Positions 1-44,776 of a stretch of DNA of 44,776 nucleotides are shown here, piece by piece. The notes beneath the pieces were generated by a model that was given only the letters and a program-made list of their open reading frames with translations, made no database searches and was not told where the DNA came from. Location: the IMG/VR virus record IMGVR_UViG_2648501797_000002, positions 1-44,776 of that record. One strand, given 5' to 3'. The number at the start of each line of letters is the position of its first letter. Positions within the stretch are counted from its first letter, which is position 1. This DNA comes from a virus (Duplodnaviria; Heunggongvirae; Uroviricota; Caudoviricetes). The translations under genes and the position numbers were made by a program.

Positions 1-201
1 TTACCCATCGGAGCGGGACAGGAGCTTTTCTCTGAACTTGCAGTGGTCACTATATAACCACCTCGCTCTGCCGTGGATGAGTTTGGCTTTGGGGAGATCG
101 CCGGACTTAATCCGGTCGTAAATGAAGGTTTTTCCAAAGCCAGTATCCGCCATGATGAATTTCAGATCAACAAGGCTATCTGGTTGCATCTCATGTTTCA
201 T
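1..201 (-). CDS. torI: Excisionase / AlpA-family winged-helix DNA-binding protein (TorI-like)
   Basis: 66-aa ORF; from memory it closely resembles the TorI excisionase of E. coli KplE1 (motif DLKFIMADTGFGKTFIYDRIKSGDLPKA); located at the prophage end opposite the integrase. Confidence 0.65.
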   Translation of the reverse strand: MKHEMQPDSLVDLKFIMADTGFGKTFIYDRIKSGDLPKAKLIHGRARWLYSDHCKFREKLLSRSDG

Positions 202-434
202 CTTCCACCTCTCGTTACAGCCAAATGTTTACCACGTTCTTCAAACTCTTCCTGACAGTCAGCGCAGCGCTGGCAGCCCGCCACCAGTTCCCGGCGCCGC
301 TCGGGTATCTGTTCCCCGCAGTCGCGGCAGTGAGTAGCTGAAACTGCCGCATGATTGATGCGCATGTTCTGGATGGTCATTTCCAGCCGGCGCTCTGCCA
401 GCTCGTTGGCCTGATCGATGATTTCTGCGCTCAT
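198..434 (-). CDS. TraR/DksA-family C4 zinc-finger protein
   Basis: CxxC...CxxC pattern (CRDCGEQ...CQRCADC) in a 78-aa ORF; overlaps neighbours by 4 nt, indicating an operon. Confidence 0.65.
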   Translation of the reverse strand: MSAEIIDQANELAERRLEMTIQNMRINHAAVSATHCRDCGEQIPERRRELVAGCQRCADCQEEFEERGKHLAVTRGGR

Positions 435-631
435 GCTGCACCGCCTTCGCTTTTTTCCGCTTCAACCGCCATCTGCTCAAGCTTTCGTGAAAGCTCGGCA
501 GACAGTGCCTGGAACTCTTCCTCTGTCGCTACCGGGATCGGCACAAAACGAATGCCGATATGAGCGAGGCCATGTGCGGCCTCAAGGCATTTTCTTAAAT
601 CAACGGGAGAGGCTCTGTTCATGCGACACAC
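431..631 (-). CDS. Hypothetical phage early protein
   Basis: ORF translationally coupled within the leftward early operon. Confidence 0.4.
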   Translation of the reverse strand: MCRMNRASPVDLRKCLEAAHGLAHIGIRFVPIPVATEEEFQALSAELSRKLEQMAVEAEKSEGGAA

Positions 632-1155
632 TCCAGTTGAGAGAGTCCGCCACGGACCGCGTCAATGATGCGTTCGAGATATTGATAATTGTGGTTTGGC
701 ACCGCCGGCCATTTTGCATACCACGGCTCATCACCAAGCAGAGCAGGCAACTTATTACCGATGCGACAATCGCAGCAGCTTTCCTTCACATCCTCAGCGT
801 TTTCTGCCTCTACCCACATATCCCTTGCTTCCTCAGCATCGATTTCCTGCTGACGCCTGAGTTTGATGATTTCACCCTTTACGAATTCAAGGTTGGCGTC
901 GTTATCATCATCAACTGTGCTTTGCAGTTGCGGGTCGAAATAGCCGATAAGGTAGTCATTGCTGACACGCTTAATGAACTCCTGAACGGTGTCTCCACCC
1001 ATAGCAAACCAGGCTCCGGTCCACGCCTTTCCGAAGCAGGTTACAGTGATGCGGCCCTTCCCTGGCTCGTAGTTTTCAATCATCACCCTGACAGGGTCGA
1101 GGCGTTCAACATCGGAAGTGGTAAGTGCCAGAACATCGCTTTTTTCTACCTTCAT
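619..1155 (-). CDS. Hypothetical phage early protein
   Basis: 178-aa ORF in the early operon; acidic, no motif recognised. Confidence 0.5.
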   Translation of the reverse strand: MKVEKSDVLALTTSDVERLDPVRVMIENYEPGKGRITVTCFGKAWTGAWFAMGGDTVQEFIKRVSNDYLIGYFDPQLQSTVDDDNDANLEFVKGEIIKLRRQQEIDAEEARDMWVEAENAEDVKESCCDCRIGNKLPALLGDEPWYAKWPAVPNHNYQYLERIIDAVRGGLSQLECVA

Positions 1156-1368
1156 GATTCCACTCCATACCGCCCATTCATGCGGCCAATAACACTGACA
1201 AATTTCACCAGGCTGACACCCATCGGCTTTACCTTCTCGTAGTGCTTGCGAAGGATGGGGGGCATACAGCGTTCCACTTCGGTTTAGGCTTTACGCTCAT
1301 CGCTTTGGTTATCTCTTCTGCGCAGCGACGAGCCTGGGCGCGGAGAGCGTTTTCTTTTTCTTCTGGCG

Positions 1369-1896
1369 TCATGCAGCCTCCAGATTCCCGATCCGCTTTA
1401 ACTCAGCCAGCGATACAGTCGTGATGATGTGTCGCGGGGTGATGTACGGACGCCAGATAAACAGAAGCGAGCCTTTGGGGTTGCTCCGGCGCTTTCCTGT
1501 AACGGATGCCGGAACAAACTGAACACGGCCGCCGGTTATGAGTCTGAGTTCATCAGCTGATTGCATGGCTGAAATAAACCAGCCGGTAGAAATGTCAGCC
1601 GGTAACAACATCACTACGGCCTGAGACTGCGCCCGGGATTGCTTGGCTGCCTTTTCCACCCACGGCCCAATATCGGAATAGGGCGGGTTACACCATATCG
1701 CCCCGTATGACGTCCATTCACTGTTCAGCGAGTCATCCAGCTCAGTGAGGTAGTGAGCGCATAGCGCATTACTCTCAGAGGCTGCAGCATCCAGCCAGAA
1801 GCCAAACTCGCGGTCGAGCGCGTTGAAAATTTCAATCGGTGTTTGCCAGTAGTCACGTTCATTTTTTGGAGTTTTCGACCCGCCGAAATCAGTCAT
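1369..1896 (-). CDS. Phage DNA N6-adenine methyltransferase (Dam-like)
   Basis: NPPY motif (WCNPPYSD) typical of N6-adenine methyltransferases; start placed at the internal ATG with an upstream AGAGG RBS (ORF extends to 1935). Confidence 0.7.
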   Translation of the reverse strand: MTDFGGSKTPKNERDYWQTPIEIFNALDREFGFWLDAAASESNALCAHYLTELDDSLNSEWTSYGAIWCNPPYSDIGPWVEKAAKQSRAQSQAVVMLLPADISTGWFISAMQSADELRLITGGRVQFVPASVTGKRRSNPKGSLLFIWRPYITPRHIITTVSLAELKRIGNLEAA

Positions 1897-1924
1897 TGCG
1901 CACCTCTTTTCGTGTCTGCCTTTC

Positions 1925-2548
1925 TCATGCGGCATGGTCGTGGTTTTTTATGCTGGAAATTTCTTTCTCCAGCTCTTCCAGGAACTTTTTCACTTCGGAC
2001 TCAATCTCATTTGCCAGTGCTTCGTCGAAGTGAATGCGCTTTTTGAAATAGGCGAGGTCTGGTGGTAGACGATCGTCGAAACTAACGAAATCACACCATT
2101 TACGCCCTGTGCACATCATCTGAGCGTGCATCTGCAGCAGGTACTGGCGTTTTGGCTCGCCAGTTTTTAAGGTCTCAAGATGAGTCCAGGTGTTGGGGCA
2201 CTTAATTTCGATAAGCCCATCACCATTAACAAGCCCATCAGGGCTTGCTGCAAATCCTGGTATAGATGGGTGATCGATAAGCCCCACTTCAGTGATTTCG
2301 GCATCGAACTCATTCAGCGCATACATTTCGCGCGCTACCGGCTCGAGTTCTGTTCCGCGCATCATTGCGGCGTTGGAGAAACCTTCTTCAAGCTTCCCGG
2401 TGAGGCGCTGGCAAATCAGCTCGGCCATGTAGTTCTGTCGGCTTGCGGCATAGCCAGACTTGGTTCTGGCCATGACGTCAGCAAGGCGGCTGGCTGTGAC
2501 TTTTCCGCAGCGAGCGGCAAACCATTCTGGGGTGCGTTGTTCCATCAT
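1925..2548 (-). CDS. YqaJ-like recombination exonuclease (lambda Exo-like fold)
   Basis: 207-aa ORF immediately downstream of RecT; resembles YqaJ-type viral recombinase exonuclease (recalled from memory). Confidence 0.75.
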   Translation of the reverse strand: MMEQRTPEWFAARCGKVTASRLADVMARTKSGYAASRQNYMAELICQRLTGKLEEGFSNAAMMRGTELEPVAREMYALNEFDAEITEVGLIDHPSIPGFAASPDGLVNGDGLIEIKCPNTWTHLETLKTGEPKRQYLLQMHAQMMCTGRKWCDFVSFDDRLPPDLAYFKKRIHFDEALANEIESEVKKFLEELEKEISSIKNHDHAA

Positions 2549-3291
2549 TTATCCTCCGGCGCTGCGGCATCGACAGGTTCTGCGTTGTCGACTGCAAGGC
2601 TCATGTCATACATGCGACGCTTCTCAACCGCGCCGATAACCTGTTTCTCTTCTGCGCTTAACGCCACCCAGAATTCCTGATACTTAACAGTTCCAAGGCG
2701 TGCGGCAGACTCGCCTTTTGCGATCAGTTCCGGGCGGCGATCATCCGATTCATGCCCTACATGAACCTCTGTCGTACTCCCTTCAATGACACGTTCGGCT
2801 TCGTCCTGATCGAAGATGCCAGCAAACCCAAATGCGAGACGCGCACACTGGATCAGCGTCTTGTGACGAAGCATACGGGTAGGGTGGGACTGCCATGGCT
2901 GAGTGTTGCGTTTGCACTCTCCCATGTACTCAGTAACGATGGTCGGGTGTGTGCGGTCTTTCCGGTATATCTTGCAGGTACACGCGCCTTCTTCCTTGTC
3001 GTAGGCAAACTCCATTCCATCAAACTGAGGATGTTCGTTGATGATTCGAGCCCAGCCGTCAACGCCGACCACTGGAACAATTCCGCCTTTATCCGGGAAT
3101 GCATAAATCTCCTTCGTCCACGGATTTAGTCCGTACTGGTTGGCGACGATCAGCAGTGCCGTGAACTGCTCATCAGTGACATTCCCACCCTTAAATGCTG
3201 TATTTTTCAGAGTGTTCATCAGGTCAGTTCCGGCATCCATGCCGAGGCGGGAGGCAAGCTTCCCGGCCATTGTAGAAAGTGCTGTGCTCAT
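2545..3291 (-). CDS. RecT-family single-strand annealing protein
   Basis: RecT-like region (LLIVANQYGLNPWTKEIYAF); paired with the exonuclease; start placed at the internal ATG with a GAGGGG RBS. Confidence 0.8.
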   Translation of the reverse strand: MSTALSTMAGKLASRLGMDAGTDLMNTLKNTAFKGGNVTDEQFTALLIVANQYGLNPWTKEIYAFPDKGGIVPVVGVDGWARIINEHPQFDGMEFAYDKEEGACTCKIYRKDRTHPTIVTEYMGECKRNTQPWQSHPTRMLRHKTLIQCARLAFGFAGIFDQDEAERVIEGSTTEVHVGHESDDRRPELIAKGESAARLGTVKYQEFWVALSAEEKQVIGAVEKRRMYDMSLAVDNAEPVDAAAPEDK

Positions 3292-3307
3292 AGAATTCCC
3301 CTCAAAG

Positions 3308-3598
3308 TTAAAACGGGCAGCCGGTGCGGTGGTCCCAGTCATATTCCGCCTGGGCGTAAGCTACTGCCGAGATGAGATCGTTATATGCCTCGCCAGCTGC
3401 ATCGCTGCGGAGGCCTTCGTATGGGCTTTTGTCCATCGGCACAGAGAAGCGGAACAGGCCTGACGGCTCTTTCGGCAGGGCGTCGATAATTTCCTGCGCC
3501 CGATCGTCAATCCACTTTTGCTTCTCTTCGGTTAGCGACTGTTCAGCCCATTTCCTTTCTTCGATAGCGTCGTATGCGCGGTATGCGTTCATAAGCAC
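3308..3598 (-). CDS. Hypothetical phage early protein
   Basis: 96-aa ORF in the operon. Confidence 0.45.
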   Translation of the reverse strand: MLMNAYRAYDAIEERKWAEQSLTEEKQKWIDDRAQEIIDALPKEPSGLFRFSVPMDKSPYEGLRSDAAGEAYNDLISAVAYAQAEYDWDHRTGCPF

Positions 3599-3599
3599 C

Positions 3600-4571
3600 T
3601 CAGTAACTGATACCGGTATGGGGAATGCGGCCGTCTTTAACCGCTGTAAGCACCTCGATAGCCTGATCCCGAGTAAGGCTGGTATTGGCCAGAAGAGCTT
3701 TGACGATTTCAGTGCCTACAGCTTTGCGGTGCTTAACGTCGGCTTCGCGGCGAGCCTGCTCATCGGCTTTACGTTTCTCCTCAGCCAGGCGGGCCTGTTC
3801 GCGTTGCTCTGCCTCGCGGCGGATGCGATCGGCTTCTTCCTGAGCTTTGCGGCGCTCCGCTTCGATAGCGGCCAGCTTGTCAGCCTCAGCTTTCTTCTCG
3901 GCTGCAATGCGATCTCGCTCTGCCTGCTCAGCTTGTGCTTTCAACACAGCTTCGCGATGCGCCGCTTCTTCACGTTCACGCTGTGCGCGCTGCTCAACTT
4001 CTCGGGCTGCTGCGGCGGCTGCCATTCGCTTAATTTCTTCTTCATGGGCAATGCGCTGGCGCTCAGCCTCAGCTGCTTTATCCGCCTGCTCTCGGTCGAA
4101 AGCGTCATTCATCAGCATGGCCATTTCGTGGTCAGACTCAATCCGAGCTGCCAGCTGCCGATCGAACTCTTCATTCATGGCCAGTGCTTCGACGTGAAGG
4201 GCGTTCATGGCTTCTTCGGCCTTAATGCGTTCCTGCTCCGCCTCCCATTCGGTCAACGGGCGACGCACTTCATCTTTCAGTGCATCGAGACGCTCACGGA
4301 CAACGCGGCGGCTTTCATCAATCTGCTTTGGCAGCGTCTTCAGCTCAGCGACCAGGGCTTTACCTGCGTTGTCGATGTAGGTTTTAGAGCGCGCGACCTT
4401 GTGAGCCATGGATGCGATAGCATCGCGGCCTTTTTTGGTGGTCACGTCCGGCACCAGACTGCGAGCCTCTTTTTCGATCGCTTCGATAAGCGGATCGAGT
4501 TGGTCGTTATTGGTGAAAACCGCCATCGCGTTCTTTTTCTCGATGACGACTAAATCCATTATTTCGCTCAT
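3600..4571 (-). CDS. Hypothetical Ala/Glu/Arg-rich coiled-coil protein
   Basis: 323-aa ORF with a long low-complexity charged helical region (AEQAERDRIAAEKKAEADKLAA...). Confidence 0.55.
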   Translation of the reverse strand: MSEIMDLVVIEKKNAMAVFTNNDQLDPLIEAIEKEARSLVPDVTTKKGRDAIASMAHKVARSKTYIDNAGKALVAELKTLPKQIDESRRVVRERLDALKDEVRRPLTEWEAEQERIKAEEAMNALHVEALAMNEEFDRQLAARIESDHEMAMLMNDAFDREQADKAAEAERQRIAHEEEIKRMAAAAAAREVEQRAQREREEAAHREAVLKAQAEQAERDRIAAEKKAEADKLAAIEAERRKAQEEADRIRREAEQREQARLAEEKRKADEQARREADVKHRKAVGTEIVKALLANTSLTRDQAIEVLTAVKDGRIPHTGISY

Positions 4572-4658
4572 GGTTTCCCCTGAAATTTGGTTGTAAGAAT
4601 CCCGGCACCGTATTGGCTGCCTGATAGCTCAGTTAAATTCGTGCGCTGATATGCGCGG

Positions 4659-4853
4659 TTAATGCGTCCCGGCTGGAACCAGATTCGGCAGCAGGTCGCG
4701 TGCCTCAAATGCTTTGCGAATGTGGCGCAGGTTGCCCTGTGGCTCGAACCAGAAGGTTTCTTTCAGGTAGTCACGTGAAACCTTCCAGGTGGCGCCAGTT
4801 TTAGCGTTACGCATCATCACGGCGCGTCCGCTGTTAGGAATTGAGTTAGCCAT
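4659..4853 (-). CDS. Hypothetical small early protein
   Basis: Start placed at the internal ATG (MANSIP...) overlapping the upstream small peptide stop. Confidence 0.4.
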   Translation of the reverse strand: MANSIPNSGRAVMMRNAKTGATWKVSRDYLKETFWFEPQGNLRHIRKAFEARDLLPNLVPAGTH

Positions 4854-4956
4854 TGAACCCCCCCGTAACGTGCAGAATTTTGATAACAACAGCCGACCAG
4901 ATAACGCCGCAGATCAGCAGGCAGTAAATCAGTGAACGAATGCCTTGTTTGCTCAT
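4846..4956 (-). CDS. Small hydrophobic peptide, 36 aa (MSKQGIRSLIYCLLICGVIWSAVVIKILHVTGGFNG)
   Basis: Hand-translated; single predicted transmembrane helix; ATGA overlap with upstream peptide; below ORF-track size cut-off. Confidence 0.3.
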   Translation of the reverse strand: MSKQGIRSLIYCLLICGVIWSAVVIKILHVTGGFNG

Positions 4957-5060
4957 TTTCCACCCCAGCACTGAATGCTAACTACGAGGACTGCAACCAA
5001 AAACGGAACGACCTTTAACCAAAAATTACGCCATGCAGGCTTGTCTTCTTCGCGGATCAT
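4953..5060 (-). CDS. Small hydrophobic peptide, 35 aa (MIREEDKPAWRNFWLKVVPFLVAVLVVSIQCWGGK)
   Basis: Hand-translated; first gene downstream of the OL region on the leftward strand; one transmembrane helix. Confidence 0.3.
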   Translation of the reverse strand: MIREEDKPAWRNFWLKVVPFLVAVLVVSIQCWGGK

Positions 5061-5144
5061 CTCTTCACCCTTGCCTTAAAGCCGGCCAGCTGAGCGTTGT
5101 TGCGATTACCCGGCGTTGCCGGTGTTGTTTGGATGAGGTAATAA

Positions 5145-5212
5145 TACTCCGGGTATTATTTTATATCAATACCGCTAGTATTATAATATTTAATAAAAAT
5201 ACTAAAGGTATG
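5145..5212. promoter_or_regulatory. OL-type operator cluster: three ATAC-N5-GTAT palindromes (5145-5157, 5170-5182, 5200-5212) in an AT-rich intergenic region
   Basis: Same half-site architecture as the two operators between cI and cro. Confidence 0.5.
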
Positions 5213-5281
5213 ATTTTAAAGTTAATTTATTTTTGTAAAGAGTGCTGTTATGCTCAAAAAAACATCAGTAAGGGTGGCGGC

Positions 5282-5485
5282 ATGTCAAATGAGGATGAGT
5301 TTTTCGCAGAAATGCACCCGCAGATAGCGCAGGTTATCGGGATAGCGGTTATGCAGCTGCTGGTTGAGAAGCGCGAGCCATCAAGAGAGGCGCTGATAGA
5401 GATGATTCAGGTGCTGTGGCAGGGTGACCAGGTAGATCTGGCAGTAGAGCTGGCACTGGATGTGCTGATGCTGAGGGAAGAGTAG
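5282..5485 (+). CDS. Small acidic hypothetical protein (67 aa)
   Basis: ATG with AGGGTGG RBS; transcribed rightward from the OL region, convergent with the downstream cassette. Confidence 0.45.
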   Translation: MSNEDEFFAEMHPQIAQVIGIAVMQLLVEKREPSREALIEMIQVLWQGDQVDLAVELALDVLMLREE

Positions 5486-5524
5486 GGCAGTAACAACCCG
5501 GCGCGGTGGCCGGGTTAACGTCTA

Positions 5525-6442
5525 CTACCAGTTCGGTAGCTCACGCAAAGAATACTTAGGCTTTCCATTACCTACCTGAGTGCAGAGGAATTTTGCAATA
5601 ACTTTTTCTCCGCGGTGATCGTTGATAATGTCTGGATTGTCTATGTAATTACTGATTTTCGCTACAAAAATTGATTTAGATTCATCATGCTCCATAATAA
5701 ACTCGCATTGACGTTTATGAGGAAGGGCTCCCAAGAAGCTAACTTCTAATAACTGCAAATCTTCTTTAACACTATCTTTACTTAGCTTGAGGACCGCTCT
5801 TTCAATATCATTGATATTGTTTGCAACAAGCGCTTGGTTGTTATGCCTTAAAGTAAAAGTTGCTTTGTTATCAAATAGTATTTGTATAAATCCACGTATT
5901 TTATCTAAAGCTCGGTCATCCAAATCACTAATCGCCTCAGCTAGACCATCATCGTCTCCCCTTATACTCATTTGCAGGATAGATTGAGTCTGGTTCAGAG
6001 CTTTTTGAACAGAAGATTCCTCATCAAAGTTAAGCGGGGCATCTGGCCTAAATTCCTCAAGTGTAAATCCAAAAGAACCTTTGGCTGTTCCAGTAATCAT
6101 AAGCAAATTATTTTCAAGATTTGGAATTTTACCTTTGGCCGGTAATTTCCCTGAAAATGAAGATGCAACATGAGAAACCGCATCATTAAAGGCGTTAACT
6201 ATTTTGGTTCCGAAATTTGCAGCTATGCCATATGTACCAAGTACAGGGGCTCCTCTAAATGTTAAAGTGGCTTTAACTGGCGGATGCTCATCGATAACAA
6301 TATGAGAAATCTCATCATTTAGCTCATGGAGCCTGCTTTCAAGGCTCATTTTGCCAATAATGTCATCATCAGTAGTGGTTTCTAAAAGAGACAGGATTGA
6401 GTCCCGCTCACTTAGAACGAACAAGTAATCGTCGCGATTCAT
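5525..6442 (-). CDS. Uncharacterized 305-aa protein, downstream partner of the NTase-fold gene
   Basis: AT-rich ORF, 4-nt overlap with the upstream gene; no motif recognised. Confidence 0.6.
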   Translation of the reverse strand: MNRDDYLFVLSERDSILSLLETTTDDDIIGKMSLESRLHELNDEISHIVIDEHPPVKATLTFRGAPVLGTYGIAANFGTKIVNAFNDAVSHVASSFSGKLPAKGKIPNLENNLLMITGTAKGSFGFTLEEFRPDAPLNFDEESSVQKALNQTQSILQMSIRGDDDGLAEAISDLDDRALDKIRGFIQILFDNKATFTLRHNNQALVANNINDIERAVLKLSKDSVKEDLQLLEVSFLGALPHKRQCEFIMEHDESKSIFVAKISNYIDNPDIINDHRGEKVIAKFLCTQVGNGKPKYSLRELPNW

Positions 6443-7026
6443 TGCTCACCTCCTTCTGATAGCATTGTTTCTAAAATGGTTAATGCCTGTTGATCCAGTG
6501 TAATATCTAGAGGAATCTGCAAGAATCCCTTCCATGTAAGATCCCTTCTATGAGACCACATACTGTACCAATATACAGTCCTTTCTACAAGCTGCTCCTT
6601 AGAAACGCCCAGTGACTGGAAGTAAGAATCAACTCTAAACTCTTGCTTTCTCCACTTACCCATATGTGGCACAAACAGATTCGGGTTACGCATAACGACA
6701 TCTTGCTGCGTTTCGTTAAACGCCAAATTAAAAAAAGTCACAACATCAATGTCATTTGGCGGACGTTTTTCAATGAGTTCAACATCTTCTATGAAACTAC
6801 CATCGATCCATTGAAAACCATCCGTTAACCCAGTTTTATTAATTTCTTTACGAAATTTGATGAAACCGAGTAAGATCTCGATCCTTTGTGGGCTTGTAGC
6901 GTACCGCTCTACAAATTTTAATATATCTGTCTTATATGGGGAGCGATAGGCGCTGGTTGGATGCTCCATATCCATTGGTGGGATTACACCAATTTCATTC
7001 CAGTTAGGAATTTCCTGAATCACCAT
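6439..7026 (-). CDS. Predicted nucleotidyltransferase-fold protein (195 aa)
   Basis: GS...DxD pattern (IDGSFIEDVELIEKRPPNDIDVV) consistent with a Pol-beta-type minimal nucleotidyltransferase; AT-rich. Confidence 0.5.
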   Translation of the reverse strand: MVIQEIPNWNEIGVIPPMDMEHPTSAYRSPYKTDILKFVERYATSPQRIEILLGFIKFRKEINKTGLTDGFQWIDGSFIEDVELIEKRPPNDIDVVTFFNLAFNETQQDVVMRNPNLFVPHMGKWRKQEFRVDSYFQSLGVSKEQLVERTVYWYSMWSHRRDLTWKGFLQIPLDITLDQQALTILETMLSEGGEQ

Positions 7027-7336
7027 GCTGTGGCCTTAAATTTCTTATTGGTTGTAAGAAAAAATGTCATTATTTTCAATGGAGTCATTGATTTTTTTAT
7101 CGCTTTATCAATATGACTTCTCTCGCTCGCTTAATCAGAGCCTTTCTCTGAAATTTCATCAGGGATCGCATAAAATTATTGTTTGCCTCATTCACTGCGC
7201 GAGCGAAGCCTTTCCTTCATTTACTTCTCGTACATGTTATCTAGCCTTCCACCTGAGTCGTAAATATACAATCATTCCCTGTTGTTTTAGGTGGCTTCTT
7301 ATCCATGCTTCCTGTACGTCTGCGGCATGCTGCCGA

Positions 7337-8047
7337 TCACACAAGCCTTAACTTAGTTTCTACGGCCACACCAATGATTCGACAGTTTCCGTTGATGGGA
7401 ACCAATGGCCATTGAGGGTTTAAGCCCTTCAGGTACTTCTGGTCACCATCAATGATCAGTTTTTTGAATGTCGCCTCGTTTGATTCCGAGAGTTTTGCAA
7501 TAACGAGACTTCCGTTGACCGGCTCCCTTCCGGTATCAAAAAGAACATATGTACCCTCTGGTATGCTGAGCCCGACCGGGGCAGTCATGGATTCCCCCTC
7601 GACCAACAACCAGAACGCATCCCCCTGGATGTGAGCGTCTGATTCGAGCCATAGATCGATATCTTTAAGTGCATACGGCTCGCACGCTTCCGACCAATGC
7701 CCAGCCTGAATCTTGCTTAATACAGGGTATTTAATGCCTGGGGTGTACTGGCCTACATACTTGGCATTCGATGTAGCGGCAGCACTCATTGCAGATATTT
7801 CTTTCGCAAGGCTGGGGCTAAAATCAGAGACATCCACCTGGAGGGCTCTGGCAAAAACAGCAGCCACGGCAGCATTAAGGGCATTCCTGCCATTCAAGTA
7901 ATGCCCAACGCCACCCTGAGATATGTCTAGCATGTCAGCTATTGATTGCTGTGTTATCCCAAGCTCTTTTTTCTTGGCTTCATAGAGGGCTTTCAGCCTT
8001 TCTGCGTCAGCGATCTGAGCCGATGTCAGTGTCTTTTTCTTTTCCAT
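7337..8047 (-). CDS. cI: CI-like prophage repressor (HTH plus S24 LexA-like autopeptidase domain)
   Basis: N-terminal HTH (ITQQSIADMLDISQGGVGHYLNG); C-terminal ESMTAP serine motif and FKKL lysine motif like lambda CI; start at ATG 8047, close to the operators. Confidence 0.85.
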   Translation of the reverse strand: MEKKKTLTSAQIADAERLKALYEAKKKELGITQQSIADMLDISQGGVGHYLNGRNALNAAVAAVFARALQVDVSDFSPSLAKEISAMSAAATSNAKYVGQYTPGIKYPVLSKIQAGHWSEACEPYALKDIDLWLESDAHIQGDAFWLLVEGESMTAPVGLSIPEGTYVLFDTGREPVNGSLVIAKLSESNEATFKKLIIDGDQKYLKGLNPQWPLVPINGNCRIIGVAVETKLRLV

Positions 8048-8082
8048 TTTCAAATAGTAATACCAATGCTCTTATTTTAAAA

Positions 8083-8119
8083 ATACTTGCGGTATTGCAA
8101 TGTTTAATACTTGTGGTAT
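8083..8119. promoter_or_regulatory. OR operators (ATACTTGCGGTAT and ATACTTGTGGTAT) overlapping the divergent cI and cro promoters
   Basis: Two 13-bp ATAC-N5-GTAT palindromes between the divergent cI and cro genes; candidate pR as TTGCAA-N17-TATTGT. Confidence 0.55.
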
Positions 8120-8151
8120 TGTTTGCTCATGAGTTGATAGGAGCTAACCAC

Positions 8152-8343
8152 ATGAAAATTTCTTTAGCTGAATACGTTGACGAAGTTGGACAGGCAAGAG
8201 CTGCTGATGCCATCGGCGTTCACCAGACCGCAATTAGTAAAGCTATCCGGGTAGGACGGAAGATTTTCGTTAACACCCTGCCTGATGGAAAAATTAAGGC
8301 TGAAGAGATCAAGCCTTTCCCACATAACAGAAATCCTGATTAA
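8152..8343 (+). CDS. cro: Cro-like repressor
   Basis: 63-aa protein resembling lambda Cro (GVHQTAISKAIRVGRKIFV...AEEIKPFP); GGAG RBS. Confidence 0.85.
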   Translation: MKISLAEYVDEVGQARAADAIGVHQTAISKAIRVGRKIFVNTLPDGKIKAEEIKPFPHNRNPD

Positions 8344-8348
8344 ACAAA

Positions 8349-8390
8349 GCTGAATTGAGCAGTCAGCGGGTTCTGACTGAGTAATTCAGC
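8349..8390 (+). promoter_or_regulatory. Extended imperfect hairpin downstream of cro (GCTGAATT...CAGTCAG-CGGGTT-CTGACTG...AATTCAGC) without a U-tract
   Basis: Inverted repeats read directly; position corresponds to nutR/tR1 in lambda. Confidence 0.3.
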
Positions 8391-8422
8391 CATTCCAAAC
8401 AACACCAGAGGAAGTATCACAA

Positions 8423-8644
8423 ATGGAGAGTTCAACGACACGCAACAAAGTGGAGGCTCGCAGGATAGAAAGCTGGTTACACAGCCAGATAGCTGAACTG
8501 GGAACCACGAATATCGCCAAAGTGGCCGGAGTGAATAAGTCGACGGTGAGTCGCTGGCGGGAAAGCCTGCTGCCGAACATGTCGCTACTGCTGGCCATAC
8601 TGATTTCTAACAGGCCGGGAGAGAAAGGTGACTTTGAAGCATAA
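8423..8644 (+). CDS. cII: CII-like transcriptional activator
   Basis: Resembles lambda CII (RIESWLHSQIAELGTTNIAKVAGVNKSTVSRWRESLLPNMSLLLAIL). Confidence 0.75.
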   Translation: MESSTTRNKVEARRIESWLHSQIAELGTTNIAKVAGVNKSTVSRWRESLLPNMSLLLAILISNRPGEKGDFEA

Positions 8645-8729
8645 GTGGGAACAGAAAGGCGAAAGCCGCAGTGCGCGAACACTAACGGCTTTCTACGCGA
8701 ATTAACTGAACAAATTCACAGGAGTAATT

Positions 8730-9584
8730 ATGGCAAATACTGCCGAAGTAATCAATTTCCCTGTGCCTGTCGTGGCACTACAGGAGCTGCGCGTGGCAGA
8801 TCTCGACGATGGGTTTACGCGCATCGCCAATGAGCTCCTTGAAGCTGTCATGCGTGCGGGTCTGTCGCAGTATCAGCTTTTGGTGTTCATGGCTGTCATG
8901 CGCAAAACATACGGTTTCAACAAGAAATCTGACTGGGTCAGTAACGAGCAGCTCTCGGAGCTGACCGGCATTCTCCCGCATAAGTGCTCAGCTGCAAAAA
9001 GCGTCCTGGTTAAGCGGGGGATATTAACTCAAACCGGTCGTGTTATCGGGATTAATAAAACGGTCAGCGAATGGTCATCTTTACCCGTAAAAGGTACAGA
9101 AAAGAAACATTACCTGAAAAAGGTAACATTACCCGAATCAGGTAAGAAAAGTTTACCCGAATCAGGTAACGCCTATTACCCGAATCAGGTAAACACAAAA
9201 GACAAACATACAAAAGACAATAAAGACAATATTAATAACCCCCCTAAATCCCCCCGGGCGGTTTCGTTCGATGCGTTAGCTGTTCAGTTGCCTGACTGGC
9301 TTTCTGCAGAAATCTGGTCGTCATGGGTGGCATATCGTCGCGACCTGAAAAAGCCGATCAAGTCTCAGCAGACGGTCACCCAGGCTATCAACCTGCTGGA
9401 CCGCTGCAGACTGAACGGTTACTCGCCCGAAGAAATTATCAACCGCAGCATCGCCAATGGCTGGCAAGGCCTGTTTGAGCCAAATGGTGCCAAGCCTCAA
9501 CCAAGTCAACAGGTGCGAGTTGCCGAAAATTTCTCAGGGAAGGATTACGGGCAGACTGAAATCCCATCATGGGCGAGGGACTGA
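8730..9584 (+). CDS. Replication initiation protein O-like
   Basis: N-terminus resembles lambda O (VADLDDGFTRIANELLEA...MRKTYGFNK); contains iteron repeats internally. Confidence 0.85.
   Translation: MANTAEVINFPVPVVALQELRVADLDDGFTRIANELLEAVMRAGLSQYQLLVFMAVMRKTYGFNKKSDWVSNEQLSELTGILPHKCSAAKSVLVKRGILTQTGRVIGINKTVSEWSSLPVKGTEKKHYLKKVTLPESGKKSLPESGNAYYPNQVNTKDKHTKDNKDNINNPPKSPRAVSFDALAVQLPDWLSAEIWSSWVAYRRDLKKPIKSQQTVTQAINLLDRCRLNGYSPEEIINRSIANGWQGLFEPNGAKPQPSQQVRVAENFSGKDYGQTEIPSWARD
9108..9195 (+). repeat. Origin iterons: three TTACCCGAATCAGGTAA repeats plus a degenerate fourth, followed by an A/T-rich tract, inside the O gene
   Basis: Direct repeats read in sequence at about 9108-9195; lambda-type ori architecture. 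Confidence 0.6.
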
Positions 9585-9586
9585 TC

Positions 9587-10438
9587 ATGGAACTGGAAGA
9601 AAAAATCACTGCCATTGAGCGGATGCTTGATCAGCTGAGTAAGCCACCGGAAGACATCCCGAATTGCGAGGTGGTTATCGAGCGCGTCTGTTGCGAAAAA
9701 CATGGCGAGTATGAGCAGCGTAAGCGGATCCTGACCAGCAGCATCATCAATCTGCCATCACCGCCGACACGCTGCCCGGGCTGCCTGCAAGACGAACTGA
9801 ATTTTCTGAAGGATGAAAAGGTTCGCTGGGATAAGCGAGTTCGCCAGCAAACTGCAGAAAGGCTGCTTCGCCAGCTGGACATACCAGAGCGATTCTCCAC
9901 GTGCACTCTGGACAGCTACAAGCCTGTTGGGAAGGATTCTGAGCGAGCATTACGGGTCTGCCAGGCCTACGCATCGAAATGGACTGATCGCCTCCAGCAG
10001 GGCGGTGGGTTGGTTATGTGTGGCAAGCCTGGTACCGGTAAAAACCACCTTGCGCTGGCCATTGCCCGTCATGTGATTGAGCACCACCAAAGCTCAGTCA
10101 TTTTCACGACGGCGCTGAAGATTGCCCGGGAGTTTAAATCGACCTGGTCAAAAACAGCCACGCGCACTGAGGATGAGGTGATCCGCTACTTCACGAAGCC
10201 AGACCTTCTGATTGTCGATGAGGTTGGTGTGCAGTTTGGCAGCGAAGCCGAGAAGATGATCATGTTTGAAATCATCAACACCCGCTACGAGCGCCTGAAG
10301 CCGACGATCCTGATCAGCAACCTGCCGAAGGATGAGCTGACGCAGTTTATCGGCGAGCGCGTCATCGACCGCATGAACGACGGCGGCGGCTGCACGATTT
10401 CGTTTACCTGGGACAGCTATCGGGAGAACCGGTCATGA
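9587..10438 (+). CDS. DnaC/IstB-like AAA+ helicase loader with N-terminal Cys-rich region
   Basis: Walker A (GKPGTGKNHLA) and Walker B (LLIVDEVG); N-terminal CxxC pairs; start at ATG 9587 with GAGGGA RBS. Confidence 0.8.
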   Translation: MELEEKITAIERMLDQLSKPPEDIPNCEVVIERVCCEKHGEYEQRKRILTSSIINLPSPPTRCPGCLQDELNFLKDEKVRWDKRVRQQTAERLLRQLDIPERFSTCTLDSYKPVGKDSERALRVCQAYASKWTDRLQQGGGLVMCGKPGTGKNHLALAIARHVIEHHQSSVIFTTALKIAREFKSTWSKTATRTEDEVIRYFTKPDLLIVDEVGVQFGSEAEKMIMFEIINTRYERLKPTILISNLPKDELTQFIGERVIDRMNDGGGCTISFTWDSYRENRS

Positions 10439-10728
10439 CAGGAAAAGACGCAATTCTGAACTACCTGAAAACGCATAAAACCTGCAGCTCTCCAGATGTC
10501 GCCGCGGCTTCCGGGATGACGCATACCTGCATCAACCAGGCTGCCAATATCCTGGCAAAGCAGGGGGTACTGGTAGCGGAAGCTCGGGTGTGGCGGACGG
10601 TTTACTACCGGCTGGCCACTGAAGAAGAAATTTCAGGCAGGAAGAGCACCAATCAGATTTTCAACGAGTGTCGGCAAAGCCCGGCGATGAAACGGGTACT
10701 GGCTGTTTACGGGAGAACATCAGCATGA
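10435..10728 (+). CDS. Hypothetical protein
   Basis: ORF coupled (ATGA overlap) to the DnaC-like gene. Confidence 0.45.
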   Translation: MTGKDAILNYLKTHKTCSSPDVAAASGMTHTCINQAANILAKQGVLVAEARVWRTVYYRLATEEEISGRKSTNQIFNECRQSPAMKRVLAVYGRTSA

Positions 10729-11348
10729 CTATCACATTACAGGCAGTAAACGAGCTCATCGCCGCTCTGGAGAGCGCTGGCGAGCTGTCGATCAGAGAGC
10801 GGAAGTATCTGGACGTTATGCGCTGGGCGATTCGTGTTGCTGGCGAGCGTGATGCGGCGCTGAATGCAGAGCGTGTATGGGAAAAGACCATGATGGAAGC
10901 TTGCGGCGAGGATGGCCCTGCGTCGGTAGCCAACGAAATTCGCTCGTTGCGGGCTCTACGGGATACGGCAATTCAGGCGCTTAAGTCTCAGGTTGAGCAG
11001 CTGTCTGCGGAGAATGTGGCGCTGAAGGCAGCCGTTGCGGAAGAAATTGAAGTTATCAATCGTGGTGGACAGCGGTATTGCGTGAAGGACGGCATGTCTA
11101 TAAACCCGATATATGCGCGCGGATGGAATGACCACCGGGCTAATTTGACAGCAGTAGAAACCCCCGCCACAGATCGCTTCGTAGTCGGGATTAAGGCTGA
11201 TGGGGTGGAAGAGTTTGCAGCGATGACAGAAAAAGTTGGTGATGAAGAGGAGTTTTACGATCACGGGGAGTCTTCTGAGACGCTGAAATACACGGCTAAG
11301 CAAGCAAGATTATTCGCCCAGCAGCTGCGCGATGGGGCCGACAAATGA
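10725..11348 (+). CDS. Hypothetical protein with coiled-coil segment
   Basis: Start at ATG 10725 overlapping the previous stop. Confidence 0.45.
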   Translation: MTITLQAVNELIAALESAGELSIRERKYLDVMRWAIRVAGERDAALNAERVWEKTMMEACGEDGPASVANEIRSLRALRDTAIQALKSQVEQLSAENVALKAAVAEEIEVINRGGQRYCVKDGMSINPIYARGWNDHRANLTAVETPATDRFVVGIKADGVEEFAAMTEKVGDEEEFYDHGESSETLKYTAKQARLFAQQLRDGADK

Positions 11349-11920
11349 CCAAATCAACCATAACCAGAGAGCGAATAGCTCAGATAGCAAATCCTGGCGC
11401 ATGGGTGAAGTGTACGCACGAAGAGGTGCAGGAACTAGCCCGCATGGCTCTGGCCGCAATGGACAGCGAGTCTGAGTGTTTGCCTATCGACTACCTACAG
11501 GGACACAAAGACGGTCTGGAGTGGGCCGCCAAACTGGCGGAAGCCAACCACCCTGAAACCGGAGACTGGCTTTACGATGACCCTATCGAGCTGGCAAAAG
11601 CTATTCGCAAAGGTCCAGATATGCCGCCAGCGCAGCCGGTAGCGGACAGCGAGCCGGTGGCGGTAATTGACCTGGCTAACCTTGATTATCTCCTAAGTGG
11701 TGCTGATGCCGATGTGTGGCCTCCTGAGCGCGAAGAGATGGGAGATGTGCTTCTCTATCGCCACGCGCAGCCAGCGACGGTAGTGCCGAAAGACCATCAA
11801 ATCCGCGAACTGGTTAATCAGTTGCGCGATATTGCGATTGAATATCATGGGACACAGCAACTTCGTGAACGCATTGCGCGGGTTCTACGCGCCGCCATGC
11901 TCAACGGAGGTAAGTCATGA
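11345..11920 (+). CDS. Hypothetical protein
   Basis: 191-aa ORF, coupled. Confidence 0.5.
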   Translation: MTKSTITRERIAQIANPGAWVKCTHEEVQELARMALAAMDSESECLPIDYLQGHKDGLEWAAKLAEANHPETGDWLYDDPIELAKAIRKGPDMPPAQPVADSEPVAVIDLANLDYLLSGADADVWPPEREEMGDVLLYRHAQPATVVPKDHQIRELVNQLRDIAIEYHGTQQLRERIARVLRAAMLNGGKS

Positions 11921-12387
11921 AATTCGAAGAATGGTTATCGCAACAAAACGGCGTCATTGAGGTTGATTGCGGCTGTGTTACCTCTGAAGCTTTTTATCAC
12001 TGGATGCGCGTAGCTTATGAGGCTGGCAACTCTCAGGTGATTCCGGATGGTTGGACATGCAACGATAAAGCAAACGCAGCGCTGATGATGCTTGATCGGA
12101 TTGAAACGGTAGACCCTGTTGATGATGACCGTATCGACAGCATTAAGCGCATTGTTCGTGAGCTCGCAGCCGCCCCGCAGTCTCCCGGCAGTGACCCTGC
12201 CACCGTGCCGGGTAAATGGATTCCGGTAAGCGAGCGGATGCCGGAGAATGATGTATCTGTTCTCACATTCGACGGAATGTATAAGCGAGTTCATCATGCC
12301 ATGTATGGTCATTGGCAGTGCTGGGAGCCAGAGAAAATCACCCACTGGATGCCGCTGCCAGCAGCGCCGCAGGAGGTGAGGTGGTGA
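11917..12387 (+). CDS. DUF551-like phage protein
   Basis: C-terminal W...ITHWMPLP motif typical of DUF551 (recalled from memory). Confidence 0.5.
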   Translation: MKFEEWLSQQNGVIEVDCGCVTSEAFYHWMRVAYEAGNSQVIPDGWTCNDKANAALMMLDRIETVDPVDDDRIDSIKRIVRELAAAPQSPGSDPATVPGKWIPVSERMPENDVSVLTFDGMYKRVHHAMYGHWQCWEPEKITHWMPLPAAPQEVRW

Positions 12388-12613
12388 CCAAGTGCAATGC
12401 TCTGCTTTATGCCATGGTGATTGGCTTCGGCCTGGCTGCTGGTATCCGGGTTTATATTGCCTGGGAGTCATTAATCAATCTGGCGTGGAGTGCGATTCGT
12501 GGCTAAATCCCCCGCCGAACGCAAAGCCGCGCAGGAGGTAAAGATCTGTTTGGCTGGAAGTGAGGGCGTGGTAATGTGTTTACCTATTCTTCATTTGCTT
12601 AGGTGGCGTGAAA

Positions 12614-12811
12614 ATGCTGTATACAGTGACGTTCAATGAGACAGAGCGGAAGGAAGATATTGAACTTAGCGCGGATGTCAGGGCGGGTGATTTGCTGTCA
12701 TTAACGCTCGATGGCGTGAAAGATGACTACACGGTGATGACAGTAGGCGGTCCTATCATTGGCAATACCTGTGTCCCATCAATAATCCGGGTAAAAAAAG
12801 CTCAGAAATAA
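12614..12811 (+). CDS. Hypothetical small protein
   Basis: ORF followed by an intrinsic terminator; start ambiguous (GTG 12608 or ATG 12614). Confidence 0.35.
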   Translation: MLYTVTFNETERKEDIELSADVRAGDLLSLTLDGVKDDYTVMTVGGPIIGNTCVPSIIRVKKAQK

Positions 12812-12822
12812 TAATGTATAAT

Positions 12823-12847
12823 CCCCTCCACAGCAGAGGGGATTTTT
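12823..12847 (+). terminator. Rho-independent terminator (CCCCTC-loop-GAGGGG plus T-run)
   Basis: Hairpin and U-tract read directly. Confidence 0.5.
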
Positions 12848-13030
12848 ATGACAAACAAAAAAATGACACCTGCCGAAAAGCTCAAAGCTTCGCGGAAGCG
12901 GTATAAAAAAATCTGGCTTCAACTGGATATCGCTAACGCCAAGCGATTTGGCGAGAAAGAAGTGCTTTCCGTTGACACCTACAGATCGCCCTATGAAACG
13001 CGCAAGAAAAGAGGGAGGACAGCAGATTGA
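12848..13030 (+). CDS. Hypothetical small basic protein
   Basis: 60-aa ORF. Confidence 0.4.
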
Positions 13031-13290
13031 CAACATCATCCTGGAACATAGCAGCCAAATCGAAAGACGAGCAGGACAAAGTCAACGTTGACCTCGCCGC
13101 GTCCGGCGTCGCTTACAAAGAGCGCCTGAACATGCCGGTTGTCGCCGAAGTGGTGGCCAGAGAGCAGCCTGAACACCTACGCGAGTATTTCATGGAACGT
13201 GTCCGCTACTATCGTGAACAGAGCATCCAGTTACCACGCGCATCCGATCCGCGCTATCTGGAAATGGCAGAGCAGAACTCTAAGAAGTGA
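13027..13290 (+). CDS. Hypothetical protein
   Basis: 87-aa ORF, coupled. Confidence 0.4.
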
Positions 13291-13308
13291 TTAAACAAGG
13301 AGAAAAGA

Positions 13309-13569
13309 ATGGTTCAGGTCTTACTTATTGGCGGCAATCGTGACGGTGAAATAGAAGAGAGAGAGTTCCAGCGTGATGGTGTTATTGTGGATTACACCCC
13401 CACCATTGTGAGTTCTCGCTCCCCGCACACAGAAGTGCGCAGTGCTCCTCGATACATAATGGATTCAATGAGGATTGATGGGGAATACTATGCTTTTGCA
13501 AGTTGTAAAAGCATTGAAGGGTCTGAGATAGAGCGCTTAATAAAGGCATCAAAGCTGAAACCAATGTAA
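13309..13569 (+). CDS. Hypothetical protein
   Basis: 86-aa ORF with RBS. Confidence 0.45.
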   Translation: MVQVLLIGGNRDGEIEEREFQRDGVIVDYTPTIVSSRSPHTEVRSAPRYIMDSMRIDGEYYAFASCKSIEGSEIERLIKASKLKPM

Positions 13570-13589
13570 TTCAATCATCGACCGCACAT

Positions 13590-13612
13590 AACCCGCTTAC
13601 TGCGGGTTTTTA
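13590..13612 (+). terminator. Rho-independent terminator (AACCCGC-TTACT-GCGGGTT-TTT)
   Basis: Hairpin and U-tract read directly. Confidence 0.55.
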
Positions 13613-13804
13613 TCTCCTATGCTCATTTTGCTTTTATCCCCGTAACGGGCGATAATTACCTCGTCAGCCTGAGCAACTGACACGATTATCCGGCGCCAAG
13701 TGGGGACACATGGCGCACAAAACCTTACAGCAATCCCTGTCACCGATGGCGAAGGCCACCGGCGATTTTCTGCATTCAGCGTTTAGCCTCTGCGGAGGTG
13801 AAGC

Positions 13805-14272
13805 GTGAAGCAACAATTCTGCCTTATCAACGACAACGTTAAGCGTAACGTCGTCAACTTCATCCAGTCTCTGCCCGTCGACCACCGATCGCCGCTGATT
13901 ATCGAGGCGCGCGAAGAAAGCCGCACCGACAAACAGAATCGCCTCATGTGGCCACTTTTGAAAGACCTGAGCGATCAGGTGATCTGGCACGGCGAAAAGC
14001 TGGAGCCAGCGGAGTGGAAAGACCTCATCACCGTGCTGGTCAGCCAGATGCAAAACCCGGAGCGTGAGCAGAAATCCGCCCCGGGTATCAACGGCGGGCG
14101 CGTCTACTTCGGCGTTCGCACCTCTCAATCCAGCAAGCGCTACATGGTCGAGGTAATCGAGGCGATCTACTGGTTCGGCACCGAGCACAATGTGAAGTTC
14201 AGCGAGAAGTCCAGCAGTCGGATTGCATGGGCCCAGGAATGGAGGGCTTCGCATGCACAGTCTGCTCGCTAA
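13805..14272 (+). CDS. ninB: NinB-like recombination protein
   Basis: Resembles lambda NinB (DKQNRLMWPLLKDLSDQVIWHG...); GTG start with GGAGG RBS. Confidence 0.75.
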   Translation: MKQQFCLINDNVKRNVVNFIQSLPVDHRSPLIIEAREESRTDKQNRLMWPLLKDLSDQVIWHGEKLEPAEWKDLITVLVSQMQNPEREQKSAPGINGGRVYFGVRTSQSSKRYMVEVIEAIYWFGTEHNVKFSEKSSSRIAWAQEWRASHAQSAR

Positions 14273-14423
14273 GGTCATGGATCGCGGCATCTTCCGCGTG
14301 CCGGCGAGCCGCAAGCGCAAGGTCGAAGTTAAGCCTTCCGACATCCCGACCATGAAAGACTACACCGCCCGCCTGGTCGATAAGAAGTGGCTACGCCTGA
14401 GAGCAAGGAGGCCGCATGCTTAA
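14253..14423 (+). CDS. NinE-like protein
   Basis: C-terminal YTARLVDKKWLRLRARR resembles lambda NinE; GGAGGG RBS. Confidence 0.55.
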   Translation: MHSLLAKVMDRGIFRVPASRKRKVEVKPSDIPTMKDYTARLVDKKWLRLRARRPHA

Positions 14424-14997
14424 ACGTACTCAGCGCCGGTGCAAAATCTGCCGGGCAAAATTCACCCCAGCATTCGAAAACCACCGTTGGTGCTGCCCTG
14501 AGCATGGAGCTGAATTTGCCATGCAGGAACTGGAGAAGAAGCGCGAAAAACAGGCCCAGGCGAAAGCGAAGAAAGAGCGCGCAGCCTGGCGCAAGCGCAA
14601 AGCCGCGGTGAAGCCTCTCCGACACTGGGAAGACATGACCCAGCGCGTCGTTAACGACTATATCCGCGAGCGTGACCACGATCTGCCGTGCATCAGCTGC
14701 GGCACATTCGAAACAGTTCAGTGGGAAGCAGGTCATTACAGATCCCGCGGGAAAGCATCTCACCTGCGCTACAACGAGGACAACATTCACAAGCAGTGCC
14801 ATCACTGCAACGTGCAGATGTCAGGTAACCAGCAGCAGTACCGCATCGGCCTGGTAGAGAAAATCGGCGCTGAGCGCGTCGAGGCGCTCGAAAACAACAA
14901 CACCCCTCACCGATACACCATCGAAGAACTGGAAGGAATCAGGCGCCATTACAGCGCGCTACGCCGTGCGCTCATAAAACAACGGGAGGCCGCATGA
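14416..14997 (+). CDS. NinG/Rap-like protein
   Basis: Cys/His-rich pattern typical of NinG family; nin-region position. Confidence 0.7.
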   Translation: MLKRTQRRCKICRAKFTPAFENHRWCCPEHGAEFAMQELEKKREKQAQAKAKKERAAWRKRKAAVKPLRHWEDMTQRVVNDYIRERDHDLPCISCGTFETVQWEAGHYRSRGKASHLRYNEDNIHKQCHHCNVQMSGNQQQYRIGLVEKIGAERVEALENNNTPHRYTIEELEGIRRHYSALRRALIKQREAA

Positions 14998-15134
14998 ACC
15001 AGCTCGCCATAGAACGCATCCGCGAACACTGGCAAAAGCTCCGCCTCTGCCGGCACCGAGGCACCGTACTGGTTGACTACCGAATTTTGAAGAATTTCGT
15101 TCGCATCTATCAGACCCTGGGAGAGACAGCATGA
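14994..15134 (+). CDS. Hypothetical small nin-region protein (46 aa)
   Basis: Hand-translated; ATGA overlaps on both sides. Confidence 0.3.
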   Translation: MNQLAIERIREHWQKLRLCRHRGTVLVDYRILKNFVRIYQTLGETA

Positions 15135-15631
15135 AACTGGAATTAACCAACGAACAGCACCAGTGGATAGATCAGTGGCTCCAGCTTTGGGGCGCATGGT
15201 GCCAGACAGGGAAGATAGACAAGGCGATGATAAATATGATTGCCAAGTTCATGGCCACGGTTGAACCGCAAGTACCATCAAGGCCTGTATGCAGCGATGA
15301 TGATGGGTTGCTGATTGATGCCGTAATCCGGCATTACCTGAAAAACGTAGATGAGAACGCATGGAAGGTAATTTTTGCCTATTACGTCTGCAACTCAAGC
15401 GAGATAAGGATCGCCTCATGGCAGCATGCTGTGAGCAAGCCTCGCCTGATGAAGACGCGCGCCGGAAACCAGTATAAGCACCCGAGCATTTCAACCATCC
15501 GCCGGGAAGTTAAGCAGGTTATCAACGCGGCACTCTTCTGTCTGTACCAACCGCTGCAAAATGCGTTTAACGATCGCGATAGTGTGAGGAAAATTGCAAA
15601 AAATAGTCATAACGTGCTTGCATTTCAATGA
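15131..15631 (+). CDS. Late-gene antiterminator Q (QuuD / phage 82 Q-like family)
   Basis: WGAW...SRPVCSDDD...YYV pattern resembling QuuD-type Q proteins (recalled); followed by promoter-like and terminator elements. Confidence 0.7.
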   Translation: MKLELTNEQHQWIDQWLQLWGAWCQTGKIDKAMINMIAKFMATVEPQVPSRPVCSDDDGLLIDAVIRHYLKNVDENAWKVIFAYYVCNSSEIRIASWQHAVSKPRLMKTRAGNQYKHPSISTIRREVKQVINAALFCLYQPLQNAFNDRDSVRKIAKNSHNVLAFQ

Positions 15632-15692
15632 ACAAATGAGCAATATATTTAGTGTAGGTTGCCGTATTTGCGTTTGACCTATCAGAACACCG

Positions 15693-15718
15693 AGCCTCGC
15701 CATCGTGCGGGGCTTTTT
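15693..15718 (+). terminator. tR'-like intrinsic terminator downstream of the putative late promoter
   Basis: AGCCTCGC-CATCGT-GCGGGGCT hairpin followed by TTTTT. Confidence 0.5.
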
Positions 15719-15805
15719 CATGCCTGTGATCCGGTCAGGGCTCTTGGGTAGAGACGTGCTGCACGACACGTCAAAGCCCTTCCGCGCAGAGCCCTGAACC
15801 AGATT

Positions 15806-15880
15806 GCATCTGTCGTAGTTTGGTAATTACATCTGGCTTCCAACCAGAAAATGCGGGTTCGATCCCCGCCAGATGCTCCA
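15806..15880 (+). tRNA. Phage-encoded tRNA-Gly (anticodon UCC)
   Basis: 75-nt cloverleaf folded by hand: 7-bp acceptor stem, D-loop with GG, anticodon loop CUUCCAA, T-arm GCGGG-TTCGATC-CCCGC, discriminator U, CCA end. Confidence 0.75.
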
Positions 15881-15941
15881 ATCCCTCTACCTTGGGACCA
15901 TTACGGCTACCGCGCCGTCGCTTTTACCCTTGGTATTTCTT

Positions 15942-15963
15942 CCCGCCTTGAGCGGGTTTTTTA
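15942..15963 (+). terminator. Rho-independent terminator downstream of tRNA-Gly
   Basis: CCCGC-CTTGA-GCGGG followed by TTTTTTATT. Confidence 0.55.
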
Positions 15964-16086
15964 TTGAGCATGCCCAGACCCTCGGGAATCATCCCCGACG
16001 TGCTTTGTTGATAAATCAGCCCGCAGGGTCTGGGCCTCTTTTCCCCTTTACGCACAGCGCCATCCGTCATCAACGGAGGTGAGGTT

Positions 16087-16356
16087 ATGACAAAAATGAG
16101 CACCATTTACAGCAGACTTTCATACGGCACCGGGACCGCACTGACGGGCTGCGGTGTCTCAGCAAAGGCGTATGCCGGGGCAGTTAAGGCAGAGGTATGG
16201 ATTTTGGCCGACAAAATAGCGGGGATGACCCTGAGTGACTGGGCAATTATTGTCGGTATCGCCTGCACCATTACCACCTGTGGGGTGAACTGGTACTACA
16301 GGCGGAAAGAACGCGAGGATCGGCTCAATGGCTATGACACCAAAACTGAGGAATAG
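16087..16356 (+). CDS. Holin
   Basis: 89-aa protein with hydrophobic segments and charged C-terminus; MTKM dual-start-like N-terminus; immediately upstream of endolysin. Confidence 0.6.
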
Positions 16357-16831
16357 CGTTATCGCTGCCATCGGCGGTGGCGCCATAGCCATTGCTTCTG
16401 CGCTCATCACCGGCCCAACTGGTAACGATGGTCTTGAAGGTGTGCGTTATGACCCCTATCAGGATGTGGTAGGCGTATGGACTGTCTGTTATGGCCACAC
16501 TGGCAAAGATATCATGCTCGGCAAGAAGTACACCGAGGCTGAATGCCGTGCGCTGCTCAGCAAAGACCTGAACACCGTTGCTCGCCAGATTAATCCTTAC
16601 ATCCAGAAGCCGATCCCCGAGACAATGCGCGGGGCTCTGTACTCGTTCGCGTATAACGTTGGCGCTGGCAACTTCCAGACCTCCACGCTGCTGCGAAAAA
16701 TCAACCAGGGCGACCAGAAAGGCGCATGTGACCAGTTGCGCCGCTGGACCTACGCCAAGGGCAAACAGTGGAAAGGCCTGGTAACTCGCCGCGAGATTGA
16801 GCGCGAAGTTTGTCTCTGGAGTCAAAAATGA
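16328..16831 (+). CDS. SAR-endolysin (T4-lysozyme-type muramidase)
   Basis: N-terminal Gly/Ala-rich weakly hydrophobic SAR helix ([19 protein letters not shown]) followed by an E-x8-D-x5-T catalytic motif. Confidence 0.85.
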
Positions 16832-17217
16832 GCCGGTTAACCGCCATTATCAGCGCCATTGCGATCTGCCTGGTTGTTTGCCTTGGTTGGCTGGCAATGC
16901 ATTACCGCAACGCTGCTGCTGAGCAGAAAACCAGAGCCGATAGCGCTGAGCAGCAGGTAAACGCAGCACAGGCGATCACCTCCAACGTTCTGACCACCAT
17001 GACCATCTTCAACACCATCGCCGAGGCCAATCAGCATGCAAAAGAGCAGATCGCACTGGACGCATCGGGAGCCTCGGCTGATATCCGGGTTGCTGTTGCG
17101 AATGATGATTGCACTAATCGCACTGTGCCTGCTGGCGCAGTTAAGCGGCTGCAGCAATACGCGAACGGTCTACGTCAAAGTGCCGGTGGTCCCGTTACCA
17201 GCCAGCCTGACGGCTGA
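16828..17217 (+). CDS. Rz-like i-spanin
   Basis: N-terminal transmembrane helix then helical periplasmic domain; directly after endolysin. Confidence 0.65.
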
Positions 17218-17353
17218 CACCCCGCAACCGGAAATCCCCGACAACCTGACGTGGGGCCAGAGCCTGGATTTAAACGTCAGTCTGCTATCAGCGCTTGGCC
17301 AGTGCAACAGGGATAAGGCCGATATCAGGCAAGCAGAATCAAAACGTCAGTAG
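17102..17353 (+). CDS. Rz1-like o-spanin lipoprotein (overlapping Rz in an alternate frame)
   Basis: Lipobox LAQLSGC; Pro-rich mature region; overlaps the 3' part of Rz. Confidence 0.6.
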   Translation: MMIALIALCLLAQLSGCSNTRTVYVKVPVVPLPASLTADTPQPEIPDNLTWGQSLDLNVSLLSALGQCNRDKADIRQAESKRQ

Positions 17354-17388
17354 GGCATTACAGAGCCACTTCAAGAGGTGGCTCGATA

Positions 17389-18186
17389 ATGTCAAGCGAG
17401 GACAAAATTATGGCAACACCGGACTGGGAGGCCATCGAATCGGCATACCGGGCCGGAGTCCTTAGTCTCCGTGATATAGGCGATAAATACGGCGTTACTG
17501 AAGGGGCTATCAGGAAGAGGGCTAAAAAGTTTGATTGGGTACGCAAGGCCAGTACGCAGGTACGCAAAAATGGTACGCAAAGTGGTACGCAAAAGAGTAA
17601 GGCGCGTACCAGCGAAAAGCCTGCCAGCTCTGGCCGTACGCAAAAAAGTACGCAACCAAAATCCGAACCTCCACCAGATACGAAACCGATACGCGGGGTG
17701 CGTACCGATCCGCCGACCAACCCATTCCAACCCGGCAACCAGCAGGCGTTAAAGCATGGTGGCTACGCCCGCCGCCTTCTGCTTAAAGATGAGGTCATTG
17801 AAGACGCGAAGGCGTTGACACTCGAAGACGAATTATTTCGCCTTCGGGCTAACAACCTTGTCGCCGCAGAGAATATTGGCCGGTGGTTGACCAAGCTGGA
17901 TGATGCTGAAGGGGACCAGGAAAGAAAGGTGTTGATGGAAAATATCAGCGCCGCCGAGAAGGCGATGATGCGCAATACCGTTCGTATTGAGTCCATCGTC
18001 GGCACGCTTGCGACGGTAGGCAAAATATTTGCTGATACAGACTATCGCAAGGCTGCTACTGATAAGGTGTCGCTGGAGGCTGATCGTCTTCGCCGTGATG
18101 CAGGTATTGATGATGGCAACGGAGAGCGTGACCTCAATGACTTCTACTCTGACATCCAAACCGACGCTGAATCCGGTCCTGCGTAG
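17389..18186 (+). CDS. Terminase small subunit
   Basis: N-terminal HTH-like region, position directly upstream of terminase large subunit; contains GTACGCA repeat cluster. Confidence 0.65.
   Translation: MSSEDKIMATPDWEAIESAYRAGVLSLRDIGDKYGVTEGAIRKRAKKFDWVRKASTQVRKNGTQSGTQKSKARTSEKPASSGRTQKSTQPKSEPPPDTKPIRGVRTDPPTNPFQPGNQQALKHGGYARRLLLKDEVIEDAKALTLEDELFRLRANNLVAAENIGRWLTKLDDAEGDQERKVLMENISAAEKAMMRNTVRIESIVGTLATVGKIFADTDYRKAATDKVSLEADRLRRDAGIDDGNGERDLNDFYSDIQTDAESGPA
17539..17654 (+). repeat. Cluster of seven direct GTACGCA(A) repeats (plus one inverted copy) within the terminase small subunit gene; candidate pac/TerS-binding site
   Basis: Repeats read directly at 17539, 17552, 17560, 17573, 17585, 17636, 17648. 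Confidence 0.5.
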
Positions 18187-19537
18187 CTTCTGGACGACGC
18201 AGGCGCGTAACAAAGTGCTTTATGGTGGCCGGTCATCGTCAAAATCGTGGGATGCCGCTGGCATAGCCATATTTCTGTCGAATAAATACAGCCTGCGCTT
18301 TTGCTGTGCACGTCAGATCCAGAACAAAATTGAAGAGTCGGTATATACCCTGCTCAAAATTCAGATTGACCGCTTTGGCCTGCGGCATCGCTTCCGCATT
18401 CTGAACAACAAAATCATTAACCGGGTGACCGGGTCTGAATTCGTCTTTTATGGGCTCTGGCGCAACATTGAAGAGATTAAGTCTCTGGAAGGTATCAGCG
18501 TTCTTTGGCTTGAAGAGGCCCACGCGCTGACGGAATACCAGTGGAAGATACTGGAGCCTACCATCCGTAAAGAGGGCTCAGAGTGCTGGTTTATCTTTAA
18601 CCCCGGACTGGTGACTGATTTCGTGTGGCGTAACTTTGTGGTCGATCCGCCAGAAGATACGCTGATACGCAAAATCAACTACGATGAAAACCCCTTTTTG
18701 TCCGACACCATGCTGAAGGTTATCGAGGCCGCTAAGCGCCGGGATCCGGATGGGTTTAAGCACGTCTACGAAGGTGTGCCAGAGTCGGATGATGATGCGG
18801 CCATTATCAAGCTGTCATGGATTGAGGCGGCCGTTGATGCCCACAAAGTCCTTAATTTCGAGCCGAGCGGGCGTAAGCGTATTGGCTTCGACGTTGCTGA
18901 TAGCGGCGCCGATAAGTGCGCTAACGTCTATCGTCACGGCTCCGTCGTGTACTGGGCGGATGAGTGGAAGGCGAAAGAAGACGAATTGCTGAAGAGCTGC
19001 CAGCGTACCTATCAGGCGGCACTGGAGCGTGATGCTGATATCGTCTACGACTCAATCGGCGTTGGGGCATCTGCTGGCGCGAAATTCTCAGAAATTAATG
19101 AGGATCGTAAGCGCGAAAATATGAATGCATCCCGCATCAATTATCAGCGATTCAATGCTGGCGCTGGTGTGAATGAGCCGGACTACGAATATATTGGCAT
19201 CCCGAACAAGGATTTTTTCGCCAACCTCAAAGCGCAAGCCTGGTGGCTGGTGGCGGATCGCTTCCGTAACACCTTCAACGCGGTAAAGAACGGCGAGCAG
19301 TACCCGGTAGATGAGCTGATAAGCATCGACTCATCCTGCCCGCTGCTGGAAAAGCTCAAGCTGGAACTTACCACCCCGCACCGTGATTTTGACAAAAACG
19401 GTCGCGTGATGGTGGAAAGCAAGAAAGACCTCGCAAAGCGTGACGTACCATCGCCGAACGTGGCCGACGCGTTCATCATGGCGTTTGCTCCAACCGATAC
19501 GGCAATGGATATCTGGGAAGCGCTGGGAAACAGCTAA
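18137..19537 (+). CDS. Terminase large subunit
   Basis: Walker-A-like VLYGGRSSSKSWDAAG near the N-terminus; about 465 aa; start codon ambiguous (18110-18137). Confidence 0.85.
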   Translation: MTSTLTSKPTLNPVLRSFWTTQARNKVLYGGRSSSKSWDAAGIAIFLSNKYSLRFCCARQIQNKIEESVYTLLKIQIDRFGLRHRFRILNNKIINRVTGSEFVFYGLWRNIEEIKSLEGISVLWLEEAHALTEYQWKILEPTIRKEGSECWFIFNPGLVTDFVWRNFVVDPPEDTLIRKINYDENPFLSDTMLKVIEAAKRRDPDGFKHVYEGVPESDDDAAIIKLSWIEAAVDAHKVLNFEPSGRKRIGFDVADSGADKCANVYRHGSVVYWADEWKAKEDELLKSCQRTYQAALERDADIVYDSIGVGASAGAKFSEINEDRKRENMNASRINYQRFNAGAGVNEPDYEYIGIPNKDFFANLKAQAWWLVADRFRNTFNAVKNGEQYPVDELISIDSSCPLLEKLKLELTTPHRDFDKNGRVMVESKKDLAKRDVPSPNVADAFIMAFAPTDTAMDIWEALGNS

Positions 19538-19774
19538 ATACCTGGAAATAACCGTTTCACGCAAAATTCACGCTATTCATTTTTCGACCCTGTTTATGCA
19601 TGTTTTATTCACGCGCTTTTAGCCACTTAACCCCGATAAATAAGCCTTTGGCGGACATTTCATCATGGGAGGGATCCGGCTGGTGCGGGTAACAGTCATT
19701 ATGTTAAATCGGGTCATTTTTTAACAAATTATCCTATCCGCCACGAGTACCAAAAAAGCCGGAGAATAGTCACC

Positions 19775-21226
19775 ATGGCGAAGAAAACAGGACGAGTCGC
19801 CACGGCGGATTCGTACGATAACTTTGTTGCCCGTGTCGGTATGCAGCAGCCTAACCAGCATGCCGCATCGACCTACAGGGCGAACTATACCAGCCGCAAC
19901 CGCCTGCTCATCGAGTGGGCTTATCGTTCCTCCTGGATTATTGGTGCCGCAGTCGATTCGAAAGCGGACGATATGACCAAAAAGGGCGTGCGGATCACCA
20001 GTGAGATTGACCCGAAACGTCGTGGCGTTCTGGAATCGCGGTTCGATGAGCTTCAGCTCTGGGATTGCATCAACGAGACGCTGAAATGGTCCCGGCTGTA
20101 TGGCGGGGCGGTGGCGCTGATTCTGATTGAAGGTCAGGCACCGCTGACGCCGCTGGTGCTGGATAAGGTTGGCAAGGGCAGCTTTAAAGGTCTGGCTGTA
20201 CTTGACCGCTGGATGATTAACCCGCAGCTCACCAGGCGCATTAAGGCGCTTGGCCCTAACCTCGGCAAGCCTGAATTCTATGAAATCGTGACAACGGCGC
20301 AGGGGCTTCCTCCTTGGACTGTTCACCACAGCCGCCTGATCCGCATGGATGGTGTGAAACTGCCGTATCAGCAGAAAATCACCGAAAACGAATGGGGGAT
20401 GTCCATTGTCGAGCGCATCTTCGATCGCCTGACTTCCTACGATAGCACCAGCGTCGGCGCCGCCCAGCTTGCCTACAAGGCACATCTGCGAACGGCAAAG
20501 ATTAAAAAGCTGCGTGAAATTATCGCCACAGGCGGTAAAGCGTTTGAGGCGCTTATCAAGAATATGGAAATGGTCCGCCAGTACCAGACGAACGAGGGTA
20601 TGTCCCTGTTTGATTCGGAGGACGAATTTGAAACACATTCCTATTCTTTCGCGGGCCTGTCTGACCTGCTTAGCGAGTTTAAAGAGGATATCGCGGGCGC
20701 TGTTGGCATTCCTCTTGTCCGCCTGTTCCGCCAGTCACCGAAGGGTTTTTCAACCGGTGACGCTGACCTTGCGAACTACTATGACGACGTGGGAACGCTT
20801 CAGGAGCGAGATTTACGGCCTCACATCCGCCTGTTATTCGATGTACTGCATCGCTCAGAGTTTGGCGAGCCGTTGCCGCAAGATTTCACTTTTGAGTTTA
20901 ACCCCCTGTGGCAGATGAGCGACACCGATCGCTCTACGGTGGCGACCAACACGACTACCGCTCTGGCAACCGCGGTGCGTGATTTGGGAATGTCGCCGGC
21001 TGCTGCGCTGACCGATTTGCGCGAGCTGTCTGACGTTACCGGCATCGGTGCTTCAATTAGCGATGAGGATATCCAGAATGCGGCGAAACAGTGGCAGGAG
21101 ACTGAATCTGAAACCAGCCCTCCGCCGCCGATCGGAGGTCCAGTATCAGAAAAGCCTACTGGCGATAGTCGACCAGATAAATCAAATCGTCACGGGTTCC
21201 TACGATGGTTCACAGGCAAGCGCTGA
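19775..21226 (+). CDS. Portal protein
   Basis: 483-aa ORF immediately downstream of terminase; size and position typical. Confidence 0.7.
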   Translation: MAKKTGRVATADSYDNFVARVGMQQPNQHAASTYRANYTSRNRLLIEWAYRSSWIIGAAVDSKADDMTKKGVRITSEIDPKRRGVLESRFDELQLWDCINETLKWSRLYGGAVALILIEGQAPLTPLVLDKVGKGSFKGLAVLDRWMINPQLTRRIKALGPNLGKPEFYEIVTTAQGLPPWTVHHSRLIRMDGVKLPYQQKITENEWGMSIVERIFDRLTSYDSTSVGAAQLAYKAHLRTAKIKKLREIIATGGKAFEALIKNMEMVRQYQTNEGMSLFDSEDEFETHSYSFAGLSDLLSEFKEDIAGAVGIPLVRLFRQSPKGFSTGDADLANYYDDVGTLQERDLRPHIRLLFDVLHRSEFGEPLPQDFTFEFNPLWQMSDTDRSTVATNTTTALATAVRDLGMSPAAALTDLRELSDVTGIGASISDEDIQNAAKQWQETESETSPPPPIGGPVSEKPTGDSRPDKSNRHGFLRWFTGKR

Positions 21227-21830
21227 GAGCATTGCCAAATCGCTTGTTGACTACTCCGGGGTGATCGACGACTGGGCCGAAATGGTCGGTCGAAAGATGT
21301 TTGCCCAGGTGGAGCGTGAAGAGTGGAATCAGTGGCGTTCTGTTTCGGAAGAAATATCTGCTGGTCTGCGTGACGTGATTAGTAACACTCCAGTCGGCAT
21401 GGTGGCGCAAGACATCGTTTACCGGCAGATTCGCTATATGAAGTCGCTGCCATTAGAGGCGGCAGGACGAGTCAGGGAAATTCAGGAGCGTGCAATACAA
21501 GCTGTCATCCATGGTGAGCGTCCAGATCAGCTTTACGAGATGATCATGCAGTCCGGCGACGTGGCGGCCAGCAGGGCGCGAATGATAGCTCGCACTGAGA
21601 TTGGTCGCGCTACTGGCGCACTGACTCAGGCACGAGCGCTGGCCGTTGGCTCTGAGGGTTACTGGTGGCGCATTGAAGGTGCAGGCACCAGGCCATCACA
21701 CCGAAAAATGAAAGATAAGTTTGTGCGCTGGGATAGCCCGCCAACGCTTGACGGCATGACCGGACACGCCGGATGCCTGCCTAACTGCAAGTGTTGGTCG
21801 GAAGTGCAGATCCCCGAACCAAAAAAATAA
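21078..21830 (+). CDS. Head morphogenesis protein (Mu F / SPP1 gp7-like)
   Basis: Position after portal; family assignment from memory; start uncertain (21063, 21078 or 21282). Confidence 0.5.
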   Translation: MRRNSGRRLNLKPALRRRSEVQYQKSLLAIVDQINQIVTGSYDGSQASAESIAKSLVDYSGVIDDWAEMVGRKMFAQVEREEWNQWRSVSEEISAGLRDVISNTPVGMVAQDIVYRQIRYMKSLPLEAAGRVREIQERAIQAVIHGERPDQLYEMIMQSGDVAASRARMIARTEIGRATGALTQARALAVGSEGYWWRIEGAGTRPSHRKMKDKFVRWDSPPTLDGMTGHAGCLPNCKCWSEVQIPEPKK

Positions 21831-21881
21831 CAGGCCGCCAATGAGCGGCCTTTTCAATGCCCGCAATTCAGCAGGTAACCC

Positions 21882-23084
21882 ATGAAATATTTCTTTAAAA
21901 CCCGCCTGGGCAATACTCGATTTCAACTTGCTGATGGGTCAGTCCTGTTTAAGGACGTCCCGATCGCAAGGACTGGTGAGCAGGTATATGGCGCTGAGGA
22001 GCTGCCTGACCTGCAGCCTGATAGCCACGGACTCATAACCGTACAGCGCACGCCTGAAGAAGTTTTCAGCGAGCGCACTATCGCATCGTTTGAGGGTATG
22101 GCCGTCACGATAGGCCACCCCAAAGACTTCAGCGGAAACATCATCTTCGTCACGCCAGAAAACTGGCGGCAACTCTCTAACGGGCACATCCAGAACGTTC
22201 GCCGAGGCGCGGGTGATAAATCAGACCTGCTGCTGGCGGACGTCATTGCCAAAACGCCTGAGGCCATTCAGGCAGTGGAGAACGGCGACGAAGAGGTGAG
22301 CTGCGGTTATGACGCTGACTACCGACAAATCTCGCCGGGCATCGCAGAGCAGTACGCGATAACCGGTAATCATCTGGCCTTTGTCCCTAACGGGCGGGCT
22401 GGTTCACGTTGTGCATTGGGAGACGCTATGCCGAGCACTACTAAAAACTGGTTTACCCGGCTGTTGAAGGCCCGTAAAACCAACGATGCCGCCGAAATGG
22501 CGAATCTTATCGACAACCCGCCTGATGATGTCACGGGCGATAACGATGTATCGACCTCTATGACACCCGGCGGAGTGGTCATCAACCTTGCACCGCAAAA
22601 TCCGCTTCCCGGCCCGGCATTGCCTGGTACCGGCGATGGTGAGGAAGAAATTCCTGCATGGGGTAAGGCGCTGATTGAGGCGGTGGCCAAACTCACGCCT
22701 GCGGCAGCTGCTCCTGGTACCGGCGATGCCGAGGATGAAGAGGAGAAAAAGGAAGAGGAGGGTAAAGTTACCGGCGACGCCGCTTACCGTGCCGATCTGA
22801 TTCAGCCTGGCATCCAGTTGCCAGAAAAGGCGAAGCCGACAGCATTCAAGCGTCAGGTGCTCGCTTCTGCCGATCAATCACTGGTGCGCTCTATTGTCGG
22901 TGATGCCGATATCAGCAAGCTGAAAAAAGCCACGGTAGATATGGCTTTCACGGCTGTTTCTGAGCTGGCGAAAAACCGCAATACCAAAACCGTCGACAGC
23001 CTGCAAACGCAGACTGCCACCACTGTTAAAACCATTGCCGGTATGAATCAGGCCGCGCAGGAATTCTGGTCTAAACGAGGCTAA
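21882..23084 (+). CDS. Putative head scaffold/maturation protein (DUF2213-like)
   Basis: 400-aa protein with acidic low-complexity central region, upstream of capsid gene. Confidence 0.45.
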
Positions 23085-23087
23085 CCA

Positions 23088-23582
23088 ATGGGTAATACAT
23101 TTCTTTACCGGATGCCAGCGGGCATCGCCGGGGCAATTTCTCGTCCGCAGGATCTGACGGTTGAACCTCAACTCCTGGACTCCTCCAACCTTTTTCCCGC
23201 TTACGGCCTTGGCGGCAAGATTTCCTCCGGGAAATTTGTGCCAATCGCTGCGAGCGATACAGCGTCGGTGCTGGTGGGCATTTACGTTCGTCCGTATCCG
23301 ACCGCCAGCCAGCCGGATAAAGTCCAGCAGGTAGGCAGCGGTAAAAACTTCACCGGCGATTGCCTGGTACGTGGTTACGTCACGGTAAACATCGGCGCGG
23401 ATGCATCCAGCGTTGCGCTGCATGGCCCGGTCTATATGCGAGTGGCCACACCAACCGCCTCAAGCCCTCTCGGGGCGTTCCTTGCCGCCGCTGATGGCTC
23501 GAATACCGTCCAGATCACCAATGCTTACTTTAATGGCCCTGGTGACACCAGCGGCAACATTGAGCTGGCCTTCAATATCTAA
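23088..23582 (+). CDS. Putative head structural/decoration protein
   Basis: 164-aa ORF between scaffold-like and capsid genes. Confidence 0.4.
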   Translation: MGNTFLYRMPAGIAGAISRPQDLTVEPQLLDSSNLFPAYGLGGKISSGKFVPIAASDTASVLVGIYVRPYPTASQPDKVQQVGSGKNFTGDCLVRGYVTVNIGADASSVALHGPVYMRVATPTASSPLGAFLAAADGSNTVQITNAYFNGPGDTSGNIELAFNI

Positions 23583-23593
23583 GGAAATCGCAA

Positions 23594-24532
23594 ATGCAGA
23601 CATTTGACCAGGCGACAGTCGACGGTACTGGTGCCTTTCTTATCCATGAACTGGAACGTCTCGATCAGACACTGAATCTGCCACTGGTGAATTTTACCTG
23701 GTCGCGCGATATCCAGTTGCGTGAAGACGTGTCTATTGCTGACGAGATCAGCTCTTTCACTAACACCACTTTTGCTGCTGCCGGTACACCGAATGCTAAC
23801 GGCAAAAACTGGCTTAGCAAAGCCGCGACCGCGATGGCTGGGCTTAACGTCGACATCGCAAAAACTGGCTTCCCGCTTACCCTGTGGGGTATGGAGCTGG
23901 GATGGACCGTTCCCGAATTGCAGGCAGCTGCGCAGGTTGGTCGCCCGATCGACACGCAGAAGTACGACGGCATGCAGCTGAAGTGGAACATGGACACAGA
24001 CGAGCAGGTTTATATCGGCGATTCCGGTCTGAACGTTAAAGGCCTGATGAACCTGACGCAGGTAACGCCGACCAACGCAGCGAAGACCTGGGCGACCTCC
24101 ACCGCTGACGAAATCCGGGCGAGCATTAATGCCGGGTTGAGTGCTGCGTGGGCCAACTCAGCTTACTCCATGGTACCGACGGACCTGCTGATCCCGCCGG
24201 AGCAGTTCTCTCTGCTGGCAAGCACCATCGTATCCAGCGCTGGTAACCAGTCCTTGCTGACCTATCTGGAAACCAACACCATCGCATACCACCAGAACGG
24301 GCGTCCTCTGAACATCCGTCCGGTGAAATGGGCGAAAGGTCGTGGCGTGTCGAGCTCTGATCGCATGATGTTCTACACCAACGACAAGAAATACGTTCGC
24401 TTCCCGATGGTTCCGCTGATGAGCGTGCCGATCCAGTATCGCGGCCTGTATCAGCTCGTAACCTATTACGGGAAGCTGGGTGCAGTAGAGCCGGTTTATC
24501 CGGAAACTCTGGCCTACGTCGACGGCATCTAA
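23594..24532 (+). CDS. Major capsid protein (putative)
   Basis: 312-aa ORF with strong RBS in canonical position, followed by a GC-rich stem-loop. Confidence 0.6.
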   Translation: MQTFDQATVDGTGAFLIHELERLDQTLNLPLVNFTWSRDIQLREDVSIADEISSFTNTTFAAAGTPNANGKNWLSKAATAMAGLNVDIAKTGFPLTLWGMELGWTVPELQAAAQVGRPIDTQKYDGMQLKWNMDTDEQVYIGDSGLNVKGLMNLTQVTPTNAAKTWATSTADEIRASINAGLSAAWANSAYSMVPTDLLIPPEQFSLLASTIVSSAGNQSLLTYLETNTIAYHQNGRPLNIRPVKWAKGRGVSSSDRMMFYTNDKKYVRFPMVPLMSVPIQYRGLYQLVTYYGKLGAVEPVYPETLAYVDGI

Positions 24533-24562
24533 CCTGCGGCGGCCCGAAAGGGCCGCTCATGA

Positions 24563-25743
<1,181 letters not shown>

Positions 25744-25744
<1 letters not shown>

Positions 25745-26148
25745 TGCCGTTTCTCGATGTGACTGATGTTCTGCTTGATCCGGACTTTGTCGACCTGTCT
25801 CTGGTGTGTTATCGGCAGGTGCAGACGGTGGACGAAGATAATTTTCCGACTAATACCGCGCAGGCTATTCCGTTCTCTGGTGTCGTAACCGTCGATCGCT
25901 CGCTTGAGGCTAAGCGAATGGCCGCCGGGCAAAACATCAATGGCGCCATCCTCATTGTTACCCAGTTCAGGCTGACGCAGGGGATGCCTGCCAGTGATTC
26001 AACGCCAGAACTCGACGCTGATATCGTTTTATACAGTGGCAGACGGTACCGCGTGACCTTTGTCGATCCGTACACCCGATACGGTGCCGGGTTCGTGCAG
26101 GCACATTGCGAGCTGCTGGAGTTTAACGGAGGGATCCCCGTTGAGTAA
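25744..26148 (+). CDS. Hypothetical virion protein
   Basis: 134-aa coupled ORF. Confidence 0.45.
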
Positions 26149-26692
26149 CGACAGCACAGAGCCAGGGTATCTAACCCCTGTCGGGGATGCTCCTGAGTAC
26201 GATAAGGAGCTGGAAAAGCAACTGAGTCGCTGGGTAAGAGGCGTGACGGGGATTGCGGTTAACCTGGTATTGCCAAGGTTTACCGATCCCCAGTCCAAAA
26301 TACCGCCGAACGGTGAGACGTGGTGCGGGTTTAACTTTTCCACGCTCTCACGACCCGGTACACCTGCAAATGTCCAGGTAAGCGAAGAGCAAAGCGAGCA
26401 ATGGTCATGGGAGAGCATCCAGGTGCTTTTCTGTTTCTATGGCCCCGGCGGTTCCGGGATGGCCACGCGGTTTCGTGACGGAATGTTTGTAGATCAAAAC
26501 GCAGATACGTTGCGACGAATCTCAGGTTTGTCGCTGGTGAGCGCTGATGATATACGAAACCTCCCCGAATTGATCAACAACCAGTGGGTGCGCCGGTATG
26601 ACCTTGCCGTGACCCTTTCCCGCAAAAACACCCGTACCTACAACGTTAAATCTGTCGTTGACCCTAACGTCACGATAGTTACCGGAGACTAA
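26139..26692 (+). CDS. Hypothetical virion protein (possible TTG start)
   Basis: GGAGGG RBS upstream of TTG at 26139; ORF continues to 26692. Confidence 0.4.
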
Positions 26693-26693
26693 C

Positions 26694-27845
26694 ATGGAAA
26701 AAGGGCTTCCCCTTAACCGTATCGCTAATGTGACGGTGACGCTTTCTGCTCGGGCCGCGCAGGGGCGCAATTTTGGCTCAATGCTCATCCTGGGCGACTC
26801 AACTGTTATTCCGATTTCTGAGCGGCTGCGCCTTTACTCCAGCGCTGATGATATCGGCGATGACTTTGGTGTAGACAGTCAGGAGTATGCGGCGGCTGTT
26901 ATCTGGTTCTCCCAGCAACCGCAGCCGACTCTGGTGTATGTCGGTCGCTGGGCGAAAACGCTGGCCACTGGCGAAACAGGCAGCGCAGAAAGTCTCCTGC
27001 AGGCCGTTAACGCTTTGCTGGACTGGAATTCATGGTATGGCCTTCATCTTGCCGTGCCGGTTGCTGATTACCCTTCCGACACCGACATTATCAGTGTTGC
27101 GGCGGCTATCGAAGCCGCGAGTGTATCCCGCATCTTTGGCGTTACCTCGGCTGATTCAACGATTCTTGACGCGGCTACCACGACGGATCTGGCTTCCAAA
27201 CTGAAAGCAGCGAAATACAGCCGTACCTTTATCCAGTACTCGACCAGCAGCCGCTATGCTGCGCTGTCCTCGTTTGCGCGTGCGTTTACTGTTGACTTCA
27301 CTGGAAGCAACACGACGATCACCCTCAAGTTTAAACAGTTGCCGGGCGTTACCTACGAAACCCTGGGTACCTCGCAGGCTAACAACCTGGAAGCGAAGAA
27401 CTGCAACGTTTACGTGTACTACGAAAACGATACAGCGATTCTTGAACAAGGCGTTATGGCAAACGGCGATTTCTTCGACGAGCGCCATGGCCTCGACTGG
27501 TTGCAGAACGCCGTGCAGACGGCTGACTACAACACGCTCTATACGAGCACAACCAAAATCCCCCAGACCGACGCCGGTACCACAACCCGTATCGCCAACA
27601 TTGAGCTGGTGCTCGATAAGGCTGTGCAAAACGGTCTCTTTGCGCCGGGTAAATGGACTGGTGGCCCGATTGGCCAGCTCAATACCGGTGACATGCTGAC
27701 GAAGGGCTATTACACCTGGGCAGAAAACGTTGATGACCAGCTTCAGGTCGATCGCGAAGCGCGGAAAGGTGTGCCAATTCAGGTTGCCGGGAAACTGGCC
27801 GGAGCCGTTCATTACGGCACCGTCGCAATCACGGTCGTGCGCTAA
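26694..27845 (+). CDS. Tail sheath protein (putative)
   Basis: 383-aa protein directly upstream of tube, chaperones and tape measure; synteny of contractile tails. Confidence 0.55.
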   Translation: MEKGLPLNRIANVTVTLSARAAQGRNFGSMLILGDSTVIPISERLRLYSSADDIGDDFGVDSQEYAAAVIWFSQQPQPTLVYVGRWAKTLATGETGSAESLLQAVNALLDWNSWYGLHLAVPVADYPSDTDIISVAAAIEAASVSRIFGVTSADSTILDAATTTDLASKLKAAKYSRTFIQYSTSSRYAALSSFARAFTVDFTGSNTTITLKFKQLPGVTYETLGTSQANNLEAKNCNVYVYYENDTAILEQGVMANGDFFDERHGLDWLQNAVQTADYNTLYTSTTKIPQTDAGTTTRIANIELVLDKAVQNGLFAPGKWTGGPIGQLNTGDMLTKGYYTWAENVDDQLQVDREARKGVPIQVAGKLAGAVHYGTVAITVVR

Positions 27846-27855
27846 GGAGCCATAG

Positions 27856-28296
27856 ATGTCTACGTATTCGTTTCTTGATGTTTCGGCCTCTCTCGCAGGG
27901 CCTACCGGGTTAGTTGAGCTTGGCTACGGCTCAGCGAACGCCGAAGAGGGCATTACTGTCACAATGACAGAGGCAAAAAACACCATGACCATCGGCGCCG
28001 ATGGCGAGGTGATGCACAGCCTGCACGCCGGAAAAAGCGGCACTATCACGGTAACCTTGCTGAAAACCTCCCCGGTAAACAAAAAGCTCTCGCTGATGTA
28101 CAACGCTCAGAGCCTGTCCTCGGCGACGTGGGGCAATAACGTCATCGTCATTCGCAACAAAGTATCAGGTGATACCACTACAGCGCGTTCTTGTGCTTTC
28201 CAGAAGCAACCCGATCACGCTAACGCCAAAGTCGGCAATACGGTTTCCTGGGTCTTTGACTGCGGCAAGATTGATCAGCTGCTTGGGGAGTTTTAA
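27856..28296 (+). CDS. Tail tube protein (putative)
   Basis: 146-aa protein between sheath and chaperone genes. Confidence 0.55.
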   Translation: MSTYSFLDVSASLAGPTGLVELGYGSANAEEGITVTMTEAKNTMTIGADGEVMHSLHAGKSGTITVTLLKTSPVNKKLSLMYNAQSLSSATWGNNVIVIRNKVSGDTTTARSCAFQKQPDHANAKVGNTVSWVFDCGKIDQLLGEF

Positions 28297-28299
28297 CAG

Positions 28300-28719
28300 A
28301 TGGAATTTGAAATCAAAGGCGTTAATTATCGAACCGCCAAACTCGACGTATTCCAGCAACTGAAGGTAAGCCGTAAGCTGCTGCCGGTGCTGGCTGGGCT
28401 CGTTAGCGAATTTTCCACGCTGAAAGCGCAGGCCGCTGCGGGTAACTCTGGTGCAGTGCTGGAAAGCGTACTGCCGAAAATTGCCGATACGCTGGCCGCG
28501 CTGCCGGACGAGGACGTTAACGCGGTGATTCATCCGTGTCTGAGCGTCGTTTCCCGCCAGCACGAAAAGGGCTGGACGAAGGTGTTCGATCAGGGCGTAT
28601 TGATGTTCGACGATACGGACCTGTTTACCATGCTGCAGCTGGTGGCGCGGGTGGTCGCCGACAGCCTGGGAAATTTTTTGAAAGAACTCCCCGGCAGCGG
28701 GACGCCTACCCAGCCATAG
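28300..28719 (+). CDS. Tail assembly chaperone (short form)
   Basis: Immediately upstream of tape measure; overlapping -1 frame ORF. Confidence 0.6.
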   Translation: MEFEIKGVNYRTAKLDVFQQLKVSRKLLPVLAGLVSEFSTLKAQAAAGNSGAVLESVLPKIADTLAALPDEDVNAVIHPCLSVVSRQHEKGWTKVFDQGVLMFDDTDLFTMLQLVARVVADSLGNFLKELPGSGTPTQP

Positions 28720-28913
28720 GTCCTGTCCTGGAATCCATGCCAGAAGGCGAGGATTTCCTGATGCGCCCGGTGGATGCCGGGCTTATCCCCTACACCTCCC
28801 TGAAAGATGGATCAGTCGATCTGGCTGATATTGCCCGTATGAATGACTGGCTGGACCTGAAAGCCGATAACGAAAACCGCATAGCGAAATGGAGAGAGGC
28901 TAATGAACGCTGA
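28536..28913 (+). CDS. Tail assembly chaperone -1 frame extension (made as a fusion by programmed frameshift)
   Basis: ORF in the -1 frame relative to 28300-28719, open across the slippery site and ending at the tape measure start. Confidence 0.5.
   Translation: MSERRFPPARKGLDEGVRSGRIDVRRYGPVYHAAAGGAGGRRQPGKFFERTPRQRDAYPAIGPVLESMPEGEDFLMRPVDAGLIPYTSLKDGSVDLADIARMNDWLDLKADNENRIAKWREANER
28668..28680 (+). promoter_or_regulatory. Candidate -1 programmed frameshift slippery sequence G GGA AAT TTT TTG
   Basis: Tandem heptamers G_GGA_AAU and U_UUU_UUG in the zero frame of the chaperone gene. Confidence 0.45.
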
Positions 28914-30819
28914 AACGCTCAAGGACTTTCTGATCTCGCTTGGGTTCAAAGTTGATGAGGCTGGCGCCAGAAAATTCGATGCCGTCGTTGCCGGAACAAC
29001 GCTTAAAGCGATTGAACTGGGCGTCAAACTTGAGGCGGCGGCACTTTCCGTCGTGGCATTCACCGCGAAAATTGCCAGCGGTCTCGACGACCTGTACTGG
29101 GCCTCTCAGCGCACAGGCGCGACGGTGGAGGGCATTAAGCAGATTGGGTATGCGGTTAGTCAGGTTGGCGGCAGTGTCGACGGGGCCCGCGGCTCTCTCG
29201 AAAATCTTGCCAGGTTCATGCGTAACAATCCCGGCGCTGAGGGTTTCCTGAACCGGCTGGGGGTTCAAACGCGTGATGCCAGCGGCAACATGCGGGATAT
29301 GGCGACGATCTTTACCGGCGTCGGCCAGCGTCTTAGCAGCATGCCGTATTACCGCGCGAACCAGTACGCTCAGATGCTGGGTCTGGATGAAAACACCCTG
29401 ATGGCAATGCGTCGCGGTATCGGCCAGTTTAGTGGCGAATACACCGCGATGGCTAAGGCGATCGGCTATAACGCTGATGTGGCCGCCGTCAGCTCCAATA
29501 AATTCATGACCTCGCTGCGCTCCTTTGGGCTGATGGCAGGCATGGCGCGGGATAAAATCGGCTCCAGTCTCGCTGATGGACTTGCTGGCTCTCTCGACAG
29601 GCTGCGCCGCCAGATACTGGAAAACTTCCCGAAAATTGAAGGCGCAATAACCGGTACGGTGAAAGGAATTCTCTGGGCTGGCGAGATGGTAGGCAGGGTA
29701 ATTTACCGCCTCATCCAGTTGGGTCAGGGTATCAGCGACTGGTGGGACTCTCTTGATAAGCAGTCGCAGCAGCTGATCGAACTTATTGGAGCGCTAACCG
29801 CAGCGTGGTGGATGCTCAACCGCGCTATGCTCGCATCGCCTATTACGTGGGTTCTCGGTCTTGCCGCGGCCATCGCTTTGCTATGGGAGGATTACCAGAC
29901 CTGGAAGGAGGGCGGTAAGAGCCTCATCGACTGGGGGAAATGGAAGCCTGAAGTAGACGCAGCACTGAAAATGGTCGGTGACCTGAAACAGACTGTCCTC
30001 GATCTCGGAAAAGCGCTGGCAAAGTTGCTCAATATCGACCCTAAATCCTGGTCTTTAAAATGGGATTTCAGCAACTTCATTACCCAGATGGGTGAGTTTA
30101 GCAAGATGCTGAGTATGATCGGCGACCTGCTTAACGCTATCAAGGACGGTCGCTGGTCTGATGCTGCAAGTATTGGCAGGGCTCTTCTCAAACAAGGCAG
30201 TAACCAGCCTGATGCGCTGCCAGGCGTTTCTGACAGTGCCAATAGCGCAGCTGACTGGATAAAGGATAAGACAGGATTTGACCCGCGCAGCATAGGCCGT
30301 TTCTTCCGTGGCGAGGGGAATACGCTTGCAGATCGCAACAATAACCCCGGCAATATTCGGCCCGTAGGCGGTGGTGGTTTTCGTGCGTTTGGTTCTGCGC
30401 TAGAAGGCTGGGAGGCCATGAAAAACCAGCTCATGCGGTACTTTACTGGTAAAACGACCGGGCGCCGCCTGCAGACTATCATGGATATCGTCAGCACCTG
30501 GGCACCTGCGGCCGATAACAACGATCCTGCCAAATATGCCCGTGATGTTGCTGGCTGGATGGGTGTATCGCCGACGGCAGCATTAAACCTGTCCGACCCC
30601 AATACGATGGCTATGCTCATGCAGTCTATGGCCCGCAAAGAGGGGTATTCGAACTGGAATAGCCCGCTTGCCCATCAGGCTGCTGGAGCGCAGGTGAACC
30701 AGCAAAACACCTACAACATCTATGGCGGTAATGCTCAGGAAATTGGGCAGGAAGTCAGTCGCCGCCAGCTTGATGCTAATGCCAGGGTGCTGAGAAATAA
30801 CCAAACTGGAGCAGGATGA
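28903..30819 (+). CDS. Tail tape measure protein
   Basis: 638-aa protein following frameshifted chaperones. Confidence 0.75.
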   Translation: MNAETLKDFLISLGFKVDEAGARKFDAVVAGTTLKAIELGVKLEAAALSVVAFTAKIASGLDDLYWASQRTGATVEGIKQIGYAVSQVGGSVDGARGSLENLARFMRNNPGAEGFLNRLGVQTRDASGNMRDMATIFTGVGQRLSSMPYYRANQYAQMLGLDENTLMAMRRGIGQFSGEYTAMAKAIGYNADVAAVSSNKFMTSLRSFGLMAGMARDKIGSSLADGLAGSLDRLRRQILENFPKIEGAITGTVKGILWAGEMVGRVIYRLIQLGQGISDWWDSLDKQSQQLIELIGALTAAWWMLNRAMLASPITWVLGLAAAIALLWEDYQTWKEGGKSLIDWGKWKPEVDAALKMVGDLKQTVLDLGKALAKLLNIDPKSWSLKWDFSNFITQMGEFSKMLSMIGDLLNAIKDGRWSDAASIGRALLKQGSNQPDALPGVSDSANSAADWIKDKTGFDPRSIGRFFRGEGNTLADRNNNPGNIRPVGGGGFRAFGSALEGWEAMKNQLMRYFTGKTTGRRLQTIMDIVSTWAPAADNNDPAKYARDVAGWMGVSPTAALNLSDPNTMAMLMQSMARKEGYSNWNSPLAHQAAGAQVNQQNTYNIYGGNAQEIGQEVSRRQLDANARVLRNNQTGAG

Positions 30820-31394
30820 TGGATATTCTTTCTACTCTCTTTCAGCAGCAGAGCAGGCGGATCGGGCTGATAGTCCCCAGTGTTGTTATTTCGGAAAAGC
30901 ACGATGACTCGCTTGAAATAACCGAGCATCCCGTAGAGGTCGGCGCAGCAATTTCCGACCATGCATTTCGACGTCCTTCGGAAGTGGTAATGCAGGTCGG
31001 TTTCGCTGGTGGCGGTTCCTTGCTTGACTTTGTAGATACGTCTTCTCTTGGGCTGAGCGTAGGTATTGGCCCGAAGGAGACGTATCAGGAACTGTTAAAT
31101 CTGCAGAGCAGCAGGGTGCCTTTAGATGTGGTGACCGGTAAGCGGATTTACACCAATATGCTGATCCGTGCGCTTGAGGTCACTACCGACAGGACGTCGG
31201 AAAATATTCTTTCTGCCGTGCTGACGCTCCGGGAAGTGATTATCACAAGCACAACCACCACGCAGGTGGCTCCAAAGTCCAATATGAAGTTAGGGGCGAA
31301 CACCTCAGCCGTGCAAAACTCCGGGGTGAAAACGCCAGTTCAAAAAAATGAATCAATATTGAGCCGGTTAAGTGGCTTTGTAGCAGGAGGGTAA
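30816..31394 (+). CDS. Hypothetical tail/baseplate protein
   Basis: Coupled ORF after tape measure. Confidence 0.45.
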   Translation: MMDILSTLFQQQSRRIGLIVPSVVISEKHDDSLEITEHPVEVGAAISDHAFRRPSEVVMQVGFAGGGSLLDFVDTSSLGLSVGIGPKETYQELLNLQSSRVPLDVVTGKRIYTNMLIRALEVTTDRTSENILSAVLTLREVIITSTTTTQVAPKSNMKLGANTSAVQNSGVKTPVQKNESILSRLSGFVAGG

Positions 31395-31697
31395 ATGACG
31401 ATCAGCGAAATCCCTCTTTCCCCGGAAAACCAGCGATTCTCCATATCCGTGGCAGGTCAAAGTCTGCAAATGGCTGTGACCTGGCGTGCTGTTTTCTGGT
31501 GTCTAGATATTATGGATAGCAGCGGTGCGGACCTGATAAAGGGGATCCCGCTTATCACCGGCGCCGACCTGCTGGCGCAGTATCGCTATCTCGGGCTTGG
31601 CTTTTCGCTTTATGTTGGCTGTGACAACCAGTCCAGCGAAAATCCCACTGAGGCTGATCTGGGGATTTACAGCCATCTTTATGCGGTAACGGAGTAA
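31395..31697 (+). CDS. Hypothetical tail/baseplate protein
   Basis: 100-aa ORF with GGAGGG RBS. Confidence 0.45.
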   Translation: MTISEIPLSPENQRFSISVAGQSLQMAVTWRAVFWCLDIMDSSGADLIKGIPLITGADLLAQYRYLGLGFSLYVGCDNQSSENPTEADLGIYSHLYAVTE

Positions 31698-31699
31698 AA

Positions 31700-32767
31700 A
31701 TGTCTCAGAACTGGATGCGGCACTTCGAATTGCAGTTAGTCGATTCGAAGGGGAACGCTACTGATTTTGGTAGCTTCAAGGTCACTTTTACTATCGACTG
31801 GTTTAACCTCAGCAGCGAAACGCGAGTAGGTACTTTCAAAATCTATAACCTTTCAGCTGATACCGTAAACCGGATCGTCGGTGAGGAATTCTCCCGGATT
31901 AGGGTTATCGCTGGTTACGATGGCATTGCAGCTGACGTTCCCGCCAGTCAGGTAGGCATCGCCAGGATAGTAAACCCCGATGAAGTCGGGCAGATGGACG
32001 GTCGAAATTATGGGCTGATTTTCGACGGGGAAATCCGGTACACCATCACAGGGAAAGATAACCCCGTTGATAGCTTTGTCCTCATTCAGGCGGCTGATTC
32101 TGACCGGGCATTCGCTACCTCGATCACTGCGCAGACGCTGGCGGCAGGCTATACGGTCTCTGACGTCAATGCAGTGCTAATGAAGGACTTCAACGCTAAC
32201 GGGGCCACTGAAGGGAATACCCCTGCCATGCCTGCAACGGTGTTTCCTCGCGGCAGGGTGCTTTTTGGTATGACCCGGCATCTGATGGATAACGTCGCCG
32301 AGCAATGCAAGGCTGACTGGATGTTTGTCGACGGCAAGCGGGAAATGGTGGCGAAAAATGAGGTTGTTCACGAAGCCATTAAGCTGAACAGCGCCACCGG
32401 CCTTGTGGGTATGCCTCAGCAGACCATTGGTAGCGGCGTTAACGTCCGTTGCCTGATTAACCCTAACATCCGCGTTAATGGCCTGATCGAGCTGAATCAG
32501 GCTTCTGTGTTCCGTACCGTGCTGGGGAATAACGATATCGCCATGACGCAAGGGCGTATCACTGACCAGAACAACAACGGAAACATCACAATTGAAGGCA
32601 CGACTGCGCAGCCTGCCAGTATTGCGACTGACGGCGTTTATATTGTCCGTGGCATTATGTACACTGGCGACACAAGGGGCCAGGCGTGGTACATGGATAT
32701 GATGTGTGAAGCGCGTGGCGCGATGGATCTAAAAACTCAATCAGCACTGGAGAGAGGCGCTGGGTGA
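31700..32767 (+). CDS. Putative baseplate hub protein
   Basis: 355-aa ORF in baseplate module; assignment by synteny only. Confidence 0.4.
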   Translation: MSQNWMRHFELQLVDSKGNATDFGSFKVTFTIDWFNLSSETRVGTFKIYNLSADTVNRIVGEEFSRIRVIAGYDGIAADVPASQVGIARIVNPDEVGQMDGRNYGLIFDGEIRYTITGKDNPVDSFVLIQAADSDRAFATSITAQTLAAGYTVSDVNAVLMKDFNANGATEGNTPAMPATVFPRGRVLFGMTRHLMDNVAEQCKADWMFVDGKREMVAKNEVVHEAIKLNSATGLVGMPQQTIGSGVNVRCLINPNIRVNGLIELNQASVFRTVLGNNDIAMTQGRITDQNNNGNITIEGTTAQPASIATDGVYIVRGIMYTGDTRGQAWYMDMMCEARGAMDLKTQSALERGAG

Positions 32768-33096
32768 AAAAATTATTGATATTGATCGCTTTATTTTCTG
32801 CACCGGCACTTTCTGCCATCCAATGTGGCGGTTACAAGCTAACTATTAACGATTCTGAGGGTCTGGTAAGAATCAATGGAGAATTGGTTACCAGTCAAAA
32901 GGTTAAATATCTCGGAAAGAAAGGTGACGAATCAAATGCCAAATGGGATATGGGTATAATGCCTTCCCGTGATGGAAATAATTACGGATTTCAATTCATC
33001 AAGCGGGATGGCAAATCTTGGCTCAATGTTCAACTGCTACAGAACAGTATGGATGCGCCTAAATTGATTGGTTCATATCCATGCAAAACAGTATAA
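32764..33096 (+). CDS. Secreted small protein with signal peptide (moron)
   Basis: N-terminal signal peptide MKKLLILIALFSAPALSA; AT-rich; GTG start overlapping previous stop. Confidence 0.5.
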   Translation: MKKLLILIALFSAPALSAIQCGGYKLTINDSEGLVRINGELVTSQKVKYLGKKGDESNAKWDMGIMPSRDGNNYGFQFIKRDGKSWLNVQLLQNSMDAPKLIGSYPCKTV

Positions 33097-33125
33097 AAAA
33101 GCCCTGAGTTAATCAGGGCTAAAAT
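33094..33125. terminator. Bidirectional intrinsic terminator (AGCCCTGA-GTTAA-TCAGGGCT flanked by A and T runs)
   Basis: Perfect 8-bp stem between convergent genes. Confidence 0.55.
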
Positions 33126-33126
33126 C

Positions 33127-33444
33127 TCACTGCTTAAATATTTGCGATAGAACTATGGCGGCAATGATGAAAACTGCAAGCCTCCACCAATGGATCCCTT
33201 CCCTTTGAGCCGTTGGTTCCTGTTCTGAAAATTCCTCTTCCGATGTAGCTTTTCCAGATTTTTTCCCTGGGCCAACGGTGTATGACAAACCGGATCCCGG
33301 AATTCCAACGGTGGTTTTTATTCCTCTTCCACTTATGTTGGTAGTGGCGCCTTTTGGGCCAATCGACGTACTAACGCCACTCTTGCTGATATTGATTGCT
33401 AGGCCTGGAGCTATGCGTATCCGCTTCCTAAATCTGAAGCCCAT
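33127..33444 (-). CDS. DUF4236-like membrane-anchored protein (moron)
   Basis: N-terminus MGFRFRKRIRIAPGLAINISKSG... with Gly-rich repeats, matching DUF4236 as recalled; C-terminal transmembrane helix; opposite strand to flanking tail genes. Confidence 0.55.
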   Translation of the reverse strand: MGFRFRKRIRIAPGLAINISKSGVSTSIGPKGATTNISGRGIKTTVGIPGSGLSYTVGPGKKSGKATSEEEFSEQEPTAQREGIHWWRLAVFIIAAIVLSQIFKQ

Positions 33445-33531
33445 AGGTATCTCCTGTAGTCAAAAATACTAAGTAATTAAATTTTTATTCTACCCCTCAC
33501 TAAGTGAGGGTAATCATTATCTGGAGAAAAC

Positions 33532-34263
33532 ATGGGCGTATCAAGCCAAACCCGTAGTGGGGCGCTGGCGGAGGTTCTGGCGTCTGAGCGAAAGACGCTT
33601 AGCGAGCAAATGCGCGTAGCACTGCCGGGGATCATCCAGTCATTCGACCCAGAATCTTTGACGGCTGTTGTTCAGCCAGCGATCCGCTACATCGAGCGCG
33701 ACAACGACGGCAACAAAAGCACGAAGGATTATCCGCTGCTGGTGGATGTTCCAGTTGTATTCCCCCGCGGGGGCGGCTGTACGCTCACTTTTCCCGTTAG
33801 CGAAGGCGATGAGTGTCTGGTGATATTTGCCGACCGCTGCATTGATTTCTGGTGGCAAAGCGGGGGTGTACAGGAGCCGGTAGACGGGCGCATGCATGAT
33901 TTATCGGATGCGTTCTGTATCGTGGGCCCGCAGTCGCAGGCGAAGAAAATCGGCGGCATCAGCACTACGGGAGCGCAGCTGCGTACCGATGATGGTTCGG
34001 CTTTCATTGAGGTGGCCGCCGGAGGGGATATCACTGCCACCACCGCCGGCAGCGCGACTATTAACGCCCCGGAAATCGTCCTTAACGGCAACGTGACGAT
34101 CAACGGCAACCTGTCGCAAGGAATGGGTGAGAGAGGAGGCACGGCCACAATGCACGGCCCGGTCACCGTAACCAACGATGTGACAGCAGGCGGTAAGAGC
34201 CTGATGACGCACATGCATGGTGGGGTTGAGCATGGTAACGACAGCACCGGGGGGCCTGAATAA
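33532..34263 (+). CDS. Baseplate central spike protein (gpV / gp5-like)
   Basis: C-terminal Gly-rich beta-helix with His-containing tip (THMHGGVEHG). Confidence 0.55.
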   Translation: MGVSSQTRSGALAEVLASERKTLSEQMRVALPGIIQSFDPESLTAVVQPAIRYIERDNDGNKSTKDYPLLVDVPVVFPRGGGCTLTFPVSEGDECLVIFADRCIDFWWQSGGVQEPVDGRMHDLSDAFCIVGPQSQAKKIGGISTTGAQLRTDDGSAFIEVAAGGDITATTAGSATINAPEIVLNGNVTINGNLSQGMGERGGTATMHGPVTVTNDVTAGGKSLMTHMHGGVEHGNDSTGGPE

Positions 34264-34616
34264 TGCGATACCGACGTGAAGACGATGACGGTGATTACAC
34301 CTTTGGACAGGGTGATGATACCTGGCTGGTAAACTCTCCTGAGGCCGTAGCGCAGGCCATTAAAACGCGATTTCTGCTCTGGTACGGGCAGTGGTTTCTG
34401 GACACCACAGAAGGTACGCCGTGGATTCAGTCCGTTCTGGGTAAGCAAAAGCCGGATACCTACAACCTCGCTATCCGTAAGCGGATCCTCGAAACGCAGG
34501 GGGTTAGCTCAATCACTGCATTTAACACCACCGTTGACGGTACCACGCGCCGTATAACGTTCACAGCAACGGTGGAAACCATCTACGGGACAACCACAGT
34601 AACTTCGGAGGCGTAA
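34263..34616 (+). CDS. Baseplate wedge protein (GPW / gp25-like)
   Basis: 117-aa protein between spike and J-like genes; synteny. Confidence 0.5.
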   Translation: MRYRREDDDGDYTFGQGDDTWLVNSPEAVAQAIKTRFLLWYGQWFLDTTEGTPWIQSVLGKQKPDTYNLAIRKRILETQGVSSITAFNTTVDGTTRRITFTATVETIYGTTTVTSEA

Positions 34617-35812
34617 TGTCTTTGGACCTCGACACACTCGGCTTATCGGCAACGGTAACCGCTGAGGGGATAAGTGCGCCCGACTATCAGACCGTTCTGG
34701 ACACCATCACTGGTTATTTTCAGCAGATTTATGGCAGTGATGCCTATCTTGACCCGGACAGCAAAGACGGCCAGATGGTCGCTCTGGTGGCTCTGGCCAT
34801 TCACGATGCGAATAACACGGCCATTTCTGTTTACCGGTCATTTTCTCCGTCGACGGCGCTGGACGATGCATTAACCAGTAACGTCAAAATTAACGGCATC
34901 ACTCGCCGTGCTGCGACAAACTCTACGGTCGATGAGCTGATCGAGGGTGAGGCCGGAACGTTAATCACAAACGGCTCTGTGAAAGATGCCAACGGCATCA
35001 TCTGGAATCTTCCTGCTCAGGTGACAATTGGTATTGATGGGACGGTTATTGCTACAGCGACGTGTTCTGTTGCTGGTGCTGTGGCTGCCCCTGCCGGGTC
35101 AGTCAATAAGATAAACACCCCGACACGAGGCTGGGTATCAGTAACTAACCCGCAAGCGGCTACGGTAGGCGTTGCTGCCGAAACAAATGCTGAATTGCGT
35201 GTCCGGCAATCACAGAGCGTTGCTTTACCGTCTCTGACGCCGTTTGAGGCGGTAGATGGCGCGATAGCAAATATCAGCGGCGTAACGCGACACAAGCTGT
35301 ATGAGAACGATACAGATACCACTGATGCAAATGGCCTGCCTCCGCACTCAATCGCGGCCATTGTCGAAGGTGGTGATGCGACGGTCATAGCAAACAGCAT
35401 TCGTGGTGTGAAAGGGCAGGGCGTAACACCCTACGGTAGTACGGTGATTGTTGTGCCTGATAAGTACGGAAACCCTCACCCGGTAGGTTTTTCAAGGCCG
35501 GTCGATGTACCCATTTACGTCAAAATCACTATCGAACCCCTTACGGGCTATACATCCCAGGTTGGCGAAGAGATAAAGGCGGCTGTATCTGCCTACATTA
35601 ACTCACTGGCAATCGGCGCCAGCGTTCTTCTCAGTCGCGTTTACTCACCGGCTAACCTTGGCGTCGTCAGTGGAGGTAATGCCAGGTATTACGACATTAC
35701 CGAGTTGCTGATCGGGACGTCTGCCGGTGGCGTAGCCGCGGCAAACGTGGATATTGCCTTTGACCAGTCAGCATCCTGCGCCGTCAGCAATATTAATCTG
35801 GTGGTCTCATGA
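34616..35812 (+). CDS. Baseplate J-like protein
   Basis: 398-aa protein in conserved baseplate order. Confidence 0.55.
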   Translation: MSLDLDTLGLSATVTAEGISAPDYQTVLDTITGYFQQIYGSDAYLDPDSKDGQMVALVALAIHDANNTAISVYRSFSPSTALDDALTSNVKINGITRRAATNSTVDELIEGEAGTLITNGSVKDANGIIWNLPAQVTIGIDGTVIATATCSVAGAVAAPAGSVNKINTPTRGWVSVTNPQAATVGVAAETNAELRVRQSQSVALPSLTPFEAVDGAIANISGVTRHKLYENDTDTTDANGLPPHSIAAIVEGGDATVIANSIRGVKGQGVTPYGSTVIVVPDKYGNPHPVGFSRPVDVPIYVKITIEPLTGYTSQVGEEIKAAVSAYINSLAIGASVLLSRVYSPANLGVVSGGNARYYDITELLIGTSAGGVAAANVDIAFDQSASCAVSNINLVVS

Positions 35813-36582
35813 GCAGATACACTGACCGCATAACAAACTACCACGCCGGTAAACCAAAGTTCTTTGCACACGTTGACCTGTCCACCAGGCCACTGAGCGA
35901 TGTTTCCGATGCAATGTCACGGCTAATACCCGATTTTGATATTGATACCGCCATTGGCGTGCAGCTTGACGTTGTAGGCGAATGGGTTGGTCGTTCCCGT
36001 CGCGTGGCAACACCGGTAACCGGGATTTATTTTTCGTGGGACACCGAACGGGTTGGCTGGGATCAGGGGGTCTGGCAGGGACCATATGACCCAAACGACG
36101 GTTTTATCGATCTCAGTGATGAAATATATCGGCTAATGCTGAAGGTGAAAGTGGCGATAAACAACTGGGATGGTCAGAACGACTCGCTTCCTCCAATTCT
36201 TGATACCGCCCTTGCCGGATCCGGGATCCGCATGGCTATTGTCGACAACCAGGATATGTCGATTTCTATCTGGATACTCGGTGACCCTTCGGTAGCCCTA
36301 AGTGAAATAGACCGGTTAATTCTGGATAGCGCCGTCAATAAAGGCCCCTTTATCGCATTACCGGCAGGTTACGTACCATCGCGCTATGACATTAACCCGA
36401 TTGACCAGGTTAACAGCGAGCTATGGTGGGCGATTCAGAACGGTTATATGACGGTTAAAGCCGCAGGGGTTCGTGTCCGTGAAATAGAGACCGTCAGTGA
36501 TGGTTATCATTTTTTTGGCTTCGATATCGAAAATGACTATATCGCTGGTTTCGACCGCGGGTCATGGGGAGAGAGATTTTAA
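35809..36582 (+). CDS. Baseplate/tail protein I-like
   Basis: 257-aa ORF upstream of fibre gene. Confidence 0.45.
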   Translation: MSRYTDRITNYHAGKPKFFAHVDLSTRPLSDVSDAMSRLIPDFDIDTAIGVQLDVVGEWVGRSRRVATPVTGIYFSWDTERVGWDQGVWQGPYDPNDGFIDLSDEIYRLMLKVKVAINNWDGQNDSLPPILDTALAGSGIRMAIVDNQDMSISIWILGDPSVALSEIDRLILDSAVNKGPFIALPAGYVPSRYDINPIDQVNSELWWAIQNGYMTVKAAGVRVREIETVSDGYHFFGFDIENDYIAGFDRGSWGERF

Positions 36583-37451
36583 TGGCGACTAACGATTTTA
36601 AACCCTTCGCTACTGGTAGCGGGGCAAACGTATTATCACAGGCTGATTATGAAGCGCTATCTGCACTGGCATCAGGGTTTCTTTCCGGCAAAGCCTCGTC
36701 AGCACAAGTAAATAAAGCACTACGGCAATCCTCTACAATTGCTGCCGTCCTTGCGCAATTCATGGCGGATAGCACAGGAAGCGATGTCCTGGATAATGGA
36801 AACATTGCCACATTACTAAATATTCTCAAGTCTGCACTTAATAATCAGGCAGAAGGACGCCTGCTCCGCATTCAGGTTTTTACCGCTAGCGGAGCATGGG
36901 TAAAAGCTGCTGGCACTAAAAAAGTCAGAATCAAGGCATGGGGTGCAGGCGGAGGGGGTAAGGGGACAGACGTCGCAGGGACTGGTGCGCCTAGTGGGGC
37001 GGGTGGTGCATACGTTGAGGGATTATATGACGTAAGCACCATTAATGGGGCGAATATCGTTATTGGCGCTGGTGGTGCGGCAGTTGCTGCAGGGAGTGCA
37101 GGAAATGGGGGTGATGGGGGAGACACTACCATTACCGCTCTGGGTATCTCTGCTGGTGGTGGTAAGGGCGGAAACTCTGCTGGTAATTCTGCTGGCGGAA
37201 TTCCGGGAGCTCCATCTGTTGGGACAATATTCTCAGTGGCTGGTCAGGGAGGACAGGGAGGATCAGGTGTAAGCCTGGGTGGTGTAGGTGGCGCATCGCA
37301 CAGTAGTTATGGTGGCCTTCCACACGTTAGTTCATCCGGTGATGATGGATTTTTCCCTGGTGGAGGTGGTGCTGGCGCATCATATGACTCAATCGCCAGG
37401 GCATCAGGGAAGGGCGCTAACGGCTATGTCATCATTGAGGAGTACGCATAA
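36582..37451 (+). CDS. Tail fibre protein with glycine-rich C-terminal domain
   Basis: Gly-rich repeats (GAGGGGKG..., GGGKGGNSAGNSAGG...) and C-terminal ...GYVIIEEYA; TAATG coupling to the upstream gene. Confidence 0.55.
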   Translation: MATNDFKPFATGSGANVLSQADYEALSALASGFLSGKASSAQVNKALRQSSTIAAVLAQFMADSTGSDVLDNGNIATLLNILKSALNNQAEGRLLRIQVFTASGAWVKAAGTKKVRIKAWGAGGGGKGTDVAGTGAPSGAGGAYVEGLYDVSTINGANIVIGAGGAAVAAGSAGNGGDGGDTTITALGISAGGGKGGNSAGNSAGGIPGAPSVGTIFSVAGQGGQGGSGVSLGGVGGASHSSYGGLPHVSSSGDDGFFPGGGGAGASYDSIARASGKGANGYVIIEEYA

Positions 37452-37648
37452 TGGCAGGTAATTACGCAGTCATTGAAAGTGGAATAGTTAAAAACATCAT
37501 AATTGCGGAAAGCGGTTATGAATATGATGGTGCTGAACTTATCGAATATCCTGAAAGTGTATTTTGCCAGCCAGGGATGTTTTATAACAAGGCAGACGGG
37601 CTATTTTACGATGATAAAGAATATTCAAAAATAAATAGCAAGAATTAA
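37451..37648 (+). CDS. Hypothetical small protein
   Basis: 65-aa AT-rich ORF coupled by TAATG to the fibre gene. Confidence 0.35.
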   Translation: MAGNYAVIESGIVKNIIIAESGYEYDGAELIEYPESVFCQPGMFYNKADGLFYDDKEYSKINSKN

Positions 37649-37706
37649 GTCACTAAATTACCAGAAAGCAAACTGACCTTATGGTCGGTTTTTTATTGGG
37701 GCGACC

Positions 37707-39857
37707 ATGAGTGAATACGATACCGGCAATCCTGTGCCGTCTGCATCCATGCCTGATGCATGGGATAATATGCAGTCTATTGACAAGTTCGTTAATAGCA
37801 GTGATGAAACCATTACCACACGCACAGGCAAACAGTTAGATACTTTGCATGGCGTTAATGTTAAGGCGGACAACCAGCTAACGCAGCAGCAAGCAGACTT
37901 TGAAACCTCGCAAGAAGAAAGGGATGCTGTAGTTGAGGAAACCAGGCAGAACCTGATCCCTCTGAGCAAGCAATACATGACGCTTGCTGATGCGCAGGCA
38001 GATATCGCAAATATCCCGGTGGGGTCTACCACGTATTACCGCAGTCCTGATGATAGCGCGCTGGCTATTGAAGTAATTAACAATGGTGGCACTCTTGAGC
38101 CCACCGGTAGAAAAATGCCATCTAAGAAGTATATAGATGATGAAATTGCTCCTTACTCCCCTTTGTTAAATATAACCCAAGCATCAGAATTCTTTTCCTC
38201 TGATGAATATAAAGATTCTGGGGTCGAAGAGGCTATATTAGATGAAAATAAAAAAACACTACTATCCAGAAAAGGCGCTGAGTGGTTTTTTCAAAAAATA
38301 ATAGCGGGAGAAATCAGCGCAGATGAATTTTCTGCCGAAATCCTTTCAGGTAATGACATTTTGATTTCCGGGCAGAGCCTTCTTGGAATCGTTCCTTTTT
38401 TACAGGCTTCGACATTTGTCGATATATCTGAATTTTCGGATTCGGGGTATGATTCCGCAACTTTTTCTGAAAACAATAGAATCATTGTTGGCATTAAAGG
38501 GACCACCCTTTATTTTAGCAAAATTGTCGTTGGTGATGCTGTAATTGAAGGAAGCGATTTTACAGAGGTAAAGGGTGTTACTGACGCATTATCACCTCTT
38601 CCAGAGTCAGTAACATTTCTCTCACCTGATGAGTATGCAGATAGTGGATACATTTCGGCATCCACATCTGAAAACCTGGTTGTTATCGAGTCGCTGAAAT
38701 CATCGGACCTGACAAACTCAGGTCATCCTGATTACATTGCATTTAGCGAAGAGAAAGGAGGCTATGAGCAGATTTTCCTGTTTGATCGCGATACAGGTCA
38801 GCAGGTTCGTGTAACCAATACATCCAGTAATGAAACCCTGCCACGCGTTGATGGTGATAAGGTTATCTGGCAATCGGACAGGGAGACTAATCGCGCACCG
38901 GGTGGGCAGTATTATTGCTATATCAGTGATCTGACTGAGCACTCTGTAATGTCCAGGCCGATCATTTGCGGGTGGGGCCATTCAATGGTTGACAACCCCC
39001 GTATGCTGACACGCCTGCAGGAGCTAACCGGATACACGGCCTATAACTTTGGCAAAAGCTCACGCACAAGCGTTGGCACAGCTGCTGCTCAGGGTGGGCG
39101 CAGAGCGTATTACGTTCCAGTTGGCGGCAGCATTCCTGCCAGCGGTTCGGTAACTCTTTCTCCGGCAAACCCGGGGCCACTGAGTTATTTTGCCAACGCC
39201 GCAGCATCGACGCCGTTCCACGGTTCTCTGGCTGGCATTCCAGGCAATTTTGCATGGGATGGAACGAATGCCACATTTACCCGTGATGCATCTGGTGATG
39301 CGGTTAGCGTACCTGTTGCCGTGCCATTCATTTGTGATCCGGTGACCACTGGCGCTATTACCGGAGGCATTCCGGCAGGAACATCTTTCCCTCTTCACCC
39401 TGAATGTATAAATATTTTCTGGATGGGAAGGAATAATATTAGCCAGTCAATGCAGGTTCTCAGCGACACTATTGGTGTAGTTGAATACCTTAAATCTCTT
39501 GGGCAGAAGGTTATTATCCTGCCTGATTTTAACAGCAGTGTTGAGCCCCGTGGATCAGCAGGTTATGCAAACGTCATGTTATCAAACAGCATGATTAAAA
39601 AGAAATACCCTGAGTTATGGTGCGAAATTGATAGTGTTGATATGAGGGAAAACTTCGTAAACAACTATAATCCAGCATATTCTCAGGACGTTTCTGACTT
39701 TGGAAATGATATCCCTCCAACTTCATTGAAGTATGACGGACTGCATCCTAGCCAATCGAAAGAAACATCTAACGCCCCTGAATATGCATTGCAGGCTGGC
39801 GCGGACGTAAACGCTGAATTTATTTACCAGAAATTTCAATTATTAGGGTGGGTGTAA
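37707..39857 (+). CDS. Tailspike/receptor-binding protein with central PD40-like beta-propeller region and C-terminal SGNH/GDSL-type esterase domain
   Basis: C-terminal DGLHPS block-V-like motif and GWGHSM block-I-like motif; central YIAFSE...DGDKVIWQSDRE resembles TolB-type PD40 repeats; AT-rich 5' half. Confidence 0.55.
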   Translation: MSEYDTGNPVPSASMPDAWDNMQSIDKFVNSSDETITTRTGKQLDTLHGVNVKADNQLTQQQADFETSQEERDAVVEETRQNLIPLSKQYMTLADAQADIANIPVGSTTYYRSPDDSALAIEVINNGGTLEPTGRKMPSKKYIDDEIAPYSPLLNITQASEFFSSDEYKDSGVEEAILDENKKTLLSRKGAEWFFQKIIAGEISADEFSAEILSGNDILISGQSLLGIVPFLQASTFVDISEFSDSGYDSATFSENNRIIVGIKGTTLYFSKIVVGDAVIEGSDFTEVKGVTDALSPLPESVTFLSPDEYADSGYISASTSENLVVIESLKSSDLTNSGHPDYIAFSEEKGGYEQIFLFDRDTGQQVRVTNTSSNETLPRVDGDKVIWQSDRETNRAPGGQYYCYISDLTEHSVMSRPIICGWGHSMVDNPRMLTRLQELTGYTAYNFGKSSRTSVGTAAAQGGRRAYYVPVGGSIPASGSVTLSPANPGPLSYFANAAASTPFHGSLAGIPGNFAWDGTNATFTRDASGDAVSVPVAVPFICDPVTTGAITGGIPAGTSFPLHPECINIFWMGRNNISQSMQVLSDTIGVVEYLKSLGQKVIILPDFNSSVEPRGSAGYANVMLSNSMIKKKYPELWCEIDSVDMRENFVNNYNPAYSQDVSDFGNDIPPTSLKYDGLHPSQSKETSNAPEYALQAGADVNAEFIYQKFQLLGWV

Positions 39858-39858
39858 A

Positions 39859-40662
39859 ATGGGTCCGTTTGAGAAACGAAATGGTGTAATTGCCACAACT
39901 GGAGATATTCTTTATCGTGATGGCTCTATAAATAGCGGAACGAAGGGATTAATTTCATGCCATAACACATGGTCTGGCGCTGGGGCAAACCTTGCCGCAG
40001 GAGCGCAGATAAAAAATATGTGCTACGTGAATGACCACGCAACAGCAAACTCAGTGCTTACCGCCGCAGGTGGTGGCTATGCCCTTAATTCAGTGCATGC
40101 TCAAGGCATCAATCTCCCGGCATCAATGATTGCTACATCAGGGATGACAAATTATCTGTATACGTTCTGGCTGAAAGTAACAGGTGCTGCTGCAGCTACT
40201 TCCAACTCATTCCTGGTGGCTCTGACAAATGGCACACCCAGTAACGCAGCGAACACGCTGTTTTGGCTGCGCCCGACATTCTCTTCAACAACTGCCGCGA
40301 GCGCATTGCAGGTGATTAACCACGGAGAGGTGATTAATGCGTACTCATTCCTGTCAGGGCTTTTTGATGGGAATGTCCACCAGGTTGCTGTTGAGCGCGT
40401 AGTTTCTTCTGATGGAACAATGCAGAAATCGCGCCTCTACCTTGATGGCGTACTGAAGTATGAGAGCTCATTCTCAGCGATTGTTGCTTATCCGGCAGCA
40501 ATTACTCTGGCGCGGCTGGGGGATGCTGAAATAACAACGACATCACTCTCGGTGAATGGTGGAGTGTATCGCTGTCGACTAGATGACCTGACGCTAACAA
40601 GTAAAAATGCCTTAGAGATTCTTTCAGATGACATCAACCTGGTTAATGGGCGCTATAGCTAA
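39859..40662 (+). CDS. Hypothetical protein downstream of tailspike
   Basis: 267-aa coupled ORF; Ala/Ser/Thr-rich. Confidence 0.4.
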   Translation: MGPFEKRNGVIATTGDILYRDGSINSGTKGLISCHNTWSGAGANLAAGAQIKNMCYVNDHATANSVLTAAGGGYALNSVHAQGINLPASMIATSGMTNYLYTFWLKVTGAAAATSNSFLVALTNGTPSNAANTLFWLRPTFSSTTAASALQVINHGEVINAYSFLSGLFDGNVHQVAVERVVSSDGTMQKSRLYLDGVLKYESSFSAIVAYPAAITLARLGDAEITTTSLSVNGGVYRCRLDDLTLTSKNALEILSDDINLVNGRYS

Positions 40663-40731
40663 AACAATAGTTTGCTACTGCCGCAGGGATTGATAGCCAC
40701 AACCAGCATTGATCTGCCACCAACTTAAAAT

Positions 40732-40751
40732 TACTGTATATAAAAACAGTG
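40732..40751 (+). promoter_or_regulatory. LexA (SOS) box TACTGTATATAAAAACAGTG overlapping a -10-like TATA element
   Basis: CTGT-N8-ACAG palindrome matching the LexA operator consensus, 17 nt upstream of the ATG at 40768. Confidence 0.7.
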
Positions 40752-40767
40752 TTTATGGGGGGAGATC

Positions 40768-41007
40768 ATGCTTCGACAGTCAGACATCACTGCGGCTTTC
40801 CGCGAGTCGGTTTTGCGCAGTTCCAAGGGGTTCCAGTACCTTCACACCAGAGACTTCGTTACCGCGCTGCGCCGGCGCGGCATCCATTTTTCCGAGGTGG
40901 AGGCGAACTCTTGGATCGCACGCGAGCAGACGTATTTCGTCGATAAGACGCCGGACCATAGCGAAAACAGGCTGTGGATGATGGCCAACATGGGGAGGGT
41001 GATCTAA
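40768..41007 (+). CDS. Hypothetical 79-aa protein, first gene of the SOS-box cassette
   Basis: Strong RBS GGGGGGAG; ends with TAATG overlap into the next gene. Confidence 0.5.
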   Translation: MLRQSDITAAFRESVLRSSKGFQYLHTRDFVTALRRRGIHFSEVEANSWIAREQTYFVDKTPDHSENRLWMMANMGRVI

Positions 41008-41324
41008 TGGGATTCCCTTCACCCGCGACGGACTACGTCGAGCAAAGGTTGTCTGTTAACTCGATCTGCAATGTCGGCCCAAACACGCTAGTTTTCGAGC
41101 GATCTGGTGGTTACGTTGTACTGGATATCTCCCTGAAGCCAAAGCAGGGTAGTCAGATTCTGATCCAACACGGCGGCGGGACGGAACTTGCCACGCTGAG
41201 AGGAAAGGCGCTGATTACTGAAGATGGTGAAGCGATCGATGGCGAAGCCCTGGACGATGTTACTGTCATCGGGGTCGTGACATTTACTATCTGCGATGTT
41301 CGTTCTGATAATTCTATTATTTAA
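41007..41324 (+). CDS. UmuD-like protein beginning at the UmuD-prime-equivalent position and lacking the catalytic Ser
   Basis: N-terminus MGFPSPATDYVEQRLSVN matches the UmuD segment after its self-cleavage site; C-terminal LDDVTVIGVV matches UmuD; the SGDSM region is replaced by SGG. Confidence 0.6.
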   Translation: MGFPSPATDYVEQRLSVNSICNVGPNTLVFERSGGYVVLDISLKPKQGSQILIQHGGGTELATLRGKALITEDGEAIDGEALDDVTVIGVVTFTICDVRSDNSII

Positions 41325-41335
41325 CTGGGGTATAT

Positions 41336-42367
41336 ATGGCGCTGAAGCTATTAGCCAATAATAACGCAAAGAGTGTGCTCGCTGCGGGTATTAGCGCGTC
41401 CGCTACCGTTATTACCGTGGGTACTGGAGCGGGGTCTTTATTCCCTTCCCCTGTATCTGGACAGAGCTATTTCAAATTAACGATAACCGATGCGGCGACG
41501 AAAACAATTTCTGAAATTATGCACGTTACGTCTGTATCCGGTGACGTGATGACAGTAATTCGTGGTCAGGAAGGAACTACGGCGCGCGTATGGTCAACGA
41601 ATGACATTGTCGCGAATTTAATGACCGCCGGATCATTATTATCTTTCCTGCAGATCAGTAATAACCTGTCAGAAATTAAAGACGCAGGACAGGATGCGGT
41701 AAATGAAGCCCGTTATAACCTCGGAATATCTGATTCCTCTGGTTTTGTCGGGCGTTCACTTGGCGCGCCAAAAACTTTCTATGCAAACGGAACCTATACG
41801 CGATCAGCGCTGGCCCGTTTTGCAAAAATAACGATGGTCGGAGGCGGCGGTGGTGGTGGTGGGTGCCAGGCCTCAAACAATACAGAAACCTTCTCCGGTG
41901 CCGGCGGCGGCGCGGGGGCGACCATTATCGTATGGGTTGACCTGTCTGCTGCCAGTTCTTATGCGATTACTGTCGGCAAGGGTGGTAAGGGCGGAGTTGG
42001 CGCAGTAAGTGGTGCGGATGGTGGGGCTACCTCGTTTGCCAGCCTGTTCTCAGCTCCTGGCGGGAAAGGTGGCGTGAAGTCAGGAGTGTCCAATACCGCC
42101 GGCGGCGCCGGAGGTACGGCTTCGTCCGGAGATATCAGGATCAACGGAGGTGCCGGCTCAGATGGACAGACAGGGTCAAGCCTTCTGACGGGCAACGGTG
42201 GGGCGTCGTATTTTGGCGGCGGTGGCCGGGCGGGTTCTCAGGCCGGTATTGCTGGCGCAGCTCCCGGATCCGGTGGTGGTGGCGCTTATGACCTTGGGTT
42301 TACCGGTACGGCATTTACCGGTGGTGATGGTGCTACTGGCATGGCGATCGTGGAAGAATTCGCGTAA
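41336..42367 (+). CDS. Glycine-rich fibre-like protein with C-terminal domain related to that of the 36582-37451 gene
   Basis: Gly-rich blocks (GGGGGGGGC..., GGKGGVGAVSG..., GGAGG...) and terminal ...GMAIVEEFA; 11 nt after the UmuD-like gene. Confidence 0.5.
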   Translation: MALKLLANNNAKSVLAAGISASATVITVGTGAGSLFPSPVSGQSYFKLTITDAATKTISEIMHVTSVSGDVMTVIRGQEGTTARVWSTNDIVANLMTAGSLLSFLQISNNLSEIKDAGQDAVNEARYNLGISDSSGFVGRSLGAPKTFYANGTYTRSALARFAKITMVGGGGGGGGCQASNNTETFSGAGGGAGATIIVWVDLSAASSYAITVGKGGKGGVGAVSGADGGATSFASLFSAPGGKGGVKSGVSNTAGGAGGTASSGDIRINGGAGSDGQTGSSLLTGNGGASYFGGGGRAGSQAGIAGAAPGSGGGGAYDLGFTGTAFTGGDGATGMAIVEEFA

Positions 42368-42371
42368 TGGC

Positions 42372-43568
42372 TTACTCTCCTGCGCGACCATCGATGTAAT
42401 CAGCCCACCACTGCATCATTTCTCTGCGCTTATCGAGATACTGAGCATGGTTGTAAATACCGCGCACAGATCCGCCGTTGGCATGTGCCAGCTGCACTTC
42501 AATAGCGTCAGCAGGCCATTCGTGCTCGTTCATAATCGTGCTGAATTCATGCCTGAATCCGTGACCGCTTTCCAGACCTTCATAGCCGATTTGTTTGATC
42601 ACAAGCAATACCGCGTTCTCGCAGATTGGCTTCTTCTTATCGTTGCGCCCGGCAAAAACAAACTCTGAGACTGGTTTGGTGATTGAGCTTAGCGTAGTGA
42701 GAAGTTCAACCACCTGGTCTGACATCGGGACCACATGAATTTTGCGTCCCTTCATCACACTGGCGTCGATGGTGATAATCCTGTTTTCAAAATCGACGTT
42801 CTTCCATAGCATGGAACGAAGCTCTTTTGTTCTTAGGGCTGTGTAGCGTAAAACTTTGGTCGCAATGAGCGATACGATACTTCCTGAAAATGTTGCAAGT
42901 GCTTTGTTGAATGCCGGGATCTGGTCGGCAGGTAAAAACGGGAAGTTCTTCTTGCGGTATCCCTTCATGGCGTCAGCAAGGTCAGGTGCCGGGTTATATT
43001 TAGCCCTACCAGTGACAATAGCGTAACGGAAAACCTCGCCGCATCTTCTGCGGGCTTTGTTGGCTCGCTCCATTGCACCGCGATCTTCAAATCTGCGGAT
43101 TACTTCCAGCAGTTGCATCGGCTCAATATCCTGAATCTCAAGACCGCCGATGATGGGTAAAATGTCGTCATCAAACATTTTGGCAAGTTCAGTTGCATAG
43201 CCTACTGACCAGACTTGCTTCTTGTGCTCGTACCATTCCTTGTAAATCGCACTAAATGAATTGTTGTTAGACGAAGCCTTTTTCGTCTTTACCGGATCGA
43301 TGCCAACCGAGATGTCTTTCCTCGCAGTCCATGCCTTATCCCTTGCTTCCTGCAAAGTCATAAGCGGATATTTTCCGACGGTCAGGATTTTCTCCTTACC
43401 GTCAATCTTGTAGCGAAGCTGCCATACCTTTTTCCCTGACACAGGGACATAAAGGTACAGGCCATTACCATCGAGAAGGCGGTATGGTTTTTCTTTCGGC
43501 TTTGCTGCTTCAATCTGCTTAACGGTGAGCATGGGTAAAAATCCGGTGGGTAAAATTATTTTATCCAC
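42372..43568 (-). CDS. intS: Tyrosine integrase (IntS-like)
   Basis: C-terminal HGFRHEF and tyrosine-containing motifs; adjacent to tRNA-Arg 3' end; symbol assigned from the argW-adjacent genomic context in E. coli. Confidence 0.85.
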   Translation of the reverse strand: MDKIILPTGFLPMLTVKQIEAAKPKEKPYRLLDGNGLYLYVPVSGKKVWQLRYKIDGKEKILTVGKYPLMTLQEARDKAWTARKDISVGIDPVKTKKASSNNNSFSAIYKEWYEHKKQVWSVGYATELAKMFDDDILPIIGGLEIQDIEPMQLLEVIRRFEDRGAMERANKARRRCGEVFRYAIVTGRAKYNPAPDLADAMKGYRKKNFPFLPADQIPAFNKALATFSGSIVSLIATKVLRYTALRTKELRSMLWKNVDFENRIITIDASVMKGRKIHVVPMSDQVVELLTTLSSITKPVSEFVFAGRNDKKKPICENAVLLVIKQIGYEGLESGHGFRHEFSTIMNEHEWPADAIEVQLAHANGGSVRGIYNHAQYLDKRREMMQWWADYIDGRAGE

Positions 43569-43693
43569 TTTTTACCCGTCATGGAGTGCGGCTGTCAACG
43601 ATCTGACGCGAACCATGACGAACTGTGAATCTACGGGAGGCTTGATATTCAGGGGATTTTGCGGACTGGTACGGATGGGAGCGAACTGATAAA

Positions 43694-43768
43694 TGGTGTC
43701 CCCTGCAGGAATCGAACCTGCAATTAGCCCTTAGGAGGGGCTCGTTATATCCATTTAACTAAGAGGAC
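43694..43768 (-). tRNA. argW: tRNA-Arg (anticodon CCU)
   Basis: 75-nt cloverleaf on the minus strand: acceptor GTCCTCT/AGGGGAC, anticodon loop CUCCUAA, T-arm GCAGGTTCGATTCCTGC, CCA end. Confidence 0.9.
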
Positions 43769-43843
43769 AATGCGGCATGAGTATACCCGCTAATGGAGTG
43801 CGGGGTAAGTACGCTGCCGCTCGATTGCTTAAACCCTCGCCAT

Positions 43844-44776
43844 TTATGCCGGGTTTTTATAATTTTTCTTAATGTTTTCCGCACGTTCTGCTTTTTGGCG
43901 TGCTTCTGCTTTACGCTTATTGCTCATGTCGTTACGAATCTGTGCATGACTCATTAACGCGAAGATAAAGGTGCCGCCGCAGATGTTCCCCGCTAAAGTA
44001 GGTAGTGCGAAGGGCCAGATGAAATCGCTCCAGTGCAGCGTACCGTTAAACACCAGATAGAGGATTTCAACAGAACCGACCACGATATGGGTGGTGTCAC
44101 CCAGGGCAATAAGCCAGGTCATCAATATAATCACCACAATCTTTGCCGCACCCGCTGCAGGAAACATCCAAACCATAGTGGCGATCAGCCAGCCGGAAAT
44201 GATCGCGTTGGCAAACATCTCGCTGGGGGTGTTCTTCATCACATCCATGCCGATTTTGACAAATGCATCGCGAGTTTCTTCATTGAAGATAGGCATATAT
44301 TCAAATGCCCACGCCGCAATACCTGTCCCGAGAATATTACCCAGCAGCACGACGCCCCATAACCGTATAAGTAAGCCGACGTTGCTCATTGTCGGTTTTT
44401 GCATGACGGGTAGTACCGCAGTCACGGTATTTTCGGTAAATAATTGCTGGCGGGCCATAATGACGATAATAAAACCAAAGGTATAACCGAGATTCTCCAG
44501 CAAGAAGCTGCCCGGCACACCTTCCAGTTCGACATGAAATATCCCTTTTGCCAGTAACGAAGCGCCCATCGACAGACCCGCCGCAATGGCTGACCACAGT
44601 AGCGCCATTGCGTCGCGTTCCAGCTCTTTTTCACCATCCTGGCGGATATGCTCATGAATTGCCATCGCCCGGGAGGGGAGTCGGTCTTCATCTATTTCTA
44701 TTTTTTTGCCGCGCTCTTTTTCTTCGCTCTCAACTTCAATTTCGTCGCTGTGTTGATCAATTTTGTCGTTGTCCAT
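43844..44776 (-). CDS. yfdC: Host inner-membrane protein, formate/nitrite transporter family (YfdC-like)
   Basis: 310-aa multi-pass membrane ORF adjacent to tRNA-Arg, as in the E. coli yfdC-argW-intS locus (recalled); start coincides with the window edge. Confidence 0.55.
   Translation of the reverse strand: MDNDKIDQHSDEIEVESEEKERGKKIEIDEDRLPSRAMAIHEHIRQDGEKELERDAMALLWSAIAAGLSMGASLLAKGIFHVELEGVPGSFLLENLGYTFGFIIVIMARQQLFTENTVTAVLPVMQKPTMSNVGLLIRLWGVVLLGNILGTGIAAWAFEYMPIFNEETRDAFVKIGMDVMKNTPSEMFANAIISGWLIATMVWMFPAAGAAKIVVIILMTWLIALGDTTHIVVGSVEILYLVFNGTLHWSDFIWPFALPTLAGNICGGTFIFALMSHAQIRNDMSNKRKAEARQKAERAENIKKNYKNPA

Follow-up and report, generated by a model that had tools for sequence, protein, structure and literature searches.

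Operons of the impCAB type are SOS operons in which a small first gene, encoding a protein of about 80 amino acids (ImpC, a member of the DinI family), precedes the genes for UmuD and UmuC homologues. In phage P1, HumD has been reported to be a functional UmuD' homologue (title of McLenigan et al. 1999, a reference of PMC4713147). Small proteins are also produced by prophage loci under direct LexA control, such as the dinI-antirepressor-irsA locus of Gifsy, tum of phage 186 and antC of N15 (PMC3121763). With LexA-controlled humD in P1 and the Gifsy loci established, the regulatory phenomenon considered below is not new.

The locus analysed here lies in a stretch of 44,776 nucleotides of Caudoviricetes DNA, which corresponds to positions 1 to 44,776 of IMG/VR record IMGVR_UViG_2648501797_000002 and is referred to below as the window. 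It is a relative of the P1 humD locus rather than a new kind of induction switch, and P1 already provides an example of its class, in which a temperate phage carries a UmuD' analogue under LexA control. Its two genes would form an accessory module, or 'moron', located in a lambdoid, Klebsiella-type prophage at its tail-fibre/integrase end.

The LexA operator and its promoter

The LexA (SOS) operator TACTGTATATAAAAACAGTG (40732-40751, + strand) is recognised by its match to the consensus, by its likeness to the umuDC operator and by its conservation. An earlier note on this DNA had described it as a near-consensus SOS box, and it indeed differs at three positions from TACTGTATATATATACAGTA, the 20-nt consensus of the gammaproteobacterial LexA operator, for which a cutoff of at most three mismatches was applied; it is the single such 20-mer in the window, and none appeared in 100 shuffles. 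The bare CTGT-N8-ACAG pattern is not significant alone, as it occurs twice in the window where 0.65 occurrences would be expected, and at least twice in 13 of 100 shuffles. The resemblance to the umuDC operator, which the earlier note had pointed out, holds when the E. coli K-12 operator is read directly, with 19 of 20 bases identical. On sequence grounds, the operator is real and umuDC-like, and LexA would be expected to bind it. Its 3' end is located 16 nt upstream of the start codon of the first cassette gene.

The similarity continues upstream of the operator, where about 90 nt can be aligned to the E. coli K-12 umuDC promoter and to related phages, and where a TTGATAGCC motif is found together with the -35-like element ATTGATCTGC/TTGATC (40689..40714, +). 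The TTGATC hexamer (40709-40714) is kept in most related loci, and in the window it is followed after a spacing of 17 nt by TACTGT, so the box overlaps a likely -10 element, as the earlier note had suggested. The same TTGATC-N17-TACTGT arrangement is present upstream of umuDC across Enterobacteriaceae. TTGATC and the box-overlapping TACTGT probably act as the -35 and -10 elements of the promoter; a generic promoter scan called no promoter at the SOS box.

The first gene encodes an orphan winged-helix protein

The first cassette gene (40768-41007, +) encodes an orphan protein of 79 amino acids, here termed wH79, which was delimited as an ORF and assigned a winged-helix fold from a structure model. 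It had been proposed that this ORF is strongly initiated and coupled to a UmuD-like gene, and both features are present: a purine-rich, Shine-Dalgarno-like GGGGGGAG precedes it, and its TAA overlaps the ATG of the following 105-codon ORF as TAATG at 41007. The length of 79-80 amino acids is held down to about 30% identity, and substitution patterns indicate purifying selection on both cassette genes. By this selection and by the preservation of length and coupling, the genes for wH79 and the UmuD'-like protein can both be regarded as real.

The homology searches that the earlier note had recommended leave wH79 without a recognised family. Neither wH79 nor 44 homologues matched Pfam beyond noise, a profile search of the PDB gave nothing below E 0.3, and a viral structure library returned only wH79's own family (HK225). 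A DinI/ImpC-like identity was rejected on finding no match to DinI-family profiles, and Lxr of P1 was discarded as a homologue, lxr being transcribed divergently from humD and 190 aa in length, and P1 giving no tblastn match. The structure model is that of a confident winged helix with the topology H1-b1-H2-H3-b2-b3, whose wing and helix 3 are seen in alignments to be acidic.

A winged helix followed by an S24-like core is the order of domains found in LexA and UmuDAb, and wH79 could accordingly combine with the S24-like dimerisation domain of the second protein into a split LexA-like regulator, that is, a non-cleavable DNA-binding repressor or activator. This is very improbable, as likeness to the LexA N-terminal domain was rejected at an hhalign probability of 0.14%, the acidic wing and helix 3 speak against it, the two parts reside on separate polypeptides and there are solo UmuD' cassettes that do without wH79. 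The wH79 family is confined to Enterobacterales and tied to UmuD' analogues, which, for an orphan protein, makes it a concrete candidate for a new participant in SOS mutagenesis. Among the 80 umuC loci listed, none contains wH79, which argues that it is not a general component of Pol V.

The second gene encodes a short UmuD'-like protein

The gene coupled to wH79 (41007-41324, +) encodes a UmuD'-like protein of 105 amino acids, identified through PHROG, NCBIfam and alignment. Its description as UmuD-like in the earlier note is upheld by the match to phrog_3469 'UmuD-like' (1.5e-45), by an alignment to P1 HumD at 33% identity that spans the full length (E 2e-13) and by alignment to the UmuD core; the match to the NCBIfam HumD model (1e-12, 48 bits) falls below the curated cutoff of 120. 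Among PDB sequences it matches UmuD and UmuD', the best being UmuD entry 8gmt, which we take to be a RecA-filament complex. In an alignment with UmuD, HumD and seven phage homologues, its N-terminus is the equivalent of Gly25 of UmuD and carries the GFPSPA arm, while the loop with Ser60 is deleted and Ala stands at the position of Lys97. With the serine loop missing and the lysine replaced, the protein is not a peptidase, and Pfam peptidase S24 (PF00717), which does match P1 HumD, does not match it even at E<=10. As both the catalytic pair and the PF00717 match are missing, 'S24/S26 family peptidase', the name given in databases, misleads. Additionally, 12 residues found in UmuD' and HumD are missing, so that pairing with UmuC cannot be taken for granted. 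The AF2 model, built from a shallow alignment (at least 83% identity), is poor, with a pLDDT of 52.6. Overall, the alignment describes what would be a ready-made, non-cleavable analogue of UmuD'.

A protein of this kind, with or without wH79, might instead occupy the groove of the RecA filament that is used by LexA, CI and UmuD, where it would damp or time the co-protease and tune both prophage induction and the host SOS response, in a DinI-like manner. The UmuD-like N-terminal arm and core are kept while Ser60 and Lys97 are lost, so that the protein could not be processed, and the match to 8gmt fits the same idea. An acidic wing and helix 3 are, moreover, found more typically in proteins that bind other proteins or mimic DNA than in those that bind DNA, and in the E. 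coli phages HK225, HK140, mEp390 and Eeyore a DinI-like gene diverges from the same LexA-box region. This modulator role is nevertheless unlikely: short UmuD' genes occupy the place of umuD in umuC operons, which points to a role in Pol V; P1 HumD acts positively in mutagenesis according to the reference cited in PMC4713147; and wH79 has no sequence similarity to DinI-type families.

Links to UmuC

No umuC gene is present in the window. UmuC is found in Klebsiella, Raoultella and Enterobacter species, with K. pneumoniae not among the 80 UmuC loci listed, which comprise listed matches only. In the Enterobacter loci L051 and L055, short UmuD' genes take the place of umuD immediately 5' of umuC and have a LexA box upstream; proteins of this type are 42-43% identical to that of the window. 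Short UmuD' genes also adjoin complete umuDC operons (L049, L040, L066 and L076), and in L067 a HumD-type gene lies 5' of umuC. This genomic context points to the 105-aa protein as a UmuC partner of the HumD/UmuD' type and shifts the emphasis away from the antirepressor or SOS-modulating module of the earlier note. For the 79-aa protein alone, an antirepressor or RecA-modulator role is possible.

Conservation of the box and the cassette

Related arrangements with a CTGT-N8-ACAG box just 5' of the homologous cassette number 15 and come from 14 phage loci; beyond these, the left half of the box is degenerate in BHUENT6, and one further related locus is incomplete in sequence. The distance from the box to the first cassette gene downstream is 19-38 nt in RothC, HK225, Eeyore, Midgardsormr38, LAU1, phiES15, HK140, mEp390, EhrS_59, P7641 and both cassettes of 716R3. 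Solo UmuD'/HumD genes have it directly upstream in Kp4872-1, ST11-OXA245phi3.2 and P1, and in the P1 record the site before humD is annotated as a LexA binding site. The stop/start coupling of the TAATG type is preserved across genera, and wH79 is nearly always translationally coupled to a UmuD'/HumD gene, two different UmuD' subtypes included; HK225, in which wH79 is retained, has no UmuD'.

In single 90% clusters of the 105-aa protein the number of members reaches about 3,200, Klebsiella being the source of nearly all of them, and cassette DNA occurs in about 4% of complete E. coli genomes. At present the cassette proteins are labelled only 'hypothetical' or 'S24/S26 peptidase', with 'DNA polymerase V' as a label of the 79-aa protein. 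Neither protein matched the PADLOC defence models, a tRNA was the sole Rfam family at 40000-43900, and no paper on the wH79-UmuD' cassette was found in the literature searched.

Neighbouring genes and the prophage repressor

Eleven nucleotides after the 105-aa ORF begins a Gly-rich tail fibre gene of 343 codons (41336-42367, +), assigned through PF21722 (Gly_rich_2) and tail-fibre PHROGs, in whose product the N-terminal 106 amino acids share 64-68% identity with annotated tail fibre proteins. The cassette had been described as comprising three genes; the third is present at that distance and may be co-transcribed, but it has a tail fibre domain and falls outside the conserved unit, being missing after the cassette in most relatives, the commonest contexts included. 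A three-gene operon was therefore rejected as the functional unit. The window encodes two Gly-rich proteins, which are not close paralogues of each other. An integrase with a P4-type arm-binding domain (42372..43568, - strand; Pfam Phage_integrase, Phage_int_M and Arm-DNA-bind_3) is encoded convergently to the tail fibre gene, which agrees with the location given earlier, among tail fibre genes and next to the integrase. A tRNA-Arg(CCT) gene (43694..43768, -; ARAGORN and Rfam tRNA) probably represents the attachment site at the prophage end.

The prophage repressor (7337-8047, -) is of the CI type, with HTH_3 and Peptidase_S24 domains and the motifs QAG, GESMTAP and FKKL, in keeping with the earlier proposal that it is self-cleavable. 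A repressor of this type can be inactivated without the cassette, which likewise supports the view that the cassette is not obviously required for induction. wH79 could still act in trans, as a LexA-controlled antirepressor comparable to those of Gifsy/Fels-1, 186 (Tum) and N15 (AntC), against the non-cleavable repressor of a co-resident prophage, UmuD' being merely co-expressed. Fels-1 provides the precedent, as it has a cleavable CI-type repressor and yet a LexA-controlled antirepressor that acts on the Gifsy repressors (PMC3121763). wH79 is, in addition, a small protein made from a LexA-repressed prophage promoter, and it is kept alone in HK225. However, the prophage's own repressor is cleavable, wH79 is otherwise nearly always coupled to UmuD'/HumD genes of two subtypes, and neither its family matches nor its fold matches bring out an antirepressor, so that such a role is held to be decidedly improbable.

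Proposed function

The reading preferred here, to which we give somewhat better than an even chance, is that of a LexA-repressed, two-gene HumD-like module that would supply pre-activated UmuD' to host UmuC. In an undamaged lysogen, host LexA would sit on the operator over the -10 element of the umuDC-type promoter and keep the module off. Upon DNA damage, activated RecA would promote self-cleavage of LexA, and one transcript would yield two proteins, first the small winged helix wH79 and then, by stop/start coupling, the short UmuD' analogue. The latter would be born 'cleaved', as it starts at the N-terminal residue of RecA-processed UmuD' and has lost the Ser/Lys pair. Like P1 HumD, it would most likely dimerise and join host- or plasmid-encoded UmuC in a Pol V-like translesion polymerase, thereby bypassing the slow RecA-dependent step of UmuD cleavage. 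Damaged host and phage DNA could then be replicated during induction, and SOS mutagenesis would be raised. The pairing with UmuC and its effect on translesion synthesis are predicted from sequence and context.

The weakest step concerns wH79, which would most likely be a protein-binding partner of the UmuD' analogue and might stabilise or target it; the link between the two could also be one of mere co-transcription. A more specific and tentative proposal, which we consider possible but rather doubtful, is that wH79 is a hitherto unrecognised phage accessory factor of SOS mutagenesis that binds pre-activated UmuD' and shields it from host proteases, blocks heterodimers with uncleaved UmuD or delivers it to host UmuC or RecA. 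Damage-induced mutation rates in Klebsiella and E. coli would then be raised by prophages bearing the pair, with no need for UmuD to be cleaved through RecA.

The module is common, nearly all cluster members of the 105-aa protein coming from Klebsiella, and it is present in some E. coli as well. If ready-made UmuD' is truly supplied, these prophages would shortcut the safety delay that limits error-prone Pol V, and this could increase the supply of mutations in clinical Klebsiella under SOS-inducing antibiotics such as fluoroquinolones.

Comparison with known systems

As in the window, P1 humD, N15 gp26 and phiKO2 gp23 are UmuD' analogues of temperate phages that have no pro-peptide and a LexA box directly upstream, and the humD-type proteins start at MGFPSPA. 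P1 HumD, however, has 129 amino acids, and its catalytic positions still hold Ser and Lys, whereas in the 105-aa protein of the window the Ser loop is missing and Ala stands in place of the Lys. P1 also has no wH79, the humD neighbour lxr being a divergent and unrelated gene. The chromosomal umuDC operon of Enterobacteriaceae shares with the window the promoter/operator architecture and a homologous UmuD core; the window differs in having neither umuC nor the cleavable N-terminal 24 residues nor the catalytic dyad, and in the extra 79-aa gene inserted between the promoter and the UmuD' gene. The Enterobacter loci L051, L055, L049, L040, L066 and L076 carry the window's short UmuD' subtype (about 40-45% identity) with a LexA box upstream, but they have umuC without wH79, whereas the window has wH79 without umuC. 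Going by description, the impCAB operons resemble the window in the ORF of about 80 amino acids before a UmuD-family gene, and wH79, a winged helix with no match to DinI or any other Pfam family, is set apart from ImpC. Finally, Gifsy, 186 and N15 have non-cleavable repressors and need an antirepressor, whereas the window combines a repressor of the cleavable CI type with a small protein tied to UmuD'.

Organisation of the locus

The window is a Klebsiella-type lambdoid prophage, with an integrase gene (42372-43568, minus strand), a tRNA-Arg(CCT) gene (43694-43768, minus strand) and a host membrane-protein gene at its end. For positions 40600-42400, the top DNA matches are Wanchaivirus PDP110P2 and Lambdavirus PDP110P1 (95%), followed by the Klebsiella phages RothC and RothD. 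All the features listed in the earlier note were found in this region: a 20-nt SOS box, or LexA operator (TACTGTATATAAAAACAGTG, 40732-40751), an ORF for a 79-aa protein, here called wH79 (40768-41007, plus strand), a UmuD'-like ORF of 105 aa joined to it by a TAATG stop/start overlap (41007-41324, plus strand), and a Gly-rich ORF of 343 aa that starts 11 nt further on.

The three-gene SOS operon proposed from this arrangement does not hold, since the third gene is tail-fibre-like and follows the cassette in close relatives alone. Its product has a Gly_rich_2 domain and matches tail-fibre PHROGs, and over the first 106 residues it shares 64-68% identity with annotated tail fibre proteins of Yersinia and Pantoea phages. 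The relatives in question are PDP110P1, PDP110P2, RothC, RothD and, in part, Chronis; the most frequent arrangement in Klebsiella (tailspike, invertase, wH79, UmuD', integrase) is devoid of it, and it is missing in other genera too. The 343-aa gene is thus structural and lies outside the SOS module. The terminator scan found none between the cassette and this gene, so transcription from the SOS promoter may run on into it.

The surroundings show further features. The integrase and tail fibre genes are convergent, with 4 nt between their stop codons (42367-42372); in RothC this distance is about 186 nt. The probable att site, tRNA-Arg(CCT), is on the upstream side of int (43569-43768), which would place attP on the int promoter side, unlike in RothC. 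The prophage also carries a phage-borne tRNA-Gly(TCC) gene (15806-15880). A 716-aa tail fibre or spike protein (37707-39857) has a conserved N-terminal anchor and matches to beta-propeller repeats, and its counterpart in related Klebsiella prophages has GDSL-lipase domains. Related phages share DNA homology with the window only from 40726 onwards, so that this host-range module is exchanged independently of the SOS cassette.

A umuDC-type control region

The bare CTGT-N8-ACAG core is not significant, with two matches in the window against 0.65 expected and at least two in 13 of 100 shuffles. The full 20-mer, taken at up to three mismatches to the LexA consensus, occurs once in the window and in none of 100 shuffles. 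It is identical at 19 of 20 positions to the E. coli K-12 umuDC operator (TACTGTATATAAAAACAGTA), read directly from the control region, which bears out the resemblance to umuDC given in the earlier note. About 90 nt can be aligned between the two control regions: TTGATAGCC and the -35-like ATTGATCTGC are followed, after a gap of 14 nt, by the operator and by GGCAGAT ahead of the start codon. The layout TTGATC-N17-TACTGT also precedes umuDC-like operons throughout Enterobacteriaceae which, together with this alignment, indicates a cassette promoter of the umuDC type; LexA would be expected to cover its -10 region. A generic promoter scan did not call this promoter. The control region of the module is derived from that of umuDC or convergent with it.

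In RothC, HK225, Eeyore, Midgardsormr38, LAU1, phiES15, HK140, mEp390, EhrS_59, P7641 and the second cassette of vB_EcoS-716R3, a CTGT-N8-ACAG box is present 19-38 nt ahead of the homologous first gene. The first-gene proteins behind these boxes are just 30-90% identical to that of the window, and no other part of the intergenic region is as well conserved as the box. It also lies directly upstream of the solo UmuD'-type genes of Kp4872-1 and ST11-OXA245phi3.2 and of P1 humD; the GenBank entry of P1 marks its box as a LexA site. In Enterobacter phage BHUENT6 (locus L106, about 760-800) the box is degenerate, having lost the left CTGT and kept the right half ACAGT, which suggests that wH79 may be expressed constitutively or otherwise regulated there.

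At two loci, a group II intron sits at the exact 3' edge of the box, between the operator and the wH79 ribosome-binding site: L104, from Escherichia phage vB_EcoS-716R3 (254-2200), and L103, from Klebsiella phage ST15-VIM1phi2.1 (1-800). The former matches Rfam RF02005 (184 bits, 306-531), and its reverse transcriptase is annotated as 'retron-type'. Such an intron depends on sense transcription at this position, in keeping with a start site inside or just past the box.

A second LexA-like box (TACTGTACCAATATACAGTC, 6561-6580) has an exact core and four mismatches to the 20-mer consensus. A DUF6932 gene on the minus strand (6439-7026; PADLOC candidate PDC-M63A) contains this box, and the next ORF of that strand (5525-6442, 305 aa, no family) begins about 120 nt downstream of it. 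Both genes are just downstream of cI, a frequent home of lysogen-expressed defence genes.

A UmuD' analogue that starts at the cleavage site

The description of the second gene as UmuD-like is supported: the 105-aa protein matches the 'UmuD-like' PHROG (1.5e-45), its PDB matches are UmuD and UmuD', and it is 33% identical to P1 HumD, the UmuD' analogue of that phage, over the full length. In all phage homologues, the start M-GFPSPA aligns exactly with UmuD Gly25, the N-terminus left by RecA-mediated cleavage. The short type lacks 12 residues present in UmuD and HumD, catalytic Ser60 among them, and has Ala at the position of Lys97, whereas P1 HumD retains both catalytic residues. A Pfam search of the 105-aa protein gave no Peptidase_S24 match, and its score falls below the curated HumD cutoff. 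From its start and the missing Ser/Lys dyad, the protein is predicted to be a UmuD' analogue that is made in its processed form and has no catalytic activity. Databases misname it 'S24/S26 family peptidase', although the catalytic residues are absent; other records call it 'UV protection protein' or 'repressor protein CI'.

Species-representative genomes were scanned with E. coli UmuC, and the 80 loci listed among the matches were then searched locally. In Enterobacter hormaechei B56 (L051, 1163-2769) and E. pasteurii (L055, 1164-2769), short UmuD' genes, 42-43% identical to that of the window, take the place of umuD downstream of a LexA box, and their stop codon overlaps the umuC start. At three other loci (L049, L040 and L066) a short UmuD' gene with its own LexA box lies just upstream of a complete umuDC, at L076 one lies between umuDC and an integrase gene, and in Cedecea (L067) umuC has a HumD-type gene ahead of it. 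Some of these loci have phage tail or integrase genes on their flanks. P1 HumD is presented as a functional UmuD' homologue in the title of McLenigan et al. 1999, as cited in PMC4713147. With this title, the umuC-linked loci, which are the strongest evidence, make the short UmuD' most likely a true UmuC partner. Among the matches listed, UmuC is present in Klebsiella sp., K. oxytoca, Raoultella and Enterobacter, and none of the 80 is from K. pneumoniae.

The putative winged-helix partner

The wH79 family corresponds to phrog_3893, with no function assigned, and Pfam, NCBIfam, PADLOC and PDB sequence searches gave no match. When 1.84 billion representatives were searched exhaustively with HMMER, just 75 clusters came up, all of small proteins, whose named members are confined to Enterobacterales. 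That wH79 is a real gene follows from its constant length (79-80 aa, even in homologues of about 30% identity) and from substitutions dominated by third codon positions (186:102:646). The AlphaFold2 model (45-sequence alignment) is confident (pLDDT 90.5), with the winged-helix topology H-b-H-H-b-b. In the alignments, both the conserved helix 3 (EAN-WI) and the wing (D-x-S/T-x-E-x-x-E) have an acidic character, which speaks against DNA binding by this putative partner. Records from Erwinia, Pantoea and Salmonella wrongly call it 'DNA polymerase V', and some from Klebsiella 'putative invertase'.

Phages of Klebsiella, Escherichia, Enterobacter, Cronobacter and Erwinia have a UmuD'-type gene right behind wH79, the stop codon of the one overlapping or almost touching the start codon of the other; in HK140 the partner is of the long HumD type. 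The solo LexA-box-UmuD' cassettes, the retention of wH79 alone in HK225 and its absence from the umuC loci (0/80) make wH79 an optional add-on of orphan, umuC-less phage cassettes. Two tandem cassettes are found in vB_EcoS-716R3 (L104, 254-2432 and 3508-4114), one decayed to box, intron and truncated wH79, the other intact, its wH79 being of another subtype and its short UmuD' having a GTG start. Since tblastn with the window protein missed this second wH79, co-occurrence of the two genes is under-counted. The cassette is widespread in Klebsiella, where its clusters comprise thousands of sequences, and is carried by 207 of 5,426 complete E. coli genomes.

Role of the module and comparison with known systems

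The prophage repressor (7337-8047, minus strand) has HTH_3 and Peptidase_S24 domains with QAG, GESMTAP and FKKL motifs, in agreement with its earlier reading as self-cleavable. An antirepressor is thus not needed for induction by RecA-stimulated self-cleavage. A LexA-controlled antirepressor acting on other prophages has a precedent beside a cleavable repressor in Gifsy/Fels-1 (PMC3121763); such a role for wH79 is improbable, as nothing specific favours it and the phage's own repressor is of the cleavable type. From the gene content and control region, the feature is best read as a putative LexA-repressed, HumD-like module for a 'pre-cleaved' UmuD' and an uncharacterised winged-helix partner. 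The earlier note was accurate as to the box, the coupled ORFs and the UmuD-like gene, and partly right in its interpretation; its emphasis on an antirepressor-like or RecA/SOS-modulating operon is not supported.

The module class is already known from P1 humD, and the uncharacterised elements are wH79 and its partner, the short UmuD' subtype that lacks the dyad. In the E. coli phages HK225 (L002, 2662-2949), HK140 (L011, 910-1176), mEp390 (L101, 448-714) and Eeyore (L003, 2638-3120), a DinI-like gene diverges from the LexA-box intergenic region that it shares with wH79, a layout that resembles the lxr/humD arrangement of P1.

Follow-up and report, generated by a model that had tools for sequence, protein, structure and literature searches.

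Pre-processed UmuD' proteins encoded by phages are not new, and P1 HumD, N15 gp26 and HK140 gp28 are established examples. HumD functionally complements E. coli UmuD', as stated in the P1 record and in the title of McLenigan et al. (1999), cited in PMC11541004. Two sets of contacts described for the E. coli protein are relevant here. UmuD residues Y52, F94, D91 and E93 contact RecA*, and F26 and P29 also touch RecA (PMC9926225). [quoted passage not shown] Besides the concept of P1 HumD, a 'UmuD-like' label in PHROGs and a remark on similarity to HumD in the GenBank record of phage mEp390 were already available.

We analysed a gene for a UmuD'-like protein, which we call mini-HumD, in a stretch of viral DNA of 44,776 nucleotides (the window). 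The features of the window are collected in Table 1. The original prediction, which described a UmuD' mimic without a protease site, overlooked the LexA box, the overlapping upstream gene orf79 and the pre-processed UmuD' proteins known from phages.

Table 1. Features of the window discussed in the text.
Feature	Position	Strand	Basis or remark
Large ORFs of 716 and 267 aa	37707-40662	+	5' of the SOS operon; no Pfam match
LexA (SOS) box TACTGTATATAAAAACAGTG	40732..40751		exact pattern match CTGT-N8-ACAG
orf79, 79-aa conserved partner of mini-HumD	40768..41007	+	ORF call, PHROG 3893
Shine-Dalgarno-like GGGGAGGG	40992..40999	+	read from sequence; 7 nt 5' of ATG 41007, within the 3' end of orf79
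mini-HumD, 105-aa UmuD'-like protein	41007..41324	+	ORF call, phmmer, PHROG, hhalign, AlphaFold
Glycine-rich protein	41336-42367	+	Pfam Gly_rich_2, PHROG tail-fibre families; poly-Gly run
Integrase	42372-43568	-	adjoins host formate/nitrite-transporter gene
DUF6932 protein (195 aa) and 305-aa protein	5525-7026	-	between cI and the early-left operon; 305-aa protein without Pfam match
Second CTGT-N8-ACAG, CTGTACCAATATACAG	6563-6578		exact; inside the DUF6932 gene adjoining cI
CI repressor	7340-8053	-	HTH + S24 domain; QAG, GESM, FKKL motifs

The window is a lambdoid prophage of the Klebsiella type, and its nearest phage records are Klebsiella phages. At about 7-9.6 kb it carries the genes for CI (HTH and Peptidase_S24), Cro and replication protein O, followed by the head and tail genes. 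From its motifs, CI is probably RecA*-cleavable like lambda CI. The DUF6932 gene and its neighbour occupy a position, between cI and the early-left operon, that often holds accessory or defence genes. Directly upstream of the SOS operon, the 267-aa ORF belongs to PHROG 19357 (unknown function), and presumably both it and the 716-aa ORF encode tail-spike or receptor-binding accessory proteins. On the other side of the operon, the ORF for the glycine-rich protein starts 11 nt past the mini-HumD stop codon with no terminator in between, and there is a promoter-like site at 41283-41312; the ORF may share a transcript with the SOS operon. The same order of mini-HumD and glycine-rich gene is found in RothC and some E. 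coli prophages.

Mini-HumD starts with MGFPSPATDYVEQRLSVN. The original prediction placed this start at the position that follows the self-cleavage site of UmuD, and phmmer aligned residues 2-44 with UmuD 25-67 and with residues 1-43 of the UmuD' crystal chain (E 5e-5). The start, M-GFPSPATDYVEQR, thus coincides exactly with the post-cleavage residue Gly25 of UmuD, in a reference sequence that was verified against PDB 8gmt_B. The propeptide cut at a Cys/Ala-Gly bond is absent, as the protein begins at the Gly itself, and the pre-processed start M-GFPSPA, a feature of the HumD family, is present. The C-terminal part, for which similarity to UmuD had also been predicted, does align: ALDDVTVIGVVTFTI pairs with UmuD SEDTLDVFGVVIHVV in both MAFFT and hhalign. 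With the short family (mini-HumD and its relatives of similar length) compared by hhalign with UmuD, P1 HumD, N15 gp26 and HK140 gp28, the probability was 99.2% (E 2.9e-19) over 100 columns. The similarity to UmuD and HumD is far beyond chance, and the homology is full-length.

Profile searches gave a consistent picture. PHROG 3469, 'UmuD-like protein', matched mini-HumD with E 1.5e-45, and the closest named family was HumD (NCBIfam NF051876, E 1.1e-12, residues 1-101 on positions 1-121 of the 129 in the model), at a score far below the equivalog cut-off of that family (48 vs 120 bits). Pfam PF00717 (Peptidase_S24) gave zero matches even at E <= 1. In the AlphaFold model, residues 1-22 form a disordered arm, and the β-rich core has a pLDDT of about 85. 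A Foldseek search of the PDB with this model returned UmuD', the LexA C-terminal domain and the lambda CI C-terminal domain as top matches (TM 0.5-0.6, probability 1.00), and together with hhalign it assigns mini-HumD the β-fold of the Peptidase S24/LexA-UmuD group. Start position, homology and predicted fold therefore agree with the proposed resemblance to the already processed UmuD'.

The protease site has been lost. MAFFT and hhalign agree that mini-HumD lacks UmuD residues 57-67 (SGDSMIDGGIS, 11 residues), which include the nucleophile Ser60, and that a second gap removes UmuD 104-108. The column of UmuD Lys97 is occupied by Ala62 in mini-HumD and by Ala or Gly across the short family, and the Ser60 loop is deleted in all 83 short-family members aligned. 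An alignment search for the Ser60-Lys97 dyad in mini-HumD found none. In the original prediction, SGDSM was replaced by SGG with a short deletion; the deletion is real, whereas the serine of 'SGG' is S, D, G or E among near-identical homologues and is therefore neither the nucleophile nor a surrogate for it. With the Ser60 loop deleted and Lys97 replaced by Ala, mini-HumD is incapable of self-processing, as had been proposed, and a protease-dead UmuD' mimic is the right reading as far as sequence can show. RefSeq and NCBI names for some homologues of identical length are 'S24/S26 family peptidase' and 'UV protection protein'; the first is misleading, as these proteins have neither the catalytic Ser loop nor the Lys.

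The short form is neither rare nor decaying. It is very common in temperate phages of Klebsiella, E. coli, Enterobacter, Pantoea and Erwinia, with thousands of copies in the databases. A word-indexed search with mini-HumD gave 729 clusters at 90% identity, almost all of 105 aa, and some of these clusters represent thousands of sequences (Klebsiella, Raoultella, E. coli); an exhaustive search gave 207 clusters at 50% identity (E <= 1e-3), most of them 100-110 aa long and aligned from residue 1. The gene is carried by 116 phage genomes and by 130 of 5426 complete E. coli genomes. The dN/dS ratio is 0.08-0.11 for mini-HumD and 0.08-0.18 for orf79; these values come from comparison with two close relatives, as distant loci are saturated or affected by ungapped comparison. 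Purifying selection on mini-HumD is strong.

Conservation is concentrated in the arm. The N-terminal GFPSPAxD motif (G2, F3, P4, S5, P6, A7 and D9) is invariant in 83 of 83 short-family members, with mean column identity at about 49%, and G74, G79 and G89 are nearly invariant. An acidic motif, ITxDGExIEGEALD, is strongly conserved in the short family and has no counterpart in UmuD. Most members also end in a DDxxP[VI] tail (Pro in 72 of 83), which occurs in P1, N15 and HK140 and is missing from UmuD; mini-HumD itself ends in RSDNSII, without the tail Pro.

To place the gene in its genomic setting, we compared 80 loci, one genome per species from Enterobacteriaceae and Erwiniaceae, retrieved with a query of 10 aligned sequences and supplemented with phage loci. 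A UmuC query validated as IMS/IMS_C/DUF4113 detected no UmuC homologue in the window, and none in the surrounding 3 kb at the 80 species-representative loci. The core of the LexA box in the window, CTGTATATAAAAACAG (40734-40749), is a perfect CTGT-N8-ACAG and lies 18 nt 5' of the orf79 ATG. A perfect match to this pattern, which by our own estimate should arise by chance roughly 0.006 times per 400 nt, lies upstream in 71 of the 80 loci, and SOS control of the short gene thus appears conserved. Its distance to the short gene is about 275 nt with orf79 in between and about 35 nt when the gene stands alone. P1, N15, HK140, mEp390, Flotzy and RothC also carry a perfect match; the equivalent box is annotated as a LexA binding site in the P1 record, and the box of N15 gene 26 lies about 32 nt upstream. 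Scanning for sigma-70 promoters gave no consensus match at the LexA box, and we therefore place the promoter solely by the position of the LexA box. The window as a whole contains two exact matches against 0.65 expected, and the copy near cI may be there by chance.

The gene between the LexA box and mini-HumD, orf79, is a conserved partner. Its stop codon TAA (41005-41007) shares one base with the mini-HumD ATG (TAATG), and this overlap, together with the Shine-Dalgarno-like GGGGAGGG, suggests translational coupling of the two genes. A homologue lies directly 5' of the umuD'-like gene in 60 of the 80 loci, as well as in HK140, mEp390, Flotzy, Erwinia phage 59 and RothC; in about a quarter of the loci the short gene lacks orf79 and follows its own LexA box directly. 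The orf79 family (PHROG 3893, unknown function, E 5e-40) comprises 721 clusters, with 24 invariant positions among 25 diverse members, and almost always immediately precedes a HumD-like gene, short or long. The AlphaFold model of orf79 has a pLDDT of 90 and a winged-helix-like H-E-H-H-E-E topology; structural searches of the PDB and of viral folds gave weak winged-helix matches and otherwise the family itself. No significant match was found in Pfam, NCBIfam, PADLOC or PDB sequences, and PADLOC returned zero defence-system matches for mini-HumD, orf79 and their neighbours. A tblastn search of the window with HK140 DinI gave only noise (E > 1), and the topology of DinI differs from that predicted for orf79. 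P1 Lxr was considered as a relative of orf79, and the comparison gave no informative match.

Annotation of orf79 is uneven. Beside the copy in the window, we located copies at 2262-2501 in HK140 (L005) and Flotzy (L007), at 2257-2499 in locus L006 and at 2262-2501 (+) in mEp390 (L004). The mEp390 copy (hmmsearch E 3e-47) is absent from the GenBank annotation, which lists a 42-aa ORF on the opposite strand (2295-2423) at that site. The names 'DNA polymerase V' and 'putative invertase', given to orf79 by some sources, have no visible basis.

Comparison of related loci points to the origin of the short form. In HK140, a LexA box, orf79 and a gene for a 129-aa HumD-like protein follow each other between the tail fibre gene and attP. 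The same type of cassette is found in mEp390 and Flotzy, but there it carries a short form of 106 aa. The short form has thus replaced the long one in an otherwise unchanged module, and the DDxxP[VI] tail, common to long forms and most short forms and not found in UmuD, marks the short family as a deletion derivative within the HumD clade. In mEp390, HK140 and Flotzy, dinI (around 1900-2260) is transcribed away from orf79 and the humD-like gene but shares their LexA box, so that the three genes make up a compact bidirectional SOS module. No dinI is present in the window, and dinI is nearby in 10 of the 80 loci. No conserved partner was found downstream of the short gene; the glycine-rich ORF follows it only in phages of the Klebsiella type.

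Contacts to RecA* and to the UmuC tail have not been preserved in the core. In the short-family alignment, Y52 is replaced by R, L or I and F94 by T, N or S, and D91 and E93 are variable; UmuD positions 91-93 are Gly-Gly-Gly in mini-HumD. F18, L21 and Q23 of UmuD are absent from the short family, while the long HumDs keep Y52 and E93. Of the partners named in the original prediction, the RecA filament consequently seems the least likely. The UmuD' residues S36, T71, K73 and E69 correspond to UmuD S60, T95, K97 and E93. The short family has lost S60, carries Ala or Gly in place of K97, and conserves neither T95 nor E93. As the residues that hold the UmuC tail in the model are gone, canonical anchoring of UmuC may be lost.

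We hypothesize, tentatively, that mini-HumD stands in for UmuD' as a pre-activated, SOS-induced surrogate and engages host UmuC with its arm. It would be a shortened, catalytically dead member of the HumD lineage that is expressed only in the SOS response. DNA damage would lead to cleavage of LexA and free the box at 40734-40749, whereupon orf79 and mini-HumD would be co-transcribed and co-translated. Methionine aminopeptidase removes Met1 when Gly is the second residue. Because mini-HumD has Gly at position 2, the enzyme would probably expose an N-terminus GFPSPA..., the same as that generated by RecA*-stimulated cleavage of UmuD. The protein would dimerise via a retained helix (RLSVNSIC) and a C-terminal strand (IGVVTFTI), which correspond to the presumed dimer-contact elements of UmuD'. 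The invariant arm would then engage a Y-family polymerase of the UmuC type in the host, as modelled for the arm of UmuD', and the prophage would provide Pol V with its accessory subunit, or take charge of that subunit, while skipping the slow processing of UmuD. In a pre-cut protein the protease site would be dispensable, and hence deleted. Removal of Met1, dimerisation, the UmuC partner and the direction of the effect (activation or interference) are all inferred.

The surrogate reading is favoured by full-length homology to UmuD and HumD with an S24-type predicted fold, by the complementation of UmuD' recorded for P1 HumD, by the continuity of the module with that of the long HumDs and the tail common to both forms, by the invariant arm and the place of the UmuD' arm in the Pol V model, by SOS control and by a dN/dS of about 0.1. 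Against it stand the loss of the pocket for the UmuC tail, the sub-threshold HumD score, the acidic motif of the short family, which could mark a different partner, and the conserved orf79, which does not figure in Pol V biology as known. In a second reading, which we consider rather unlikely, mini-HumD and orf79 would be a separate two-protein SOS module unrelated to Pol V. The degenerate S24 core would serve as a scaffold that binds orf79, or DNA, a regulator or a replisome component. The overlap of stop and start codons, the pairing of the genes in 60 of the 80 loci and purifying selection on both are consistent with such a module, as are the loss of the contacts to RecA* and to the UmuC tail, the gain of an own acidic motif, and the confident, compact fold of orf79, a protein rich in invariant polar positions and without known homologues. 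However, orf79 is dispensable, given the quarter or so of loci without it; its pairing with a long HumD in HK140 indicates that the association predates the deletion; and an invariant, UmuD-specific arm is hard to explain without a partner of the UmuD type.

A combination of ideas goes further from the surrogate reading. Mini-HumD might not activate a polymerase at all, and its repurposed, RecA-blind, protease-dead S24 core, with nothing but the arm kept from UmuD', could form, with orf79, a new SOS module that either blocks host Pol V (as a phage anti-mutator or a poison of UmuD/UmuD') or brings the arm to another target. We regard this as doubtful. Antagonism of Pol V by mini-HumD itself, through inactive complexes of its arm with UmuC or heterodimers of its core with host UmuD/UmuD' that limit error-prone synthesis on phage DNA during induction, seems improbable to us. 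Retention of the arm and of the presumed dimer elements without the pocket for the UmuC C-terminus would suit a poison, expression coincides with prophage induction, and the CI of the phage has a canonical Ala-Gly site, GESM and FKKL. But HumD, the nearest characterised relative, promotes mutagenesis, and no precedent for a UmuD'-like inhibitor was found in the literature searched.

It is quite improbable that mini-HumD acts as an uncleavable pseudo-substrate of the RecA filament that modulates cleavage of LexA, CI or UmuD in the manner of DinI or RecX. S24 proteins bind in the groove of RecA*, and F26 and P29 of UmuD, which touch RecA, belong to the conserved motif (PMC9926225); LexA-controlled phage operons often contain a RecA modulator (PMC3121763), and in related phages dinI diverges from the LexA box. 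Yet the core RecA* contacts are not conserved, and F18, L21 and Q23 are absent. A reading of mini-HumD as a umuD gene in decay or a product of faulty annotation, as its shortness, its failure to match Pfam Peptidase_S24 and its lack of catalytic residues could suggest, is effectively refuted by selection (dN/dS 0.08-0.11) and conservation, with a length of about 105 aa that is constant over the 729 and 207 clusters, a conserved LexA box and Shine-Dalgarno sequence, and no umuC fragment nearby.

If mini-HumD feeds host Pol V, as the surrogate reading holds, prophages would tune SOS mutagenesis directly and without RecA-dependent timing, and would thereby also tune how antibiotic resistance evolves when drugs damage DNA. 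The short family can also be seen as a natural minimisation experiment on the parts of UmuD' that are selected once self-cleavage is unnecessary. Its outcome is an invariant N-terminal arm and the loss of the active-site loop and of the RecA*-contact residues. In the literature searched, we found no description of a systematic active-site loop deletion, of the loss of RecA* contacts alongside an invariant arm, or of the conserved orf79 partner.

Among known systems, the phage SOS modules with an antirepressor and DinI (186 Tum, Gifsy GfoA/GfhA and N15 AntC) resemble that of mini-HumD in being small LexA-controlled operons outside the immunity region. They are set apart by the repressor: antirepressors of the Tum, GfoA and AntC type go with a repressor that lacks self-cleavage and is inactivated by binding, whereas the CI of the window has QAG, GESM and FKKL. 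As a CI with the Ala-Gly site and these motifs makes an antirepressor unneeded, an antirepressor role of the Gifsy/186 type (PMC3121763) is unlikely for mini-HumD. The genes STM14_3218-3220 of Gifsy-1 are unrelated. Hex of phage 434 shows that a phage can interfere with RecA-mediated cleavage, but it is no precedent beyond that and is not an S24 protein.

E. coli UmuD is a 139-aa precursor that undergoes RecA*-stimulated self-cleavage with Ser60 and Lys97 and is co-transcribed with umuC, and mini-HumD shares none of these properties. With E. coli UmuD', on the other hand, it shares the start point, a nearly identical arm (GFPSPA-DYVEQR), the fold and regulation by LexA. The closest likeness is to the long HumDs. 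P1 HumD, N15 gp26, phiKO2 gp23, HK140 gp28 and the HK639 protein are phage-encoded, start with M-GFPSPA and have no propeptide, as is the case for mini-HumD, and a LexA box upstream and the absence of an adjacent umuC are likewise common to both; the DDxxP[VI] tail of the long forms recurs in most of the short family. The layout of an orphan gene behind a LexA operator is therefore that of the HumD family, and the layout in P1 is identical. Lambdoid long HumDs even occupy the same site between the tail-fibre genes and attP/int, in HK140 with orf79 as well. The differences lie in the protein: long HumDs have 128-129 aa, score 28-36 bits against Peptidase_S24 (cut-off 23.3) and keep the active-site loop (with Ser in P1 and Thr in N15 and HK140) and Lys97 in addition to Y52 and E93, whereas mini-HumD, with 105 aa, falls below the Pfam S24 threshold and has shed both the loop and Lys97.
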